Origin: Candidatus Pampinifervens sinense
GTDB taxonomy: Bacteria > Aquificota > Aquificia > Aquificales > Aquificaceae
Length of the DNA stretch: 64,000 bases
NCBI GenBank assembly: GCA_037927135.1
Contig: JAXSPP010000007.1
Span: 32,001 to 96,000, forward strand
Reading direction: 5' to 3'
Shown here: positions 1 through 64,000 of the stretch, in pieces
How positions within the stretch are numbered: position 1 is the first letter of the stretch
Layout of the letters: every line of letters starts with the position of its first letter
The notes under the pieces: generated by a model
What the model saw: the letters and a program-made list of their open reading frames with translations, nothing else
What the model was told of the DNA's origin: nothing
Database searches by the model: none
Translations under genes and position numbers: made by a program

Positions 1-297
1 GGTGCTGGAACCCTTAGAATTTTGAGGGTTCATATACTACCCAATGCCTACTACTACCTTATAGTGTCTGCCACCCTTTCTTTCCCGGGCTACATACTGG
101 CCGAGGCCTCTTTGAGCTTTTTGGGCCTTGGCATACAAGAACCTTACCCAAGCTGGGGCAACATGCTTTCTGATGCAAGAAATGTAAACCTAATCTCCGC
201 CCATCCTTGGATACTTTCTCCCGGTGTAGCTTTATTTTTGGTAGTTCTATCTTTTAATCTTTTGGGAGATAACCTTTTAAAGGGTGAGAAAAGATGA
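1..297 (+). CDS. Peptide ABC transporter permease (OppC/DppC family), 5' end outside window
   Basis: HILPNA...ILAEASLSFLGLG..P.PSWG.ML...FNLLGD signature; frame open to window edge. Confidence 0.85.
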   Translation, partial: GAGTLRILRVHILPNAYYYLIVSATLSFPGYILAEASLSFLGLGIQEPYPSWGNMLSDARNVNLISAHPWILSPGVALFLVVLSFNLLGDNLLKGEKR

Positions 298-1040
298 AGG
301 ATATATTGGCCCTTGTGGAAGAGAACACGTATATATCTGGAAGGCTCTACCTTTTGAAGGTTTTGGCTCCAGAGATAGCAAAAGATATAAAGGCTGGGCA
401 TTTTGTAATGGTAAAGGTCTCCAACAGTCTTGACCCTATGGGCAGAAGAGCCTTTGCTGTGGCCGATGTAAGAGGTGATAGTCTTCTCATCTTTTACGAC
501 CTTGTGGGAAGAGGAACAAAAATACTTTCGGAGTTAAAGAAAGGAGAAAGGCTCTGGATTCTTGGACCTCTTGGAAAAGGGCTTTTCTCATACGAGGGTG
601 ATAGACATCTTCTCTTAGGTGGTGGCGTGGGCCTTGCGGGCCTCACTTTGCTTGGAAAAGAGCTAAGGAATATGGGCAAAAAGGTCCTCTTTGTTTATGC
701 GGGAAGGTCAAAGGAACATCTTGGTATGGAAGATTGGCTAAAGGAAGAGGGCTTTGATTATATCCTTTACACAGATGACGGAAGCAAGGGTAAAAAGGGG
801 CTAATAACGGATGTGCTAAAGGAGTTTGATACATCTTGGATAGTCCATGCCTGTGGTCCAAAGGCTATGCTAAGGGCCCTAAAGAACATGAAGACGGGCC
901 ACAGGATGTATTTTTCTCTTGAAAGCAGGATGGCCTGCGGTTGGGGTGTTTGTCTGGGCTGTGTGGTCCAAACTAGGGAGGGCTACAAGAGGGTATGCTA
1001 TGAAGGTCCAGTCTTTTCTTCCGAGGAGGTGATCTTCTGA
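294..1040 (+). CDS. pyrK: Dihydroorotate dehydrogenase electron transfer subunit
   Basis: GPLGKG, GGGVG, ACGP and ESRMACGWGVCLGC...RVC.EGPVF 2Fe-2S motif. Confidence 0.9.
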   Translation: MKDILALVEENTYISGRLYLLKVLAPEIAKDIKAGHFVMVKVSNSLDPMGRRAFAVADVRGDSLLIFYDLVGRGTKILSELKKGERLWILGPLGKGLFSYEGDRHLLLGGGVGLAGLTLLGKELRNMGKKVLFVYAGRSKEHLGMEDWLKEEGFDYILYTDDGSKGKKGLITDVLKEFDTSWIVHACGPKAMLRALKNMKTGHRMYFSLESRMACGWGVCLGCVVQTREGYKRVCYEGPVFSSEEVIF

Positions 1041-1663
1041 TGTTTACTGGCCTTGTGGAAAAGGTAGGTGTTGTAGAGAGTTTAAGGAGTGGAAGGCTAA
1101 CAGTTAGGGCTGGCTTTGATGAGGTGAAGGTAGGTGATAGCATAGCGGTAAACGGTGTGTGCTTAACAGTTGTAAAGATAGAAAAAGATAGGCTTTCCTT
1201 TGACCTCTCTGAAGAGACGCTAAGCAGGAGCAATTTAAGGCTCTTAAAGCCTGGAGACTTTGTGAATTTGGAAAGAGCTTTAAGAGCTTCCGATAGGTTA
1301 GGTGGCCACATACTTCAGGGCCACGTGGACTTTACAGCACCTATAGTGGAGCTTATAAGGAGGGGAGAGCATTGGTCCCTAAAGGTGAGGATAAAGGAGG
1401 GCTACGAGGTTTATTTTGTAGAAAAGGGTTCTGTTGGTATAGATGGTATTAGTCTAACGATAAACAGAATAGAAAGTGGCATTATCCACATAAATATAAT
1501 CCCTCACACCTATGAAAATACCAATTTAAAAGTGAGAAAGCCTGGAGATATGGTGAACGTAGAAGTGGATATTATAGGGAAGTATGTTGTAAATTATCTG
1601 AGAAGTATTGGCAAGGGTAATTTGCAAAGTTTATTGGAAGGTCTTTATAATATAGACCCATGA
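1040..1663 (+). CDS. ribE: Riboflavin synthase alpha chain
   Basis: MFTGLVE start, GDSIAVNGVCLTV, VNLERAL, GGHILQGHVD. Confidence 0.95.
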   Translation: MFTGLVEKVGVVESLRSGRLTVRAGFDEVKVGDSIAVNGVCLTVVKIEKDRLSFDLSEETLSRSNLRLLKPGDFVNLERALRASDRLGGHILQGHVDFTAPIVELIRRGEHWSLKVRIKEGYEVYFVEKGSVGIDGISLTINRIESGIIHINIIPHTYENTNLKVRKPGDMVNVEVDIIGKYVVNYLRSIGKGNLQSLLEGLYNIDP

Positions 1664-2874
1664 ACGTAATTTGTAAGCAAGCTATTTACAATAGAGAGGG
1701 GAAGGTGGCCTTCTATGAGATATTTCTGCAAGATAGAAGAACTGGAAGATATCCTGAAAACTTTGACCCTCTTAAGGCTACAAGCATAGCCATAGATGTA
1801 TTGGTGGAGATAGGCCCGCAGAATGTGGGTGGAGGTAAGCTGGTTTTTGTTAATGTTCCAGCCATATTCCTTGAAGCTTCCATGTTTGACCTTCTTTCTC
1901 CAAAGTATGTAGGCATTGAACTTGTAGAAAACAAAAGGCTGACCAATACGCTGTTAGAGGCCATAGAGGTGCTTGTAAAACGCGGTTTTAAGTTTTGCAT
2001 AGACGATTTTGGCTTTGAAAAGATTGACTATCTGCCGCTTTTAAATAAATGTCATTTTGTAAAGATAAACATAAAGGACAATCCTTATAATCAAGAGGAA
2101 TTAAAAGAGGTTATAAGCATATTAAAAAGCCTTAAAAAAGGTATAATAGCTAAAAACATTGAATCAAAGGAGGATTATGAGAACGCCTATCAGTTAGGCT
2201 TTGAATATTTCCAAGGGAATTATCTTTCAAGGCCTGTTATGGTCAAGGATACACGCACCATATCTTTCTTAAAATCAACCATAATAAAAATATACGATGC
2301 TATAAAAGCAAGAAACATTAAAAAGGTGATTGATATAATAGAAAAGGATGTAGGAGTAACATATAAACTGCTTAAGTTTGTAAATTCTGCATATTTTCCC
2401 AAGATAAGGGAGTTTAGTAATGTGGAGGAGGCTGTAGTTTATTTAGGCCTTGAGAATGTGGCAAAGTTTGTTATAGTTTTGGCTTTGTCCGATATGTTTG
2501 CCGATGAGGAAGAAAAGAAGCTGTGGAAAAGGGCACTATTTAGGGCAAGCCTTGGAGAAAAGATTGCGGAAATATATTCAAAGGAGGTAAAGGATAAGGC
2601 TTATCTTATGGGGCTATTTTCCCTCTCATGGGAGATCTTTGGTCAAAAGCCAGCAGACCTTGCAAGGGCTTTAGCCCTAGATGGAGAGATAGTGGAAGCT
2701 TATGAAAACAGGCTTAGCTTGCTGGGTTTTATACTTTCCCTTATAGAACTTTTGGAGGAGAGTGGAAACGAGGATACGATAGGGAAGGTAGCTAAAGTTT
2801 TGGAAACACAGCAGGATAAGGTAAAAAGAATGATTGAAGAGGCTAGGATGGAAGCGGAAAGGTTTATAGATTAA
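1660..2874 (+). CDS. EAL + HDOD domain protein (YuxH/PdeH-like, partly degenerate)
   Basis: QAIY...YEIF, FVNV, IELVE, IDDFG, FQGNYLSRP, followed by HDOD-type KDVGVTYKLLKFVNSAYF. Confidence 0.8.
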   Translation: MNVICKQAIYNREGKVAFYEIFLQDRRTGRYPENFDPLKATSIAIDVLVEIGPQNVGGGKLVFVNVPAIFLEASMFDLLSPKYVGIELVENKRLTNTLLEAIEVLVKRGFKFCIDDFGFEKIDYLPLLNKCHFVKINIKDNPYNQEELKEVISILKSLKKGIIAKNIESKEDYENAYQLGFEYFQGNYLSRPVMVKDTRTISFLKSTIIKIYDAIKARNIKKVIDIIEKDVGVTYKLLKFVNSAYFPKIREFSNVEEAVVYLGLENVAKFVIVLALSDMFADEEEKKLWKRALFRASLGEKIAEIYSKEVKDKAYLMGLFSLSWEIFGQKPADLARALALDGEIVEAYENRLSLLGFILSLIELLEESGNEDTIGKVAKVLETQQDKVKRMIEEARMEAERFID

Positions 2875-3788
2875 TCTGTTGCATAACTATGAAGTCCTGG
2901 GAAGAAGAGGTTTACCGCAAAGAAGCATATGAGCACGGTTATAAATCCGAAGACCACCATCCAAGCCGTTCTTTTACCTCTCCAGCCAAGCATCTGCCTT
3001 GCATGTAGATAGGCCCCGAAAAACAGCCATACTATAAGGGACCAAACCTCTTTAGGATCCCAGCTCCAATATCCTCCCCACGCTTCATTGGCCCATGCAG
3101 CACCAAAGATTATGGAAGCAGTCCATATGGGAAAGACTATGACTATGGATTTATAGGTTATCTCATCAAGTATCTCCTTAGAAGGCAAAGGAAGTTTAGG
3201 AAACTTATCCTTTAGAAGATAAAGAAGGGCTCCACCAAAACCTACAGTAAAACCAGCATAGCCTGTAAAGGCGGTAACCACATGAAGATAGAGCCAATAG
3301 CTCCTTAGGGCGGGCACTAAAGGTGTTATCTCCTTTGAGGCGTAAAAGATGGCAAAGGCTGAAAGGAACAAGATTATTGGAACAACAAAAGCTCCAAGAA
3401 GTCTTATTCCATACTTTCTTTCAACGATTAGATATATAAAGCCTACTACAAAGCTCCAAAAGGTCAAAGCCTCAAAAAGGTTGCTCCAAGGTGGATGGGG
3501 GACACCGAGCTCATAAGTCTGTATGGTCCTTCTTACCATACCAGCAAGGTTAAGGATAAGGCCAGCATAAAGACTAAAAGAAGCCAAGCTTTGGATGAGT
3601 CTGTCGCGCAAAAGCACTGTGCTAAGGTATATTATTGCAGATAAGGCATAGGCTAACGTGGCAGACTTATACCAGAAGGTATTCTCTACCTTTAGAAGCC
3701 CTAGGCCTGCGCCTGCAAAGAATAAAAAAAGCCAGTAGAAAAGACCGTTTATCTTATAGGAAGCCTTTTCAACAAATACCTCGCGCAT
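2871..3788 (-). CDS. ccsA: Cytochrome c biogenesis protein CcsA/ResC
   Basis: WWD motif WANEAWGGYWSWDPKEVW, conserved His residues, GLHSY C-terminus. Confidence 0.93.
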   Translation of the reverse strand: MREVFVEKASYKINGLFYWLFLFFAGAGLGLLKVENTFWYKSATLAYALSAIIYLSTVLLRDRLIQSLASFSLYAGLILNLAGMVRRTIQTYELGVPHPPWSNLFEALTFWSFVVGFIYLIVERKYGIRLLGAFVVPIILFLSAFAIFYASKEITPLVPALRSYWLYLHVVTAFTGYAGFTVGFGGALLYLLKDKFPKLPLPSKEILDEITYKSIVIVFPIWTASIIFGAAWANEAWGGYWSWDPKEVWSLIVWLFFGAYLHARQMLGWRGKRTAWMVVFGFITVLICFFAVNLFFPGLHSYATD

Positions 3789-3806
3789 AGTATCTATAAA
3801 TATAGT

Positions 3807-4253
3807 CTACTTTTGTGGTTTTACATCCACTTTTATAAACACGCTCACCTCGGGATGAAGCTTCAACTCTACAGTGTATATGCCTATCTCCTTTATAGGG
3901 TTCCTTAGCATAACCTTCTTCCTATCCACATCAAAGCCCTTTTCTTGCAAAGCCTGCGCTATGTCTTGAGTTGTAACAGATCCAAAGAGCTTTCCCTTTT
4001 CTCCCACCTGCTTGAAGATCTCCAACACCATACCCTCCAATCTTTTTGCAAGCTCCAGCGCCTTTTCCTTTTCTCTTTGTAGTTTTCTAGCCTTTTGAGC
4101 CATTATAGTTCTTACATGTTTTAGGTTGCTTTCAGTAGCGGGCAAGGCATAACCTCTTGGTATAAGATAGTTTCTTGCAAATCCATCCTTTACAGTTATG
4201 ACATCTCCAAAGACACCATAACCCTCTAGATCCTTTATGAGCACCACCTTCAT
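3807..4253 (-). CDS. rplI: 50S ribosomal protein L9
   Basis: MKVVL...VKDGFARNYLIP, GKLFGSVT; AGGAGG SD before ATG 4253. Confidence 0.97.
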   Translation of the reverse strand: MKVVLIKDLEGYGVFGDVITVKDGFARNYLIPRGYALPATESNLKHVRTIMAQKARKLQREKEKALELAKRLEGMVLEIFKQVGEKGKLFGSVTTQDIAQALQEKGFDVDRKKVMLRNPIKEIGIYTVELKLHPEVSVFIKVDVKPQK

Positions 4254-4265
4254 GGCCAAACCTCC

Positions 4266-4487
4266 TTAGATTATTAGGTAAGGCAACAAAGCTAGCTGTC
4301 TTGCCCTCTTTATCTCTCTTGAAAGTAATCTCTGGTGCTTTGCACACACGCCAGTCTGCCTTCTCCCTATTATCTTACCCCTTTCTGAAAGGAACTTTCT
4401 TAGCTCTTCGTATTCCTTATAGCTTGGATTCTTTTTAGCCTCACAAAAGGGACACACCTTTTTAGCAGGCTTCTTAATTATCTCCAT
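4266..4487 (-). CDS. rpsR: 30S ribosomal protein S18 (Zn-binding type)
   Basis: CPFC...[15 protein letters not shown]...IKRAR.LALLPY. Confidence 0.97.
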
Positions 4488-4498
4488 GATACACCTCC

Positions 4499-4927
4499 TT
4501 AAAAGGGTATTTCATCATCCTCCGAAGTAAAAGGCTTTTCTGGAAGCTCCTCTGGAAAGGGCTCCTCTTCCTTTAAAACTACCTCCTCCGTAGGCCCTTC
4601 CATTTTGGGCTTATTGATTATCCTAACACCCTCCGCCACTATGCGCACCTTGCTTTGCAGCTTTCCTTCCTTATCAGTCCACCGGTCCTGCACAAGCCTT
4701 CCTTCTACCACCACCGTATAACCCTTTGATATACGCGTTCCTACGCTTTCTGCAAGCTTTCCATAAGCCTTAACTTCAAAAAAGTGGCTTTCCTCCTTCC
4801 ATACCTCTCCTACCATATACCTTCTGTTGTAGGCAAGAACAAACTCCGCTATCTGCGTTCCGGACGGTAGGTACCTTATGACAGGATCCTTTATAAGCCT
4901 TCCTATTATTATTACCCTATTGAGCAA
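4499..4927 (-). CDS. ssb: Single-stranded DNA-binding protein
   Basis: [23 protein letters not shown] tail; rpsF-ssb-rpsR order. Confidence 0.97.
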
Positions 4928-5255
4928 CTTGGCTTACCTCAGATTTCTTAAGCTTCATATTTAGCCAGCGTATGACATCGTCGTTGATCTTATAGTAGAA
5001 ATCAAGATCGTTGGGAAGGTCGGTATTTTCCGATCTTATCAAAAGGATAAAGTACCTTCCATAGTGAAAGCGCTGTATCGGATAGGCAAGCTGTTTTGTT
5101 CCCCAATCGGTAATGTTGAGCACCTCTCCACCCTTCTTCTGTATAAAATCTTTAAGCTCCTGAAGCCTTCTTTGGACCTCTTCTTCCGTAAGGGTAGGCT
5201 TAAAGACCACAACGCTCTCATAATAGCGTTCCGTTTCATAATACCTTCTTCCCAT
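4917..5255 (-). CDS. rpsF: 30S ribosomal protein S6
   Basis: YESVVVF.P, WG.KQLAYPI, VIR; operon context. Confidence 0.95.
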   Translation of the reverse strand: MGRRYYETERYYESVVVFKPTLTEEEVQRRLQELKDFIQKKGGEVLNITDWGTKQLAYPIQRFHYGRYFILLIRSENTDLPNDLDFYYKINDDVIRWLNMKLKKSEVSQVAQ

Positions 5256-5258
5256 ACT

Positions 5259-5308
5259 TCACCTCCTGGGCTTTAATGGTCCCCGCCCTAAGGGCGGGAA
5301 CGAGGTGA
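5259..5308 (-). ncRNA. rpsF leader (S6:S18-binding type) cis-regulatory RNA
   Basis: Minus strand: TCACCTC (5308-5302) pairs with SD-containing GAGGTGA (5265-5259); inner hairpin CCCGCCC-TTA-GGGCGGG; unpaired CCC just before the SD; extended -10 TGtTATAAT at 5323-5315. Confidence 0.7.
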
Positions 5309-5326
5309 TATATCATTATAACATAA

Positions 5327-6994
5327 CTAAGCTTCCAAAACGGCACCCTTAGAAGCAGAGGTTACAAGCTTCATATACCTTCTTAGCCATGGACTTTTTA
5401 CTTCCTTCTGTATGGGCTTGAAGTTCTCCATTCTCCTTTTGAACTCCTCCTCTGGTATGAGAAGCTCTATCCTTCTGTTTGGTATGTCTATGAGTATCTC
5501 ATCTCCATCTTGGACTATACCAATGGGACCTCCGCTGGCCGCTTCTGGAGATACGTGCCCCACACAAGCTCCCCTTGTGCCACCTGAAAACCTTCCATCG
5601 GTTATAAGGGCCACCTTGTCCCCAAGACCCATTCCCATTATGGCAGAGGTGGGAGAGAGCATCTCCCTCATGCCGGGGCCACCCTTTGGCCCCTCATACC
5701 TTATGACCACCACATGGCCTGGCTTTACCTTCCCACCCAGTATACCCTCTATAGCCTCCTCTTCAGAGTTAAAGCATATGGCCTTTCCTTTGAAGACAAG
5801 CATTTTAGGATCTACTCCGGCCGTCTTTACCACTGCACCCTCTGGAGCCAAATTGCCAAAGAGTATGGCTATACCACCTTCCCTTGAGTATGGGTCTTCT
5901 ATCCTTCTTATCACCTCTCCGTCCGCATCCGGTGCCTCTTGAGCTATTTCCCTCAAGGTCTTTAGGCTGACCGTTAGTTTATCCGGATAGGGCAAGTACC
6001 CACCCCTTATGAGCTCTTTAAGAAGGGTGGGAATACCGCCTACTCTGTCTAGGTCTTCTATATGATAGGATGAGGCTGGTGAAATCTTACACAAGGTTGG
6101 TGTCCTTTTTGATATCTCGTTTATCCTTGAAAGGTCATACTCAATGCCCGCTTCCCTTGCTATGGCCAAAAGGTGGAGTATGGTGTTGGAAGAACCTCCC
6201 ATGGCAATATCTACAGCAAAGGCATTATCAAAGGCCTCCACCGTGAGAATGTCCCTTGGTCTTATGTTCCTCCTTAAAAGTTCCATTATCTGCCTTGCTG
6301 CCTTCCTTGCCAAAATCTCCCTTCTTGGGTCCACCGCAGGTATGGTGCCGTTGCCGGGAAGGCCAAGGCCAAGCACTTCCGTAATACAGTTCATAGAGTT
6401 AGCAGTAAACATACCAGAACAGCTACCACAGGTAGGGCAAGCTTGCTCTTCTATAAGCTTTAATTCCCTTTCTGTGATCTTTCCAGCCTTGAGCTGGCCA
6501 ATGCCTTCAAAGACGCTGATTAGGTCCACTTTTTTGCCGTTGATCTCTCCTGCCAGCATGGGCCCACCGCTTATAAAGATGGTGGGTATGTTTAGCCTTG
6601 CGGCGGCCATGAGCATGCCGGGCACTATCTTGTCGCAGTTAGGAATGCATATCAAAGCATCAAGCTGGTGGGCCTCCACAACCGTTTCTATGGAGTCAGC
6701 TATTAATTCCCTTGAGGGTAAAGAGTAGTGCATACCATAGTGGCCCATGGCAATGCCATCGTCCACGCCTATCACATTGAACTCTATAGGCACACCACCA
6801 GCCTTACGAATTTCTTCTTTTATGGGCTGGACAAACTCCCTAAGGTGCACATGTCCAGGAATAATGTCTATGTAGGAGTTGGCTATACCGATAAGAGGCT
6901 TGTCAAAGTCCTCGTCGGAGAGGCCGCAGGCCCTAAGCAGAGCCCTATGGGGAGACCTTTCTATGCCCTTTTTGACCTTATCGCTTCTATACAT
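5327..6994 (-). CDS. ilvD: Dihydroxy-acid dehydratase
   Basis: [57 protein letters not shown] before ATG 6994. Confidence 0.97.
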
Positions 6995-6995
6995 T

Positions 6996-7652
6996 TTAAT
7001 CACCTCCTCTGGACTCAAAAACCTTCATCTCAAGCCTTTGTATCCTTATAAGCATATCATCAATTATCTCTTTTTGAGATAAAGCCCTGTTTAGGTCTCC
7101 TCTTATCTTGGAAACCTCTATATAAAGGTAGTCAATCCTTTGGGTGTTCTGGGCAATCTCAGCTTTTAGCTCCGCTCTTGTCTCATCAATCCTTTTATTC
7201 ACATCGTCAATTCTTTTGTTTGTTTCATCAAGCCTTCTGTTAAGCTGGTCAATCCTTTGGGTGTTTTGGGCTATCTCAGATTTTAGTTCTATCCTAGTTT
7301 GATCAATCTCAGCTTTTAGTTCCGCTCTTGTTTTATCAATCTTTTCGTTTGTCTCGTCAATCCTTTTATTTACATCGTCAATCCTTTTGTTTGTATCATC
7401 AATCCTCTTGTTTGTCTCATCTATCCTTTGGTTGATGTATTCAAGCATCCTTTTTATCTCTCTCATCTCCGCCTCAAGGCTTTTCTGCCTTGACTCAAGG
7501 GAAGCCATCCTTTGATTTAAAGATTCCACAACGAGCCTAAAGCCCGCAAGCTCTCCGCTAACGGTGGCTTTGAAATCTCTAAATTCCTCCTTTAGCTCAC
7601 CTACTATAAGGTCCTTTAGTTTTTCTGCAAGCTTGTCTAAGTCCATAATCAC
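6996..7652 (-). CDS. Repeat-rich coiled-coil protein
   Basis: Tandem [14 protein letters not shown] heptads and IDxTRxELKxE hendecads; start overlaps nuoH stop. Confidence 0.8.
7132..7436. repeat. Intragenic 21-bp and 33-bp tandem repeats plus a larger internal duplication
   Basis: Recurrent tcaatccttttg/att units; block tcaatcctttgggtgtt.tgggc.atctcag occurs near 7132 and near 7249. Confidence 0.8.
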
Positions 7653-8656
7653 ATAATATAGGCCACTATAGCCGTTACTACCACATTAACAATGGATATA
7701 GGCAACATGATCTTCCAGCCTATCTCTGTTATGTCCCTTGCTTGAAACCTTGGCAGGGTCCAATGTAGCCAAAGGACAAAGAAGACAAGGGCAAACATCT
7801 TTATAAGGAACCAAAGGTAGGGGGAAAGGGGTCCAAAGATGGGTGGTCCAGACCAGCCACCAAAGAAGAGAACCACCGCAATGGCAGAAAGGGCCATCAC
7901 ATTCAGATACCACTCGGCCAAGGGAAAGACTCCAAACCTCATGCCTCCGTATTCCACGTTATAACCGGTTACCAGCTCCGCTTCCGCCTCCTGTATGTCA
8001 AAGGGTACTCTTCCCGATTCGGCCAGCATACAGAAAAGGTAAAGGACAAAGGCCACAGGCTGGTGGACTATAAACCAAACTCCTCTTTCTATCTGAGCCT
8101 GAACAATGCCAGTGGTGCTCATGGTGCCAGCCAATAGGATAACTCCAAGGACAGAAAAGCCAAGGACCACCTCATAGGAGATTATGACGGCAGACTTTCT
8201 TAAAGAGCCTATGAAGGCATACTTGGAGTTGGAAGCCCAACCTGAGAAGATGGTGCCATACACAGCCAAAGATCCAAAGGCAAAGACCAAAAGCAAGGCA
8301 ATGTTTACATCGGATATGATGGGCTTTATCTCATAGCCAAAGAGTTTAAAGCTTGGGCCAAAGGGGATTACAGAGAACAAAAGTAAAGATGGAGCCAAGG
8401 CCATGACAACGGCCAAATAATACACGGGCTTATCTGCATTCTGGGGCACTATGGACTCTTTGGTAAGGAGCTTGATACCGTCAGCCAAAGGTTGCAACAG
8501 TCCAAAAGGACCTACAAGCTTTGGCCCCATACGGGCCTGAATATGTCCCGCCAGTTTTCTTTCAAACCATGTAAGGTAGGCACCTAAACCTAAGAAGACA
8601 CCAAGGACAACAAGTATTTTTATGAGGGTTATAAGTATGGAAAGCCAGAGCTCCAT
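7649..8656 (-). CDS. nuoH: NADH-quinone oxidoreductase subunit H
   Basis: ERKLAGHIQARMGP, GLLQPLADGIKL, RVPFDIQEAEAELV.GY.VEY. Confidence 0.97.
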   Translation of the reverse strand: MELWLSILITLIKILVVLGVFLGLGAYLTWFERKLAGHIQARMGPKLVGPFGLLQPLADGIKLLTKESIVPQNADKPVYYLAVVMALAPSLLLFSVIPFGPSFKLFGYEIKPIISDVNIALLLVFAFGSLAVYGTIFSGWASNSKYAFIGSLRKSAVIISYEVVLGFSVLGVILLAGTMSTTGIVQAQIERGVWFIVHQPVAFVLYLFCMLAESGRVPFDIQEAEAELVTGYNVEYGGMRFGVFPLAEWYLNVMALSAIAVVLFFGGWSGPPIFGPLSPYLWFLIKMFALVFFVLWLHWTLPRFQARDITEIGWKIMLPISIVNVVVTAIVAYIM

Positions 8657-8667
8657 CTATAACCTCC

Positions 8668-10437
8668 TTACCTGTCCGTTTCTCCCACCACTGGGTCCAA
8701 ACTACCAAGAAGGGCTATAGCATCCGCTATAGTTCCGTCCTTTATAAGCTTTGGAAAGATGGAAAGGTTGTAAAAGGCTCCAGACCTGATCCTTAGTCTG
8801 TAGGGCTTGGAGCCACCTTTAGAGTATATGTAGAAGCCTAGCTCTCCCCTTGGGTTCTCTCCGCTGGCGTAGACTTCTCCCGGTGGTGCAGACTCTCCAT
8901 GAACCACTATACGGAAGTTCTTTACCATATCCTCAAGGGCCATAAAGACATCTTCCTTTGGTGCCATTACGGCAGGATGTTCCTTGTTTATGTATGGTGC
9001 AGACTTTGGAAGCTTTTCAAGCTTTGCCACACACTGCTCTATGATTCTCAAGCTTTGCACCATTTCTTCCATACGCACCAAGTATCTATCGTACACATCC
9101 CCCACCTCTCCCACTGGAATGTCAAACTCCACCTCATCGTAGGCAGCGTAAGGTTCAAGCTTTCTTATATCGTAAGGCACACCAGAGCCTCTTGCCACAG
9201 GACCTGTAAGGCCGTAATTGAAAACATCCTCCCTGCTTATAACTCCTATATCTTTGGTCCTTCTGAGCCATATACGGTTCCTCGTAAGAAGGTTGTGGTA
9301 TTCTTTTAGCCTGTTTGGAAAGTCTTTTATGAAGGCCTTTACCACATCAAGGGTTCCTTCCGCAAGGTCATAATGCACTCCTCCGATCCTCAGAAAGGCA
9401 GAGGTGAGCCTAAAGCCTGCGTTTCCTTCTATTATGTCCATTATCTTCTCCCTTTCTCTGAAGGCATAAAGAAAGACGGTCAATGCTCCAAGGTCCAAAG
9501 CTCCTGTGCCAAGCCAAAGAAGATGGGAGTTTATCCTCTGTAGCTCTGCAAACATGGTTCTGATGTATCTGGCCTTCTCTGGAACTTCTACACCTAGAAG
9601 CTTTTCCACAGCCGTCACGTAAGAAAGCTCATTGCATATAGCGGAGATGTAATCCATCCTGTCTGTGTAGGGTAAAAACTGGAAATAATAAAGGTTTTCC
9701 GCTATCTTTTCCATTCCCCTGTGGAGCTGTCCGAGGATGATGTCCGATTGGACTACCCTTTCTCCATCCAAGTCAAACAGAAACCATATGGTTCCATGTG
9801 TTCCCGGATGTAAAGGCCCCCAGTTTAAAACCAGCTGTGCCTTCTTTTGTAGCCTTGATTTTTCTGTTCTTTCTAGGTCCTCAAGGGTAGCTATGCGCGT
9901 GTGCATCACCTCATAGTCATGGCTTGGTGGCTCCGTCCTTCCTGCATATAGTTCTGTCAAGGATGGAAGCTCCACTTCTGGAAAGCCTTCAAGGGGAAAG
10001 TCCTTTCTCAAAGGATGGTAAGGATAGCCCTCCCACATAAACATCCTTCTTAGGTTCTCATGGCCTTCATACTCCACTCCAAACATATCGTAGGCTTCCC
10101 TTTCGGCCCACTTTGCACAGGGCCAGAGCTTTTCAATAGATGGGAGCTTGCCATCCTTTGCCCAAGTTTTAACGATAACCCTCTCGTTTGTATCCGGGTT
10201 ATAGAGTATGTATATGCCCTGGAATCTTTCCCTCTTCTCCGGAAAGTCTATGCATGTGTGGTCTATAAAATGTCTGTAGCCTTCCCTCTCCTTTAGATGT
10301 TTGAGGAGGTCTATCAACCTTTCCTGTTTTACATGCAAGTTAGTGGTGTGCTTTGTAAATTCAATCTCCACATCCTTGAACTCAAACTTTATCCTGTCGG
10401 CGGTAGCTCTGTTCATCCAAGGCATAGCATACCTCAC
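8668..10437 (-). CDS. nuoCD: NADH-quinone oxidoreductase fused subunit C/D
   Basis: [19 protein letters not shown] (NuoC) followed by [25 protein letters not shown] (NuoD). Confidence 0.95.
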
Positions 10438-10970
10438 ACGGCTATTTCTCTAGGAATAAGTCCTTGGCGTTCTAAATCCCTCCTAAACTCCTCAAAGGCT
10501 TTATCGTACTTTTTGACACCCTTTTCCTTTATCTTCTTCTGTAGCTGTAGTATGCCGTAGAGTAGGCCCTGTGGATGAGGTGGACAACCAGGTATGTAGA
10601 CATCCACGGGTATTATTCTGTCCACACCTTGAAGGGTTGCATAGGTAGGGAAGGGTCCACCTGCCGATGCACAGCCACCCATTGATATACACCACTTTGG
10701 ATCGGGCATCTGCTCCCACAAAAGCTTTAGCATTGGGGCTACCTTGTTTACCACCGTGCCAGCCACTATTAAAAGGTCTGCTTGCCTTGGAGAGGCTCTA
10801 AAGATAACGCCTAGCCTGTCAAGGTCAAACCTTGAGGCCGCTGTATGCATCATCTCTATAGCACAGCAGGCAAGACCTATTGTTAAAGGCCAAAGGGCAT
10901 TACGCCTTCCCCAGCTCAAAAGCTCATCTACTGTAGTCAAAACAAAGCCATTAGAATTTAACATAGCCAT
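10434..10970 (-). CDS. nuoB: NADH-quinone oxidoreductase subunit B
   Basis: [28 protein letters not shown]. Confidence 0.97.
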
Positions 10971-10993
10971 GTTATTACCTCCTCAATATAAAT

Positions 10994-11350
10994 CTAGAAC
11001 TGCCATTTTAGAGCTCCCTTTTTCCATTCATAGGCAAGGCCTAGAGTAAGTATAAAGATAAAGATAAGCGCACCTATCAAACCATAAAGACCTACCTCAT
11101 TGAAGACAACGACCCATGGAAACAGAAAGGCTACCTCTATGTCAAAGAGTATGAGGGATATGCCGAGAAGATAGTAGCCTTGTTTGAAAACACCCCTTGC
11201 CTCTGGGTCATATACTGGCACACCGCACTCATAAGGATAGCCTTCCATCTTTTCCTTCGTTCTTGGGCCAAGAAGATCGTTCAGGAAGCTAAAGGCCAGA
11301 CCCACAAAGAGGGCTATCAAAAAGAAGAACAATATGCCCAAATACTCCAT
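10994..11350 (-). CDS. nuoA: NADH-quinone oxidoreductase subunit A
   Basis: PYECG, FDIEVAFLFPW, YEWKKGALKW. Confidence 0.96.
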   Translation of the reverse strand: MEYLGILFFFLIALFVGLAFSFLNDLLGPRTKEKMEGYPYECGVPVYDPEARGVFKQGYYLLGISLILFDIEVAFLFPWVVVFNEVGLYGLIGALIFIFILTLGLAYEWKKGALKWQF

Positions 11351-11410
11351 GTCTTAATTTTATCACTTTGAAAAGATAAAGTAAAAGTTTATGACTGAAA
11401 TCAATAAAAA

Positions 11411-12613
11411 TTAGGCCACAGGATAAAGCCCTTCCACAAAGCCCTTCCAGATTTCGGGCATGCGATCAAGCTCCTCCTTAGCTATCTTCCTTACCAATTC
11501 TTCAATGGCTTTTATATCCTTTTTAGTCCTCACACTCACATCAAGCACCTGGGGCTCATTTATTGGCTTTCCTATCTGAGAGACTATATAGCAGTAAGCT
11601 TCCTCCACTTCCTCCACCTCTTCTACAACCCTTTGGGCAATAAGGTTTGCCACCCTGTTGTATATCTTCCCTATGTGAGAAACTGGGTTTTTACCCGCTG
11701 CCGCCTCAAGGCTCATAGGCCTGTAGGGAGTTATAAGGCCGTTGACCCTGTTGCCCCTTCCTACTTGTCCATCATCGCCCTGCTCTGCAGAGGTTCCAGT
11801 CACAGTTATATAAACGGAGTTATCTTCCTTGCTGTCTGCAGTGTTTATAAAGACTTCTACCTCTTTGCCCACCACACCTTCTACCCTCTCCTTTACCTTC
11901 TTTAAGATGGCCTCCTTCCTTTGGAAGTAGTCCTCTATGTCTTTTATGTATTTGCCTACAAAGGCCAAGGCTATGGTAAGTCTGTATCTGTCCTTTATGC
12001 GCACACCCATAACCTTTATGTCCTCTCCTATCTCAGGGTGTTCTTTTTTCATCTCTGGAGAGTTCAAAAACCTTTCCGCCTCAAAGACGGCCCTTTCTAA
12101 GCTATCAAGGGGAGCATAGCCCACACCAAAGGAGGTGTCATTGGCCAAAGGCACTTCACCCTTCTTTTGAAACCTTTCAAAGAGCTCCACAAGGTCCTTG
12201 CTACCTGGCTTTATCCTTGTATGTATCCTTACATGCCTTTCCACATCAAGGTTTCTTATGTTCTCCTTTAGCCACCTTTTGGCACTCTCTACCGCAAGCT
12301 CGTGGGCATCAAGCCTTTTGCTGTCCTTTTCCAGTATGGCCCTACCCACCAGATATATCTCTATAGGCTCTATTACCTCACCACCACCAAACTCCGCCCT
12401 TGCCACACCACCCACAAGCAGGGCTTTATCTACGTTGTGGTGCATGATGGCACCATATTCGGATATATACCACTTGCATAGCTCTCTTGATAAATTTTCT
12501 GCAAGGTAATCACATATGGTATCTGGATGGCCTATGCCTTTGCGTTCCACAATCTCCGCATCCAATTCATAGACAGGCTTAAAGGTCATGGGAGTGATAA
12601 CAATGTTAGCCAC
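11411..12613 (-). CDS. metK: S-adenosylmethionine synthetase, archaeal type
   Basis: EIVERKGIGHPDTICD, ANDTSFGVG, GDDGQVGRGNR, AGKNPVSHIGKIY. Confidence 0.93.
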   Translation of the reverse strand: MANIVITPMTFKPVYELDAEIVERKGIGHPDTICDYLAENLSRELCKWYISEYGAIMHHNVDKALLVGGVARAEFGGGEVIEPIEIYLVGRAILEKDSKRLDAHELAVESAKRWLKENIRNLDVERHVRIHTRIKPGSKDLVELFERFQKKGEVPLANDTSFGVGYAPLDSLERAVFEAERFLNSPEMKKEHPEIGEDIKVMGVRIKDRYRLTIALAFVGKYIKDIEDYFQRKEAILKKVKERVEGVVGKEVEVFINTADSKEDNSVYITVTGTSAEQGDDGQVGRGNRVNGLITPYRPMSLEAAAGKNPVSHIGKIYNRVANLIAQRVVEEVEEVEEAYCYIVSQIGKPINEPQVLDVSVRTKKDIKAIEELVRKIAKEELDRMPEIWKGFVEGLYPVA

Positions 12614-12695
12614 CGGCCACCTCCTTAAAAAGTTTAGCTATTAAAGTATAGCACAAGGCATATAATTAAAAGGATTATACAAAAAGGAGGAAAAA

Positions 12696-13796
12696 ATGGA
12701 CTTTAACTTTTCACAGCTGAGCGACCTAGTTCAAAGGGCTCTCAAGGACATGGACTTTGAAAGGCCCACACCAATACAAAGGGAAACCATACCCTTGGCC
12801 TTGAAAGGCTACGATATTATGGGGCAGGCTGCCACAGGAACAGGCAAAACGGCAGCCTTTGGCATACCCATAGTGGAAGGAAGCAAAAAGGAGGAAGGAA
12901 CCACAGCCCTTATAATGACACCCACAAGGGAGCTGGCCCTTCAGGTAAAGGAACAGTTGCAACAGCTATCCAAGTACAAAGGCCTTAAGGTCTTTAGCTT
13001 TTATGGTGGCACGCCAGTGCAAAAGGACTTAGAACTACTTTGGAAGGTCACACCAAACATAGTGGTTGGAACGCCAGGAAGGCTAAAGGACCTTATAATG
13101 AGAGGCCTTTTTAACTTTGATAACCTCAAATACTTTGTGCTGGACGAAGTAGACAGGATGCTTGATATGGGCTTTATAGAGGATATTGAGTGGATAATAG
13201 CCCAGCTACCAAAGGAGAGACAAACCTTTCTCTTTTCCGCTACCATACCAAGGGAGGTGGAAAGCCTCGCCAAAAGGCACCTGAGGAAGGACTACAAGTT
13301 TGTAAAGGTTATAACGGAAGAGCTAAAGCCAAAGATAGAAGAGAGGTTTATAAAGCTTAACTCTTCAAGACAAAAGCTTTCCGAGCTTGAAAAGATACTA
13401 AGAGAGCATCTCCTTGAAAAGGTCATAGTCTTTGTAAAGACAAAGAAGGATGCAAGAGAGATAACAGAGGAGCTAAAAAGAAGGGGCTTTAATGTGGTCT
13501 CCTTGCACGGCGATATGACGCAAAGACAGAGGGAAAACTCTTTGAGGCTTTTTAAGGAAGGAAAGGTAAAAATAGTGGTGGCCACCGATGTGGCCTCAAG
13601 GGGTCTTGATATAAAGGGCGTGAGCCTTGTGATAAACTACCACATACCGGAGGACCCAGAGGTGTATATACACCGGATAGGAAGGACTGGAAGGATAGGC
13701 TCCTACGGCAAGGCCTATAGCTTAGTGACGCCAGAGGACAGCAGGGCCCTTATAAGAATAAGGAAGCTAAAGGAAAGCTATAAAGATGGACCTTAA
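12696..13796 (+). CDS. DEAD-box RNA helicase (DEVD variant, minimal core)
   Basis: Q motif, ATGTGKT, PTRELA, TPGR, DEVD, SAT, HRIGRTGR. Confidence 0.93.
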   Translation: MDFNFSQLSDLVQRALKDMDFERPTPIQRETIPLALKGYDIMGQAATGTGKTAAFGIPIVEGSKKEEGTTALIMTPTRELALQVKEQLQQLSKYKGLKVFSFYGGTPVQKDLELLWKVTPNIVVGTPGRLKDLIMRGLFNFDNLKYFVLDEVDRMLDMGFIEDIEWIIAQLPKERQTFLFSATIPREVESLAKRHLRKDYKFVKVITEELKPKIEERFIKLNSSRQKLSELEKILREHLLEKVIVFVKTKKDAREITEELKRRGFNVVSLHGDMTQRQRENSLRLFKEGKVKIVVATDVASRGLDIKGVSLVINYHIPEDPEVYIHRIGRTGRIGSYGKAYSLVTPEDSRALIRIRKLKESYKDGP

Positions 13797-14307
13797 AGAG
13801 AGGGCTTTAAAAATCAGGCTTTTGGTCCTTGATGTGGATGGTGTGCTAACCGATGGGAGGCTATATTACACTTCAAGGGGGGAGGAGATAAAGGTCTTTA
13901 ATGTGAAGGATGGCTTTGGTATAAAGATGGCGCAGATGGCTGGCATAAGGGTTGGAGTCATCTCTGGAAGGAAGAGCAAGGCTTTAAGGAAGAGGCTTGA
14001 GGAGCTTGGCATAGAAGAGGCCCACCTTGGCTTTAACGAAAAGCTTCCTGTTTTGGAAGATATGTTAAGGAGGCTTTCCCTTGGCTTTGAAGAGGTAGCC
14101 TTTATTGGGGATGACTATGTGGACCTGCCCATCTTAAAAAGGGTGGGCTTTCCCATGGTAGTTTGCGATGCACCAGAGGAGATAAAGGCCCATGCCCTTT
14201 ATACCACAAAGGCAAAGGGCGGAGAAGGGGCAGTAAGGGAGGCCATAGAGTTCCTTCTGAAGCTAAGGGGACAGTGGGAAGAGATAATAAGTAAATACCA
14301 TGCTTAG
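13786..14307 (+). CDS. kdsC: KDO-8-phosphate phosphatase (HAD)
   Basis: LDVDGVLTDG, FNVKDG.GI, IGDD..D, GG.GAVRE; next to lptC/lptA. Confidence 0.92.
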   Translation: MDLKERALKIRLLVLDVDGVLTDGRLYYTSRGEEIKVFNVKDGFGIKMAQMAGIRVGVISGRKSKALRKRLEELGIEEAHLGFNEKLPVLEDMLRRLSLGFEEVAFIGDDYVDLPILKRVGFPMVVCDAPEEIKAHALYTTKAKGGEGAVREAIEFLLKLRGQWEEIISKYHA

Positions 14308-14791
14308 GAGCCTTCTTATAAGCCTTATGATAATACTCACCTCTTACATGCTAAGGGCCTATGTGGATAGCTTTGGACCCACTGGAGGAGAGGAGAAGAT
14401 AGTAAATAGACTGGAAGGTGTGACCATAAGGTCCTACAGCAAAGGTGGTATTGAATGGACCATAAGGGGCAGATCCTTGGAGGTGGTAGGCAAAGACGTG
14501 CTTTTGAAGGGGGCAGAGCTTATATCTGAAGAGGCCACCATTAGGGCTGGAGAGGTTTATATAGATAGGAATACTGGAAAGGGTGAGCTTTTGGGAGGCA
14601 TTGAACTCATATCAAAGGACCTTGTGGCAAAGAGCCAAAGGGCCTATATGGACCTAAGGGAAGGAAGGTTTTATGGTGATGGCAGGATAGAGCTAAAGGA
14701 AGGAGACAAAAGGGTGGAAGGCTATGGCTTTGAGATAAGGCTAAAGCCTGTGAGGGTTATAATTAGTAAGGCGAGGGTAAACATAGAATGA
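14300..14791 (+). CDS. lptC: LPS export protein LptC-like
   Basis: N-terminal TM helix plus beta-rich body; lies between kdsC and lptA. Confidence 0.65.
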   Translation: MLRSLLISLMIILTSYMLRAYVDSFGPTGGEEKIVNRLEGVTIRSYSKGGIEWTIRGRSLEVVGKDVLLKGAELISEEATIRAGEVYIDRNTGKGELLGGIELISKDLVAKSQRAYMDLREGRFYGDGRIELKEGDKRVEGYGFEIRLKPVRVIISKARVNIE

Positions 14792-15246
14792 GAAGGGTTC
14801 TATTTTTCCTTTTATTGATTGCTTCCTTTGCCTTTTCACAGCCCATAGTGGGTGAAGGAGACCAGCTTACTTACGAAAAGGACAGGATAATCTATACGGG
14901 CAATGTAAGACTCACAAGGGGCAACGCCCTTTTGACAGCCAACAAGGTGATCATATACCTTGATGAAAACAGAAAGGCAAGGCTTATGGAAGCGGAAGGG
15001 AATGTAAAGTATGTGGAGGGAAACAGAAGGGCCTTTGCGGACAGGATGACCTATGACCTGAGGGAAGAGGTTATAACCCTTAGGGGTAGGGCAAGGGTGG
15101 AGGAGGGTCCAAACTTTGTGGAGGCAGAGGAGATAGTTTACTATAAGAAGGAAGATAGGGCTGTGGCCACAAGCAAAGGTTCAAGGGTGAGGACCTTTTA
15201 TGTGGAGGAAAAGGATGAAAAGGGCAGACCTAATAGAAAGCCTTAG
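14788..15246 (+). CDS. lptA: LPS transport periplasmic protein LptA
   Basis: Signal peptide; OstA-type YTGNVRLT, AEGNV, ITLRG.A. Confidence 0.85.
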   Translation: MRRVLFFLLLIASFAFSQPIVGEGDQLTYEKDRIIYTGNVRLTRGNALLTANKVIIYLDENRKARLMEAEGNVKYVEGNRRAFADRMTYDLREEVITLRGRARVEEGPNFVEAEEIVYYKKEDRAVATSKGSRVRTFYVEEKDEKGRPNRKP

Positions 15247-15490
15247 AAGGGAGTTTAGGCTTAGCAGGGAAGAAGCAAAAAGGTTTGTAGATTGCTTTTT
15301 TGAAGAGTTGGTAAATATGGTGGTAGAAAAGGGAAGGGTGGAACTGAGAGGCTTTGGTGTTTTTAAGCTAAAGAGCCTTAGCGGTAGGTTTATAAAGAAT
15401 CCAAAGACGGGCATTGAGATGTATGTGGAAGAAAGACACAGCATAAGCTTTAAGCCTTCAAGCCTGTTTAAGAAGAATGAGAAAGGTTGA
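15215..15490 (+). CDS. HU/IHF family DNA-binding protein
   Basis: VELRGFGVF, NPKTG, FKPS; GGAGG SD before ATG 15215. Confidence 0.9.
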   Translation: MKRADLIESLRREFRLSREEAKRFVDCFFEELVNMVVEKGRVELRGFGVFKLKSLSGRFIKNPKTGIEMYVEERHSISFKPSSLFKKNEKG

Positions 15491-16517
15491 TGTGCTTATT
15501 GTAGGTGGTGGTCCTGCAGGTTCTACATGTGCTTATGAGCTTTCAAAGAGGGGCCTGAGTGTGATCTTTGTGGATATAAAGAGGAAAATAGGCACGCCGG
15601 TGCAGTGTGCCGAGTTTGTTCCCATACAGCTATACCACCAGTTTAAAGACTTCTTTCCAGAGGAAGCCATAGCCCAAAGGGTGGAGAATATGGTACATTT
15701 TACACCTTGGGGGGAGGTGGTCAGTATGTGGTCTGAGGGCTTTGTTTTAAACAGGGAGGTCTTTGATTACCATATAGCCAAGCTTGCCACAGAAATGGGT
15801 GCTGAATGCTTACTTAGGACACAGTTTATAGGCTTTGAGGATGGAAAGGTCTGGCTTGAAAATATAGACAAAAGGGAAAGGTTTTGCATAAAGGCCGATG
15901 TGGTGGTGGGTGCGGACGGACCAAGGTCCAAGGTGGCAAGGCTTACAGGAAAGGGAATAGAAAACTTCCTTACTACAGCGCAAGCCACCATGCCCTTAAA
16001 AGAGCCAATAAAGGACCTTTTGATATACTTCAGAGATTACATACCCGGTGGCTACGGATGGGTCTTTCCGAAGGGAGAGGTGGCCAATGTGGGCGTGGGC
16101 ATTGACCCTTCCTATCCTATCAATGTGATGGAGAGCTTAAGAAGGTTCATAAGGGAGGTATGTAAAGAGGGCATTGTGGAAGAGAGGATACTTAAAAGGA
16201 CTGGTGGGTGGATACCGGCTGATGGTCTTTTGCCTTTGGTAAGGGGAAGGGTGGTCCTTGTGGGGGATGCGGGGGGCTTTTGCCATCCTATAACCGGTGC
16301 GGGCATAGCCAACGCAGTCCTATCTGGTAGTATGGCTGGTAAATACATAGCGGAAGGAAACCTTGAAGAATACCAAGAGGAGGCAGAAGACACCTTTGGA
16401 AGCGTGCTATGGAGAGCATCGGAAAAGAGGAAAAAACACATGAAAAGCTGGGACAATCTAAAAGAGATAATACCAAAGACATGGATAGCCTTTGAAGACT
16501 ATTGGTGTATAATTTAA
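15477..16517 (+). CDS. Geranylgeranyl reductase family FAD oxidoreductase
   Basis: VGGGPAG, GADG..S.VA, GGYGWVFPK, VGDAGG...P.TG.GI. Confidence 0.85.
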   Translation: MRKVDVLIVGGGPAGSTCAYELSKRGLSVIFVDIKRKIGTPVQCAEFVPIQLYHQFKDFFPEEAIAQRVENMVHFTPWGEVVSMWSEGFVLNREVFDYHIAKLATEMGAECLLRTQFIGFEDGKVWLENIDKRERFCIKADVVVGADGPRSKVARLTGKGIENFLTTAQATMPLKEPIKDLLIYFRDYIPGGYGWVFPKGEVANVGVGIDPSYPINVMESLRRFIREVCKEGIVEERILKRTGGWIPADGLLPLVRGRVVLVGDAGGFCHPITGAGIANAVLSGSMAGKYIAEGNLEEYQEEAEDTFGSVLWRASEKRKKHMKSWDNLKEIIPKTWIAFEDYWCII

Positions 16518-16530
16518 AGCTAGGAGGTGG
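16504..16530 (+). promoter_or_regulatory. Putative -10 promoter (TATAAT) and SD of the encapsulin gene
   Basis: ggtgTATAATttaaagctAGGAGGTggaagATG upstream of 16534. Confidence 0.55.
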
Positions 16531-16533
16531 AAG

Positions 16534-17382
16534 ATGGACTTTTTAGGAAAAGAACAATCACCCTTAACCTTTGAAGAGTGGAACCAGCTGGAGAAGGCTA
16601 TAATTGAAGTTGCGAAAAAAACGCTTGTATGTAGAAGGTTTATGCCCGTTGTTGGCCCAATAGGTGTGGGCCATCAGGTAATATCTTATGATGTTTACCT
16701 TGGTGTGGAGCCAGGTGTATGTGAAGTAAGACCTGGGGAGGAAAGCGAACAGTGTGAGCCTGTAAGGACTGGAAGAAGAAGGCATATAGTCCTTCCAACC
16801 ATATACAAGCCCTTTAGTATAAGCTGGAGGGATTTAGAATACTACAGGCAGTTCAACCTTCCCATAGATACATCTCAAGCTGCTGCGGCAGCCTTTGCCA
16901 CAGCGGTGGCGGAGGACACTCTCATAATACATGGAAATCAAAAGCTGGAGATAGAGGGCCTTTTGACGGTGGAGGGAAGGCAAAGTATGTCCATGAGCGA
17001 TTGGGATGTGGTGGGCAATGCCTTCAACGATATATCCCTCGGTATAGCCAAGCTTTCGGAAAAGGGCTTTTACGGAGACTACTACCTTATACTAAACCCA
17101 AAGGACTACTTTAAGCTAAACAGGGTATATCACAACACGGGCCTTTTGGAGATTGAACAGATAAGAAAGCTTGTAAAGGATATATACTACACGCCCATAA
17201 TGCCAGAATCAAAGGCATTGCTTGTATCGGCAGGACCACAGAATATGGACATAGTCATAGGCCTGGACTTTAGCCTTGCCTATGTGGAATCTACCAACAT
17301 GGTGCATCACTTTAGGGTTATGGAGATAGTGGCACCGAGGATAAAGAGGCCTGGGGCCATACTGGTGATAGGGGAGAAGTGA
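16534..17382 (+). CDS. Family 1 encapsulin shell protein (Linocin M18-like)
   Basis: MDFL...PLT.EEW..L, RRFM.V.GP.G.G, F.ISWRDLE, AEDTLI.HG, GLL..EG, MDIVIGLDF.LAY. Confidence 0.9.
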   Translation: MDFLGKEQSPLTFEEWNQLEKAIIEVAKKTLVCRRFMPVVGPIGVGHQVISYDVYLGVEPGVCEVRPGEESEQCEPVRTGRRRHIVLPTIYKPFSISWRDLEYYRQFNLPIDTSQAAAAAFATAVAEDTLIIHGNQKLEIEGLLTVEGRQSMSMSDWDVVGNAFNDISLGIAKLSEKGFYGDYYLILNPKDYFKLNRVYHNTGLLEIEQIRKLVKDIYYTPIMPESKALLVSAGPQNMDIVIGLDFSLAYVESTNMVHHFRVMEIVAPRIKRPGAILVIGEK

Positions 17383-19226
17383 AGGAAAAGTGGAAGGTAA
17401 TAGAAAGGCTACTTTCTGAAGAGTATGATATTGAGGTACAGGGAAGTTATGAGGGGTGGGGTGCGGGCTACGACCCTAAGTTTTTACCCCTTACGGAGAT
17501 GTGGGCAAAGGGGGAGGTGGAGGATGTGCCGGAGGTGGTAAAGAGGCCAGCGGGGGTGGTCTTTCATATACAAGAGCTTTCAAAAAAATCGGAAGAGGAG
17601 GCCATAAACACCATAAGGCATGAGATTGAATATCTCTTTTCCACAGACCTTTATCTTTGGAGGCTTGGCCAGAGAGAGTTTTACAAGTTTGGCTTTACCC
17701 CCACCTCCTTCCTTGTGCTTTACTCTGTGCTTGAGTCCATAAAGACAGACTCAAGGATAATAAACAGCCATCCTCAAAACCAGTCAACAATCATAAAAAA
17801 CTACGAAGAGATTCTAAAAGAGATAGACACCTACTATCCACATCACAATTTTTCCCTTAGCCTTTTGAAGTCATGGCTTGGAAGGGAAGCCCTTCCCAAA
17901 GATACGGAAAGGATACTCTATGAATACTTGAACTCAAAAAACAGAGAAGCCTACGACATACTTATGGAAGACCTGCTTGGAAAGTATATAGCCCATATAG
18001 AAAAGGCACAAGAGATAAACTATATAGACCTCCTTTTGGATGAGGCGAGGGGAAAGGTAAGAAAGGATGCCCACAAGGGCAGGATAATGACGGACCTTCT
18101 CAAAAAGCTTCCAAAGGCTTTGCAAGAGGTCATAATAGAACACAAGGAAAAGAGGGCTATAGATATACCGGAGGAGAAGAGGAAGGAAATAATAAAGAGC
18201 CTGAGGAACATGCCCGACTGGATGAGGGACTACTTAAAACAGATGTCCTACTTGGATATGATAGAAAGGGATGTGGAGTTTATAAGGCACTTTTTGCCAA
18301 AGACCTTGGAGGTGGATATAGAGCATAGGGGTTTCCTTAGCTTTTTGATAAAGGGGTGGGAGGAACAAAAGAGCACAGCTTCCAGCGGTTTGAGCCTTGG
18401 GGGAAGGTCCGAAGAGAAGTCTCAAGAGGACAGGCTGTATGAAAAGGCCTACGGGATGAACAAGGAGGAGTTTAAGGCCTACAGGAGGATGATATCAAAC
18501 ATATTGCCCTATGTGGAGGCACTAAAGAGAAGGCTTAGAAAGCTAATGCCTGAGGAGGAGGAAGGCTGGTCTGGAAAATACTTTTATGGAAGAAGGCTTA
18601 ACCACAAAGTCCTAAGCTTGGAGGCTTCCATAGGAAGGGGGAGGATGTACATGAGGAGGGAAGAAGGCATAAGAAAGGAGCTTGCCTTTAAGCTTCTCAT
18701 AGATATATCCACATCCATGAAGAGGGAGGAGAAGATAAGGAAGGCTATAGAGGCCCTTCTTTTGTTCTCTGAAGTCATAAGCACTCTGAGGATGCCCTTT
18801 TCCATTGATGTGTTTAGCGACAGGGTGTTTAGATTGAAGGAATTCCATGAAGATTACAAGCTTGTAAGGTGGAGGATTTTGGAGCTTTTTAACATGCTTG
18901 GTGGCGGAACAAACCTTGAAAAGGCCCTCCTTTACGCATATGAAGATATACAAACCTTTTGTAAGAAGAACAACATAAGAGGCTGTATCCTTGTCTTCTC
19001 CGATGGTGAGCCCACAAGGGGCCTAAAAGGAAAAGAGCTAAAGGACCTTATAAACCAGATAAAGGCCATCACACCCATAATAGGCATAGGTGTAGGACTA
19101 GAAAAGAACTATGTGGATTACTACTTTGAAGGCACTGGGATAAAGATAAAGGATGTGTCTGAGCTTACCTTAGCCTTTACAAGGATAATAGAAAATCAGG
19201 CAAGGAGGCTTCTGGCCTTTCAATAA
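17379..19226 (+). CDS. vWA (MIDAS) domain protein, CbbO/NorD/CobT-like architecture
   Basis: C-terminal LLIDISTSM (DxSxS), GGGTNL (T), VFSDGEP (D), IIGIGVG; GRRL motif before the vWA domain; GTGA overlap with encapsulin stop. Confidence 0.85.
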   Translation: MKEKWKVIERLLSEEYDIEVQGSYEGWGAGYDPKFLPLTEMWAKGEVEDVPEVVKRPAGVVFHIQELSKKSEEEAINTIRHEIEYLFSTDLYLWRLGQREFYKFGFTPTSFLVLYSVLESIKTDSRIINSHPQNQSTIIKNYEEILKEIDTYYPHHNFSLSLLKSWLGREALPKDTERILYEYLNSKNREAYDILMEDLLGKYIAHIEKAQEINYIDLLLDEARGKVRKDAHKGRIMTDLLKKLPKALQEVIIEHKEKRAIDIPEEKRKEIIKSLRNMPDWMRDYLKQMSYLDMIERDVEFIRHFLPKTLEVDIEHRGFLSFLIKGWEEQKSTASSGLSLGGRSEEKSQEDRLYEKAYGMNKEEFKAYRRMISNILPYVEALKRRLRKLMPEEEEGWSGKYFYGRRLNHKVLSLEASIGRGRMYMRREEGIRKELAFKLLIDISTSMKREEKIRKAIEALLLFSEVISTLRMPFSIDVFSDRVFRLKEFHEDYKLVRWRILELFNMLGGGTNLEKALLYAYEDIQTFCKKNNIRGCILVFSDGEPTRGLKGKELKDLINQIKAITPIIGIGVGLEKNYVDYYFEGTGIKIKDVSELTLAFTRIIENQARRLLAFQ

Positions 19227-19539
19227 GGAGGCTTATACCTTCTTCAGGCTTTTCTATCAAAAAAGCGTATTGAGTTATCTTTGGATAGCTTTTTGCTTCG
19301 TTGAAGAACTCTTCACCTTGGGACCTTTGACCGAGGGCATAGTTTATAAGGGCCAAAAGCATATACTTCTCTTGGCAGTCCTCTGCCAGCATGAGCCACT
19401 TGGTGGCCTCCAAATACTTAAACTCTACCACATACCTCATGCCCACATAAAGGGGATCCCTATTCTTTAAAAAATGTTCCTTCCCAAGCCTATTTCCTTC
19501 CTTATCCACTATCCTTATCCTGAACCTGACCCTCATCAC
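19177..19539 (-). CDS. Hypothetical protein
   Basis: 120-aa ORF filling the gap, typical purine-rich coding style; no motif recognised. Confidence 0.6.
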   Translation of the reverse strand: MMRVRFRIRIVDKEGNRLGKEHFLKNRDPLYVGMRYVVEFKYLEATKWLMLAEDCQEKYMLLALINYALGQRSQGEEFFNEAKSYPKITQYAFLIEKPEEGISLLIERPEASLPDFLLSL

Positions 19540-19587
19540 AAAGAACTATCATGGAGTAAGTTTTAGTATGTTTTTAAATTAAAGCAC

Positions 19588-19800
19588 ATGAGAGTATACT
19601 TCAAGGATGAGCTAAAGGAGAAAAACATACTTTTGGCAAAGTCTGGTGAAGTTCCGGAAAAGATAGAGGTAGGGGAAGACACGATAAAGGTCTACGCAAA
19701 AGATGAGGTATATCATATACCTACCTCCTCTTTAAGAGGAAAGGTCATAATGGACAGGTTAAACTACAAGGGAGAACTTACACAGGAGATATATATTTAA
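19588..19800 (+). CDS. Small hypothetical protein
   Basis: 70-aa ORF with -10-like TAAATT 7 nt before ATG; upstream of bioB. Confidence 0.7.
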   Translation: MRVYFKDELKEKNILLAKSGEVPEKIEVGEDTIKVYAKDEVYHIPTSSLRGKVIMDRLNYKGELTQEIYI

Positions 19801-19825
19801 AACAAATTAAGCCAAGGAGGTTTTT

Positions 19826-20830
19826 ATGGATAGGTGGGAATCTTTTCTTTTTGAAGTGGCGGAAAAGGCCATAAACTACCAAAAGCTTACAAAGGAAGAA
19901 GCGCTAAACATACTGAGAACACCCGATGAATATGTGGCCCTTATGGTCTATCTTGCACAAAAGGTTAAGAACCACTTTCATCCACCCGATAGGATAGAGT
20001 TCTGTTCTATCATAAACGCCAAGAGTGGTGCATGTTCGGAAGATTGCAAATTCTGCGCCCAGTCTAAGTTCTATAAAACACCTATAAACGTCTATGGCCT
20101 TGTGCCAAAGGAAGAGATAGTGGAAGGTGCCTACAGGGGTGTGGAGTTTGGAGCAAACAGATACTGTGTGGTTCTGAGTGGAAAGTGTGCCACAAGGGAA
20201 GAAGTGGAAAGAATATGCGAAGGTGTAAGGGAGATAAAAAAGGAAGGACTTCCCATAAATGTGTGCGTTTCTGCCGGAACCCTTGATGAGGAGTCTTTAA
20301 GAAAGTTAAAAGAGGCCGGTGTGAGACGTGTAAACCATAACCTTGAGGCATCGGAAAATTTCTTTCCAAAGATAGTGTCCACCCACTCTTGGAGAGAAAG
20401 GTATGAGACCATAAAGAGGATAAAGGCTGTGGGCCTCTCCACCTGTTGTGGTGGCATATTCGGTATGGGAGAAAGCGATGAGGACAGGGTGGACCTTGCC
20501 CTAACTTACAGAGACCTTGAGGTAGACTCCATACCCCTTAACTTCCTTATGCCCATTGAAGGAACACCTTTGCAGAATGCACCGGGCATATCACCCATAG
20601 AGGCCCTAAAGGTCATAGCCATGTTTAGGTTTACAAACCCAAAGGCAGAGCTAAGGCTGTGTGGTGGAAGGGAGCAAAACCTCAGAGACTTTCACGGTAT
20701 GGCTGTGCTTATGGCAAATGCCATGATGGTAGGTGGATATCTCACAAGGGCAGGAAGGGATATAAAGAAGGACTACCAGCTTTTAAAGGATCTAAAGTTT
20801 GAAAGGCTTGTAAAAATAGAACCTGTCTAA
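19826..20830 (+). CDS. bioB: Biotin synthase
   Basis: NAKSGACSEDCKFCAQS radical SAM motif, NHNLE, CCGGIFGMGE, SIPLNFL, GGYLT. Confidence 0.97.
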   Translation: MDRWESFLFEVAEKAINYQKLTKEEALNILRTPDEYVALMVYLAQKVKNHFHPPDRIEFCSIINAKSGACSEDCKFCAQSKFYKTPINVYGLVPKEEIVEGAYRGVEFGANRYCVVLSGKCATREEVERICEGVREIKKEGLPINVCVSAGTLDEESLRKLKEAGVRRVNHNLEASENFFPKIVSTHSWRERYETIKRIKAVGLSTCCGGIFGMGESDEDRVDLALTYRDLEVDSIPLNFLMPIEGTPLQNAPGISPIEALKVIAMFRFTNPKAELRLCGGREQNLRDFHGMAVLMANAMMVGGYLTRAGRDIKKDYQLLKDLKFERLVKIEPV

Positions 20831-21373
20831 TTCTCCCTGTGAATTTCCTCTTTTTCTTTTTCTTTTTTTTATTTTTGTCTTCTATTTAATTAAATTAAAA
20901 ATAATAATAGGACCCCCCGAATTTCACACCCCCTTCGCAAGTGCTTGATTTTCAAGGATTTGCCGAAAAGAAATTTCACACCCCCTATGAAAGCCTTGAT
21001 TTTTCTTGATTTTATGAAATCAGAAAGTCCTTGAGTATCAAGGATTTTAGAAGAATTTCACAATTTCACACCCTCTAATTCTAAGTATGGGTCTTTCTGA
21101 AATTTTTTGATTTTATACCCTGTAAAATTTTTACGGAAAATACAACACTTAGGATGGGGGGTGTGAAATTCCTTCACAGGGTGTGAAATTCTGTCCAAAA
21201 GGTGCATATACCCTGTGAAATTCTTTGTAAAAATTTTACGGAAAAAGCCATACTTAGAAACAGGGTGTGAAATTCTGCCGGGGGTGTGAAATTCCCCTGT
21301 GAAATTCTTTGAATAAAAATTATGGAAAAGGCCATACTTAGGAATAGGGTGTGAAATTCTTTTATGATTTATG
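20831..21373. other. Large non-coding repeat island; candidate chromosomal replication origin
   Basis: Between convergent genes; AT-rich 20848-20910; 4x AATTTCACA (20920, 20972, 21054, 21062) and 7x TGTGAAATT (21162, 21182, 21214, 21266, 21285, 21298, 21350); IHF consensus at 20938-20950. Confidence 0.6.
21118..21360. repeat. Three imperfect tandem units of ~65-93 bp
   Basis: Units start at 21118, 21211, 21295: ccctgt(g/a)aaatt...a(c/t)ggaaaa...acttag...gggtgtgaaattc. Confidence 0.85.
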
Positions 21374-22900
21374 TCATAATGTGGGTGCCTTTTCGTTTAT
21401 CCTGAACTGAAGGGCCTCTGCAATATGGTGGCTTGCTATCTTTTCTTCACCTTCAAGGTCTGCTATGGTCCTTGAGACCTTCAAAACCTTCATATAGCCT
21501 CTGCCTGTAAGGTTTAGCTTCTCAAGGGCACTCCTCAAGAGGTTTTTTGCCTCCTGCGTCATCACACAATACTTTTTCACCTCTTCATTGGTCATACGTG
21601 AGTTATACTTTGTTTTGCTGTTTTTGAACCTCTCCCTTTGGATTTCCACAGCTCTAATGACCCTCTCCCTTATCTGAGCGGATGTTTCTCCCGAACTCAT
21701 ACTAAGAAGCTCCTCCTTTTCCACTGGGTTTACCCAGACCCTTAGGTCTATCCTATCCATTATGGGCCCAGATATCTTGGATTGATAGGCTTTTAGTTGC
21801 ATTGGGGTGCATGTGCAGGCCTTGTATGGGTTTCCATAGTTTCCACAAGGGCATGGGTTCATGGCCACCACAAGCAAAAACTCTGAAGGAAAGCTCACCC
21901 TTCCTCCAACCCTTGAAACGGTAACCTTTCCATCCTCTAAGGGCTGTCTTAGAGATTCTATGGCCTTTCTGCTAAACTCTGGAAACTCATCAAGGAAGAG
22001 AACACCCCTATGGGCTAAGGAAATCTCCCCCGGCTGTGGTATGGTGCCACCTCCCACAAGGGCGGACTCTGAGGCGTTGGTAAGAGGATTTCTAAAGGGC
22101 CTTTTGGTTATTATGGGAGTCTTCTCATCCAAAAGGCCTGCCACGCTGTATATGCGTGTTATTTCTATAGCCTCTTCAAAGGTCAAGGGTGGCATTATGG
22201 TTATGAGCCTTTTGGCGAGCATGCTTTTGCCAGCTCCTGGAGGGCCAATAAGCATTACAGGATGAAAACCCGCTGCCGCTATCTCCATAGCCCTCTTTGC
22301 TTGATGCTGTCCATAGACCTCGCTAAAATCCACATCAAAGCTTTCAAAGTTTGAAAAGACCTCTTGAAGGTCCACCCTTACTGGCTCTTTTTTTATATTA
22401 CCCGCTAAAAAATCCACTACCTCTTTTAAAGATTCAAAGCCATAAACCTCCACACCTTCCACAATGCCAGCTTCCTTTGCGTTCCTCATAGGCACTATAA
22501 AACGCCTATAGCCCAGCTCTTTCAAGGATAAAACCACCGGCAAAACGCCCTTCACAGGGTTTATCTTCCCATCAAGGGAGAGCTCGCCCATGACCACATA
22601 ATCCTCTGGGAAGTCCAAGCCTGTGGAAAGCCTTATGATGCCAAGGGCTATGGGAAGGTCGTAGAAGGTGCCTTGCTTTTTAAGATGTGAGGGAGAGAGG
22701 TTTACCGTTATCCTTTTTACTGGAAGCTGAAAGCCTGTGTTCTTTAGGGCTGACCTTACCCTGTCCTTTGCTTCGTTTATGGCCTTGTCTGGAAGGCCCA
22801 CGATGGAAAACTGAGGAAGCCCGTTGGATATGTCCACCTCCACATCCACCTCAAACCCCTCTATCCCCAAAACCCCACCGCTTTTTATCCTACAGAACAT
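21374..22900 (-). CDS. comM: YifB/ComM family Mg-chelatase-like AAA+ ATPase
   Basis: GLP.F.IVGLPD, ITVNLSP, GPPGAGKSMLA, PGEISLAHRGVLFLDEFPEF, NPCPCG. Confidence 0.92.
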   Translation of the reverse strand: MFCRIKSGGVLGIEGFEVDVEVDISNGLPQFSIVGLPDKAINEAKDRVRSALKNTGFQLPVKRITVNLSPSHLKKQGTFYDLPIALGIIRLSTGLDFPEDYVVMGELSLDGKINPVKGVLPVVLSLKELGYRRFIVPMRNAKEAGIVEGVEVYGFESLKEVVDFLAGNIKKEPVRVDLQEVFSNFESFDVDFSEVYGQHQAKRAMEIAAAGFHPVMLIGPPGAGKSMLAKRLITIMPPLTFEEAIEITRIYSVAGLLDEKTPIITKRPFRNPLTNASESALVGGGTIPQPGEISLAHRGVLFLDEFPEFSRKAIESLRQPLEDGKVTVSRVGGRVSFPSEFLLVVAMNPCPCGNYGNPYKACTCTPMQLKAYQSKISGPIMDRIDLRVWVNPVEKEELLSMSSGETSAQIRERVIRAVEIQRERFKNSKTKYNSRMTNEEVKKYCVMTQEAKNLLRSALEKLNLTGRGYMKVLKVSRTIADLEGEEKIASHHIAEALQFRINEKAPTL

Positions 22901-22912
22901 AGGAAAATTATA

Positions 22913-23986
22913 TCAATCAAAAACCCTTACAATCCTATAATAGGTATCCCTCTGGGCTGGCACAAAGCCCGCAGACCTTATGGCCTCCACCATATCCTCC
23001 ACCTTTGGAATGCTTACCTTGTAAGAAGTGGAAGATATCACATTCTCCTCAATCATCACGCTTCCAAGATCGTTGGCCCCAAAGTGAAGGCCTATGATGC
23101 CTATCTGCATGGTTTGGGTCACATGGGAGCTTTGAATGTTTTTGAAGTTATCAAGATATATCCTTGATATGGCAAGAACTTTTAAGTAGTAGTTGGAAGA
23201 GGCCTCTTCCAAGTTGTCAAGCTGGGTGTTGCCCTTTTTGAAGGTCCAAGGTATGAAGGCTGTAAAGCCTCCCGTCTGGTCCTGTATCCTCCTTACCCTT
23301 TCTAAGTGTTCTACTATATGCCAAGGCTTTTCCACATGACCAAACATCATGGTGGCTGTAGAGGTCATGCCAAGCTCATGGGCCGTCCTGTGGACCATCT
23401 CCCACTCTTCAACGGTGCATTTACCGGGGCTCAAAAAGCTTCGGACCTCTTGAGAAAGTATCTCTGCACCACCGCCGGGAAGGGAATCAAGACCAGCCTC
23501 TTTTAACCTTTTTAACACTTCCCTTATACTCAGCCTCTCTATCTTTGCAAGATAGACTATCTCCGGTGCAGAAAAGGAGTGTATTTGAACCTGTGGAAAT
23601 CTTTCCTTTATGGAGCTTATAAGGTCCTCATAGTAGCTAAGTGGTAGGTCTGGGTTTAGGCCACCTTGCATAAGAAGGGTTGTCCCACCCCATTCTATAA
23701 GTTCTTCAACCTTTTTGAGCACCTCCTCTTTTGAGAGCACGTAGCCCTCTGGAGAGCCTACCTTCCTTTGGAAGGCGCAGAACTTGCACCCTGCCACGCA
23801 TACATTGGTGTAGTTTACATTCCTATCTATGACAAAGGTGGCTATGTTTTCTGGGTGGTGCCTTTTTCTTACCTCGTTGGCAAGGTAGCCCAAAACTGTT
23901 ATATCTTCCTCAAAAAGGCTTAAAGCCTCTTCTGGGCTTAGCCTCTCTCCTTCCAAAACCTTTTCATAGACCTCTGTCTGCACCAT
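22913..23986 (-). CDS. mqnC: Cyclic dehypoxanthine futalosine synthase (radical SAM)
   Basis: DRNVNYTNVC..GC.FCAF, LMQGG.NP, SLPGGGAEIL, TATMMFGHVE, GANDLGSVMIEENV. Confidence 0.88.
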   Translation of the reverse strand: MVQTEVYEKVLEGERLSPEEALSLFEEDITVLGYLANEVRKRHHPENIATFVIDRNVNYTNVCVAGCKFCAFQRKVGSPEGYVLSKEEVLKKVEELIEWGGTTLLMQGGLNPDLPLSYYEDLISSIKERFPQVQIHSFSAPEIVYLAKIERLSIREVLKRLKEAGLDSLPGGGAEILSQEVRSFLSPGKCTVEEWEMVHRTAHELGMTSTATMMFGHVEKPWHIVEHLERVRRIQDQTGGFTAFIPWTFKKGNTQLDNLEEASSNYYLKVLAISRIYLDNFKNIQSSHVTQTMQIGIIGLHFGANDLGSVMIEENVISSTSYKVSIPKVEDMVEAIRSAGFVPAQRDTYYRIVRVFD

Positions 23987-24002
23987 GCTTAGAAAATTTA
24001 TC

Positions 24003-25220
24003 TCAGGCTCCAAACTTAGCAAGCCTAAGAGAATGGGCAAGCATGAGGTTTATCAGCTTTTTGGCTGGAAAGATGCCAAGCTCACCCTTCAAACACTCCC
24101 TTTCTGTAAACCTTTCAGATGTTCCACCAAGCACATAGGGAGAGTGCAAAAGCACGGGCACAGGATGCCAAGAGTGTCCCTTTAAAACAGAGGGTGTAGA
24201 GTGGTCCCCCGTTATCACAAGCACATCAGGCCTCAGGTCCAATATCTGTGGAAGGTTCTTATCAAACTCCTCTATAACCTTTATCTTACCTTCGTAGTTT
24301 CCATCCTCTCCGTAAGAATCTGTCTTCTTTATGTGAAGGAAGAAAAAGTCATAGTCCTTCCACACCTCTTTTAGAGCCTTTATCTCATCCTCTATGCTTT
24401 GTCCTTCAAAGCTGATTAGGTCCATGCCTACAAGGCTTGCAAGGCCTTTATACATAGGGTATACCGCTATGGCGCAGGCTTTTAGACCAAATCTCTCCTC
24501 AAAGCTTTCCATCTTTGGCTTTTGAGAAAAGCCCCTAAGGAGCATGTAGTTGGCTTTATCTTCATCCTTCAGCACCTCTTCAACCCTCTCTAAAAGCCTT
24601 CTTACCACCTTTGCCACCCTTTCGGAAGCCTCCGTCTCACCCCTTGGCTCTATAGGTTCCAGCCCTTCCTTCTGCGGGTCCGTATCCCTTATCCTGTCGC
24701 TACCTTCTGGAAGTTCCTCTGGAAATCTAAGGAGTATGGCAACCCTGTGCTCCATACCCGGCGCAAAAAAGACCTTAACCCCGTCTATCTCCTTTATCTT
24801 TTCGGATAGCCTTGATGTTATCCTTCTGTTTTCTTCTGTGGGTATCCTTCCGGCCCTTCTGTCCTTTACTACAAGCCTTCCGTTTAGTCTTTCTACTGTG
24901 GCATAGTTGGCCCTTATGGCTATATCGGTGGACTTCACTTCTAGCCCAAGGCCCAGAGCCTCAAGTATGCCCCTTCCTATTTGGTACTTCAAAGGGTCAT
25001 AGCCAAAGAGGGCAAGATGCCCCGGCCCACTGCCGGGAGTTATGCCATAATCTACAGGGATATGGAGGCCAAGGGCAGACCTTTTTGCCAAGCTATCAAG
25101 GTTTGGCGTGCTTGCAAGCTCAAGCTCCGTTTTTCCATCCTTTACAGGAAGACCACCTATGCCATCAAGCACAATAAGTAAAAGCTTTGTATTGTTCTTT
25201 TGAACCAGGGCCTCAAGCAT
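24003..25220 (-). CDS. apgM: 2,3-bisphosphoglycerate-independent phosphoglycerate mutase (archaeal-type)
   Basis: [54 protein letters not shown]. Confidence 0.92.
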
Positions 25221-25238
25221 AAAAGTTATTTTAGCACC

Positions 25239-26648
25239 TTATGGCCCTATCTGCCTTAAGAAAGGTGGTATTTCCTCCGTCTTTAGCCATCCACACTCTT
25301 CCAAAGCCCTCTCTACGGACTCTCTTGACAGCCTTGTCCTCTCCATCAAAAGCTTTACAAACTCTTCCCTCCTACCTTTAAAGCCCTCTATCTCTTCATA
25401 GCTCACCTCTGGGAATCTGGATACTATCCTATCCTTTACTATGTTCCAAGCTGCAAGGTTGGAGTATAGGTTAAACTCCTTATTTCTGACTGTTTCTTTC
25501 ACCGTTAAAGATTTGAGGAATTCAATCCTCTCTGGCCTTATGGTTAAAATGGCCTCTGCCATAAGCGGGTCCACCGTATAGAAAATGCCAAAGAGCTTTC
25601 CAAGTATCCTCCTTTGAGTTCTTATCATCTGGTCCAGTATGTCCTGCACCTCTGGTTCCACCTTATCGTATATGAGCTCAAAGTAGTTTAGCTCTTCTAG
25701 TTCTAGGCCTCCTAGGTACCTTATAAAGTTGGCAAGCTCATGATAGCTTACAGATTCTCCTTTTATCTCTTCCTTTACCACTTCCTTTTTAGCTTCTCCG
25801 TAGTCAAGGACCACATCTGTGTGTATGGGTGGTATTATGTGGTAGGTTTCCGACTCCCATCCAGCCTTTCTAAGGATCTGCTCTGCCGCATCCATAGTGA
25901 TGTTATACTTCTGCATAAGAAGCCTCTTTAGACCTTCCCTGTCCTTTTTGTATTTGTCCAATTCTTCGTCCGGTATATCCACTTCCACATATACAAGCTT
26001 TTCTTTTCCATCCTCCACAAGGATGACATTCTTTCTACCCTTTATATGCCTCTTTATAAAGCTCCAATCCTCATCGGTCATTATAGGCTCTGGATGCCAC
26101 TCTTTGGACATTTCCTCTTCAAGCTCAAGGTATGGCACGCTCTCATACCACGTGGCTTTGTTTAGCTTAGACTCTATCACCTCTTCACTTTCTCCAAGCC
26201 TGTCTTTTACATACTCTATAAACTCTCTTCTTTTGAACTTAAACTTCTCTATCTCATCTAAGCTAAGCTCTGGAAAGAGGACCTTCAGCTTATACTTTAT
26301 AAAATCCCAGTTTCCAAAGAGGTTTTGTGGCTCAAGGGCTTCATAGCCATAGGGGTTTGTCCTCAAAAACTCAAAGTAATAGCCTATGAACTTCCTCACC
26401 CTTGGGTCTGTCAGCGCCAAGGTTTTTATAAAATCTGGGTCATAGAACTCTATTATGCTAAGTAGCCTTGCTATGTTTACCTTTTTAATGTTGTGAAGAT
26501 GGCAGAGCTCTACAGCATACTTTTTGGGTATATTATCTACACCGCAGTATTCGTTGAGCACGTCCATCTCCGACTTTAAAAGGCTTCTAAAGAAGGAAAG
26601 CTTTTCCCTTTTGGATAGGTTTTCTTTCATAAGGAGCACGCCCAACAT
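25239..26648 (-). CDS. Hypothetical mosaic protein: two ferritin-like (EncFtn/Flp-like) units and three CsbD/YjbJ-like repeats
   Basis: Internal repeats seen by eye (W..IK......E.S..EIE.FK..R.....L...GW; E...LN.Y/F.....L......DP); GGAGGTG SD before ATG 26648. Confidence 0.7.
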   Translation of the reverse strand: MLGVLLMKENLSKREKLSFFRSLLKSEMDVLNEYCGVDNIPKKYAVELCHLHNIKKVNIARLLSIIEFYDPDFIKTLALTDPRVRKFIGYYFEFLRTNPYGYEALEPQNLFGNWDFIKYKLKVLFPELSLDEIEKFKFKRREFIEYVKDRLGESEEVIESKLNKATWYESVPYLELEEEMSKEWHPEPIMTDEDWSFIKRHIKGRKNVILVEDGKEKLVYVEVDIPDEELDKYKKDREGLKRLLMQKYNITMDAAEQILRKAGWESETYHIIPPIHTDVVLDYGEAKKEVVKEEIKGESVSYHELANFIRYLGGLELEELNYFELIYDKVEPEVQDILDQMIRTQRRILGKLFGIFYTVDPLMAEAILTIRPERIEFLKSLTVKETVRNKEFNLYSNLAAWNIVKDRIVSRFPEVSYEEIEGFKGRREEFVKLLMERTRLSRESVERALEECGWLKTEEIPPFLRQIGP

Positions 26649-26735
26649 CCTTCTCACCTCCCTTACCTTTTAAGTTATGATCTTAAGTTTTCAAGACAAT
26701 AAAAGTTTCTTATGAGGCTATAATAACTTAGTGTT

Positions 26736-27428
26736 ATGGAATGTGTAGCTTCCTTTGATATTGAAACCTTCTGCCCCATTGAAAGACTCTCCCAAGAGGA
26801 CCTTCTTTACCTTATAGGTAGGAAAGAACATGCATCAAAAGAAAAGCTATACAGAGAGCTCTCTACAAACCCCTATGTCTCTTACCTTATCTCCTTCTCC
26901 TTATTCTTTATAGACTCAAACAGGGCGGAGGTTTACTACATCTCTGATAAAGAGGAAAGGAAAAAGGAAGAATACAGTATAAAGGACAGGATCATAAAGG
27001 TGGAATATTGCTCAGTGGTTTACCATCCGGAGATTTCCTTTGCAGAAAGGAAGATCCTTGAGATGTTTTGGGATAGACTTGGTGAAGTGCAAAGACTTAT
27101 AACCTTTTACGGCGAAGATTTTGATATGGAGTTTATAAAGGTAAGAACCATAATACATAACCTAAAACCTCAAACCTTTCTCCTCTATCTACAATCTAAA
27201 CATCCACAAGTTTTGGATATATCAAAGTTTTTCAAAGTTGGGAAAAACCATTATTCTCTCAGTTTTATATCTACAAAGCTTAACATTCCCATAGATAAAG
27301 GTGAGATGGAAGGTTCAAAGGTGAGGGAAGCCTTTCTCAAGGGTAGATACAGGGATATAGCTGAATACAATCTTAGGGATGCTCTAATAACCGGCATGCT
27401 GTACGAAAGGATAAAGGAATACATTTAA
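26736..27428 (+). CDS. Stand-alone DEDDy 3'-5' exonuclease-like protein (PolB-exo/RNase H-like fold)
   Basis: ExoI FDIET, ExoII FYG..FD, ExoIII YN.RD. Confidence 0.75.
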   Translation: MECVASFDIETFCPIERLSQEDLLYLIGRKEHASKEKLYRELSTNPYVSYLISFSLFFIDSNRAEVYYISDKEERKKEEYSIKDRIIKVEYCSVVYHPEISFAERKILEMFWDRLGEVQRLITFYGEDFDMEFIKVRTIIHNLKPQTFLLYLQSKHPQVLDISKFFKVGKNHYSLSFISTKLNIPIDKGEMEGSKVREAFLKGRYRDIAEYNLRDALITGMLYERIKEYI

Positions 27429-27480
27429 AGCTTGTTTGGAAGGTTTAAAAGGCTTATATTTAAAGTTAAGGAGGTTTTGT

Positions 27481-28617
27481 ATGTCTTTGAAGCCTTTAAA
27501 GCTTAGAAACAAGGTTGTGCCCATACCTATAATACAAGGTGGGATGGGGGTAGGCATATCTTGGGAAAGGTTGGCGGGAGCTGTAGCAAAGGAAGGTGCA
27601 GTAGGCGTGGTTTCCGCCGTTGGAACTGGCTATAGATACCCTGAGCTTGTCAAAAGGGATAAGTTTGGAAGACCTATAGGTTCCATATACACCCATAATA
27701 AGGAGGCCTTAACGAGGATAATAAAGGAGGCAAAAAGGATATCAGAAGGCAATGGTGCCATAGCTGTAAATATACTCTGCGCCATAACAGATTATGGCAG
27801 GGTGGCTGTGGATGCGGTAGAAGCTGGAGCGGATGCCATAATATCCGGTGCAGGCCTTCCGTTAAAACTTCCAGAATACGTAGGAGATGCGGATGTGGCT
27901 TTAATTCCCATAGTGTCTTCAGCAAGGGCCTTAAACCTTATATGCAGAACATGGGAAAAAAGATATAAAAGGCTTCCAGATGCAGTGGTATTAGAAGGTC
28001 CAAAGTCTGGAGGCCATCAAGGCTTTAAATATGAGGAGTGTTTTATGCCCGAATACCAGCTTGAAAACCTTTTTCCTTCCGTTCTTGAGGAGGCAAAAAA
28101 GTGGGGTGATATACCTGTTATAGTGGCTGGCGGCATTTGGAGCTATAGGGATATAGTCTATTACATGGAAAGGGGGGCAAGCGGTGTTCAGATAGCCACC
28201 CGTTTTATAGCCACCTTTGAGTGTGATGCGCCACCCATATATAAAGAAGTGCTTCTTAGCGCAGAAGAGGAGGACATCATACTTTTCAAGTCTCCAGTGG
28301 GCTATCCATTGAGGGTTGTAAAAACTCCCTTTATTGAAAGATTGCTTGCAGGCTACAACGGATGGAACGGGTGCGTTTCTCACTGCATAACTCCATGCAA
28401 CAAAGGAGAGGAAGCAAAAAAGGTAGGCTTTTGTATAGCCGATAGGCTGGGTGCGGCCTGGTTGGGCAACTACGAAGAAGGTATATTTATAAGCGGAGCA
28501 AACGGACATCTTTTGAAGAAACAGGGTATAATAAGCGTAAAGGAGTTGATTGAGATATTAACAGGCAAAAGACCTGATCCTACATTAGAGGAGAGCAAGG
28601 AGGGGTGCCATGTTTAG
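27481..28617 (+). CDS. Nitronate monooxygenase / FabK-like FMN oxidoreductase
   Basis: [48 protein letters not shown] before 27481. Confidence 0.88.
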
Positions 28618-29398
28618 AGCCTTATGGACATCGGCCTCAGGTATGATAGCTCAGCAAACAAACCTTGATGTGATATCCCACAACATGGCCAATGTAAACA
28701 CGGTAGGCTACAAAAAGATGAGACCAACATTCCAAGACCTTATCTATCAAACGATCAGAGACCCAGGGGCTCCAACCTCTCCCGCTACCCGTAATCCTTC
28801 CGGATTCCAAATAGGCTTAGGAACCTATGTATCGGACACCTACGGTATATTTACCCAAGGTAACATAATTCAAACGGGGAACACCCTTGACATAGCTATT
28901 CAAGGTGATGGCTTCTTCAAGGTGGTTATGCCCGACGGTACCATAGCCTACACTAGGAATGGTCAATTTAGGCTTGACGCGGATGGAAGGATAGTTAACC
29001 CCGATGGCTATCCTTTAGACCCGGAGATAACCATACCACCGGATGCCATAAGTATAGGCATAGGGCCGGACGGCACCGTAACCGTTCTCAGACAGGGTGC
29101 CACAACGGTGGAAGAGGTTGGAAGGATAGAGCTTGCAAAGTTTGTAAACCCGGCTGGCCTTCGCAGGATTGGCAACAACCTATTTATACAAACGGATGCC
29201 TCTGGAGAACCCATCGTGGACAATCCAGGAAACCAAGGCCTAGGAACACTGCTACAAGGCTATTTGGAATCATCCAACGTGAACATAGTGGAAGAAATGG
29301 TAAACCTTATAATAGCACAAAGGGCCTTTGAGTTTAACACTAAGGGTATAGTTGCGGCTGATGAAATGCTTGGCCAAACGGCCAATCTAAGAAGATAG
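28610..29398 (+). CDS. flgG: Flagellar basal-body rod protein FlgG
   Basis: SGM.AQQ...[36 protein letters not shown]. Confidence 0.95.
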
Positions 29399-29413
29399 TG
29401 TATAATTAAAGGC

Positions 29414-29887
29414 ATGGCTGAAGAAGCAAAGGAGGCCAGGGAGGAGAAAAAGGGGAAGTCAAAGCTAATCTTAATAGTAGGGCTTCTTCTGATAATCTTG
29501 GCTGGTGCCTCTGGTACATACTTTTTCTTCTTTGTCAAAAAGGGTAAAAAGGAAGATAAAGTGCCATTGCCTTCCCAAGTAGGTGTTATGATGGAAGTGG
29601 GCACCTTTACGGTGAACTTGGCTGATAAGGATGTGGATGCTTATGCAAGGGTATCCATAACCTTGGAACTATCCGACGAAAAGGTGCGCCAAGAGGTAGA
29701 AAAAAGGCTCCCCATAATAAAGGATGCCATAATTGATGTTATAAGCAGCAAGACCTCTTCTTTTGTAAAGACACCGGAAGGAAGGGAAAGCCTAAGGTTG
29801 GAGCTTATAAAGAGGATAAACACTATACTCTTTGAAGGCGGTGTAAGAAACATATACTTTACAGAGTTTGTGGTACAGACCACATGA
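29414..29887 (+). CDS. fliL: Flagellar basal body protein FliL
   Basis: N-terminal TM, FTVNLAD, IKDAII, IYFTEFVVQ. Confidence 0.93.
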   Translation: MAEEAKEAREEKKGKSKLILIVGLLLIILAGASGTYFFFFVKKGKKEDKVPLPSQVGVMMEVGTFTVNLADKDVDAYARVSITLELSDEKVRQEVEKRLPIIKDAIIDVISSKTSSFVKTPEGRESLRLELIKRINTILFEGGVRNIYFTEFVVQTT

Positions 29888-30159
29888 CAGACCTCTTCTT
29901 TAACCTTTTGCGCGTTCTTATCTCCTTAGCCATAGTGATAGTCCTTATACTAATCCTCTTGCCCTATCTTGTCCCTTTGCTACAAAAGTGGAGATGGGCA
30001 AAGGAAGATAAAGATTCTAGCGTAAAGCTAAAGAGGATTATCCCAATAGGTAGAAACATGTTCTTAATTGAGCTTGAGATAAAAGGGAGGCTTTTTGTAG
30101 TAGCTATCAACGAAAAAGCTGTAGAGGTAATCTACAAAGATGAAGTGGTTTCTGATTAA
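29884..30159 (+). CDS. fliO: Flagellar biosynthesis protein FliO
   Basis: TM helix plus short beta domain between fliL and fliP. Confidence 0.7.
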   Translation: MTDLFFNLLRVLISLAIVIVLILILLPYLVPLLQKWRWAKEDKDSSVKLKRIIPIGRNMFLIELEIKGRLFVVAINEKAVEVIYKDEVVSD

Positions 30160-30871
30160 CCTTCTGATGATCAGCTTGGCCTTCTCCCAGCAGATACTGC
30201 CAAATGTAGAACTGAGGATAGGAACAGGACAGCTTGATACTTCAATAAGGCTCCTTATACTCCTTACCATACTTTCTCTTGCACCATCCATACTCATAAT
30301 GACCACCTCTTTTATAAGGATAGTTATCGTCCTTTCATTGCTTAGGCAGGCCCTTGGCACACCCACAGTTCCTCCTAACCAAGTAATAATCTCCCTTGCC
30401 CTATTTTTAACCTTCTTCATCATGAAACCTGTGTTTGATCAGATAAACCAAGAAGCCCTTCAACCCCTTTTGAAAAACCAGATAACTGATAGAGAGTTCT
30501 TTGAAAGAAGCACAAGCATAATGAAGGATTTTATGATAAAGAATACACGTAAGGAGAGCCTAAAGGTTTTTCTTGATATGGCAAACCTCCCAAAGGAAGA
30601 AAAGGAGAAGATAAAAAGCCCTAAGGATATCCCCCTTAGCGTGGTAATACCAGCCTTTATGGTCAGCGAGATAACGGTAGCCTTTCAAATAGTATTCCTT
30701 CTGTATCTTCCCTTCCTCATAATAGACCTTGTGGTAGCCTCCATACTCATATCCATAGGTATCCTCATGATACCTCCACAGATCATATCCCTACCCTTTA
30801 AGATCATGCTCTTTGTTCTTGCAAACGGGTGGGAGCTGGTGGTATTATCTCTTGTAAGGAGCTACCAATGA
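30140..30871 (+). CDS. fliP: Flagellar export protein FliP
   Basis: TSFIRIVIVLSLLRQALGT..PPNQV, PAFMVSE, LPFLIIDLVVAS. Confidence 0.96.
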   Translation: MKWFLINLLMISLAFSQQILPNVELRIGTGQLDTSIRLLILLTILSLAPSILIMTTSFIRIVIVLSLLRQALGTPTVPPNQVIISLALFLTFFIMKPVFDQINQEALQPLLKNQITDREFFERSTSIMKDFMIKNTRKESLKVFLDMANLPKEEKEKIKSPKDIPLSVVIPAFMVSEITVAFQIVFLLYLPFLIIDLVVASILISIGILMIPPQIISLPFKIMLFVLANGWELVVLSLVRSYQ

Positions 30872-31137
30872 GCCCGGATATGGTTGTGTCCCTTGGACAA
30901 AAAGCCCTGGAGATGGCCCTAATCCTATCAGCACCAGTCCTTATCATAACTTTCCTTGTAGGTCTTGTAATCAGCATACTTCAGTCAGCCACCCAGATAC
31001 AGGAGATGACCCTAAGCTATATACCAAAGATAATAGCAGCCTATATAACTGTGCTCTTGCTTGGAGCGTGGATGCTGAACAAGCTCCTTGATTATACAAA
31101 GGAGATCATCATCAATATACCCACTTGGCTCCGATGA
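30868..31137 (+). CDS. fliQ: Flagellar export protein FliQ
   Basis: VGLVISILQSATQIQEMTLSYIPK; ATGA overlap with fliP. Confidence 0.95.
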   Translation: MSPDMVVSLGQKALEMALILSAPVLIITFLVGLVISILQSATQIQEMTLSYIPKIIAAYITVLLLGAWMLNKLLDYTKEIIINIPTWLR

Positions 31138-31892
31138 GCCTTGATATAAACACCCTTCTTACCCTCTTTATCATATATGTGAGGGTCCTCAGCTTCCTTA
31201 TAATGGTTCCCATCTTTGGCAAGGAAACTCTACCACCTACCTTTAAGCTCTTTTTAGCAACGGCCATAAGCTTTTCCCTTTTTCTCTACTATGAGATAGA
31301 ACCTTCCCATTTTCCAACGACTGCGCACCTTATGCTTGCCTTTTTGAAGGAGTTTATCTTTGGTTTTACAGCTGGCCTTTTACTTAGGCTCATCTTTGAT
31401 GCTATGCATATAGCCGGTGAGTTCATAAGCGTAAACATGGGGTTAGGTCTAGCAACAGTCTTTAACCCTCAACAGCCTCAAACTACTATAATCTCTTCCT
31501 TTTTTTCCCTCCTTGCCACATTGCTTTTTCTAGCCATAGGTGGTGCGGAGATAATCCTCCTTTCCCTTGGCAAGAGCCTTGAGAAAATTCCTCCTGGCTC
31601 TTTCAATCTTTACGATATAAACCCACAGCTACTACTGGACTTCTTTTATGAAAGCTTCCTTTTAGCCTTTAAAGTTTCCTTACCCATAATAGCCGTAATG
31701 CTACTTTTGAATATAGTGCTTGCTCTGATAAACAGGTTCATACCACAGATAAACGTTTTTATGGTAGGGTTGCCTATACAGATCTTCTTAGGGCTTTTGA
31801 TATTAACCCTTGCCACACCTTTTATACTATGGTCCTTTTCCACCCATCTAAAGGAGTATATAATTAGGTCTATAGCCCTTTTGGGTGGCTAG
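31134..31892 (+). CDS. fliR: Flagellar export protein FliR
   Basis: Hydrophobic; AGEFI...MGLGLATVFNP, RFIPQINVF..G.P. Confidence 0.93.
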   Translation: MSLDINTLLTLFIIYVRVLSFLIMVPIFGKETLPPTFKLFLATAISFSLFLYYEIEPSHFPTTAHLMLAFLKEFIFGFTAGLLLRLIFDAMHIAGEFISVNMGLGLATVFNPQQPQTTIISSFFSLLATLLFLAIGGAEIILLSLGKSLEKIPPGSFNLYDINPQLLLDFFYESFLLAFKVSLPIIAVMLLLNIVLALINRFIPQINVFMVGLPIQIFLGLLILTLATPFILWSFSTHLKEYIIRSIALLGG

Positions 31893-31894
31893 GT

Positions 31895-32941
31895 ATGGCA
31901 CAGGAGAATAAGACGGAGAAGGCCACACCTTACAGGCGTAGAAAGCTTAGGGAGGAGGGAAATGTAGCAAAGAGCCCAGAGCTTGCTTCATCCCTTTTGG
32001 TATTCCTATCATCCATCATCCTCTTCCTCACAGGCGCCTATATCTTCTACGAAGTCTTAAAAATAATCTACCTTGTTATAGAAAACCCCTATTTAGGCTA
32101 TTCTACCATCTTTAGCCTTTTGAGCAAAAGCCTACCATCGCTACTCTTTCCCTTCTTCCTGATAGCGGTGCTTACAGTAGTAATAGCTCATATAGGGCAG
32201 TTTGGCTTCATCTTTACATTAAAGCCCTTACAATTCAAATGGGAAAGGTTAAACCCTGTTGAAGGAATAAAAAGGATCTTTTCCCTTAATGCCCTTTTTG
32301 AACTCATAAAGAACACTCTAAAAGTGTCTATCTTTGCTTTAGTTGCTTATTTTCTCATAAAAGGTGATATTGAGCATATATTGACAACACCCTTTTACGA
32401 CGCGAAAAGCTCCACCCTTTTCCTTCTTAAATTTACCTTCAAGCTGATAATTATCCTTAGCCTTCTTGCCATATTTATATCAATCCTAGATTACGGCTAT
32501 AAAAGATGGGACTATGAGAGGAGGATAAGGATGAGTAAAGAGGAGGTAAAGGAGGAGTATAAACAGCATGAGGGAGATCCTCTCATAAAGAGCGCTATTA
32601 GAAAGAGGATGAGACAGCTTGCGCGCGGAAGGATGATGAAGGAAGTGCCAAAGGCAAGCGTAGTCATAACAAACCCAGTTCATATAGCCATAGCCCTAAG
32701 GTATGATCCAGAAAAGGGGGATAAAGCTCCGAGGGTTTTGGCAAAGGGTAAAGGATCTGTAGCAGAAAAGATAGTTCAGATAGCACAAGAACATGGCATT
32801 CCAATAATTAGAAAAGAAGAGTTGGCAAGGGCCATGTATCCTTTGGTTGAAGTGGGTGAAGAGATACCTCCAAAGTTCTACAGAGCTGTGGCAGAGATAA
32901 TAGCCTTTATAATGTTTAGAAAGAAGAGGGTGGCCGTATGA
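31895..32941 (+). CDS. flhB: Flagellar export protein FlhB
   Basis: KTEKATP.R, MSKEEVKEEYKQ.EGDP, NPVH autocleavage motif (NPTH variant). Confidence 0.95.
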   Translation: MAQENKTEKATPYRRRKLREEGNVAKSPELASSLLVFLSSIILFLTGAYIFYEVLKIIYLVIENPYLGYSTIFSLLSKSLPSLLFPFFLIAVLTVVIAHIGQFGFIFTLKPLQFKWERLNPVEGIKRIFSLNALFELIKNTLKVSIFALVAYFLIKGDIEHILTTPFYDAKSSTLFLLKFTFKLIIILSLLAIFISILDYGYKRWDYERRIRMSKEEVKEEYKQHEGDPLIKSAIRKRMRQLARGRMMKEVPKASVVITNPVHIAIALRYDPEKGDKAPRVLAKGKGSVAEKIVQIAQEHGIPIIRKEELARAMYPLVEVGEEIPPKFYRAVAEIIAFIMFRKKRVAV

Positions 32942-33165
32942 GTGAAATGGGAAAACTTTTAGTATTTTTAGGCTTTATCCTCATAATTCTAGGCCTTTTT
33001 CTGACCTTTTTTGAAAAACTGCCCTTTGGCCTTGGGAGATTGCCTGGAGATATACTCATAAAAAGGGATGGATTTACCTTCTATTTTCCAATAGCCACTT
33101 CCCTTCTTATCAGTCTCCTTCTTTCCCTCCTTCTTATGCTTCTAGTTAATATACTTAAAAAATAG
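32938..33165 (+). CDS. DUF2905 family small membrane protein
   Basis: LGRLPGDI.I....FTFYFPIATSLLISLLLS. Confidence 0.85.
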   Translation: MSEMGKLLVFLGFILIILGLFLTFFEKLPFGLGRLPGDILIKRDGFTFYFPIATSLLISLLLSLLLMLLVNILKK

Positions 33166-33243
33166 TGGCGGAGCCGACGGGATTTGAACCCGCGCCCTCC
33201 GGCTTGACAGGCCGGCGTTCTAACCGGGCTGAACTACGGCTCC
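33166..33243 (-). tRNA. tRNA-Asp (GTC)
   Basis: Minus strand GGAGCCGTAGTTCAG...CCGGCCT-GTC-AAGCCGG...GGTTCAAATCCC...GGCTCCG-CCA; cloverleaf with encoded CCA. Confidence 0.97.
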
Positions 33244-33260
33244 TACAGATTTATATTATA

Positions 33261-33575
33261 TCATTTTCTTAATAAAAGGGAAGCTAATCTTTCTATCTCT
33301 GAAGCCAGTCCAAAATCCCTATCTGTGATGCCACCCGCTTCGTGCGTAGTCAGCTTCACTTTTACCTTTTTGTAGCTTACTTCTAAATCAGGATGATGCC
33401 AATGAGCTTCTGCAAGACCCGCTATCGTATTAAACAGAAGAACCGTTTCCTTCCAATTCTTTGTATCATAGTCTCTAACCAGGAAATTACCTTCATACCT
33501 CCAGCCAGGAATATCCTTTAGCCTCTCCTCTATCTCTTCCTTGGAATAAGTTTTTAGCTTTCCTTCTGTTGACAT
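33261..33575 (-). CDS. Pterin-4-alpha-carbinolamine dehydratase
   Basis: AE...HHPD, LTTHEAGGIT.RD..LA; start uncertain. Confidence 0.9.
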   Translation of the reverse strand: MSTEGKLKTYSKEEIEERLKDIPGWRYEGNFLVRDYDTKNWKETVLLFNTIAGLAEAHWHHPDLEVSYKKVKVKLTTHEAGGITDRDFGLASEIERLASLLLRK

Positions 33576-33982
33576 TGCGGACAAAGGCCATATATATGCA
33601 CTGAATAGTTATAAACCTTGTATCCTTCCATATACTGTGGAAGATTCCAATCTATGCTAAACTCTACATCCTTTATAGCTCCACATTGCACACATATAAG
33701 ATGATGATGGTCGCTCACATTAGCATCATAGCGCACAGACCCACCCCAGTAGGCCACTTTTTTCACAAAGCCCAGTTCTTCAAGCGTTTCCACCGTTCTG
33801 TACACTGTCGCAAGAGATACAAAGGGATATTTCTTCTTTATCTCATTGTATATGTCCTCCACAGTAGGATGGTCATCCCTGCTTAGGAGCACTTCATACA
33901 CCGCCATCCTCTGGGGCGTAATCTTTAGCCCCATATTCTTACAAGCATCTATAAACTCCTTAATCCTTTCCTCCTTAAGCAT
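33554..33982 (-). CDS. Fur/PerR family transcriptional regulator
   Basis: TPQR, HPT.E.IY, SLATVYRT, HHHLICxxC, CxxC. Confidence 0.92.
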   Translation of the reverse strand: MLKEERIKEFIDACKNMGLKITPQRMAVYEVLLSRDDHPTVEDIYNEIKKKYPFVSLATVYRTVETLEELGFVKKVAYWGGSVRYDANVSDHHHLICVQCGAIKDVEFSIDWNLPQYMEGYKVYNYSVHIYGLCPQCQQKES

Positions 33983-34004
33983 AGGTATATAATATAAACC
34001 ACAT

Positions 34005-34023
34005 GCTAATAATTTTCAATATC
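34005..34023 (-). promoter_or_regulatory. Fur-box-like operator overlapping the -35 of the Fur-family gene
   Basis: GATATTGAAAATTATTAGC matches GATAATGATAATCATTATC at 15/19; contains TTGAAA, with TATATT 17 nt downstream. Confidence 0.6.
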
Positions 34024-34032
34024 ATATATTAC

Positions 34033-35112
34033 CTATCTTAGCTTCAGTGTTGCCAAGGTCAATATACCAAGCAGGATAGATATGATCCACATCCTTACCA
34101 CTATCTTTGACTCTGGAACTCCGGAAAGTTCAAGATGGTGGTGAAAGGGAGCCATCTTGAAAAGCCTTTTACCTTTCGTAAGCTTAAAGTATGCCACTTG
34201 AAGTATTACAGAAAGCGTCTCAAAAACAAAGATGCCACCAGCTATAGGAAGCAAAAGCTCTGATTTGGAAACCAAGGCTATAACCCCTAGTCCAGCACCC
34301 AAAGAAAGAGCACCTACATCTCCCATAAAAAGCTGTGCGGGAAAGGCATTAAACCATAGAAAGCCAAGCCCTGCACCCACTATGGCAAAGCACAAAATGG
34401 TAAGGTCTCCAGCGTAAGGTACATAGGGAATGTTAAGGTAGTCGGCTATCTTCATATGACCTGTTGCATAAGCTACTATTCCAAGGCTTGCAGCCGTAGT
34501 CATAACAGGTCCAATGGCAAGGCCATCAAGCCCATCGGTAAGATTTACAGCGTTTGATGTGGCCACTATAACAAGCACTGCAAAAGGTATGTAAAGGATG
34601 CCTAAGTCAATCTGTAGGTTTTTAAACAGAGGAAAGTAGATCTTTGTGTCTATATCACCATACAAGTAGATAAAAAGGGCTGTTATACTAGCTACGACCA
34701 CTTGCGCTAAAAACTTCTTCTTTCCAGATATACCTTTTTTGTTCTTTAGCTTTACCACATCATCCCAAAGGCCAATGAGGGCAAAGCCAAGAATGCAAAA
34801 GGTTATTATCCAAAAGTACAAAAGGTCAAGCCTCATAAGTAGGAAAGAAGAAAAGAGAACAGAGAGCACTATAATAAGACCACCCATCGTAGGAACATAT
34901 CTCTTTACCAAATGTCCTTCCGGCGTATACTCCCTTATATAGCCTTTAAAAAGCCTTTGTATGGCTTTCATCTTCTTCATAAAGATGGGTGTAAGTATGA
35001 GCGTTATTGTAAAAGCTATAAACACTGCTAAAAAGGACCTAAAGGTTATGTATTTGAACACATTGAAGGCGAAGAAGTAATCCCTAAGGTAAAGGGCCAA
35101 ATGGTATAGCAT
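34033..35112 (-). CDS. mraY: Phospho-MurNAc-pentapeptide transferase
   Basis: [40 protein letters not shown]. Confidence 0.97.
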
Positions 35113-35113
35113 T

Positions 35114-35686
35114 TTAGCACCTGTTCCTGCTTAGAAGTCTGTCAAGTATGATGGCAACGGCGTTCCTCACGGAAAGATGGTTCCAGTCTCCAGCGCCATA
35201 TATGGGTTCAAGTATGTAATCAAAGGTGTTCATAAGGGATGGTGGAATGCCATAACCTGTACCAAAAACTATCAAAAAGTCCCTTTCTCTTTTATGTATC
35301 TCCTCCGAGAGCCATCTGTAAGATATGGTATTAGGGTATTTTCTAGCGTCTGTGCCAACGATTACCGGCTTTTTTCCCCTTGTTGCTATTATGTCTTCAA
35401 CCACTTCTTCAAAGGTATAGCATAGTTTTACAAGTCTTACCACTTCATTCCTTGTAGGGTTTGTCTTTTTCCCTTCCTCCGAAAGCCAATAGTCTATCTG
35501 CTTTTTAATTACCATCCTTTGACCATCAACCGGTTGGACTATATAGTAGGTATTTATCTCATAGGCCCTTGCAGGCCTTGCAATATCATGAAGGTCCATG
35601 GTGGTAAAGGAGGTTATAATGGTCCTCCCTTCCTTATCCATGGCTGGAAAGTGGAGGAGGGCGATAAAAACGTTATGGTTTATCAT
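35114..35686 (-). CDS. Predicted SPOUT-class RNA methyltransferase
   Basis: [35 protein letters not shown]. Confidence 0.8.
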
Positions 35687-35704
35687 AGATCATTTATTAT
35701 AACA

Positions 35705-37543
35705 CTAAAACTCAACTCTAACCGCAACTCCATGCAACTTTCCATGGGGAAACCTATAGAATTCTACAAAACTGGGGGTAGAACGTTTAATCCAGCTAAA
35801 GATTTTCCATGGGAGTCTATCCGTATATATGTGTTCAACACCGTAGAAGATAACCCTTTCCCTTATTCCAACCTTTGAGAGTTCTTTATCAATATCCAAA
35901 ACCTCCATATATCCATACCTTATCTCAACGAGCCTGAGGCCTTCAGCTATGCTTCCTTTTACAAAAGTCTCTGTACCAAAAGGTTCATCCTTTTTTATTA
36001 AAGAGAGAAATACATTATCCTCGTATAGTATGCCGTGGTCAAACATGGTTTGTATAACGTAGGGAGGTATAGCCTTTAAATCCCTTATCAAAAATATAGC
36101 TGTGCCTTCTATCTTTGGCGAGCTTTTGTAAACATCTTCAAATTCAATAACAAACTCTTTAAATGGTTTAAATCTCATTTTTTTGTAAAGTTTTTCCTGA
36201 CCTTTTATATAAAGCGTCATTACAGATAGAGGCACAGAAGCAAAGAGGATGGACCAGTATGCACCGTGAGGTATTTTTGTAATATTGGATAACCAAAAAA
36301 CTATATCTACAAGGAATAAGATGATGGAAATAAAGAAATGGAAAAAGGATTTTTTAAACAAGTAAATCATCATAAGGAAAAAACCAGTTATGCTCATTGT
36401 TGTTATAACAGCAAAGCCGTAAGCTGCAGCCATATTGTCTGAAGTTTTGAAGTTGAAATACATAAATATAACACCCAACATTAAGGCCCAATTTACCGCT
36501 GGTATGTATATCTGCGTGCTTATCTCTGTAGATGTGTGTTTTACATTAAGAAGTGGAGCTATCCTTGTGTTTATGGCCTGAAATACAATGGAAAATACAC
36601 CGCTTATGAGAGCTTGGGAGGCTATGATGCCGGCTATTATTACGAGTAAAAGAAAAGGTACATAAAACCTATCTCCTAGCAATGCCTTTGCTGATGCAAA
36701 AAATACGGACTGTCCCTCTACATTGTTGTTAAGTATGACAAAGGCCACCTGTCCAAGATAGTTTAAAGTTAGCATAAAAAACACAAAGACCCATGCCCTT
36801 CTTATAGAGACTCTTCCAAGATGTCCCATATCTGCGTATAGGGCCTCTCCTCCTGTAGCTGCCAAAATAACCTCAGATAAAGCTATAAAGCCTTTCAGCG
36901 GGTTTGATATTAAAAACTCAATGGCGTAGTGGGGACTAAGGGCTTTTATGACCTGTGGTGCTTGTAAAATATAGTAAAGTCCTATTATACCTATGGAAGT
37001 AAACCAAAGGACCATTATGGGTCCAAAGAAACTGCCTATCTTGCCCGTTCCCTTACTTTGAATGGAAAAGAGTGCTATTGTTATGATTATGGCTATGAGA
37101 ATTACTTCCGATTGGGGCATGTTTTCAAAGCCAGGGATAAGCCTTATACCCTCGGAAGAGCTTAGGATGGTTATGGCTGGTGTGATTACACCATCTCCCA
37201 TAAGGAAGCTAAGGCCCAATACTATGAAAGCCCTATAAAGTTTTCTAAGTTTTTGGTTTTTTGTGAGAGACTTGGCTATTTCACCCAAAACTACTATTCC
37301 ACCCTCCCCTTTTATGCTCAGGTTCATGGCAAGCCATGCATACTGTACAGAAACCAGTATGATTAGCGTCCAAATAATGAGGGATGCTATGCCTATCATC
37401 TGATCCTTTTCTGGCTTTGTGAGTAGCATGAGGACTGTTAGTGTATATATTGGGCTTGTTCCAATGTCGCCAAAGACTGCCCCAATGGCCCTTATAATAT
37501 CCCTTATCTCTTTTAACATTCCAAACAGATACATTTTAAACAT
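35705..37543 (-). CDS. kup: KUP/HAK/KT potassium transporter
   Basis: VFGDIGTSP.Y, GEGG, GDGVITPAI, TGGEALYADMGH, QIYIP, AAAYG. Confidence 0.93.
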   Translation of the reverse strand: MFKMYLFGMLKEIRDIIRAIGAVFGDIGTSPIYTLTVLMLLTKPEKDQMIGIASLIIWTLIILVSVQYAWLAMNLSIKGEGGIVVLGEIAKSLTKNQKLRKLYRAFIVLGLSFLMGDGVITPAITILSSSEGIRLIPGFENMPQSEVILIAIIITIALFSIQSKGTGKIGSFFGPIMVLWFTSIGIIGLYYILQAPQVIKALSPHYAIEFLISNPLKGFIALSEVILAATGGEALYADMGHLGRVSIRRAWVFVFFMLTLNYLGQVAFVILNNNVEGQSVFFASAKALLGDRFYVPFLLLVIIAGIIASQALISGVFSIVFQAINTRIAPLLNVKHTSTEISTQIYIPAVNWALMLGVIFMYFNFKTSDNMAAAYGFAVITTMSITGFFLMMIYLFKKSFFHFFISIILFLVDIVFWLSNITKIPHGAYWSILFASVPLSVMTLYIKGQEKLYKKMRFKPFKEFVIEFEDVYKSSPKIEGTAIFLIRDLKAIPPYVIQTMFDHGILYEDNVFLSLIKKDEPFGTETFVKGSIAEGLRLVEIRYGYMEVLDIDKELSKVGIRERVIFYGVEHIYTDRLPWKIFSWIKRSTPSFVEFYRFPHGKLHGVAVRVEF

Positions 37544-38312
37544 AGCCCAAAAGCTCCCTTAGCTTTTTGAAGGGATCTTGGCTTTTCATAAGGCTTGTGC
37601 CAACTAGGAAGGCATCCACTCCAAGGTTTTCCAGCTTTAGGATCTGCTCCCTATTTTCTATGCCACTTTCGGCGATCACAAACCTTGCACCCATCTCCTT
37701 TATCTTTGGTGCAAGTCTTTCCGATAGGCTTACATCCACCTTTAAAGTATCAAGGTCCCTGTTGTTTATACCTATTATGTGTGCTCCTGCCTTTAGGGCC
37801 CTTTCTGCCTCCTCAAGGGAAAAGACCTCCGCTATATGGGAGAGGCCAAGCTCCTTTGAATAATCAAGAAGATCCTTCAAAAGGCTATCCTCAAGGATTC
37901 TTACTATAAGCAAAACTATATCTCCGCCGTAGGCCTTTGCCTCAAGCACCTGCACTGGATGTAAAATAAAGTCCTTTCTAAGCAATGGCAGACTCACTGC
38001 CCTTCTTACCTCAAGGAGGTCCTCCAATGAACCGTTAAAAAAGCTTCTATCTGTAAGAACAGAAATGGCAATAGCTCCAGCTTTCTCATAGACCTTTGCC
38101 TGGTCTGCTGCGCACACATCCTTTATCTTGCCCTCCGATGGCGAGGCCCTTTTTACCTCTGCAATTATCCTTGTCCTACAGGAGGTTAAGGCCTTCTCAA
38201 AAGGGTAGTAGTCTTTTCTCTCCTTTATAAGGCCTTCAAGCTCTTTTATATACTCTGAAGAGGTGTTTATCTCCTTCCTCTTTTGCTCAAGTATCCTTTC
38301 TAAGACTCCTAT
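37536..38312 (-). CDS. trpC: Indole-3-glycerol phosphate synthase (probable ATA start)
   Basis: IIAEVKRASPS.G lies upstream of the tracked ORF, in frame; ISVLTD, LRKDFI, IGINNRDL, AESGI. Confidence 0.92.
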   Translation of the reverse strand: MGVLERILEQKRKEINTSSEYIKELEGLIKERKDYYPFEKALTSCRTRIIAEVKRASPSEGKIKDVCAADQAKVYEKAGAIAISVLTDRSFFNGSLEDLLEVRRAVSLPLLRKDFILHPVQVLEAKAYGGDIVLLIVRILEDSLLKDLLDYSKELGLSHIAEVFSLEEAERALKAGAHIIGINNRDLDTLKVDVSLSERLAPKIKEMGARFVIAESGIENREQILKLENLGVDAFLVGTSLMKSQDPFKKLRELLGYV

Positions 38313-38896
38313 GGATAGACCCTCCTGTATCCCTTTCCTTCCTTCTTGTATATGGCTTCTACGCCAAAGCCTTCCCTTTTTAGCTCTTCATATATTTCCT
38401 TGGCCTTTCCAAAGCCATACACAGCCAAAACTACTCCACACCTTGGGTCTATCTCATCGGGTATGGGTATAAGCTTTGCTTTTCCTTTAAGGTGCTTTTC
38501 TGCCCTTGTGCCTTCCGATATTGCCGTAAAGGTTATAAAGTGGTCTGGCTTTTTGCTAAAAGGGTTTATCTGCATGAGTATATGCCTTATGTGAAGCTTT
38601 ACACCCAGAGAGTGGAACTTTATCCAATACCAAAGACTCGGCTCTATAGCCTGAGACCTCTTCCTCAAAACTGCCACAACCTTGCCGTCCTCCTTTTTGA
38701 GTTTGACAAGCTCGTTGCCCGTTTGCATACACCAGCTCATAATGTCCCTTTCAAAGCCTGGGTCTGTAGAGATGACAATAAGAATTTGCCCTTCTTTCAT
38801 CTTTCTCATCTTCTCCGATGTTATAACCACAGGTAGTGGGCACATAAGCCCAGTTAAATCAAGGTACTCTTCTTTCAATTCATCTACCACCCTCAT
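38309..38896 (-). CDS. TusA/SirA-like sulfur carrier fused to a DUF3343-like domain
   Basis: LDLTGLMCPLPV, STDP; C-terminal LIPIP.EI...CG. Confidence 0.75.
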   Translation of the reverse strand: MRVVDELKEEYLDLTGLMCPLPVVITSEKMRKMKEGQILIVISTDPGFERDIMSWCMQTGNELVKLKKEDGKVVAVLRKRSQAIEPSLWYWIKFHSLGVKLHIRHILMQINPFSKKPDHFITFTAISEGTRAEKHLKGKAKLIPIPDEIDPRCGVVLAVYGFGKAKEIYEELKREGFGVEAIYKKEGKGYRRVYP

Positions 38897-38905
38897 GGCT
38901 CCACC

Positions 38906-39751
38906 TCACACCGCTATAACCTTTGCTTTACGCCCTTCTTCAAAACCCTCTATGTACAAGCTTATAAATTTACTAGCCTTTTCAAGGTTTTTCAATAGTT
39001 CTTGATCATAAAGTTCCATAGGATTGTTCACATAAAAACTTACCCTTGCTTCTCCCTTTTCAAGCCTTATAGGCACATGAAATCCACCATTGGAAAAGTC
39101 TATCTCCTTTGAGGAATGTTCGTATAGGGGTGTGATACTTATAGCCTTTAGACTAAACCTCTCCTTTATAGCCTTTAGATAATCTTCAAGACTTTGACTT
39201 TCTTGAAGGGTATCCAAAAGCTCCGCCTGGGCTCTTAAAATGACCATTTCCTTTTCCAGCTTGCTGTAGTCTGCAGTTATCTTAGAGTAAGCCTTCCTTA
39301 GGTTCCTCACATAGAACCTTTCCTTTCTTAGTGCATCCACAAGGTCTGGATGTAAGGAAGATATATATAAGGCTATGAGAAATGGAAGTAGAGAAAGACC
39401 AAGCTTACCATAATGATAAAAGGAAAAACCGACTGTAAACCAAAGGAATAACATACCGTAAAATACTCTTCTGCTTGAGTAAAGAGATATGAAGGGTAGA
39501 AGGGCAAAAAAACCTTCCTTTTGCCCGGAAAATATGGCTAAGGCAGGCACAAAGATTATGTCTCCATAGTTTTTGAAAAGCTTTAATTTCCCAGGATAAA
39601 GGTAGTGATACATGCTGAAAAGGAGGTAGATCACAGAGGGAACTATAAGAAGTGCTTGTTTAGTTGGTGGTTTTCCCACAGATAAAGCTATAAAGTATAC
39701 AAATACTAGAACTCTGAGTGCCAAAAAGATTAATGCCATGTCTCTAAGCAT
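38906..39751 (-). CDS. Hypothetical membrane protein with C-terminal coiled/soluble region
   Basis: About five TM segments followed by a coiled stretch; overlaps downstream gene start region. Confidence 0.7.
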   Translation of the reverse strand: MLRDMALIFLALRVLVFVYFIALSVGKPPTKQALLIVPSVIYLLFSMYHYLYPGKLKLFKNYGDIIFVPALAIFSGQKEGFFALLPFISLYSSRRVFYGMLFLWFTVGFSFYHYGKLGLSLLPFLIALYISSLHPDLVDALRKERFYVRNLRKAYSKITADYSKLEKEMVILRAQAELLDTLQESQSLEDYLKAIKERFSLKAISITPLYEHSSKEIDFSNGGFHVPIRLEKGEARVSFYVNNPMELYDQELLKNLEKASKFISLYIEGFEEGRKAKVIAV

Positions 39752-39758
39752 ATGCCTT

Positions 39759-40016
39759 CTACTCCACTTCTATTCTTTTAACCTTTCCCTTCCTTTCAAC
39801 CTTTTCTATCTTCCCTTCCAACTTGCTAACCTCATGATCTACTATTGCTTTAAGGATCTTCCAGAAGGAGAGCTCTATGACGTAAAGGTTTTTAATCACT
39901 TCCCTTCTTACCTCCTTAGGGGGAAGGAGTATTTCAAGTACCTTAAAAAGATCCCTTCTTAACTCTTCTACCTGCTGTTCAAGGCTCTCTTGATCTACCT
40001 TTTCCTTCCCTTCCAT
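39759..40016 (-). CDS. Hypothetical protein
   Basis: 85-aa charged ORF; TATATT 7 nt before ATG. Confidence 0.7.
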   Translation of the reverse strand: MEGKEKVDQESLEQQVEELRRDLFKVLEILLPPKEVRREVIKNLYVIELSFWKILKAIVDHEVSKLEGKIEKVERKGKVKRIEVE

Positions 40017-40031
40017 GGCTTTAAATATATT

Positions 40032-40760
40032 CTACAACTTCATAAGCTTCAAGAATTCCTTCACAGCCCTTTCCATACCCCACAGTATGGCATTGGATAC
40101 TATAGAATGTCCCACGTTTAACTCTTCCACCACATCCTTTAACTCCCTTACAAGAAGGGGAGTATTTTTATAGGTGAGGCCATGACCAGCATAGACTTTT
40201 AATCCTAAGGATCTAGCCTTTATTCCCGCTTCTTTTAACCTCTCAAGCTCCCTTTTTGCCTCCTCTATAAGGTGAGCATTAAAGAGGTTCGCATACCTTC
40301 CTGTATGAAGCTCTATAGCATCCGCTCCGACTTCCTTACTTGCATACACTTGATCTTCCTCAGGTTCTATAAACAAGGAAACCTCTAGGCCATTCTCCTT
40401 AAAATCTTTAATATACTCCTTCAAATAATCCTTCATCTTGACCACATCAAGCCCACCTTCTGTAGTGATCTCTTCCCGTCTTTCTGGCACTAAAGTTATC
40501 CTGTTAGGCTTTACCCTAAGGGCTATTTCTTTCATCTCCTGTGTAGGTGCCATCTCAAGGTTTACAGGCACATGAACAGCTCTCTTAATTAATTCTAGAT
40601 CCTCCTCCTGTATATGTCTTCTGTCCTCTCTTAAGTGAAGGGTGATCTGGTGAGCACCCGCTTGCTGAGCCAAAAGGGCAGCAAAAAGGGGACTTGGTTC
40701 AAAGGTTCTTCTTGCCTGCCTTACGGTTGCCACATGGTCTACGTTTACACCGAGCCTCAT
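40032..40760 (-). CDS. pdxJ: Pyridoxine 5'-phosphate synthase
   Basis: LGVNVDHVATVRQAR, HLREDRRHI, TTEGGLD, IELHTG, AGHGL. Confidence 0.97.
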   Translation of the reverse strand: MRLGVNVDHVATVRQARRTFEPSPLFAALLAQQAGAHQITLHLREDRRHIQEEDLELIKRAVHVPVNLEMAPTQEMKEIALRVKPNRITLVPERREEITTEGGLDVVKMKDYLKEYIKDFKENGLEVSLFIEPEEDQVYASKEVGADAIELHTGRYANLFNAHLIEEAKRELERLKEAGIKARSLGLKVYAGHGLTYKNTPLLVRELKDVVEELNVGHSIVSNAILWGMERAVKEFLKLMKL

Positions 40761-40779
40761 CAAGGTTTATATTATAACT

Positions 40780-41658
40780 ATGCTGGAGCTAAAAGAAAGA
40801 GATCCCTTAAGCAACTTACTTTTGGAAGTGCTGGAAGACCCATCAAAAAAGGAAATGATCTATTATCTTATATGCTATCTACAGCTTGTAAGAAGGGAGG
40901 ACAGTTTTAACATAGAGCTAAACAGGTTTCTATCCTGTGCTTACAAAAACTTTCAAAGAGCAAGAAGCTATTGGAAGGATCTGTTGGTTAGCATGAACGT
41001 CTTTGTTATCTCAGACCTCTATGGAAACCTTTACATGGGTAAAGACATATATAAGGTGGAGGAGGAAGGGATATACCTGATAAGCTTAAGGCACGAGTAT
41101 TTGAATCAGGTTGATGAGATAGGTCTAAAAGCTTTAAAGTTGTGGAATATACTCAGTAAAACTGCTGTTTATAGAAAGTTTATAACAGCGCAGGATGCGG
41201 TAATCATATCCACTCTACTCTTTAACGAAGGACTCTACCAAGAGGTTATAAATTACTGTGAGCTTTGCATTGAGAGATATCCCTCCGAGGCTTCATACTT
41301 TAGAATACTTGATAGGCTTTCTAGATTGTATACAGAGGCTAAAGATGTAAAAGGGATAATTAGAGAGGTTCTAAAGGAGCTTGAAAGGCTGGGAGAGGTA
41401 TTCTATGGTGTGAACCTTTTGAAGCTAAGGAGAGATATGGAGGTTATGTTAAAGAGGGTTGAGAGGGGGCAGAGCATTGGACCAATACGTATTGAATTTG
41501 TAAAGTACAGAGATAGGGGAAAGGGCCTACTTGGTAGAATATTTAGGAAGATAAGGGAGTTGGCCATAAGTATATTTAGAAGAAGGAAGGAGGGTTATAG
41601 TTCCTTTGGGGAGGTCTTATGTTCAAAGAATTTTCAGACCCAATACATCAGCTTATAA
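40780..41658 (+). CDS. Hypothetical protein (helical)
   Basis: 292-aa ORF divergent from pdxJ, overlapping the next gene. Confidence 0.7.
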   Translation: MLELKERDPLSNLLLEVLEDPSKKEMIYYLICYLQLVRREDSFNIELNRFLSCAYKNFQRARSYWKDLLVSMNVFVISDLYGNLYMGKDIYKVEEEGIYLISLRHEYLNQVDEIGLKALKLWNILSKTAVYRKFITAQDAVIISTLLFNEGLYQEVINYCELCIERYPSEASYFRILDRLSRLYTEAKDVKGIIREVLKELERLGEVFYGVNLLKLRRDMEVMLKRVERGQSIGPIRIEFVKYRDRGKGLLGRIFRKIRELAISIFRRRKEGYSSFGEVLCSKNFQTQYISL

Positions 41659-42728
41659 AGGCCGATCCTTGTGAAACTAAAGTAATAAACAGCTTTCCAA
41701 TGCAGAGGTTAAGGTTTATAAAACAGCTGGGTATAACTTACCTCGTCTTTCCGTCCGCACAACATAGCAGGTTTGAACACTCCCTTGGCACCATGGAGCT
41801 GGCTGGAAGAATTTATGTAGGCCTTGGTCTCAAGGATGAAAGACTTTATAGCCTTTTTAGGCTTGCTGGTCTTTTGCATGATATAGGGCATGCACCCTTT
41901 TCCCACACTACAGAGGTCCTTCTCGGAGACAAAAGTCACGAAAGCATAGGCGAAAGGGTTATCTTTGAAGAGGGTGTGGCGGACATTTTAAAGGATTGTG
42001 GATACACAGATGAAGAGATCAACATAATTGTGCGTATAGCCTTTAAGAAGGATAAGAGCCTTCCGATGATAATAACGGGAGAGTTTGGTGCAGACAGGAT
42101 GGACTATCTCAGAAGAGATGCCTACTTTTGTGGCACTTCCTATGGCTTTTTTGATTACAGCAGGCTTCTTGAGAATATACTTTTGGTGGATGGTAAAAAA
42201 TGTGTTCATATTAGCGCCTTAAGGTCCTTGGAAAGCTTTATACTTGGCAGGTACTTTATGTACTCTCAGGTCTATTTTCATAAGGTTGTGCGCATACTAA
42301 ACATACATCTAAAAGAGGTCATTGAAGACTTTTTCAAAGAAGGTCTTTTGGATCCAAGAGATTTCCACAGGAAAACGGACCATCATGTCATATCCCTTAT
42401 GTTGGATAGACATAAGGAAGAGAAGGTAAGGAGAGTTTTGGGAAGGGAGCATTACAGAGAGGTTTTCTTCACTTCATCTAAAGATGTTTTTGAATATGTA
42501 AAAGAGAGGCTTTTGGAGAGGTATGAGGAGGACCTTTTGCGCTTTGACCACATAAGCAAAAAAGTTCTGGATGAAGACATACCCTTATGGGATGGGAGCA
42601 AGCTTAAAAGCCTCAGAGAAGTTTCACACCTCGTCTCTTCCCTAAGGGATATAGAATTTTACAGAATATACGCCCATCCTAAGCACAAGGATGATGTAAA
42701 AAGCTATGTTCGCAAAATATATGGATAA
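41619..42728 (+). CDS. HD-domain phosphohydrolase (dNTPase/SAMHD1-like)
   Basis: DPIH, QRLR.IKQLG, HSRFEHSLG, LLHDIGH.PFSH, DRMDYL.RD, VYFHK. Confidence 0.9.
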   Translation: MFKEFSDPIHQLIKADPCETKVINSFPMQRLRFIKQLGITYLVFPSAQHSRFEHSLGTMELAGRIYVGLGLKDERLYSLFRLAGLLHDIGHAPFSHTTEVLLGDKSHESIGERVIFEEGVADILKDCGYTDEEINIIVRIAFKKDKSLPMIITGEFGADRMDYLRRDAYFCGTSYGFFDYSRLLENILLVDGKKCVHISALRSLESFILGRYFMYSQVYFHKVVRILNIHLKEVIEDFFKEGLLDPRDFHRKTDHHVISLMLDRHKEEKVRRVLGREHYREVFFTSSKDVFEYVKERLLERYEEDLLRFDHISKKVLDEDIPLWDGSKLKSLREVSHLVSSLRDIEFYRIYAHPKHKDDVKSYVRKIYG

Positions 42729-44631
42729 TTCCAGATTTATCACCCTTCTTTTGGTGCATCTTACTGCCCTTATAGGCATACTTTCCTTGTGGAATGTGGC
42801 TGAAAGTCTCTACTTTTTTGTATTTCTTTTTGTCTATCTTCTTGGCGTTTATATGGATTTTAAGGGCTTTTATCCCATAAGAAGAGTTTTTCTAACCCTC
42901 TTTGGCTTTATACTTAGCCTCTACTTTTTGTCCTTTTTGAGCCTTGAAGACCTATTAAAGCCCTTTGCCCATGTGGTCCTTTTGCTTCTTTCCATAAAAA
43001 GCCTTGAAGAAAAAAGGCCAAGGGACCTATACCAGATACTCCTTCTTGGCCTTTTTGCCCTCTCCATATCAACGGCCTATAATCTTAGCCTTAGCTTCCT
43101 TTTGGTCTTTTTGCTTTATAGCTTTCTTGGTCTTACTTCCCTTGTCTTTTTAAACCTCTATAGAAAGGTTGGAGAAAAAAGGCTTGGATGGCTTAGCTAC
43201 AAGGGCTTTTTCTTTGTAAGCCTTGTTTTCTTTTTGTTTGTGCTTTTCCTTACTCCAGCCTTTTTCTTCTTTTTACCACGAAGCCAAGCGCCTCTTTTTG
43301 ACCTTTTTTCCAGAGGTAGTGGTCTAAGGACTGGCTTGGCTGATAGCATAAGCCTTGGAAAGGTAGGAGAGATACAGGAGGACAACACAGTTGCCTTCAG
43401 AGTCTATGGACTTCCACCAAGCTTAAAAGAGCCATACTGGAGGGCTATAGTTTTTGACAGATATGAAAATCACACATGGCTTAAGGAAAGGGAGGTGCCA
43501 CTGCCTCAACCAAGCGGTGTGGGAGAATACGTTTATACCTTAGTAATTGAGCCATCCTTTGACAACATCATACCAGCCCTTGATTACCCTTATAGCATCC
43601 TTAAGGTGGAAGGCATAAGCGCCAATGCTTATATAACATTGGGAAACACTCTGCGCCTTGAGAGGGAGATAAACAGAACCATAAGGGTAAGGCTTAGTTC
43701 CTCAAGGGAGATGTATATAAAGGAAAGCCCAGAAAGGTACTTGGATGTGCCAAAGGATATTAGTCCAAACATAAAAAGGCTTGCAAGAGAACTTGAAAAG
43801 GGTGCAAAAGATGATATGGAAAAGGTAAAAAGGGTTATAAATTACTTTTCCAAAGGCTATAGCTATACTTTGAGGCTTGAAAAGTATGAAGGAGATCCTC
43901 TTGATTACTTCCTTTTTGTATCAAAAAAGGGCAACTGCGAATACTATGCCAGCGCAACCGCACTGCTTTTGAGAGTTATGGGGGTGCCAGCAAGGGTGGT
44001 GGGTGGCTATAAGGGAGCTTTGTGGAATCAATACGGTGGCTATCATATAGTTACCAACTCTATGGCCCATGTGTGGGTAGAGGCCTACGTTAACGGAGAA
44101 TGGATAAGGGTGGATACCACACCACCCTACATACCCCCAGCCGTCAAAAGAATATCCACCCTTGCCCTCATAAGGGACTACATAGTTAGCTTTTGGTATT
44201 CCAATGTGGTGGGATATTCTTCCGAAAAGCAGATAAGGCTTTTTAAAAACATTGGGGAAGGTTTAAAGTCTGAATTAAAGCTGGAAAGCCTAAGGAAGAG
44301 GTTTTTGCAAGCCTTTTATCTTTTGGTATTCACAGCCGGTCTTTATTTGACTGTCCTTTTTGTCCTAAAACAGAGAAGAACGCCGGAGAACCTATACGGT
44401 AGGACAAAAGCCCTGCTTGTAAAAGAAGGCATAATAAAGGAGGATGCCCTCCCTGAAGAGATACTCTCCTCTTGCAAAGACAAAGAATACTACAAGCTGG
44501 TCAAGTTTATCCTTTCCATATACCAAAGACACAAATACTCTCCCTACAAGGTCTATCCAGACGAGGTAAGGGAAGGCTACAATGCTTTGAGCAAGTTAAA
44601 AGATCTTATCCGTAGTTCTCGTCGCTCCTGA
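42721..44631 (+). CDS. TgpA-like transglutaminase family membrane protein (DUF3488)
   Basis: N-terminal TMs, [34 protein letters not shown]. Confidence 0.88.
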
Positions 44632-44986
44632 CCCTTACAACCGTATGCACGTTTCCCCTTGGATTGAAATCTCCTATTACTTCCAAAAATCTGGGCTTTA
44701 AAAGCTCGTAGAGGGCTGAATATATCTCGTTTGTGGCCTGCTCATGAGAGATATACCTGTTTCTAAACTTGTTTAGCCAAAGCTTTAGGGACCTTAGCTC
44801 CACTATCTTTTTGTCCGGTATGTATCTTATCTTTATGGTGGCATAGTCTGGATAGCCAGAACGGGGACAAAGGCAGGAAAACTCTGGAAAGGTAATCTCA
44901 ATCATGTAGTTCCTCTCTGGTGTAGGATTATCCCAAGCTTCCAGCTCCGCCTGCTCTATAGCAATCTCTCCATACTTCTTTTCCAT
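44606..44986 (-). CDS. queF: NADPH-dependent preQ0 reductase
   Basis: [30 protein letters not shown]. Confidence 0.95.
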
Positions 44987-44991
44987 AGGAT

Positions 44992-46257
44992 TTATTTTAA
45001 GCCACCATTACACTCAAGCAAGGCATAAACTCCGTCAAACTCCTTGCCCTTTAGAAGAAGTTTGCAACTCGATAAATCTTTTAGATGGCTTTCCTTTGTT
45101 ATGATTAGGCCTTTCGCCCGAAGGGGGTCTTCAAGCCTTTCTATGCATCTTTCTGAGTAATAAACCAAGGCTGAGTCTTCTGCCTTGTAAAAATAGACTG
45201 GCCCTTGATAGGCTTTGACTATGGGGTATGCCTTAGGTGTAAACCTGTTGGACTGATAGAGGTATAAAAGGGGCAACAAAGAGAAAAGCACAAGTAGGGA
45301 GAGGGAAACAGCAAATCTCAAATAGCTTTTGCTTGCCACATGGGCCAGAAGGATGGCAAGGGGTGGGTAGGCAAAGAGTATGTAGTGGTGTAGCTTGTTG
45401 CTGGCAAGGCTAAAAAAGATAAGCACAAAGGAAAACCAAAGAAGTAGAGGGGTCCACTCCCTTTTAAAGCCTTTCAAAAGCCTTGGGTATAGGGGTAGGT
45501 ACCAAAGGGTGCCTACGGCGAGGACAATAAGATAGTAATAAAAAGGTGCAGGATGGGTGGACCTCTGCCCTGTGTATCTCATAAAGTTCTCATATATGAA
45601 AAACCTATAGAAGTATTCGTAGCCATAATGGGCTATCATGAAGGCATATCAAGAGAAGCCAAAGACAAAGAAAAGGAATAAACCTTTTGGGTTGAGAAAT
45701 CTAAAATCCCTTTTCCAAAGGAGATAAACACCTACGCATAGGACCACACCTACAGGACCTTTTGTAAGGAAGGCAAGGGACAGGGCAAGCCAACCCAAAA
45801 GGAACCTTTCTTTTAAAAAGGCGTAAAGCCCAGCAAAGGTGAAAAAGGTATTTAGCATCTCTGGAACTACAGCCCTTGACTCTATCCAAAGATGGGGAAA
45901 GGTAAGAAGTATTAAAGAGGCTTTTATGGCTATGTCCTTTGAGTAAAGGTCTCTTGCCAAAAGGTATGTTAGGACTGTTAGGCCTATGGCCGAAAGGCCT
46001 GAAACAAGTCTTGCAGAAAATTCATTTAAACCGAAGAGAAAAGAACTTATGGAAACAAGCCAGTATAGCATTGGAGGCTTTTCAAACCTTGGCTGGCAGT
46101 TATACATGGGGAAGATAAAGTCTTTACTTTTTAGCATGTGCTGGACTGCGCTCATATTCCTCCCTTCATCAAGGGAGGTAAAGGACAATATACAGTTGCC
46201 AAGGAGGAAGTAGAGGAAGGATAAGATTAAAAGACCAAGTAGGCCACGAGAAAGCAT
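44992..46257 (-). pseudogene. ArnT/GT39-like membrane glycosyltransferase interrupted by an in-frame TGA at 45651-45649
   Basis: DEGR, RFEKPP.LYW, LTKGPVG in the 5' part; EN..RY, H..PFYYY, KLHHYIL..YP in the 3' part; both halves in the same frame. Confidence 0.75.
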
Positions 46258-46727
46258 AGCACTCCTATAAACCATCCTACCACCACATCAAGGGGAAAAT
46301 GCACACCCATATAAACTCTACCATAGCCTATGAGAAGGGGGTATAAAAGAAGAAAGGGCCTTAGCCAAGGTGGGGAGACTTCTATAAGACATAGGGCAAT
46401 GCTCATGGCCATGGCAGAGTCTCCAGAAGGGAAGGATTTTAGATGTAGGTCCTCTAAGGCATAAACCTTTGGAAGGACAGAGGGAGGCCTTTTTGCCCTT
46501 ATGGTATACTTTAGTGCTTTTACGATAATAGTTTGTAAAACCATTACAAGAAGATACTTTGGAAAAGCCTTTTTTAAAAGGGTAAAGAACAGCACACCCA
46601 CTAAGGCACCAAACCAGCCCTTTCCAAGATGGTGAAAGTATCTGTAAAAGAGGTCCAAAAAGGCATGTCTGTTATGGTTTATAAGATAGAAAAGCCTATG
46701 GTTAAAAGGAATATTTTCTATGTCCAT
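46227..46727 (-). CDS. PAP2 family phosphatase, LpxE-like lipid phosphatase candidate
   Basis: Kx6RP, SFPSGD (His of PSGH replaced by Asp), RVY.GVHFP.DV. Confidence 0.85.
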   Translation of the reverse strand: MDIENIPFNHRLFYLINHNRHAFLDLFYRYFHHLGKGWFGALVGVLFFTLLKKAFPKYLLVMVLQTIIVKALKYTIRAKRPPSVLPKVYALEDLHLKSFPSGDSAMAMSIALCLIEVSPPWLRPFLLLYPLLIGYGRVYMGVHFPLDVVVGWFIGVLCFLVAYLVF

Positions 46728-47143
46728 TTATAGACTATTTTGCCCCTACTTACCTCCTCTGGCACAAGTACCACTTTTTGATCGCTCATAAAGGAGACAA
46801 AGCCCTCTATCAGCCCTGCAAAGAAGTAAACCACTGGTGATTTCATAAGGTCGTTGCCTACTATGGCATCGGTGAATATGTCCTCCTCCGCTATAACCTT
46901 GTCCCCTTCCATCTTTATTGATTTGGCAAAGCCAAGGTCCTCAAGTATGGCGCAGGACCTCCTTAGGGCCTCTTCCTTTTGCAAGACCTCTGGGAAATGT
47001 CCAATTAGACTCTCTAAAAGCCTTGGACCTGCTTGCTTTCCCGCATCGCGCATTACAGCCTTTGCCCCCTTATCACCTATGAGGCTCTTTACACCCTCCG
47101 CCATATTTACAATGGCAAGCAGCAGTATGTCCGCATCAATCAT
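46718..47143 (-). CDS. Hypothetical protein, V4R-like
   Basis: AGK.AG..L, LE.LGF, FFAGLIEGF pattern; own TATAAT and SD upstream. Confidence 0.55.
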   Translation of the reverse strand: MIDADILLLAIVNMAEGVKSLIGDKGAKAVMRDAGKQAGPRLLESLIGHFPEVLQKEEALRRSCAILEDLGFAKSIKMEGDKVIAEEDIFTDAIVGNDLMKSPVVYFFAGLIEGFVSFMSDQKVVLVPEEVSRGKIVYKWT

Positions 47144-47223
47144 GCTAATTACCCCCTTGTCATTATATCCTAAAATCTGATATGAATTTAATTAGTCCTC
47201 CTTATAAGGTTTATAAGCTTTCT

Positions 47224-48585
47224 TTAACCCACCACCTCATATACCCTTCCCCTAAACTTGGCACCAAGGGATCTGGCAAGCTCCTCCGTTTTTTTCATAT
47301 CCACTCCATCAAAATCTACTGCCGTGGCTACCACTTCAAAGCCCTCCTTAACAGCTTCCTTTATAAAGTCTATCACCATTTCAAAGGCGTTGGCTTGGGC
47401 TGGCCTGCATACCCTATCATAAGTTTCCTTATCTGGCGCATTGAGGCTTACAGACCAAACATCCACCAATCCCTTTAGCTCTTTTAGCTTCTCCCTTGGC
47501 AAAAAGGTAAACATAAGGCCGTTAGTATCCACCCTTACCCTTCCACCTCTCTCCTTTACCCATTTGGCTATCTCTTTTAGTGCAGAAAACCTTAAAGTAG
47601 GCTCTCCATATCCACAGAAGACTATCTCCTCATATTTCTTTGGGTCTCCTATCTCCCTTATCACCTCCTCTACGCTTGGGTCCCTTGAGACCCAAACCCA
47701 GTAGCCCTTTACCATAAAGTTCCTCTCCCTTTCCCTTTGACAGAAGGCGCAGTGAAGGTTGCACTTATTGGTAAGGTTTATATAAAGCTTGTTGTTTATC
47801 ACGTAGGTTATGGTCTCCTTTTTTCCGTTTATGAGGTTAAACAGAAGCTTGGCGTTTTCTGAGGTCATCCTCTCTACATCTTCAAAGGAGCTGTTGGGTA
47901 TTAGCTGGGCCAAAACCTCTGCCGTATACCTTATGTATGGTGGCTTATTTGGCTTTCCTCTCACAGGCTGGGGTGCCAAAAAGGGAGCATCCGTCTCTAT
48001 CAAAAGCCTGTAGGTAGGCGTCTTTTTTACCACTTCCCTGAGGGCTTGTGCATTTGGGTATGTGATTATGCCAGAGTAGGATATATAAAAGCCAAGGTCC
48101 ACGCAAGCCTTCATAAACTCATAGGACCCTGTAAAGCAATGCATCACACCCCCCACCTCATAAGCCTTTTCTTCCCTCAAGATCCTAATAGTTTCCTCTT
48201 CTGCATTCCTTGAGTGGACCACAATGGGAAGGCCAAGCTCCCTTGCTATGGCTATCTGTCTTCTAAAGACCTCCTCCTGCCTTTTTCTATCTGAATACTC
48301 CTTATAGAAATCAAGGCCCATCTCGCCAAGGGCCTTAACCTTTGGATGCTTAGTTGCCAGCTCCTTTAGCCATTCAAAATCCTCTTCCTTTACCTTGTCC
48401 GCCTCGTGAGGATGAAAGCCTATGGCACAAAAGACATGATCATGTTCTTCTGAAAGCCTTATGGCGTTCTTTATGGTCTTCCTGTCATAGCCTACGGTAA
48501 TAAGGCACTCTAAGCCCTCATCCTTTAGCGTCTCTTCCAAATCTTCCTTCTTCAAAAGGTCTAAGTGGCAATGGGTGTCTATCAT
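47224..48585 (-). CDS. TatD-family nuclease fused to a TatD-associated radical SAM domain
   Basis: IDTHCHL, G.HPH, GEMGLD, HSR, HCFTG, ETDAPFL, then LYINLTNKCNLHCAFC and VFCGYGEP. Confidence 0.9.
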   Translation of the reverse strand: MIDTHCHLDLLKKEDLEETLKDEGLECLITVGYDRKTIKNAIRLSEEHDHVFCAIGFHPHEADKVKEEDFEWLKELATKHPKVKALGEMGLDFYKEYSDRKRQEEVFRRQIAIARELGLPIVVHSRNAEEETIRILREEKAYEVGGVMHCFTGSYEFMKACVDLGFYISYSGIITYPNAQALREVVKKTPTYRLLIETDAPFLAPQPVRGKPNKPPYIRYTAEVLAQLIPNSSFEDVERMTSENAKLLFNLINGKKETITYVINNKLYINLTNKCNLHCAFCQRERERNFMVKGYWVWVSRDPSVEEVIREIGDPKKYEEIVFCGYGEPTLRFSALKEIAKWVKERGGRVRVDTNGLMFTFLPREKLKELKGLVDVWSVSLNAPDKETYDRVCRPAQANAFEMVIDFIKEAVKEGFEVVATAVDFDGVDMKKTEELARSLGAKFRGRVYEVVG

Positions 48586-48618
48586 GGAAATAGAAAGATA
48601 TAAAAAAGCCGTGCTTTT

Positions 48619-49893
48619 TCAAGGTCTATTTTTTATCCTTACCCTCAAAAAGTGCGTAGCACAGGATATGCATGGGTCAAAGTTCCTTATCATAGGCTCT
48701 GCCATGTCTTGAAGGTCCTCTTCCCTCATATTCTCAAGGCCCTTTATATGCTCCCACAGGGAAAGCTCCATGGCTGGAAGGTTTTGGGCAGTGGGTGGCA
48801 CTATGTCGGCCTTTAAAATCCTTCCCTCCTCATCAAAGGCGTAGTTGTGCCACAGCACACCCCTTGGTGCCTCAGAAACTCCAAAGCCCTCAGACCTCTT
48901 TGGCCTAAACTCCACAAGGCTTTTCTCTGGCCTTTTGTAGCCCTTGACAATATCAAGGGACCTCTCAAGGGAGTGGATGATCTCCAACATCCTCACAAGA
49001 AGGCTCTTGTAGGGATTTTTCAAAGGTGGCACAAGGCCAAGCCTTAAGGCCATCTCTTTTGCTAACGAAGATAGCTTTTCAAAGGCATTGTTAAAGCGTG
49101 CTAACGGTCCAACCAAATAGACCCTTCCATCCCTTAGCTTGGCATGCTTGGCCGTAGAATATGGCACCTCAAACTCTTCAAAAATCTCCTTAAAGGAAGA
49201 GGGCCTTATCCTTTGACCCTCAAAGTATATATCACCCTTTAGTATGGGGTATTCTTCTTCCCAAAGGGAGACAAAGACTATATCTTTTAGCTCAAAGTCT
49301 GGGAATTTGAGGCCTTTTAGCCTTTCCATCACCCAAAGGCTCTTCTCTAAGGCAAGGCCTATGGGCTCAATAAGGTGAGAGAGATCCTCTGGAAGGTGGC
49401 TAAAGCCTCCTGCCACCACAGAAACCGGATGGGAGGTCCTACCGCCAAGGCTTTGTATTATAAGGCTTCCAGCCCTCTTTATCTCCATACCAGCCATCAC
49501 AATCTCCTTGTCCACCTTGGACATCTCAACCAAGGAAGGCACACCATAAAAGTCCGGAAGGTGTAAAAAGAAAACATGAAGGGCATGGCTCTGTATCCAT
49601 TCACCAAAGTACATAAGCCTTCTTATTTTCTCTATTTCCTTTGGAACTTCAACGCCGAAGGCGTCCTCTATGGCCTGAACACCGCTCATCTGATAGGCCA
49701 CTGGGCATATGCCACATATGCGCGCAGTAATATCTGGAATAAGATGGTAGGGCTTACCCTTTAGTATGCCCTCTATGAACCTGGGTGGCTCGTATATGGA
49801 AAGCCTCAAGGCCTTTGGCTTCCCATCCTCAAGGTATACCTCAAGGGCACCCTCACCCTCTACCCTGGTAAGGGCGGAAAGCCTCAGCCTCAT
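48619..49893 (-). CDS. Group 3b NiFe hydrogenase large (alpha) subunit
   Basis: RVEGEG, L1 ARICGICP, EAPRG, VPPTAQN, L2 DPCISCATH plus short C-terminal extension. Confidence 0.92.
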   Translation of the reverse strand: MRLRLSALTRVEGEGALEVYLEDGKPKALRLSIYEPPRFIEGILKGKPYHLIPDITARICGICPVAYQMSGVQAIEDAFGVEVPKEIEKIRRLMYFGEWIQSHALHVFFLHLPDFYGVPSLVEMSKVDKEIVMAGMEIKRAGSLIIQSLGGRTSHPVSVVAGGFSHLPEDLSHLIEPIGLALEKSLWVMERLKGLKFPDFELKDIVFVSLWEEEYPILKGDIYFEGQRIRPSSFKEIFEEFEVPYSTAKHAKLRDGRVYLVGPLARFNNAFEKLSSLAKEMALRLGLVPPLKNPYKSLLVRMLEIIHSLERSLDIVKGYKRPEKSLVEFRPKRSEGFGVSEAPRGVLWHNYAFDEEGRILKADIVPPTAQNLPAMELSLWEHIKGLENMREEDLQDMAEPMIRNFDPCISCATHFLRVRIKNRP

Positions 49894-50633
49894 AGCCAGC
49901 TCCTTATGTTTTTATTAAAGCCGTTAAAAGACAACCTCAAAAGCTCCCTTAGGTCTTCTTCTTCTATTCCAAGCCTCTCATAGGCTTCCTTTAGGGCCAA
50001 AAGGTTAGGATTTTCTATGGGTCCATAACAGCCATAGCATCCCCTTTTAAAGCTAGGACATAAGGCACCACAGCCTGCCATGGTTATTGGCCCAAGGCAG
50101 GGCCTCTGGTAAGCCACCATCACGCAAGGAATTGCCTTCCTTTTGCACTCAAGGCACAAAGGATAAGAAGGTAGGTTTGCAGACCTGTTTTCAAGGAAGG
50201 CCATAAGGACCTCTCTGAGGTGTTCCTTGTTTATGGGACAGCCCCTTATTTCTAAATCCACCTTTACAAAGTCCGACAGGGGCCTTGATTGTGGGTTTAC
50301 ATCATACTTTTGAGAATAAACGGAAGAATAAAGGCTTAAAAAGTCTTCAAAGTTCCTCGCCGACTGGATGCCACCGGAGACGGCACAGGCCCCAATGGCT
50401 ATCAAAAACCTACAGCTTTCCCTTATCTTCCTTATCCTCTCTTCCTCCTCCGGCGTAGACACAGACCCCTCCACAAAGGCAAGGTCAAAAAAGCCCCATC
50501 GGTTTGCAGACTGCGCCTCAAGGAAATATTCTATGCTTACAATTTCGGAAAACTTAAAAAACTCCTCTTCCAGTTCAAAGAAGGCAAGCTGACAGCCATC
50601 GCAAGAGGAGAACTTAAAGACGCCTACCCTCAT
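49890..50633 (-). CDS. Group 3b hydrogenase small (delta) subunit
   Basis: SCDGCQ, VEGSV, IGACA..GG, GCP, C.ECK, PCLGP.T.AGC.A.CP...GC.GC. Confidence 0.9.
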   Translation of the reverse strand: MRVGVFKFSSCDGCQLAFFELEEEFFKFSEIVSIEYFLEAQSANRWGFFDLAFVEGSVSTPEEEERIRKIRESCRFLIAIGACAVSGGIQSARNFEDFLSLYSSVYSQKYDVNPQSRPLSDFVKVDLEIRGCPINKEHLREVLMAFLENRSANLPSYPLCLECKRKAIPCVMVAYQRPCLGPITMAGCGALCPSFKRGCYGCYGPIENPNLLALKEAYERLGIEEEDLRELLRLSFNGFNKNIRSWL

Positions 50634-51424
50634 ACCTCCTTCCTTTCAAAGTATTCCTTTATCAAATCATACCTAAATATGGGCCCATCCTTGCAGACGA
50701 AGTAGGGCCCTATCATACAGTGCCCGCAGGTACCCACAGAACACTTCATATGCCTCTCAAGGGAAGCATAAATTCTATTCTCTTCAATTCCCTTCTCTTT
50801 TAGAAGGCTTACGCAGGCCTTTACCATAGGGTCTGGACCGCATATAAAGACTAAAGAATCCCTTTCAATATCCAATTCCCTCAAAAGGTCTGTTATAAGC
50901 CCCGTTTTGCCCTTCCACTGTGGATGAGAGGTGCCTATTATGGCCCTAAAGTCCGCCTTTGAGGACCACTCCTCATAAAGATACTTATACAGAAGGCTGT
51001 CGTAGTCCTTTGAGCCATAAAGGTGTATTAGCCTTTTTATGGGCCTTTTCATGGCCTCTTCAAAGACCCATCGGGTTGCCGCAAGGCCAAGGCCACCAGA
51101 GAGGATAAGGAGGGTTTTTCCATAGGCCTCTTCCAAATTCCACCTGTTGCCATAGGGTCCTCTCCAGTATAGAAGGTCTCCCTCCCTCAGGCTATCTATA
51201 TACCTTGTCACATCACCCACAGCCCTCACCGTATGGACCAGATAGCCTTCCCCCTTACTTGCTATGGTTATGGGTGCCTCGCCCCTTCCGAAGGCATAAA
51301 GCATGTTATACTGTCCAAATTGTGCCTCCTCCTCTGTGGCAATATGAAAGGTATAAACACCCTCACACTCCTTTATCACCCTTATTATCCTTGAGGCCTT
51401 TAGCCTGTAAGGGTTTTCAACCAT
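50630..51424 (-). CDS. Group 3b hydrogenase gamma subunit (FAD/NAD(P)-binding, 2Fe-2S)
   Basis: GQYNML, RGPYG, GGLGLA, CGP, ERHMKC.VG.CGHC....VCKDGP. Confidence 0.9.
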   Translation of the reverse strand: MVENPYRLKASRIIRVIKECEGVYTFHIATEEEAQFGQYNMLYAFGRGEAPITIASKGEGYLVHTVRAVGDVTRYIDSLREGDLLYWRGPYGNRWNLEEAYGKTLLILSGGLGLAATRWVFEEAMKRPIKRLIHLYGSKDYDSLLYKYLYEEWSSKADFRAIIGTSHPQWKGKTGLITDLLRELDIERDSLVFICGPDPMVKACVSLLKEKGIEENRIYASLERHMKCSVGTCGHCMIGPYFVCKDGPIFRYDLIKEYFERKEV

Positions 51425-52523
51425 GGGCAAGCCTTTTTACCTCCTGTCTTATGTCTATGCCCGCAGGACACCATGTGATACACCTTCCACAGCCCACACA
51501 GCCAAAGCTATCAAACTGGTCCACCCAATAGGCAAACTTATGCATAAGCCACTGCCTATATCTGGAGTGGATGCTCTGCCTGATATTAAATCGGTGGACT
51601 GTGGCAAAGGAAGGAGAAAAGCATGAGTCCCAAAGCCTTACCCTCTCACTACAATCTGATTCTAAGCTGTTTCTCTCCACTATATCAAAGCAAAAGCAGG
51701 TGGGACAAACTTGCGTGCAAGAGGTGCAAGCAAGGCACCTTTTCTCAATATGCTCCCAGTAGTAACTATCCATCTTACCATAAAGCCTCTGTGCTAGCCC
51801 TTTTCTCTCAAAAAAGTTCTCCATAGAATCCTTCAGGTCCTTTAACCTCCTTTCCTTCTCTTCAAAGTGTCTTTCCTCTGCCCTCTCCTTCTTCTCCAAA
51901 AGGCTAACCATCTTCTCACCCCTTTCTGAACCCACCTCCAAAAGGAAAGAATCCTCCAGCTCTGTGATAAGGAGGTCAAAGCCATCTTTTACCTCTGGAC
52001 CAGTGCCCATTGTATTACAAAAGCAGGTGGAGGTCCTATAGGTGCAGTTTACGGCCACTATGAAGGCCCTTTCTCTTAGGCTCTTGTAGTATGGGTCTGG
52101 GTGTGAGTTCTTTTCAAGGAAAACCCTGTCAAGAATTTTTATGGCAGAAAGGTCGCAAGCCCTCACATCAAAAAAGCAGTACTTTTCTTCTACCCTCTCC
52201 ATCTCGAAGCTTAAAGCCCCATCGGACCTTTTTACCTTCATAAGCCTTAGTTCCGGTGGATGCAAAAAGGCTTTTGGAGAGTTGGCAGGATGGGTGTAGG
52301 TAAAGTAGCCATTTGAAGCCTTCTCAACAGCATAAAGGGCAGGTCCTTCTACATTTTTGTAGCCCAAGGCAAGGCTTTCAAAGTCTTTAACATGGTCGTA
52401 TACCAAAAGGCCATCCCTCAAAGTTGGAGCAATAACCTTATAGCTTTCGCTAAGAAGATAAAAGAGCTCCCTTAACCCCTCAATCCCTATTATGTAGCCT
52501 TTGCCTTTTCCTTTGCCTTCCAC
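51417..52523 (-). CDS. Group 3b hydrogenase beta subunit (4Fe-4S)
   Basis: [40 protein letters not shown]. Confidence 0.9.
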
Positions 52524-53602
52524 CTCAAATATTCCTCTATAAATGGGTCTATCTCTCCATCCATCACAGCGTTCACATCACCTATCTCTAGACCAGTTCT
52601 AAGATCCTTTACAAGCTGGTAGGGCTGGAACACATAGGACCTTATCTGATGGCCCCACCCTATGTCCGTCTTTTCTCCTTCTAGGGCCTTCTTCTTCTCC
52701 TCAAGCTTTTGAAGCTCAAGCTGGTAGAGTTTAGCCTTCAAAAGCTCCAAAGCCTTTATCCTGTTTTGGTATTGAGACCTTTCCTGCTGGCATGTTACCA
52801 CTATGCCCGTTGGCTTGTGCCTTATCCTCACCGCCGTGTCCGTCTTATTTACATACTGGCCTCCAGCACCGCTGGCCCTGAAGGTCTCCATCTCAATGTC
52901 CTCTTCCCTTATCTCTATGTTTATGCTTTCATCTATCTGTGGCATGACCGAAACGGAAGCAAAGGAGGTGTGCCTTCTTGCGTTGGCGTCAAAGGGTGAA
53001 ATCCTTACAAGCCTGTGGACTCCATGCTCTCCCTTCAGATAACCGTAAGCATATGGCCCCTTTATAAGAAGAGTTGCGCTTTTTATGCCTGCCACATCGT
53101 CTGGGTTGATATCCACCACCTCCACCTCATAGCCATGCCTTTCCGCCCACCTTTTGTACATCCTCAAAAGCATACTTGCCCAATCGCAAGCCTCCACACC
53201 GCCCGCACCAGCCTGTATGGTAAGGTAGGCGTTCTTTGAATCCATCTCCTCAGATAGAAAGGCCTTTATCTCAAGGTCCCTAATGGGCTTTTCAAGCCTG
53301 TTTAACTCCTCCATCAGCATCTGTATGGTTTCAAGGTCCTCTTCTGATGTCTCTTCCAAAAGCTCCTCTATATCCTTAAGACTTCTTTCTATCTCCTCAA
53401 TCTCCTTTAGGTTCTCCTCAAGCCACTTCCTTCTTTGTGTTAGACTCTTTGCCTTTCCCTGATCGTTCCAAAAATCGGCAGAAGCCATACTCCTGTCTAT
53501 TCTCTCAATCTCCTCCCTAATGGATTGCACGTCAAGGGTGGTTTTTATATCCTCAAACTTATCCTTCAATATATCAAGCTTTTCTCTCACCTCAGTCAGC
53601 AT
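52490..53602 (-). CDS. prfB: Peptide chain release factor 2 (no frameshift needed)
   Basis: SPF tripeptide (RISPFD), GGQ, WG.QIRSYV; continuous ORF from ATG 53602. Confidence 0.95.
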
Positions 53603-53621
53603 AGAATTTAATATTAAGCGC

Positions 53622-54104
53622 ATGGTAAGGGAGATGCAACTCTCCGACTTGGAAGAGGTCCTAAGGATAAGTAAAGAGTGCTTTAACTCAGATGCATGGA
53701 GTAAACAGGCCTTTGAAAAGGAGTTCAACCTTGACTATTCCCACAGGTTCGTCCTAGAGGAGGAGGGTGAGATAATAGGCTATGCGGTAGTGTGGCAGAT
53801 GTACGATGAGGCCACCATCATGTCCATAGCCATAAAAAAAGACAGGTGGGGAAGGGGCTACGGCAAAAGGCTTATGGAGTTCATCATAGAATACTTTAAG
53901 GGCAAGGTAAGCAGAATTTTGCTTGATGTGAGGAGGTCCAACATAAGGGCCATAAGGCTCTATCAGTCCCTTGGCTTTAAAATAATATCCGAAAGGCGTG
54001 GCTATTATTCCGATGGTGAGGATGCCTTTTTGATGATACTTGATCTGGAGGAGAAAGGTGGAGATAAAGGGAAGGCCCTTGAAGCTGTTAATACCGGAGG
54101 ATAA
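53622..54104 (+). CDS. rimI: Ribosomal-protein-alanine N-acetyltransferase (GNAT)
   Basis: W.GRGYG, LDVR.SN..A..LY...[12 protein letters not shown]. Confidence 0.88.
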
Positions 54105-54582
54105 GATCCTCCAAAGGGTAAAGGAGTTGGCAAAGGAGATAGAGGACTATTTTGCAGGCCCCTTTTTTGTGGTAAGCCTTCTAAAGGGTGCCTTTATCTT
54201 TACGGCGGACCTGATAAGAAGCTTTAGCATTCCTGTGCAGGTGGACTTTATATGGGTCTCCAGCTATGGCTCCTCTCAAGAGAGTCAAGGGCATGTAAAG
54301 GTGATAAAGGACCTAGATAGGGACATAGAGGGGCTAAGGGTTCTTTTGGTGGATGATATCTTAGACACGGGCTATACCCTTGAGGAGGTCTACAGGCTTC
54401 TCAAGCTAAAGGGTGCAAAGGAGGTAAAGACCTGCGTCCTTTTGGACAAAAAGGAGAGAAGAAGGGTGCCCTTTGAGGCGGACTTTGTAGGCTTTGAGGT
54501 GCCAAACCTTTTTCTTGTGGGCTATGGTCTAGATTGGGACGAAGAGGGCAGGAATCTGAGGGGCATATACGCAGTGCTTTAG
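54058..54582 (+). CDS. hpt: Hypoxanthine phosphoribosyltransferase
   Basis: LLKGAFIF.ADL, VSSYG, LLVDDILDTG.TL, VGYGLD; GTG start after GGAGG. Confidence 0.93.
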   Translation: MEIKGRPLKLLIPEDKILQRVKELAKEIEDYFAGPFFVVSLLKGAFIFTADLIRSFSIPVQVDFIWVSSYGSSQESQGHVKVIKDLDRDIEGLRVLLVDDILDTGYTLEEVYRLLKLKGAKEVKTCVLLDKKERRRVPFEADFVGFEVPNLFLVGYGLDWDEEGRNLRGIYAVL

Positions 54583-55163
54583 CCTATATCCTCTATGCTT
54601 ATGCCTACGGCACCAGCCCTAAGCATCTCCTCTATGGCCCTTTCCGAGTCTCCAGGGTTTACATCCACACCCTTTATACCATCAAGGAGGAGAAAGGCCT
54701 CATAGCCAAGGTTTATAGCACCAAGCACGGTGTTTTTCACACAGTAATCGGTGGCCACACCACCCACAAAGACTCTCCTTATACCCCTTTCCTTTAGAAG
54801 GCTGTCAAGAATGGTTCCTTGAAATCCAGAGTAGGCGTCAAAGTCTTTACTTGTGCCCTTTGATATAATAAAGCGGTTGTCCTGTGGTATAAAAAGGTCC
54901 TTATGGAACATGGCCCCTTCCGTGTTTTGAACGCAGTGAGGAGGCCACACACCCCCTTGCTCTTTGAAGGATATGTGGTCCGGTGGATGCCAATCCCTTG
55001 TAAAGAATACGGGAAGCCCTAAGGAGTTGAAAAGCTTTGTGTATTGGTTAAGCCTTGGTATTATCTTGTCTCCCTCTGGCACTGGAAGGGCTCCTCCCGG
55101 CATAAAATCCTTTTGCATATCCACCACTATAAGCGCATCCTTTGGGCCAAGCCTTATCTTCAT
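54579..55163 (-). CDS. pncA: Nicotinamidase/pyrazinamidase
   Basis: VDMQ.DF.PGGAL, DWHP..H.SF, WP.HCV, GVATDYCV. Confidence 0.92.
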   Translation of the reverse strand: MKIRLGPKDALIVVDMQKDFMPGGALPVPEGDKIIPRLNQYTKLFNSLGLPVFFTRDWHPPDHISFKEQGGVWPPHCVQNTEGAMFHKDLFIPQDNRFIISKGTSKDFDAYSGFQGTILDSLLKERGIRRVFVGGVATDYCVKNTVLGAINLGYEAFLLLDGIKGVDVNPGDSERAIEEMLRAGAVGISIEDIG

Positions 55164-55804
55164 GGCAAAACCTCCACAGGTATCTCATCTTTTAATTTAA
55201 TCTCTTCAAGGCTGACAGAACATCGGTAGGCCCTTGCCTCCAAGCCAAGCTTTACATACCTCAGAAGGGCTTCAGAAAACTTTGGATCCACACGCCAGTT
55301 GGGAGAGAAGGCTCTGCAGTCTTCCCTTTGGACCACAAAGACCACAAGAGGCTCATATCCTTCCATTGAAAGCTCAATAAGCTTTTCAATATGCCTTCTT
55401 CCCCTTTCTGTGGGTGCATCTGGAAAAAGGGCAATGCCATCCTCTACCAAGTTTACAGACTTTACCTCCACAGGCCTATGGCCTAAAAGCAGGTCAAACC
55501 TTTTATCACCAAAGGTAGGTTCAAAGGAGACTGGAACTTTTATATACTCTGCATAAAGCTTTGGAGCAATATGAGAATCAATGCAAACAAGGTAGTCTTT
55601 AAACTCTGCAAGGACTATTTCAAAGGAGTGTTTTCCTTCTTTCCTTTTTGCCACATAAACTTTATTGCCCTCAAATAGGAGCTCCTTTAGCCTTCCCGTA
55701 TTCCTTATGTAGGCTGTATAATCTTTGCCTTCAAACTCTATAAGCCCTACAAACCTGTTTAACCTTCTTTTGAACTTTGCTTCCTTTAGCTCTGGAAATC
55801 TCAT
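55160..55804 (-). CDS. sfsA: SfsA family DNA-binding/nuclease-like protein
   Basis: R.NRF, NTGRL.EL, VEVKSV.L, FPDAPT.RG.RH, FVVQR. Confidence 0.9.
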   Translation of the reverse strand: MRFPELKEAKFKRRLNRFVGLIEFEGKDYTAYIRNTGRLKELLFEGNKVYVAKRKEGKHSFEIVLAEFKDYLVCIDSHIAPKLYAEYIKVPVSFEPTFGDKRFDLLLGHRPVEVKSVNLVEDGIALFPDAPTERGRRHIEKLIELSMEGYEPLVVFVVQREDCRAFSPNWRVDPKFSEALLRYVKLGLEARAYRCSVSLEEIKLKDEIPVEVLP

Positions 55805-55809
55805 TTTTT

Positions 55810-55835
55810 AGAAAGGCCCCACCTGGCGGTGGGGC
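55810..55835 (-). terminator. GC-rich hairpin, probable intrinsic terminator/attenuator
   Basis: GCCCCACC-GCCA-GGTGGGGC followed by CTTTCT; A-run on the other side. Confidence 0.6.
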
Positions 55836-55896
55836 AAAACAGTTAGGGGAGGGAGGGGGAGGGAGTTTCTCACTTCCCCCAACTTCTCTATCTAAG
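55810..55896 (-). ncRNA. Candidate small RNA or structured leader with a C/U-rich loop
   Basis: 10-bp stem 55884-55875/55850-55841 enclosing CUCCCUCCCCCUCCC; promoter upstream, hairpin downstream. Confidence 0.5.
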
Positions 55897-55902
55897 TCTA
55901 AA

Positions 55903-55930
55903 ATTATATCCAATAATTTCCTTTTGTCAA
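55903..55930 (-). promoter_or_regulatory. Consensus sigma70 promoter TTGACA-N16-TATAAT
   Basis: TTGACA at 55930-55925, TATAAT at 55908-55903. Confidence 0.75.
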
Positions 55931-55941
55931 CTTGTAAAAAA

Positions 55942-56652
55942 TTAAAGTCTTTTCAAGGATGCATGCCACATAGCTATAGCTCCAGCAGAAGAAACGTTTA
56001 AAGAGTTTATCTTTCCCACCATCGGTATGGAGACCACAGCATCCGCTATTTCCAGAAGGCTCTTTGATACACCCTCTCCCTCCGATCCTAGCACAAGGGC
56101 ACAGCCTTGAGGAAAGTCAAACTCCCTTATATCCTTACCACCCCTTTCTATAGCTATGATCCAGCCACCCATCTCTTTAAATTCCTTCAAGGTCCTTGCC
56201 AGGCTACCCACCTTTGAAAGCATAAGGTAGAACACCGCACCAGAGGATGCTTTAACCACCGTTTCATTGATAGGACAGGCCCTATCCCTAGGTATTAAGG
56301 CACCTACACCACCAAAAACCTCGCAGGTCCTCAAAAGGTTTCCCACATTTTGAGGGTCTGTGATGTGGTCAAGGACTAGGAAAAAGGAACCGCTTTCCAA
56401 GGTCCTTTTAAAGAGTAGGTGAGGCTCCACATACTCTATGGGACTAAGGATAGCCAAAATGCCTTGAGTTTTCTTTGTGCCAGAAAGCTCCTCTATTTTT
56501 TGTCTTGGCACCTTTTGTATCTTAATACCCCTTTCTTTGCATAGCTTTACCACTTGATAAGGTGGATGGGAATCGTGTGCCACAAGCACCTTCTCTACAG
56601 ACCTTCCAGAACGTAAAGCTTCTATCACCGGATTCTTCCCATAAACTATCAT
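55942..56652 (-). CDS. rlmB: 23S rRNA Gm2251 methyltransferase (TrmH family)
   Basis: YG.NPV.EAL, QGI.A, DPQNVG...R, LGSEGEG, SLNVS.A. Confidence 0.9.
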   Translation of the reverse strand: MIVYGKNPVIEALRSGRSVEKVLVAHDSHPPYQVVKLCKERGIKIQKVPRQKIEELSGTKKTQGILAILSPIEYVEPHLLFKRTLESGSFFLVLDHITDPQNVGNLLRTCEVFGGVGALIPRDRACPINETVVKASSGAVFYLMLSKVGSLARTLKEFKEMGGWIIAIERGGKDIREFDFPQGCALVLGSEGEGVSKSLLEIADAVVSIPMVGKINSLNVSSAGAIAMWHASLKRL

Positions 56653-57698
56653 AGCTTTATTACACCACCTCCAAGCAATACATCATCCTCGTAAAAAGCG
56701 CATACCTGACCGGGAGTGATGCCCTTTATAGGCCTTTCAAACCTCACCACATATCCATCCTCTGTTCTTTCTACATCCTTTACCTCCACCATTTGACTCC
56801 TATACCTCACCTGCGCCTTTGGCCTCTCCCACAGGTTTATGTCAAGATGGAAGTTTATATCCTCAAGCAAAAGCCAATCTCTATAAAGCTCCTCCTCCCT
56901 GGAGAGATAAACTATGTTGTTCTCTGGGTCTATGGAATGCACATAGACGGGAAAGCCAAGGGCTATGCCCAGTCCCTTCCTCTGACCCACCGTGTAGTGG
57001 AAAAAGCCCCTGTGTTTACCCACAGGCCTTCCCTCAAAGTAAAAGTAGCCTTCCTTAGATCCTACCTTCTCTTCTATGAACTCCCCCGGCCCCCTTCCCA
57101 TAAGGAAGCACACATCCTGAGAATCCCTCTTGTCCCATACGGGAAGGCCCCTATCCCTTGCTATCTTCCTTACCTCCTCCTTTGTTAGACCTCCTAGGGG
57201 AAACTCTAAAAGGTCCAAATGCTCCCTCTTTACCAGGCTCAGAAAATAAGACTGGTCCCTTTTGAGGTCCATTGCCCTCCCTATAAGCCTCTCACCCTTA
57301 TACTCCACAAACCTAGCATAATGACCTGTGGCAAGCTTGTCTATGTTGGCCACTTTTCTGAGATAGTCTGCAAGGAAACCAGTCTTTACCTCTCTGTTGC
57401 ATATAGCACATGGGTTTGGGGTTTTTCCAGAAAGGGACTCCTTCAAAAAGTAATTTATGACCTTCTCCTCAAATACCTTCTCCCAGCTTAGTGTTATGTG
57501 GGGTATTCCAAGGTATTCTGAAACCCTTGCTGCATCCCTCACATCCTCTGGAGAACAGCAAACCCTAAGATCTTCTGTAGAACACTCAAGCTGGTGAAAC
57601 CTCAAGGTTACACCTATGACCTCATGTCCAGACTCCTTCATGAGGAGCGCGCAAACACTGCTATCTACACCACCACTCATACCTACAGCCACTCTCAT
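56649..57698 (-). CDS. mnmA: tRNA 2-thiouridylase
   Basis: MSGGVDSS, TPNPC..CN, ATGHYA, DQSYFL, DSQDVCF, YTVGQRKG, TPGQ. Confidence 0.96.
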   Translation of the reverse strand: MRVAVGMSGGVDSSVCALLMKESGHEVIGVTLRFHQLECSTEDLRVCCSPEDVRDAARVSEYLGIPHITLSWEKVFEEKVINYFLKESLSGKTPNPCAICNREVKTGFLADYLRKVANIDKLATGHYARFVEYKGERLIGRAMDLKRDQSYFLSLVKREHLDLLEFPLGGLTKEEVRKIARDRGLPVWDKRDSQDVCFLMGRGPGEFIEEKVGSKEGYFYFEGRPVGKHRGFFHYTVGQRKGLGIALGFPVYVHSIDPENNIVYLSREEELYRDWLLLEDINFHLDINLWERPKAQVRYRSQMVEVKDVERTEDGYVVRFERPIKGITPGQVCAFYEDDVLLGGGVIKL

Positions 57699-57709
57699 AA
57701 GGAAATAAT

Positions 57710-58123
57710 TTAGACCCCAAAGAACCTTTTCATAAAGCTTATAACTTCTGAGCTTTCCTCTTCCATCTCTAGCCCAAGCTTTATTATCCTATCTGGATTG
57801 TCCTTTTCCTTCAAAAGCCCAAGGCTTATGGCTGTTTGCAGCTTTTCTATAACACTTTCAGAAATATGTATCATAGTCTGATCAAAGCCAAACCTTTTAT
57901 ACAGTTCAAACCTCTCCCTCTCCCCCTTCTTCATCATACTCCTGCAAAAGGCGCATATCTTCCTCCAAGTGTTTAAGGTCCTCTCCCAATCATCCCTTGG
58001 AAGGTTTTCCAGCTCAAGCTTTATCAAGTCTATGAGTGAGCTCCTAAGATAGGCTTTAAAGCCTTCCGGCGTCCAGTTTTGATCATCCTCCTTTTTTAAA
58101 AGGCCAGTTAGATCAATTTTCAT
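57710..58123 (-). CDS. Hypothetical protein
   Basis: 137-aa ORF divergent from serA. Confidence 0.7.
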   Translation of the reverse strand: MKIDLTGLLKKEDDQNWTPEGFKAYLRSSLIDLIKLELENLPRDDWERTLNTWRKICAFCRSMMKKGERERFELYKRFGFDQTMIHISESVIEKLQTAISLGLLKEKDNPDRIIKLGLEMEEESSEVISFMKRFFGV

Positions 58124-58158
58124 GTTATTCTAATATATACACCTTTTGGAGGTTAGGC

Positions 58159-59751
58159 ATGTACAAAATCCTCATAACGGACCCTATCTCCGAAAAGGGT
58201 ATTGAACTGCTAAGGCGTGAGCCAGATTTTGAAGTGGACAACGAACCAGACATATCTTATGAAGAACTCCTTGAGGTGGTAGAAAACTACCACTGCATAA
58301 TCACAAGGAGCAGAACGCCTGTGACGGCAGAGCTTATAGAGAGGGCAAAAAACCTCAAGGTTATAGGAAGGGCTGGTGTGGGTGTAGACAACATAGATAT
58401 AGAAGCGGCATCTATGAGGGGCATACTTGTAATAAACACTCCTGGTGCGAACACCATAGGAGCTACAGAGCTGACCCTTTGCCACATGTTAAACGTTATA
58501 AGGAACGCACACACAGCCCACAATAGCATGGTGGAGGGAAGGTGGGACAGGAAGAAGTTTATGGGTAGGGAACTGTACGGTAAGACCCTTGGCATAATAG
58601 GCCTCGGAAACATAGGTTCTCAGGTGGCCATAAGGGCAAAGGCCTTTGGCATGACCGTATACGCTTACGATCCATACATACCAAAGGAAAAGGCAGAAAG
58701 GCTAGGTGTTAAGCTCTTTGACAACCTCCATGATATGCTCCGTCAGGTAGACATCCTTACCATCCATGCACCCTTAACTCATGAGACCAAGCATATGATA
58801 ACAAGGAAAGAGTTTGAAATAATGAAAGATGGTGCCATACTTATAAACTGTGCCAGAGGTGGAATAGTGAAGGATGAGGATTTAATCTGGGCTTTGGAGA
58901 GCGGAAAGCTTGCCGGAGTGGGCCTTGATGTCTTCTCTGTAGAGCCTCCCCCAAAGGAGTTTATAGATAAGATATCCAAGTTTCCCAACGTGTCCCTCTC
59001 TCCCCATATAGGAGCCAACACTTACGAGTCTCAGGAGAATGTGGCTGTGATCATTGCCCAGCAGGTCATAAAGGCCCTAAGGGGCCAAACGGTAGAGTAT
59101 GTGGTAAATGCTCCCTTCCCAGACCTCTCTGTTATCACCCTTATAAAGCCTCATCTTGATCTGGCGGAAAGGATGGGAAGGTTTTTGGTCCAGTGGGCCG
59201 AGGAGGGCATAAGGGAAGTGCACATTGAGGTAAGGGGAGACATAGCCCAACACTTTCATCCCATAGCCTCCGCCGTGCTTATGGGTATTCTAAAAGAAAT
59301 TGTGGATTTTCCGGTAAACATCATAAACGCCAGCTATGTGGCAAAGGACAGGGGCATAAAGGTGGAGGAGCTCACTTCCGAAGAGAGTGAAGACTTCAAG
59401 CACTATATAAGGGTGGTGGCAAAGGGGAACGGTATGGAGAGGGTAGTGGCAGGCTCTGTGCTTGAGGGACACATTCCAAGGATATTCCAGATTGACTCCT
59501 ATAGGGTGGATGTGGAGCCTGAGGGCATAATGCTTGTTTTTGAAAACAGGGATGTGCCCGGTGTGATAGGAAGGATAGGCACAATCCTTGGCAATGCTGG
59601 TATAAACATAGCGGGCTTTAGGCTAGGAAGAGAAAAGAAGGGTGGTATAGCCCTCGGCATTTTAAACCTTGATGACCCGGTGCCTCAAGAGATCATTGAA
59701 GAGCTAAGAAAGCTACCCCATATCATCTTTGTAAAACAAGTGATAATATGA
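58159..59751 (+). CDS. serA: D-3-phosphoglycerate dehydrogenase (long form with ACT domain)
   Basis: GRAGVGVDNID, GLGNIG, INCARGG, PHIGA.T.E.Q, N.DVPGVIG. Confidence 0.96.
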   Translation: MYKILITDPISEKGIELLRREPDFEVDNEPDISYEELLEVVENYHCIITRSRTPVTAELIERAKNLKVIGRAGVGVDNIDIEAASMRGILVINTPGANTIGATELTLCHMLNVIRNAHTAHNSMVEGRWDRKKFMGRELYGKTLGIIGLGNIGSQVAIRAKAFGMTVYAYDPYIPKEKAERLGVKLFDNLHDMLRQVDILTIHAPLTHETKHMITRKEFEIMKDGAILINCARGGIVKDEDLIWALESGKLAGVGLDVFSVEPPPKEFIDKISKFPNVSLSPHIGANTYESQENVAVIIAQQVIKALRGQTVEYVVNAPFPDLSVITLIKPHLDLAERMGRFLVQWAEEGIREVHIEVRGDIAQHFHPIASAVLMGILKEIVDFPVNIINASYVAKDRGIKVEELTSEESEDFKHYIRVVAKGNGMERVVAGSVLEGHIPRIFQIDSYRVDVEPEGIMLVFENRDVPGVIGRIGTILGNAGINIAGFRLGREKKGGIALGILNLDDPVPQEIIEELRKLPHIIFVKQVII

Positions 59752-60894
59752 GATCATCTCCTTTATGATCCTTTCTCCAGCTTCCAGCTTGCTCTGGGCC
59801 TTTACTTCTATTAGCTTGCCATCTTTAAAGATCATCAGGCCCTCGTAGGCCTCAGAGCCCATACTCTCCAAAGGATTGGCTATTATTAGGTCAAGGTTTT
59901 TCTCCCTTAGCTTCCTTATGGCCTCATCCCTTAGCCTTTCCCTTTCTTCTAGAGCAAAGCCCACAAGGACCTTTTGACCTTTCGCCTTTCCAAGCTCCTT
60001 GAGTATATCTGGATTTTTTACAAGCTCAAGGCTAATCCTCTCTTGCTTTTTCATCTTTCCCTCATAGGCCACCAGAGGCCTATAGTCGGCCACCGCTGCG
60101 TTCATGACTATTATGTCTGCCCAATCTTTTAAGTCCATAACCTTTTTTAGCATGTCCTGTGCCGAGACAACCCTAATTATCTCCACCTCCGGTGGCTCTT
60201 TGGCCGTTGTAAAGCCTGCTATTACTTTGACCTCTGCACCATACCATCGGAAGAGCCTTGCCAAGGAAAAGCCCATAAGACCGCTAGAAAGGTTAGATAT
60301 GAACCTCACCCTGTCTATAAACTCCCTTGTGGCACCTACGGTGATAAGAACCTTTTTCCCCTTTAGTGGCTTTGGCCTCAGACCATACTCTACCCAGTCA
60401 AGCAATCTTTCTACGCTTGCAAGTCTGCCTTGGCCCTCTTCTTCGCAAAGAAGTCTTCCTTCCTCCGGTTCTATCACTATCACACCCCTCTCTTTTAACC
60501 TTCTTATATTCTCCTGCACTGCAGGATTTTTATACATCTCCACATTCCCAGCCGGAGCCACCATAAGCGTTCCCTTATGAGATAGGGCGCATGTGGTCAA
60601 AAGGTTATCGCCTATGCCAAGGGCCACCTTTGAGAGGGTGTTTATGCTACAGGGAGCAATGAGAAAAAGGTCCGACCATCTTGGTAGGTTTATGTGCAAA
60701 AGTGGGTCATCCTCCCAATCTACATAGGCCTTGTGGCCCGAAAGGGCCCAAAAGGTAAGCCTGCTTATAAACCTTTCAGAAAAGGGAGAAAGGACCACCC
60801 TTACCTCATGGCCTGCCTTTTTTAGCTCCCTTATGAGCTCACAGGCCTTGTATATGGCTATGCTTGAGCTAACTCCCAAAAGTATCTTAGCCAT
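59713..60894 (-). CDS. coaBC: Phosphopantothenoylcysteine decarboxylase/synthetase
   Basis: SIAIYK, HI.L, APA.N..MY, T.E.ID.VRFISN.SSG.MG, AAVADY, VGFA.E. Confidence 0.95.
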   Translation of the reverse strand: MAKILLGVSSSIAIYKACELIRELKKAGHEVRVVLSPFSERFISRLTFWALSGHKAYVDWEDDPLLHINLPRWSDLFLIAPCSINTLSKVALGIGDNLLTTCALSHKGTLMVAPAGNVEMYKNPAVQENIRRLKERGVIVIEPEEGRLLCEEEGQGRLASVERLLDWVEYGLRPKPLKGKKVLITVGATREFIDRVRFISNLSSGLMGFSLARLFRWYGAEVKVIAGFTTAKEPPEVEIIRVVSAQDMLKKVMDLKDWADIIVMNAAVADYRPLVAYEGKMKKQERISLELVKNPDILKELGKAKGQKVLVGFALEERERLRDEAIRKLREKNLDLIIANPLESMGSEAYEGLMIFKDGKLIEVKAQSKLEAGERIIKEMISYYHLFYKDDMG

Positions 60895-61774
60895 CCTTCA
60901 AAGCCCAATAGATCACAGCCATCCTAACATAAAGGCCCATCTCCACCTGCTTTAGAACCAAGGACTTTTCCGAGTATAGCACCTCTGCGTCAATATCCAC
61001 ATAGAGGTTTACAGGCCCCGGGTGCATAAAGTAGCCCTTTAAAGCCCTATGCCTTTCTTTTGTTAAGCCAAACTGCAAAAAGTAGCTTTCCTTGCTGGCT
61101 ATGTAGTTTTCTTTGAACCTCTCCTCCTGTAGCCTTAGCCATACGCAAAGGTCTGCCCATTCTATGGCATCTTCTACCCTGTCAAAGACCTCCTCCACGC
61201 CAAAGGGAGAAAGGTCGGAAGGTATCAAGGTTCTTGGGCCACACACACCAAGCCTTGCACCAAAGAGCTTAAAAAGGTAGGCTGAGGACCTAAAGACCCT
61301 GCTGTGGAGTATATCACCGATAAAGACCACCTTTAAGTTTTCCACCTTTCCGTAGGCCTCAAGGGCAGTAAAGAGGTCTATAAGGCCCTGTGTGGGATGC
61401 TGATGGGTTCCATCTCCAGCGTTTATAAGGCTCATGCTTTCTTTTAGATAGTTTTCGTAAGGGAAAAGCACAAAGGGAACCCTGAATATAAAAGCCCTAA
61501 AGCCAAGGGCGGAAAGGGTCTTTATTGTGTCAAAAAAGCTCTCACCCTTTTCTATGGAGCTTTCCCTGTTTCCCACATAGTAGGTCCTAAGGCCCAAAAG
61601 CCTGCAGGCTTTTTCAAAGGAGAGGCGTGTCCTTGTAGAACTCTCCAAAAAAAAGAGGGCCACATCACCCTCAAGGCTTTCCCTTCTTCCCCTTTTGAAG
61701 TCTTCACAAAGGCTTTTTAACTCTTGTATATCTTCCTTTTCAAGGTCTCTCACAGAGATAAGGTGCTTTGCCAT
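60887..61774 (-). CDS. pyrB: Aspartate carbamoyltransferase catalytic subunit
   Basis: ESSTRTRLSFE, SS..KGES, INAGDG.HQHPTQ, GDILHSRV, MHPGP. Confidence 0.95.
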   Translation of the reverse strand: MAKHLISVRDLEKEDIQELKSLCEDFKRGRRESLEGDVALFFLESSTRTRLSFEKACRLLGLRTYYVGNRESSIEKGESFFDTIKTLSALGFRAFIFRVPFVLFPYENYLKESMSLINAGDGTHQHPTQGLIDLFTALEAYGKVENLKVVFIGDILHSRVFRSSAYLFKLFGARLGVCGPRTLIPSDLSPFGVEEVFDRVEDAIEWADLCVWLRLQEERFKENYIASKESYFLQFGLTKERHRALKGYFMHPGPVNLYVDIDAEVLYSEKSLVLKQVEMGLYVRMAVIYWALKDG

Positions 61775-61804
61775 ACTGGGAGTATAATTTTAACACAGAG
61801 AGTG

Positions 61805-62305
61805 TTATATTTCTTTTCTCAAGTCTCTTGTCATGGCTTCTTCATAGGTGTAGGGACACTTCTTAGGTAAGTCTCTTTTAGAGAGATTTAGATTATTATC
61901 CCTTGCCCATCTTAGGATTTTGGGTATGGCAAAGGTCCAAGCTTTATCCATTTCTTCTGGTAGCTTTTTTCTCAAACTTGGATAGATTTCAAAAAGTGCT
62001 TCTATTTCATCCCTTGCGTTTTCTATGCTTTTTATCCATCCCATACCGCCCGCCTCTTCCCCACCAGTGGTCAGCCCTCTAAAATGGTCCCATTTGTAGA
62101 GGTGTTCCAAGATGATAGCCAAGTAGCTAATACAAGCCTTTAGGTCAGACCTTGCCATATCCTCTATTTCCTCCAGAAGGTTTTCCCAATCCACCAAATC
62201 GTAAGCCTTTTCTCTGAGAAGTTCTAAGTTTATCTCCGCCCAAAGAGGAAAGTCCTTATGGTAAAGCTCCTTTAGTTCTTCTTTGCTTATGGTCCTCATC
62301 TTCAT
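61805..62305 (-). CDS. DUF29 family protein
   Basis: LY..DF..W, DWENL.EEIEDM, LEHL.KW, W..SI...R, PSL, P..CPY. Confidence 0.88.
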   Translation of the reverse strand: MKMRTISKEELKELYHKDFPLWAEINLELLREKAYDLVDWENLLEEIEDMARSDLKACISYLAIILEHLYKWDHFRGLTTGGEEAGGMGWIKSIENARDEIEALFEIYPSLRKKLPEEMDKAWTFAIPKILRWARDNNLNLSKRDLPKKCPYTYEEAMTRDLRKEI

Positions 62306-62403
62306 AGGAATAAATATAAGTAAGTAAGAAGGAAGTATTTATTTTTAGAACAGTCATTGATTTTTTTACTGTCTCTTTCCTTTTTCAGCATTATAATTTT
62401 AAC

Positions 62404-62979
62404 ATGGACAGAAAGGAACGGATAGTGGAGCTGATAGCTCAGGGCTATAGGAATGTAAAGTCCTTGGCCCAATACTTTGGCGTTTCCCTTATGACCATCT
62501 ACAGGGATGTGAGGGAGCTTGAAAAGGAAGGAAGGATTGTAAGAAAGCATGGGGAACTGCTTTTAAGAGAAGAAGCGGGAGAGCTGGTAGAGGAATCTCT
62601 TCCCACATGCGCTTATTGCACCAAGCCCATAGAAAAGAGGCTCGAGTTTACATATAGGCTAAAGAAAGGAAGGATTGTAAGGGCATGCTGCGCCCACTGT
62701 GGCCTACTTCTTTACAAAAACATAAAAGAGGAAGATATAGAGTCTTGCATGACTTGGGATTTTATAAACTGTAAGCCTCTTAGCTGTTTTTCAGCTTGGT
62801 ATGTGGTGGGCTCTTCCGCTTTGCCTTGCTGTTCTCCATCCGTCATTGCCTTTGCTAGCAAAGAAGATGCGGAGAAGTTTGCAAAGGGCTTTGGGGGAGT
62901 GGTTTTAGACTTTGAAAAAGCCGTAGAAGGCATTGAGCAACTTATGAAAAGAGGAACACCGGTTAAAATGAACCTATAA
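62404..62979 (+). CDS. DeoR-type HTH fused to a Cys-rich NosL-like domain (YcnK-like regulator)
   Basis: LAQYFGVS.MTIYRD..ELE.EG...RKHG; CAYC, CCAHCG, CC.PS..AF....DA.KF..GFGG. Confidence 0.8.
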   Translation: MDRKERIVELIAQGYRNVKSLAQYFGVSLMTIYRDVRELEKEGRIVRKHGELLLREEAGELVEESLPTCAYCTKPIEKRLEFTYRLKKGRIVRACCAHCGLLLYKNIKEEDIESCMTWDFINCKPLSCFSAWYVVGSSALPCCSPSVIAFASKEDAEKFAKGFGGVVLDFEKAVEGIEQLMKRGTPVKMNL

Positions 62980-62989
62980 GGAGGTAAAG

Positions 62990-64000
62990 ATGGAAAAGGT
63001 AAAGATATACGTAGATGGAATAGAGTATGAGGTGGAAAAGAACAAGCCCTTGCTACAGAACCTTCTTGACCTTGGCATACAAGTGCCTTACTTTTGCTAC
63101 CATCCCCGCCTCAAGATAATAGGTGCCTGTAGGATGTGCATAGTTTTTAACGAAAAGACTGGAAGGCTTATGACCTCTTGCAACACCTACCCAGAGGAGG
63201 GCATGTCCATATCTACCAAGCATCCCCTTGTGGTAGAAAACCAAAAGTATCTTTTGCAAGCCTTTATGACAAGGCATCCCCTTGACTGTCCCATATGCGA
63301 CAAGGCTGGAGAGTGCGACCTACAAAACTACGGAGCCCTTTTTGGACCGCAAAAACAGATAGTCCCAGTCTCGGCCCTTGAAAAGGAAAGGCACCAGCTT
63401 GATTGGGAAAGCGATTTCCTTGAGTATTACTCCAACAGATGCGTAGTTTGTTATAGATGCACAAGGGCCTGCGATGATGTGGTGGGGGCCCATGCCTTGT
63501 ATGTGGAAGAGAGGGGCTTTCAGGCAAACATAGCACCCACCATAAGGCCCATGGATACCTCCACCTGCGAGATGTGCGGTATATGCGTCTATGTATGCCC
63601 TGTTGGTGCCATAATCTCCAAGCCCTTTAAGTATTGGACAAGGAGCTGGCTACTTAAGAAGGGGAAAACTATATGCAATCTCTGCCCTGTGGGCTGTGAG
63701 GTCCAGATTGAATACGGAGTAGGAGACTGGAGGTCAAAGGATAAGGTTTATAGGACAAAGCCCACTGATGAGCTAAACATATGCGCCAAAGCCTTTTTTG
63801 GCTACGATGTGCTAAACTACGAAAGGCTTAGAACTCCAAAGATGTTTGGAAAGGAGGAAACGAGGGGCAACTTGGCCAACTACCTCTCCATGTTGCTAAG
63901 AAGGGACCCAGAGAACACACTCCTTGTGCTATCTTCTTATATGAGCAACGAGGACTACAGCCTTATAAAAGAGATAGTTAAAAGGACTGGCGCAATGGTA
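62990..64000 (+). CDS. nuoG: NADH-quinone oxidoreductase subunit G, runs off window
   Basis: MEKVKIYVDG..., PYFCYHPRL...GACRMC, HPLDCPICDKAGECDLQ, RCV.CYRC.R.C; GGAGGT SD. Confidence 0.92.
   Translation, partial: MEKVKIYVDGIEYEVEKNKPLLQNLLDLGIQVPYFCYHPRLKIIGACRMCIVFNEKTGRLMTSCNTYPEEGMSISTKHPLVVENQKYLLQAFMTRHPLDCPICDKAGECDLQNYGALFGPQKQIVPVSALEKERHQLDWESDFLEYYSNRCVVCYRCTRACDDVVGAHALYVEERGFQANIAPTIRPMDTSTCEMCGICVYVCPVGAIISKPFKYWTRSWLLKKGKTICNLCPVGCEVQIEYGVGDWRSKDKVYRTKPTDELNICAKAFFGYDVLNYERLRTPKMFGKEETRGNLANYLSMLLRRDPENTLLVLSSYMSNEDYSLIKEIVKRTGAMV

Follow-up and report, generated by a model that had tools for sequence, protein, structure and literature searches.

An origin of chromosome replication has been predicted for Aquifex aeolicus VF5 (DoriC ORI97017010; BUS row of Pelliciari 2021, PMC8287927 Tables S1/S2) and is drawn in Fig. 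9B of PMC10325909; no experimental test of this predicted origin was found in the literature searched. A. aeolicus DnaA has been noted to lack a linker helix (PMC10721633). In Bacillus subtilis, the DnaA boxes carry TGTGG on the same strand as the TAG trios (PMC8287927 Table S1), and reversal of the trio-proximal box inactivates the origin (PMC6669920); more generally, the box proximal to the DNA unwinding element (DUE) has been described as facing it in every origin characterised by 2016 (PMC5043019). In Campylobacterota, the boxes HHATTCACA and HTWTTCACW have T at position 5 and a degenerate 5' end, both attributed to changes in domain IV of DnaA (PMC5043019). A loop-back arrangement with a bend between boxes 1 and 2 has been described for Escherichia coli and Thermotoga maritima (PMC10325909, PMC10316083), and the published origin call of Hydrogenobacter thermophilus uses the E. 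coli box with a trio score of 5 (PMC8287927).

Here we describe a locus of Candidatus Pampinifervens sinense (genome G000: 1.55 Mb, 12 contigs, 99.96% complete) within a window, the whole 64,000-nucleotide stretch of DNA analysed, that lies on contig C7. The gap between bioB and comM in this window is very probably the DnaA-dependent chromosome replication origin of this hot-spring member of the Aquificaceae. This reading rests on a single dense cluster of boxes, its conservation, canonical boxes at homologous positions in sister genera and an altered domain IV of DnaA.

The element between bioB and comM

The predicted oriC is a 543-bp gap (20831..21373; Table 1) whose ORF-free stretch ranks first on contig C7 and fourth in the genome. 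An ORF scan confirmed that the flanking genes, bioB and that of a YifB/ComM-family ATPase, are convergent. The initial annotation of the window had described a T-tract and AT-rich block, TAA-TAA-TAG triplets, a GC cluster and four plus seven opposed boxes, and all were recovered where it had placed them, the seven opposed boxes at 21162-21358. TGTGAAATT occurs in the window in 11 exact copies, all between 20920 and 21358, as compared with a mean of 0.72 and a maximum of 4 in shuffles of the window (0 of 100 reached 11). Genome-wide the 9-mer was counted 15 times, with 11 copies in the bioB-comM gap, which is thus a single dense cluster and the densest 9-mer cluster of G000 save one simple tandem repeat on C3 (G000:C3:94535; about 15 copies of an ACAAAC-type unit, the sole denser k-mer cluster of the genome). 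TYCACA cores also reach their genome maximum at the element (13 per 550 bp; runner-up cluster, 6): besides the 11 exact boxes and a one-mismatch box at 20838-20846, a 13th core lies at 21173-21178.

AATTTCACA departs from TTWTNCACA by two mismatches, at positions 1-2. A genome-wide search for a rival canonical cluster found none, TTWTNCACA reaching at most 3 per 550 bp anywhere, and the 31 copies of TTATCCACA in G000 are scattered. The element is single-copy in the genome. As had been proposed from the window alone, it is not linked to dnaA, whose single copy lies on contig C1; no box cluster was found beside dnaA in G000 or in any of 31 dnaA neighbourhoods. Two DNA sequencing runs covered all 30 bins of the stretch, in pieces, and two RNA runs gave 0 reads on it, a count that has no bearing on transcription. 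Elsewhere in the genome, G000:C5:39153-39629 (L030) holds an open frame of 241 aa that weakly resembles the DnaA AAA+ domain and whose product is a candidate helicase loader or Hda-like protein. In the window itself, 16534-17382 is a Family 1 encapsulin shell gene, followed at 17379-19226 by a 615-aa ORF without an NCBIfam match.

Table 1. Features of the predicted oriC and its surroundings (window coordinates)
Feature	Position	Strand	Remarks
IHF/HU-family gene, 5.4 kb from element	15200..15490	+	Below all family cut-offs; best match IHF alpha
bioB	19826..20830	+	Left flank, context
Predicted oriC, whole element	20831..21378	.	Assigned from anatomy, box counts, conservation and homology
Outer predicted DnaA box, one mismatch	20838..20846	-	AATTTCACA in most relatives; beyond the AT-rich block, CACA end facing away from the block
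Predicted DNA unwinding element: T-tract and AT-rich block	20848..20910	.	Nearest-neighbour stacking scan
DnaA-trios: six NAN triplets, last three TAA-TAA-TAG	20893..20910	+	Core TAATAATAG at 20902-20910; trio rule from PMC8287927
GC-rich spacer, 9 bp	20911..20919	+	Length fixed, sequence variable among relatives
Predicted DnaA box 1 (AATTTCACA)	20920..20928	+	Inverted relative to B. subtilis trio-proximal boxes
Back-to-back IHF-like pair between boxes 1 and 2	20938..20962	.	One perfect, one with one mismatch to WATCAANNNNTTR
Predicted DnaA box 2	20972..20980	+	52 bp (five helical turns) past box 1
Further IHF-like sites (20986, 20989, 21036)	20986..21048	.	One mismatch each
Tandem predicted boxes 3 and 4	21054..21070	+	Starts 21054 and 21062; one-base overlap, 8-bp offset
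Central segment between inward-pointing arrays	21071..21161	.	Inverted copies of an A-tract/CCATACTTAG unit; IHF-like site at 21100
Distal array: seven predicted boxes	21162..21358	-	AATTTCACA on minus strand, read as TGTGAAATT; one helical face, best period 10.45 bp
Palindrome TATGA-N6-TCATA	21363..21378	.	Overlaps comM stop codon; conserved; 7 perfect copies in genome
YifB/ComM-family AAA ATPase gene (comM)	21374..22900	-	Right flank, context

The T-tract and AT-rich block proper spans 20848-20900. By computed stability, the least stable 40 bp of the element are 20870-20909, ending at the trios, and of 34 loci scanned by nearest-neighbour stacking, most have their weakest 40 bp at the trio end. 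For a basal unwinding system, at least three NAN trios are sought within 16 bp of a box; the element has six, separated from box 1 by the 9-bp spacer. TAATAG is followed by AATTTCACA in 19 of 24 relatives, and the spacer is exactly 9 bp in 18 of these 19 as well as in G000. The seven distal boxes, within which an 84-bp duplication (21176-21343) was found, are helically phased (R 0.87, p 0.003), and the distal arrays of seven other loci tested likewise lie on one helical face; no helical phasing was detected for the four proximal boxes (p 0.54). Tandem boxes 3 and 4 are invariant in seven aligned same-genus loci. A second unwinding module after this pair was considered and dropped, as its triplets are not conserved. 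In several relatives, AAG/TAG triplets precede the outer box on the other strand (window 20838-20860 and homologues), possibly as a second trio set on the opposite strand.

IHF-like sites were scored as those with at most one mismatch to WATCAANNNNTTR, which we take to be the IHF consensus; the element has 6, where shuffles give 1.26 and other regions 0.49 per 543 bp. The excess is similar in most relatives of all groups and absent in G055, G058 and genus g9. G000 has two full-length IHF/HU-family genes, both below family cut-offs, and the one at 15200..15490 may encode the bending protein, for which it is a candidate. The terminal palindrome is probably the operator of a regulator. It is present at the element end in 17 of 23 loci of g1 (the genus of G000), 2 of 3 of g4 and 2 of 6 of g9, and in none of 21 canonical-box loci. 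Another TATGA-N6-TCATA copy stands directly upstream of a gene whose product is presumably similar to cytochrome cd1 nitrite reductase, and the palindrome is listed together with G000 C8:71436, C5:16101 and C5:93295.

Three further motif observations were made in relatives. One or two copies of TTATRTTAAC, which resembles a XerD arm or a promoter -10 region and has no paired dif arm, lie past the distal array of g4, g7, g9 and g10 origins (distal end of L229, L242, L231, L001, L051, L172 and L365) and in no g1 or canonical-box origin. Near 558, 978, 1331 and 1342 kb of G083:C1, repeated IHF-like palindrome pairs about 85 bp apart suggest the ends of insertion sequences. A second repeat-rich gap in G034 (L223; G034:C1:849.1-849.5 kb) is iteron-like, with TGTCCCA and TTTGACAAA repeats and IHF-like palindromes.

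Homologous elements, box recoding and box polarity

The element was found in 20 of 24 same-genus genomes; in the other g1 genomes listed the locus was present in 22 of 22, nearly always adjoining bioB and/or comM. G064, a genome with 5% contamination, has two origin-like loci, L040 and L025, on contigs C80 and C84, and the extra locus, without bioB or comM, is probably the origin of a second organism. With other genes at its flanks, the element also occurs in g7, g9 and g10 and in each of the three g4 genomes examined, and its vertical conservation extends across at least nine genera. Same-genus relatives keep the boxes, trios and CTTGA-N3-TCAAG motifs while the spacers diverge, and in some relatives the distal array has shifted to the opposite side of the AT-rich block. 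In a comM scan of named genomes (80 loci, with only 2 close relatives), the closest named relatives of the comM-side ATPase were an Aquificaceae MAG (86%) and a Hydrogenobacter sp. record (84%), both with the element.

Using a looser trio pattern, we found elements with the same order of parts in g2 and g11, where the boxes are TTATCCACA or TTTTCCACA. The layout common to the sister genera is an AT-rich stretch, TAA-TAA-TAG trios, a GC spacer, a box, an IHF-like pair, a box, tandem boxes and an opposed array. Counted from the trio end, the G000 boxes lie at +12, +64, +146 and +154 with the opposed array from +251, and the canonical-type (TTTTCCACA) boxes of G084/G087 at +12, +64/65, +152 and +160 with the opposed array from +249; an alignment of nine sequences from six genera stays in register at the trios, at the motif that lies between boxes 1 and 2, at box 2 itself and at the tandem pair. 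Canonical triple-box clusters were found in 7/8 g2, 12/19 g3, 3/4 g11 and 32/50 sister-family genomes, and in 0/24 g1, 0/7 g4, 0/2 g7, 0/11 g9 and 0/1 g10 genomes. The latter five genera hold T-type elements instead, canonical and AATTTCACA clusters being mutually exclusive across genera. The strict triple-box patterns missed g4 and G072, which BLAST found, and automatic trio anchoring misplaced or missed loci (e.g. G057, G059, G062, G066, g4 and most g3). The features of an oriC found here are a single intergenic cluster of asymmetric boxes, homologous canonical positions (g2, g3 and g11) and an adjacent AT-rich element, and the canonical boxes at the same positions in sister genera support the initial reading as a probable chromosomal origin with a lineage-specific box. 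With the patterns tried, no origin clusters were found in g5, g6, g8, family f2 or the other order; domain IV of the g5, g6 and g8 DnaAs departs at the conserved DH dyad (G035, G038, G043, G044, G071), and these genera may use other boxes.

The AATTTCACA box is lineage-specific and marks one clade. DnaA domain IV residues, numbered against E. coli domain IV, were surveyed in 49 genomes, of which 2 had no parsed peptide and 1 had no origin locus. Y422 together with E/D400 was present in 30/30 genomes with T5-majority or AA-start boxes and in 0/16 genomes with canonical boxes. These 30 genomes form one clade (support 0.946), so that the correlation between box and DnaA amounts to one event on the tree and gives no independent support. 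Among g1 genomes, those in which residue 436 is aromatic fall on three branches and have more C5 boxes (T5 in 4/14, 5/13, 10/16, 7/11 and 6/8); contrary to a simple 436 rule, g11 combines S436 with C5 boxes. Two other substitutions, R399K and H439Y, were discarded as possible specificity switches, since R399 occurs in T-box genomes and Y439 in canonical-box genomes. A single-sequence structure prediction of DnaA (pLDDT 41) was left out of the analysis. As to the box, the initial annotation was right that it is lineage-specific but overrated its novelty, the TTCAC core having been published for Campylobacterota.

That annotation also missed the inversion of the trio-adjacent boxes relative to the known unwinding module. 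Boxes 1-4 of G000 run opposite to the trio-proximal boxes of B. subtilis: box 1 reads AATTTCACA on the TAG strand and so does not show the B. subtilis-type orientation, with TGTGG on the TAG strand and the box facing the trios. The element would work like a DnaA origin and is filed here as one, yet it fails this feature of the B. subtilis module. We assessed polarity on loci anchored at the AT-rich edge and by pattern counts over families. The canonical arrangement was matched in 21/50 sister-family genomes as compared with 3/89 Aquificaceae, with one match in G000, away from the element; the inverted two-box arrangement was matched in 15/89 Aquificaceae (one of which, G030, has its match outside its origin) and in G000, as compared with 1/50 in the sister family. 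There are counter-cases: in 4 of 6 g2 loci the inverted array is preceded, at +13/14, by a canonical-orientation box, g3, g12 and the g4 loci examined have no box 1, and G057 and G072 carry a canonical-orientation box beside the trios. These cases indicate that box 1 is labile and that the constant trait is the inversion of boxes 2-4. The compact G057 origin (L059) has a central AT-rich block, nearly all boxes in one orientation and trios on both strands, one set with an inverted box and the other with a canonical-orientation box.

In the sister family a helix precedes domain IV of DnaA; it is missing from every Aquificaceae DnaA that we aligned, and g5 carries an insertion unrelated to it. 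The link between polarity and linker is, like the box correlation, a single event. We tentatively propose, as a possible but rather doubtful scenario, that the Aquificaceae have an origin of reversed polarity, in which, on loss of the linker helix between domains III and IV, the trio-side boxes were flipped in place or became reachable only via an IHF-folded loop; a later Y422/E400 change would have recoded the box to AATTTCACA in one clade, with residue 436 tuning position 5, and the DUE-facing rule would not be universal. Aquificaceae DnaA supplied the classic filament structures. If the scenario is true, these A. aeolicus structures would represent a geometry matched to an inverted origin and not the general case.

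Chromosome position, proposed mechanism and alternatives

Skew at fourfold sites was computed from twenty 20-kb samples per genome in five complete genomes. The GC skew maximum fell within 13 kb of the element in G010 (canonical box) and about 50 kb from it in G072 (T-type), with intervals that exclude zero; skews were GC +0.022 and TA +0.055 in G010 and GC +0.021 in G072, where 59% of gene length points away. G050, G034 and G001 were all slightly negative with intervals that include zero, and skew pooled over the sampled genomes was GC 0.000 and TA +0.013. The window's own contig has a terminus-like sign (-0.035, interval -0.074 to -0.006), with 38% of gene length pointing away, and 57-kb bins vary as much across G000 as this own-contig skew. 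A dif-like pattern search of the same genome gave no convincing site.

In the mechanism that we consider most likely for the origin, DnaA would read AATTTCACA via its altered domain IV, and the seven phased distal boxes together with the proximal ones would gather ATP-DnaA. Bends would be introduced by an IHF/HU-type protein at several sites, above all in the interval from box 1 to box 2, and together with the phased distal array they could fold some 500 bp and turn the DnaA oligomer back onto the TAA-TAA-TAG trios. The filament would then grip the trio strand, the AT-rich block (20848-20910) would melt and the helicase would be loaded. Such loop-back delivery appears more likely than straight extension from the adjacent box, given that box 1, inverted in G000, is canonical in some sister genomes and missing from others.

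It is improbable that the gap is instead a DnaA-binding locus of the datA/DARS type, which would titrate DnaA or cycle its nucleotide and perhaps lie in the terminus half, the true origin being at another place. DnaA boxes are combined with IHF sites in datA and DARS2 of E. coli, a pairing also found in this element, which is moreover unlinked to dnaA; the terminus-like skew and gene orientation of its contig and the three sampled genomes without an origin signal fit the same view. Loci of that type, however, do not need a conserved AT-rich block with trios at fixed spacing, no second box cluster is present in a 99.96% complete genome or in the 31 dnaA neighbourhoods, and skew peaks at the element in G010 and G072. 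Binding by another protein (ParB at parS half-sites, a CRP/Rex-type regulator at its half-sites, or a nucleoid-organising factor) would account for the sequence that the box shares with TTTCAC and TGTGA, which we take to be the parS and CRP/Rex half-sites, and the genome does encode a ParB-domain protein and two Crp-family genes. Yet no 16-mer within four mismatches of parS was found on the contig and none closer than three in the genome, the ParB-domain protein scores under the ParB cut-off and no neighbouring ORF was recognised as parA-like, the element has no palindrome of CRP or Rex half-sites at N6 or N4 spacing and no Rex gene was found. Since the same positions are canonical DnaA boxes in sister genera, we regard this explanation, which includes the partitioning or nucleoid-organising site raised initially, as highly improbable.

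Long repeated units with inverted copies, the 84-bp duplication, IHF-like sites at repeated elements in relatives and the two loci of the contaminated G064 assembly are what a mobile-element relic, either a plasmid iteron origin or a MITE, might leave. The initial annotation had listed this reading as well, and it is now largely refuted and most improbable: the element is single-copy, no rep or transposase gene was found among the flanking ORFs scanned, and it has been inherited vertically across its genera with boxes and spacing kept and spacers diverging. A structured non-coding RNA between the convergent genes is scarcely conceivable; the opposed repeats could pair in a transcript, but there is no Rfam match at gathering score, promoter- and terminator-like sites are no more frequent than expected by chance, the relocation of the distal array across the AT-rich block seen in several relatives would be incompatible with a folded RNA, and helical phasing points to duplex DNA.

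Comparison with known systems

The chromosome origin that we predict here is in several respects like that of A. aeolicus, which has the same TAA-TAA-TAG trios and GC run, a module that it shares with the g2 locus L126; the homologous g2 elements share with G000 the IHF-like pair, tandem boxes and opposed arrays. It is unlike the A. aeolicus oriC in that the boxes there are TTTTCCACA/TTATCCACA and are recoded in G000, and in that the trios of the published A. aeolicus module have, 13 bp away, a weak box in canonical orientation, while box 1 of G000 is inverted. The sister family f3, of the same order, has the same trios and a similar spacing of boxes from the trio end, but with canonical boxes in canonical orientation and a DnaA that retains the linker helix. 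The published H. thermophilus call is without the trio/AATTTCACA module and the named Hydrogenobacter record L462 carries a AATTTCACA element, which together indicate that such calls probably need revision.

With B. subtilis incC (boxes 6/7; PMC6669920, PMC10721633), the element shares trios, a GC spacer and an AT-rich stretch, an 8-bp-offset tandem pair (here elsewhere in the element) and helically phased distal boxes acting at a distance. Unlike in B. subtilis, the trio-proximal box is reversed and the origin is unlinked to dnaA; the B. subtilis complex also uses the domain III-IV linker, which G000 DnaA is without. The Campylobacterota boxes (PMC5043019) have the same T at position 5 and TTCAC core, whereas the 5' end is fixed as AAT in G000, the diagnostic residues differ (Y422 and E400 in G000) and the DUE-proximal box of Campylobacterota keeps the canonical orientation. 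The oriC of T. maritima (PMC10316083, PMC10325909), likewise from a thermophile, has a box specific to its lineage as well as TAG repeats; a bending site lies between its boxes 1 and 2, the second of which is inverted, and a loop-back (ssDUE recruitment) model has been put forward for it. In T. maritima the inversion concerns box 2 alone, and its tolerance is ascribed to a long flexible linker; in G000 it extends to every box of the proximal array, and the linker region is shortened.

In the openly accessible article texts searched, neither this box nor the inverted polarity was found to be described. The Aquificaceae and their sister family offer a matched natural series of canonical box with canonical polarity, canonical box with inverted polarity and recoded box with inverted polarity, which would allow tests of the way in which domain IV sets box specificity and of whether the orientation of the trio-side box is of importance, and which bears on the question of in-cis versus loop-back delivery. 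The prediction also locates an origin in a hot-spring clade with almost no skew, in which searches for canonical boxes are unsuccessful. T5 boxes were already known in Campylobacterota, as was a predicted Aquifex origin of this layout; what is new relative to these systems is the family-wide inversion of the trio-side array and its possible tie to the loss of the linker.

Follow-up and report, generated by a model that had tools for sequence, protein, structure and literature searches.

Organisation of the locus

The element described here lies in a 64,000-nt stretch of Candidatus Pampinifervens sinense DNA (GCA_037927135.1 JAXSPP010000007.1:32001-96000), referred to below as the window. It is found on the minus strand between an rlmB-like gene and sfsA, the placement given in an initial annotation of this DNA and borne out by Pfam, which assigns SpoU_methylase to the upstream neighbour, and SfsA and then Isochorismatase to the two genes downstream (Table 1). 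A further gene, mnmA, identified by its Pfam MnmA domains, is located two genes upstream of the element, and upstream of this in turn is a 137-aa ORF at 57710-58123 (-), for which Pfam yields nothing at E ≤ 0.001.

Table 1. Positions of the sRNA element, its parts and its neighbours in the window, and of the two homologous copies in genome G001
Feature	Position	Strand	Basis or remark
-35 box, TTGACA	55925..55930	-	Half of the 12/12 sigma-70 promoter match; TTGACA kept in most relatives
-10 box, TATAAT	55903..55908	-	16-nt spacer from TTGACA
Predicted sRNA, ~87-88 nt	55810..55897	-	Ends placed from promoter geometry and tail
5′ arm AGUUGGGGGA (G-run) of genus-specific stem	55875..55884	-	Predicted fold; RNAalifold
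C/U tract CUCCCUCCCCCUCCCUCCCCU, 21 nt, three CCUCC units; proposed seed	55845..55865	-	Near-invariance, predicted accessibility
3′ arm UCCCCUAACU of genus-specific stem; overlaps tract end	55841..55850	-	Predicted fold; RNAalifold
Terminator hairpin GCCCCACC-GCCA-GGUGGGGC, 8-bp GC	55816..55835	-	Covariation
Terminator tail CUUUCU, short interrupted U tract	55810..55815	-	Conserved as CUUUCU or CUUUUU
sfsA	55160..55804	-	Pfam PF03749, PF17746; ATG at 55804
Isochorismatase-family (pncA-like) gene	54579..55163	-	Pfam PF00857; overlaps sfsA end
SpoU-type rRNA methyltransferase (rlmB-like) gene, upstream neighbour	55942..56652	-	Pfam SpoU_methylase; stop at 55942
G001 copy 1	G001:C1:989742-989818	+	Inside n68 interval
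G001 copy 2	G001:C1:1168989-1169066	-	Inside n75 interval

The consensus promoter on the minus strand that had been noted at the outset matches at 12 of 12 positions, and is the sole such match among the four promoter-like sites in 54500-57500, a region for which shuffled sequences yield 3.4 ± 1.7 sites of at least 9/12. Some 30 variable bases lie between TATAAT and the G-run. The start of the transcript is predicted at ~55896-55899, 6–8 nt past the -10 box, with the end of the CUUUCU tail serving as its 3′ end. Following the C/U tract is the short sequence UAACUGUUUU, after which comes the terminator hairpin. As originally described, the hairpin and its tail end just ahead of an sfsA start codon without a Shine–Dalgarno sequence: five A residues separate the tail from the ATG, there is no Shine–Dalgarno at normal spacing, and no separate promoter occurs between tail and ATG. 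On the opposite strand, which is the template for the sRNA, the complement of the tract (55845-55865 (+)) reads AGGGGAGGGAGGGGGAGGGAG; with its four G-runs and 1-nt loops, this is a canonical G-quadruplex motif. The element is present as a single copy in its own genome.

Predicted fold and accessibility of the tract

Folding of the 96-nt segment 55900-55805 returns a minimum energy of -39.8 kcal/mol (z = -3.78), a value that none of 200 shuffled sequences equalled. The stem proposed in the initial annotation is recovered in this fold, but the GAG-AAA-CUC mini-hairpin drawn inside it is not, as GAG pairs instead with a more distal CUC. RNAalifold analysis of 18 same-genus sequences pairs 55875-55884 with 55841-55850, and this stem (AGUUAGGG/CCCUAAUU) closes a 28-nt loop containing most of the tract. 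It is limited to the genus of the window and displays one-sided changes only, such that the terminator is the only conserved helix of the RNA.

With regard to accessibility, predictions for the 87-nt RNA (those at high temperature using extrapolated energy parameters) hold the terminator arms paired throughout 37–85 °C, with P(unpaired) ≤ 0.02, and give the first 13 nt of the tract a P(unpaired) of 0.72–0.75 across the same range. For the last 8 nt the predicted value rises with temperature, from 0.15 to 0.49; the tract mean is 52–63 % unpaired, and approximately half of the tract is predicted to be open to sequestration by the 5′ stem in this genus.

Conservation across the phylum

When 90 genomes belonging to the same family were searched by blastn with the 151-nt region, all 12 genera gave matches. 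Core identity in most of these is 82–97 %, compared with only 53–78 % for the adjoining SfsA protein in other genera. Alignment of 33 distinct cores reveals a nearly invariant tract, loop and tail, and the core UCCCCCUCCCUCC is retained in three families, within a C/U run of 18–22 nt. Terminator aside, nothing else is common to the whole family.

The covariation in relatives that the initial annotation had suggested as a check is confined to the terminator hairpin, and does not extend to the 5′ stem. Across the 33 sequences the hairpin is 100 % paired, with compensatory changes in six of its eight pairs and a covariation score reached by 0 of 500 shuffles. In a larger alignment of 45 sequences, which was fitted to the covariance model and so favours structure, compensatory changes are seen in 8/8 pairs.

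Two covariance models were used to search 151 sampled Aquificota genomes. The first, R1, built on sequences of family f1 only, has matches in 105 of these at E ≤ 0.01; its weaker matches in f2 display the same architecture on inspection. The second, R2, built on 45 sequences from three families, has matches in 142 of the 151 at E ≤ 0.001, comprising 69/72 genomes of f1, 44/44 of f2, 25/25 of f4, 3/8 of f3, where they are at noise level, and 0/1 of f5. The noise level of R2 is approximately 22 bits (E ~5 × 10−4). A second R2 match in the genome of the window (22.3 bits) does not show the combined architecture of tract and terminator and resembles ordinary coding-type sequence, and was therefore rejected as a copy; due to this, R2 hits near E = 10−4 to 10−3, including all three from f3, are counted as noise. 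By comparison, nine f4 hits that were inspected (39–45 bits) all possess the tract, the hairpin and the U tail. Predicted transcript lengths differ by family, at 74–112 nt for f1, ~70 nt for f4 (one locus, L076) and 55–60 nt for f2. In the last of these the -10 box ends 4–8 nt before the tract, and the predicted RNA consists of the tract, a short linker and the terminator.

Beyond these genomes, a scan of genome contigs for an 18-mer of the tract found at least 119 stretches. Among the 80 loci listed, nine match R1 at 43 bits or more, and all nine have Aquificota-type titles; the record titles of full matches among those listed are Aquifex sp., Aquificaceae bacterium, Hydrogenothermus sp. and Candidatus Pampinifervens. 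Six others among the matches listed have E ≤ 0.01 at no more than 22 bits and look like chance tracts, and the remaining 65 of the 80 have no R1 match. In viral contigs, 15 loci harbour the 18-mer, none with the terminator architecture. One of these contigs (L264 201-218) contains an identical tract of 21 bases, located in CT-rich low-complexity sequence with no hairpin or terminator, and this was judged a chance occurrence.

Two further observations concern individual assemblies. Drafts often break exactly at the element (G084:C17:1-77, the end of G086:C12, G088:C76:1-51, G022:C173:1-33, G013:C196:1-30 and G007:C115:1-55), which fits either a two-copy repeat or a stretch that is hard to sequence or assemble. 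In addition, two genomes of the same genus (G047 and G048) contain weak 88-nt matches of ~23–25 bits, at L078 1529-1616 (+) and L079 1529-1616 (-), which begin with the same GAGAAACUCC motif, but whose tract is degraded and rich in U and whose hairpin is longer. These may represent a decayed paralogue, of which no counterpart was found in the genome of the window.

Polarity and genomic neighbours

Several features distinguish the two strands of the element. The terminator hairpin contains five G–U/U–G pairs and no A–C on the C-rich strand, and the helix therefore suits this strand as RNA, and not its complement. On the C-rich strand, 44 of 54 loci have a sigma-70-type promoter of at least 10/12 within 110 nt upstream, versus 1 of 54 on the opposite strand, in a count that leaves out four short-flank loci and rows with identical upstream sequence.

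Downstream, sfsA is the next gene at 27 loci out of a first set of 30 and at 3 of 13 further loci, amounting to five genera in all; in the genome of the window and four other genera the terminator ends 5–6 nt ahead of the sfsA start codon. The rlmB neighbour is not conserved, as it recurs in only two of 29 loci from relatives, both of genus g6, where it is convergent. In an Aquifex-type genus there are two copies, upstream of a permease and a metallophosphoesterase gene, respectively, and a further genus has an ABC ATPase gene after the element; these co-oriented genes start 5–27 nt past the tail. Three settings face a convergent gene, namely tmk in genus g3, rlmB in g6 and a DNA ligase gene at the second copy in G008. 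In family f2 the element is flanked by FixO-like and rhomboid genes, or by recA and a topoisomerase gene. At L076 (genome G141, family f4) it is immediately upstream of mnmA, and the presence of mnmA nearby in the window as well is probably a coincidence. The n68-type copy of G001 directly follows a DDE transposase gene (L037 1170-2132 (+)), a neighbour that might relate to duplication of the sRNA in the Aquifex-type genus.

As promoter, tract and terminator are kept whilst the surroundings change, the element behaves as a gene rather than as a leader. It is an independent sRNA gene, equipped with a promoter and a terminator of its own, and not the leader of sfsA.

Homology to published Aquifex aeolicus transcripts

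The window element scores 97.4 bits with R1, and two loci in genome G001 score 78.2 and 74.2 bits. Comparison with published Aquificales ncRNA candidates, as suggested in the initial annotation, proved informative, in that both G001 copies coincide with transcripts reported from A. aeolicus. The first, n68 (the ‘Aae-65’ of Willkomm 2005), spans 989704-989840 on the plus strand with 476/756 cDNA reads (Lechner 2014, Table 3, PMC4227106), and the second, n75, spans 1168974-1169071 on the minus strand with 158/79 reads and was tested by Northern blot (PMC4227106). Sense and antisense signals for n75 were similarly strong, and its polarity was left open (Lechner 2014, PMC4227106). Of 11 genomes, only 4/2 and 3/3 were reported to contain regions homologous to n68 and n75, respectively, with no family or function given (PMC4227106), and the two loci were listed as overlapping the annotated genes aq_1392 and aq_1666 (PMC4227106, Table 3).

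The start of G001 copy 1 predicted by the promoter rule, 989703, adjoins the published 5′ boundary of n68 at 989704, and the permease gene that follows this copy matches the annotation of Lechner 2014. Given that coordinates, strands and permease agree, G001 is taken to be the A. aeolicus genome or one collinear with it, and, as its copies coincide with n68 and n75, homologues of the window element are expressed. Both share with it the C/U tract, the GC hairpin and the CUUUCU tail. Published as two separate candidates, they appear here as paralogues of one family with matches in 142 of 151 genomes, and the polarity of n75, open in Lechner 2014, is set to the C-rich strand by the promoter and G–U evidence. 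In four hot-spring metatranscriptome runs, no reads matched 55500-56200 at 88 % likeness, which is a blank and not evidence on expression.

The central claim of the initial annotation, that the locus encodes a discrete sRNA displaying an exposed C/U stretch, is thus strongly supported by a dedicated promoter that is itself conserved, a covarying terminator, phylum-wide conservation in varying gene contexts and homology to n68 and n75, and we are highly confident that the element is a real sRNA gene of an Aquificota C-tract family.

Proposed function

CCUCC, present three times in the tract, is the core of the 16S anti-Shine–Dalgarno sequence, and the 16S rRNA of the same genome ends in ...GGAUCACCUCCUUU. 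The exact 16S heptamer CACCUCC is also present in the second of the Aquifex-type copies, and several f2 copies carry it at their 5′ end. Duplex energies calculated for 80 °C with extrapolated parameters separate the two RNAs by type of site: with a GGGAGGG-type site, the sRNA tract forms a duplex of -8.1 to -9.5 kcal/mol versus -3.2 to -3.3 kcal/mol for the 16S tail, whilst with the canonical AAGGAGGUGAU site the values are -3.4 and -6.0 kcal/mol, respectively. On these figures, the sRNA would out-compete ribosomes only at G-flanked sites.

The overall explanation that we consider best, and to which we assign about an even chance of being correct, is a free-standing, phylum-wide sRNA that pairs in trans with G-rich sites, at a locus that also feeds sfsA-pncA by read-through. 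A strong sigma-70-type promoter would yield a transcript of ~88 nt, composed of the 5′ stem peculiar to this genus, the 21-nt tract, most of it unpaired, and the terminator, with the GC hairpin and its short U-containing tail ending transcription of the sRNA. The tract would pair in trans with G-rich sequences, chiefly G-flanked Shine–Dalgarno sites of mRNAs, and this pairing would block ribosome access to the mRNA. That the sRNA acts through G-rich ribosome-binding sites is suggested by its anatomy and by analogy with other C-rich sRNAs, and we rate it marginally below an even prospect.

Read-through of the imperfect terminator from the sRNA promoter would also supply sfsA-pncA mRNA. The CUUUCU terminator is probably leaky, judging by its short interrupted U tract, and since the U tract is poor, the ATG is only 5 nt away, and neither a promoter nor a normally spaced Shine–Dalgarno intervenes, read-through probably supplies sfsA-pncA; our estimate that it feeds sfsA is evenly balanced. 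With regard to temperature, the unusually long, G–C-rich pairing surface suits growth at 70–90 °C, and may be what stable pairing demands in the heat.

Searches for trans targets were made at several levels. A genome-wide RNAduplex scan of both strands, in 40-nt windows with at least 12 G and using crude gene calls, revealed no standout trans site; its best duplex, at -40.8 kcal/mol compared with -65 kcal/mol for perfect antisense, is antisense to a gene. Scans of start regions at 37 and 80 °C found 96 windows at ≤ -8 kcal/mol versus 26 among internal coding windows, an enrichment that is biased because the choice of start codon favoured G-rich upstream sequence. The ranking of start-region targets was rejected, as Pfam shows many of the top 20 ‘starts’ to be internal. 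Also rejected was a cinA/pncC-like candidate, whose site is internal to coding sequence, with coding sequence upstream of it in 30 relatives.

An extended form of the same proposal, which we regard as doubtful, holds that the RNA is a phylum-wide triplicate mimic of the anti-Shine–Dalgarno sequence, abundant and constitutive, which would compete with the 30S subunit at G-flanked sites and so set a global threshold for translation in hyperthermophiles. Its G–C pairing surface of 18–22 nt would have evolved as short seeds melt at 80–95 °C, and the locus would double as promoter and leader of sfsA-pncA in five genera.

Alternative explanations

An unlikely alternative, though the one that survives best, is that the RNA titrates a protein that binds C-rich single strands (Rho, a KH or cold-shock-domain protein, or Hfq), in the manner of sponges such as CsrB or 6S. 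Rho primary sites bind YC dinucleotides, and the tract consists of repeated UCCC-type units whose primary sequence is kept in three families, but 21 nt is short for a Rho loading site. Rho is encoded in the same genome, as are two Hfq homologues above the Pfam cut-off (G000:C1:68852-69040 (-) and G000:C2:213233-213409 (-), with frames of 81 and 76 aa). A. aeolicus Hfq is reported not to have bound C6 RNA, and CsrA was not found in this genome and binds GGA in any case. The near-consensus promoter suggests high, constitutive expression, which is in keeping with a sponge, and the lack of a standout RNA target in the duplex scans also sits well with one. Against this, no genome links the gene to a candidate protein, and the recurrence of the exact 16S heptamer in two lineages points to RNA pairing.

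A cis-acting 5′ leader of sfsA-pncA (an attenuator, riboswitch or thermosensor), with the short RNA as a by-product of premature termination, is very unlikely as the primary role of the element. An attenuator or riboswitch was the alternative offered in the initial annotation, and a leader role draws on the close spacing of terminator and sfsA ATG, on the predominance of sfsA downstream in the first set of loci, and on the co-oriented genes that begin a few nucleotides past the tail in other genera. It fares poorly once the phylum is considered, as the downstream gene varies by genus and is convergent or absent in several. There is, moreover, no conserved sensing structure, the 5′ stem being genus-specific with changes on one side only, and no Rfam riboswitch match; the f2 RNA, which is tract and terminator only, begins at the tract and hence leaves no room for an aptamer.

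It is extremely unlikely that the partner of the tract is a stable structural RNA (an rRNA precursor, tRNA or other sRNA) rather than mRNA. Invariance of the tract over three families does suggest an equally invariant partner, but the best sense-strand duplex with the rRNA operon, -27.6 kcal/mol, is within the bulk of the G-rich windows scored (top 5 % ≤ -27.6), and the two duplex hits in tRNA regions lie antisense to the tRNA genes. Finally, that there is no RNA gene at all, and that the locus is a DNA-level element (a G-quadruplex, i-motif or protein site) or the terminator of rlmB, has a negligible chance of being correct despite the textbook G-quadruplex motif GGGGAGGGAGGGGGAGGG on the plus strand and the many draft assemblies that break at the locus, as the promoter sits between the rlmB stop and the hairpin and is kept where rlmB is not a neighbour, the G–U pairs suit only the C-rich strand as RNA, and the A. 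aeolicus homologues are transcribed.

Significance

The free-standing sRNA gene favoured here brings two hitherto orphan A. aeolicus transcripts together in a single well-defined family, with a covariance model, a polarity, predicted ends and a minimal form of 55–60 nt. Whilst n68 and n75 had already been detected in one species, what is new is their grouping as a family, together with its breadth, its polarity and the mechanism proposed; in the literature searched a single paper names Aae-65, and searches using the tract motif and keywords returned nothing further of relevance. No regulatory sRNA of the deep-branching, hyperthermophilic Aquificota is known to have an assigned function, and the family offers a handle on RNA–RNA regulation at 80–95 °C. 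It also bears on whether mimicry of the anti-Shine–Dalgarno sequence is an ancient, recurrent solution, and could enter Rfam and genome annotation.

Comparison with known systems

A search of Rfam 15 gave no match in the window at the gathering threshold, including any to a housekeeping RNA, the outcome that the initial annotation had named as telling against an sRNA; at E ≤ 10 in 55600-56100 only unrelated families appear, with scores far below their gathering scores. The RsaE/RoxS model likewise has no match in the window at the gathering threshold, nor at E ≤ 10 in 55600-56100.

RoxS/RsaE of the Firmicutes is a terminator-ended sRNA, widely conserved in its phylum, with unpaired C-rich motifs complementary to G-rich Shine–Dalgarno regions. 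The Aquificota RNA is similar in being small and terminator-ended, in its C-rich motif and in its phylum-wide conservation, but has no homology to it in sequence or structure. Whereas RsaE carries several short CCCC motifs in hairpin loops, the Aquificota RNA has one continuous tract of 18–22 nt, and whereas expression of RsaE is regulated, the promoter here looks constitutive, with no operator seen. In CcsR1–4, the ‘cuckoo’ RNAs of Rhodobacter and relatives, and in RepG of Helicobacter pylori, unpaired motifs that are C/U-rich or of CCUCCUCCC type pair with G-rich sites. Their motifs are displayed in hairpin or terminator loops, the CcsR RNAs being tandem hairpins that follow a small protein gene and RepG targeting one G-repeat; the Aquificota tract, in contrast, precedes the terminator, and in f2 the RNA starts with it.

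A third point of reference is provided by rnTrpL and the riboswitch-derived SreA/SreB, trans-acting sRNAs that arise from leaders by premature termination and are tied to one operon, with a sensing structure. The likeness here is that one promoter may yield both a short RNA and, by read-through, an sfsA-pncA mRNA; the Aquificota RNA differs in that its sequence is preserved whichever gene lies downstream. Without being homologous to any of these, the Aquificota RNA, if it acts as proposed, most resembles in function the sRNAs with C-rich seeds, namely RoxS/RsaE, the CcsR/cuckoo RNAs and RepG.
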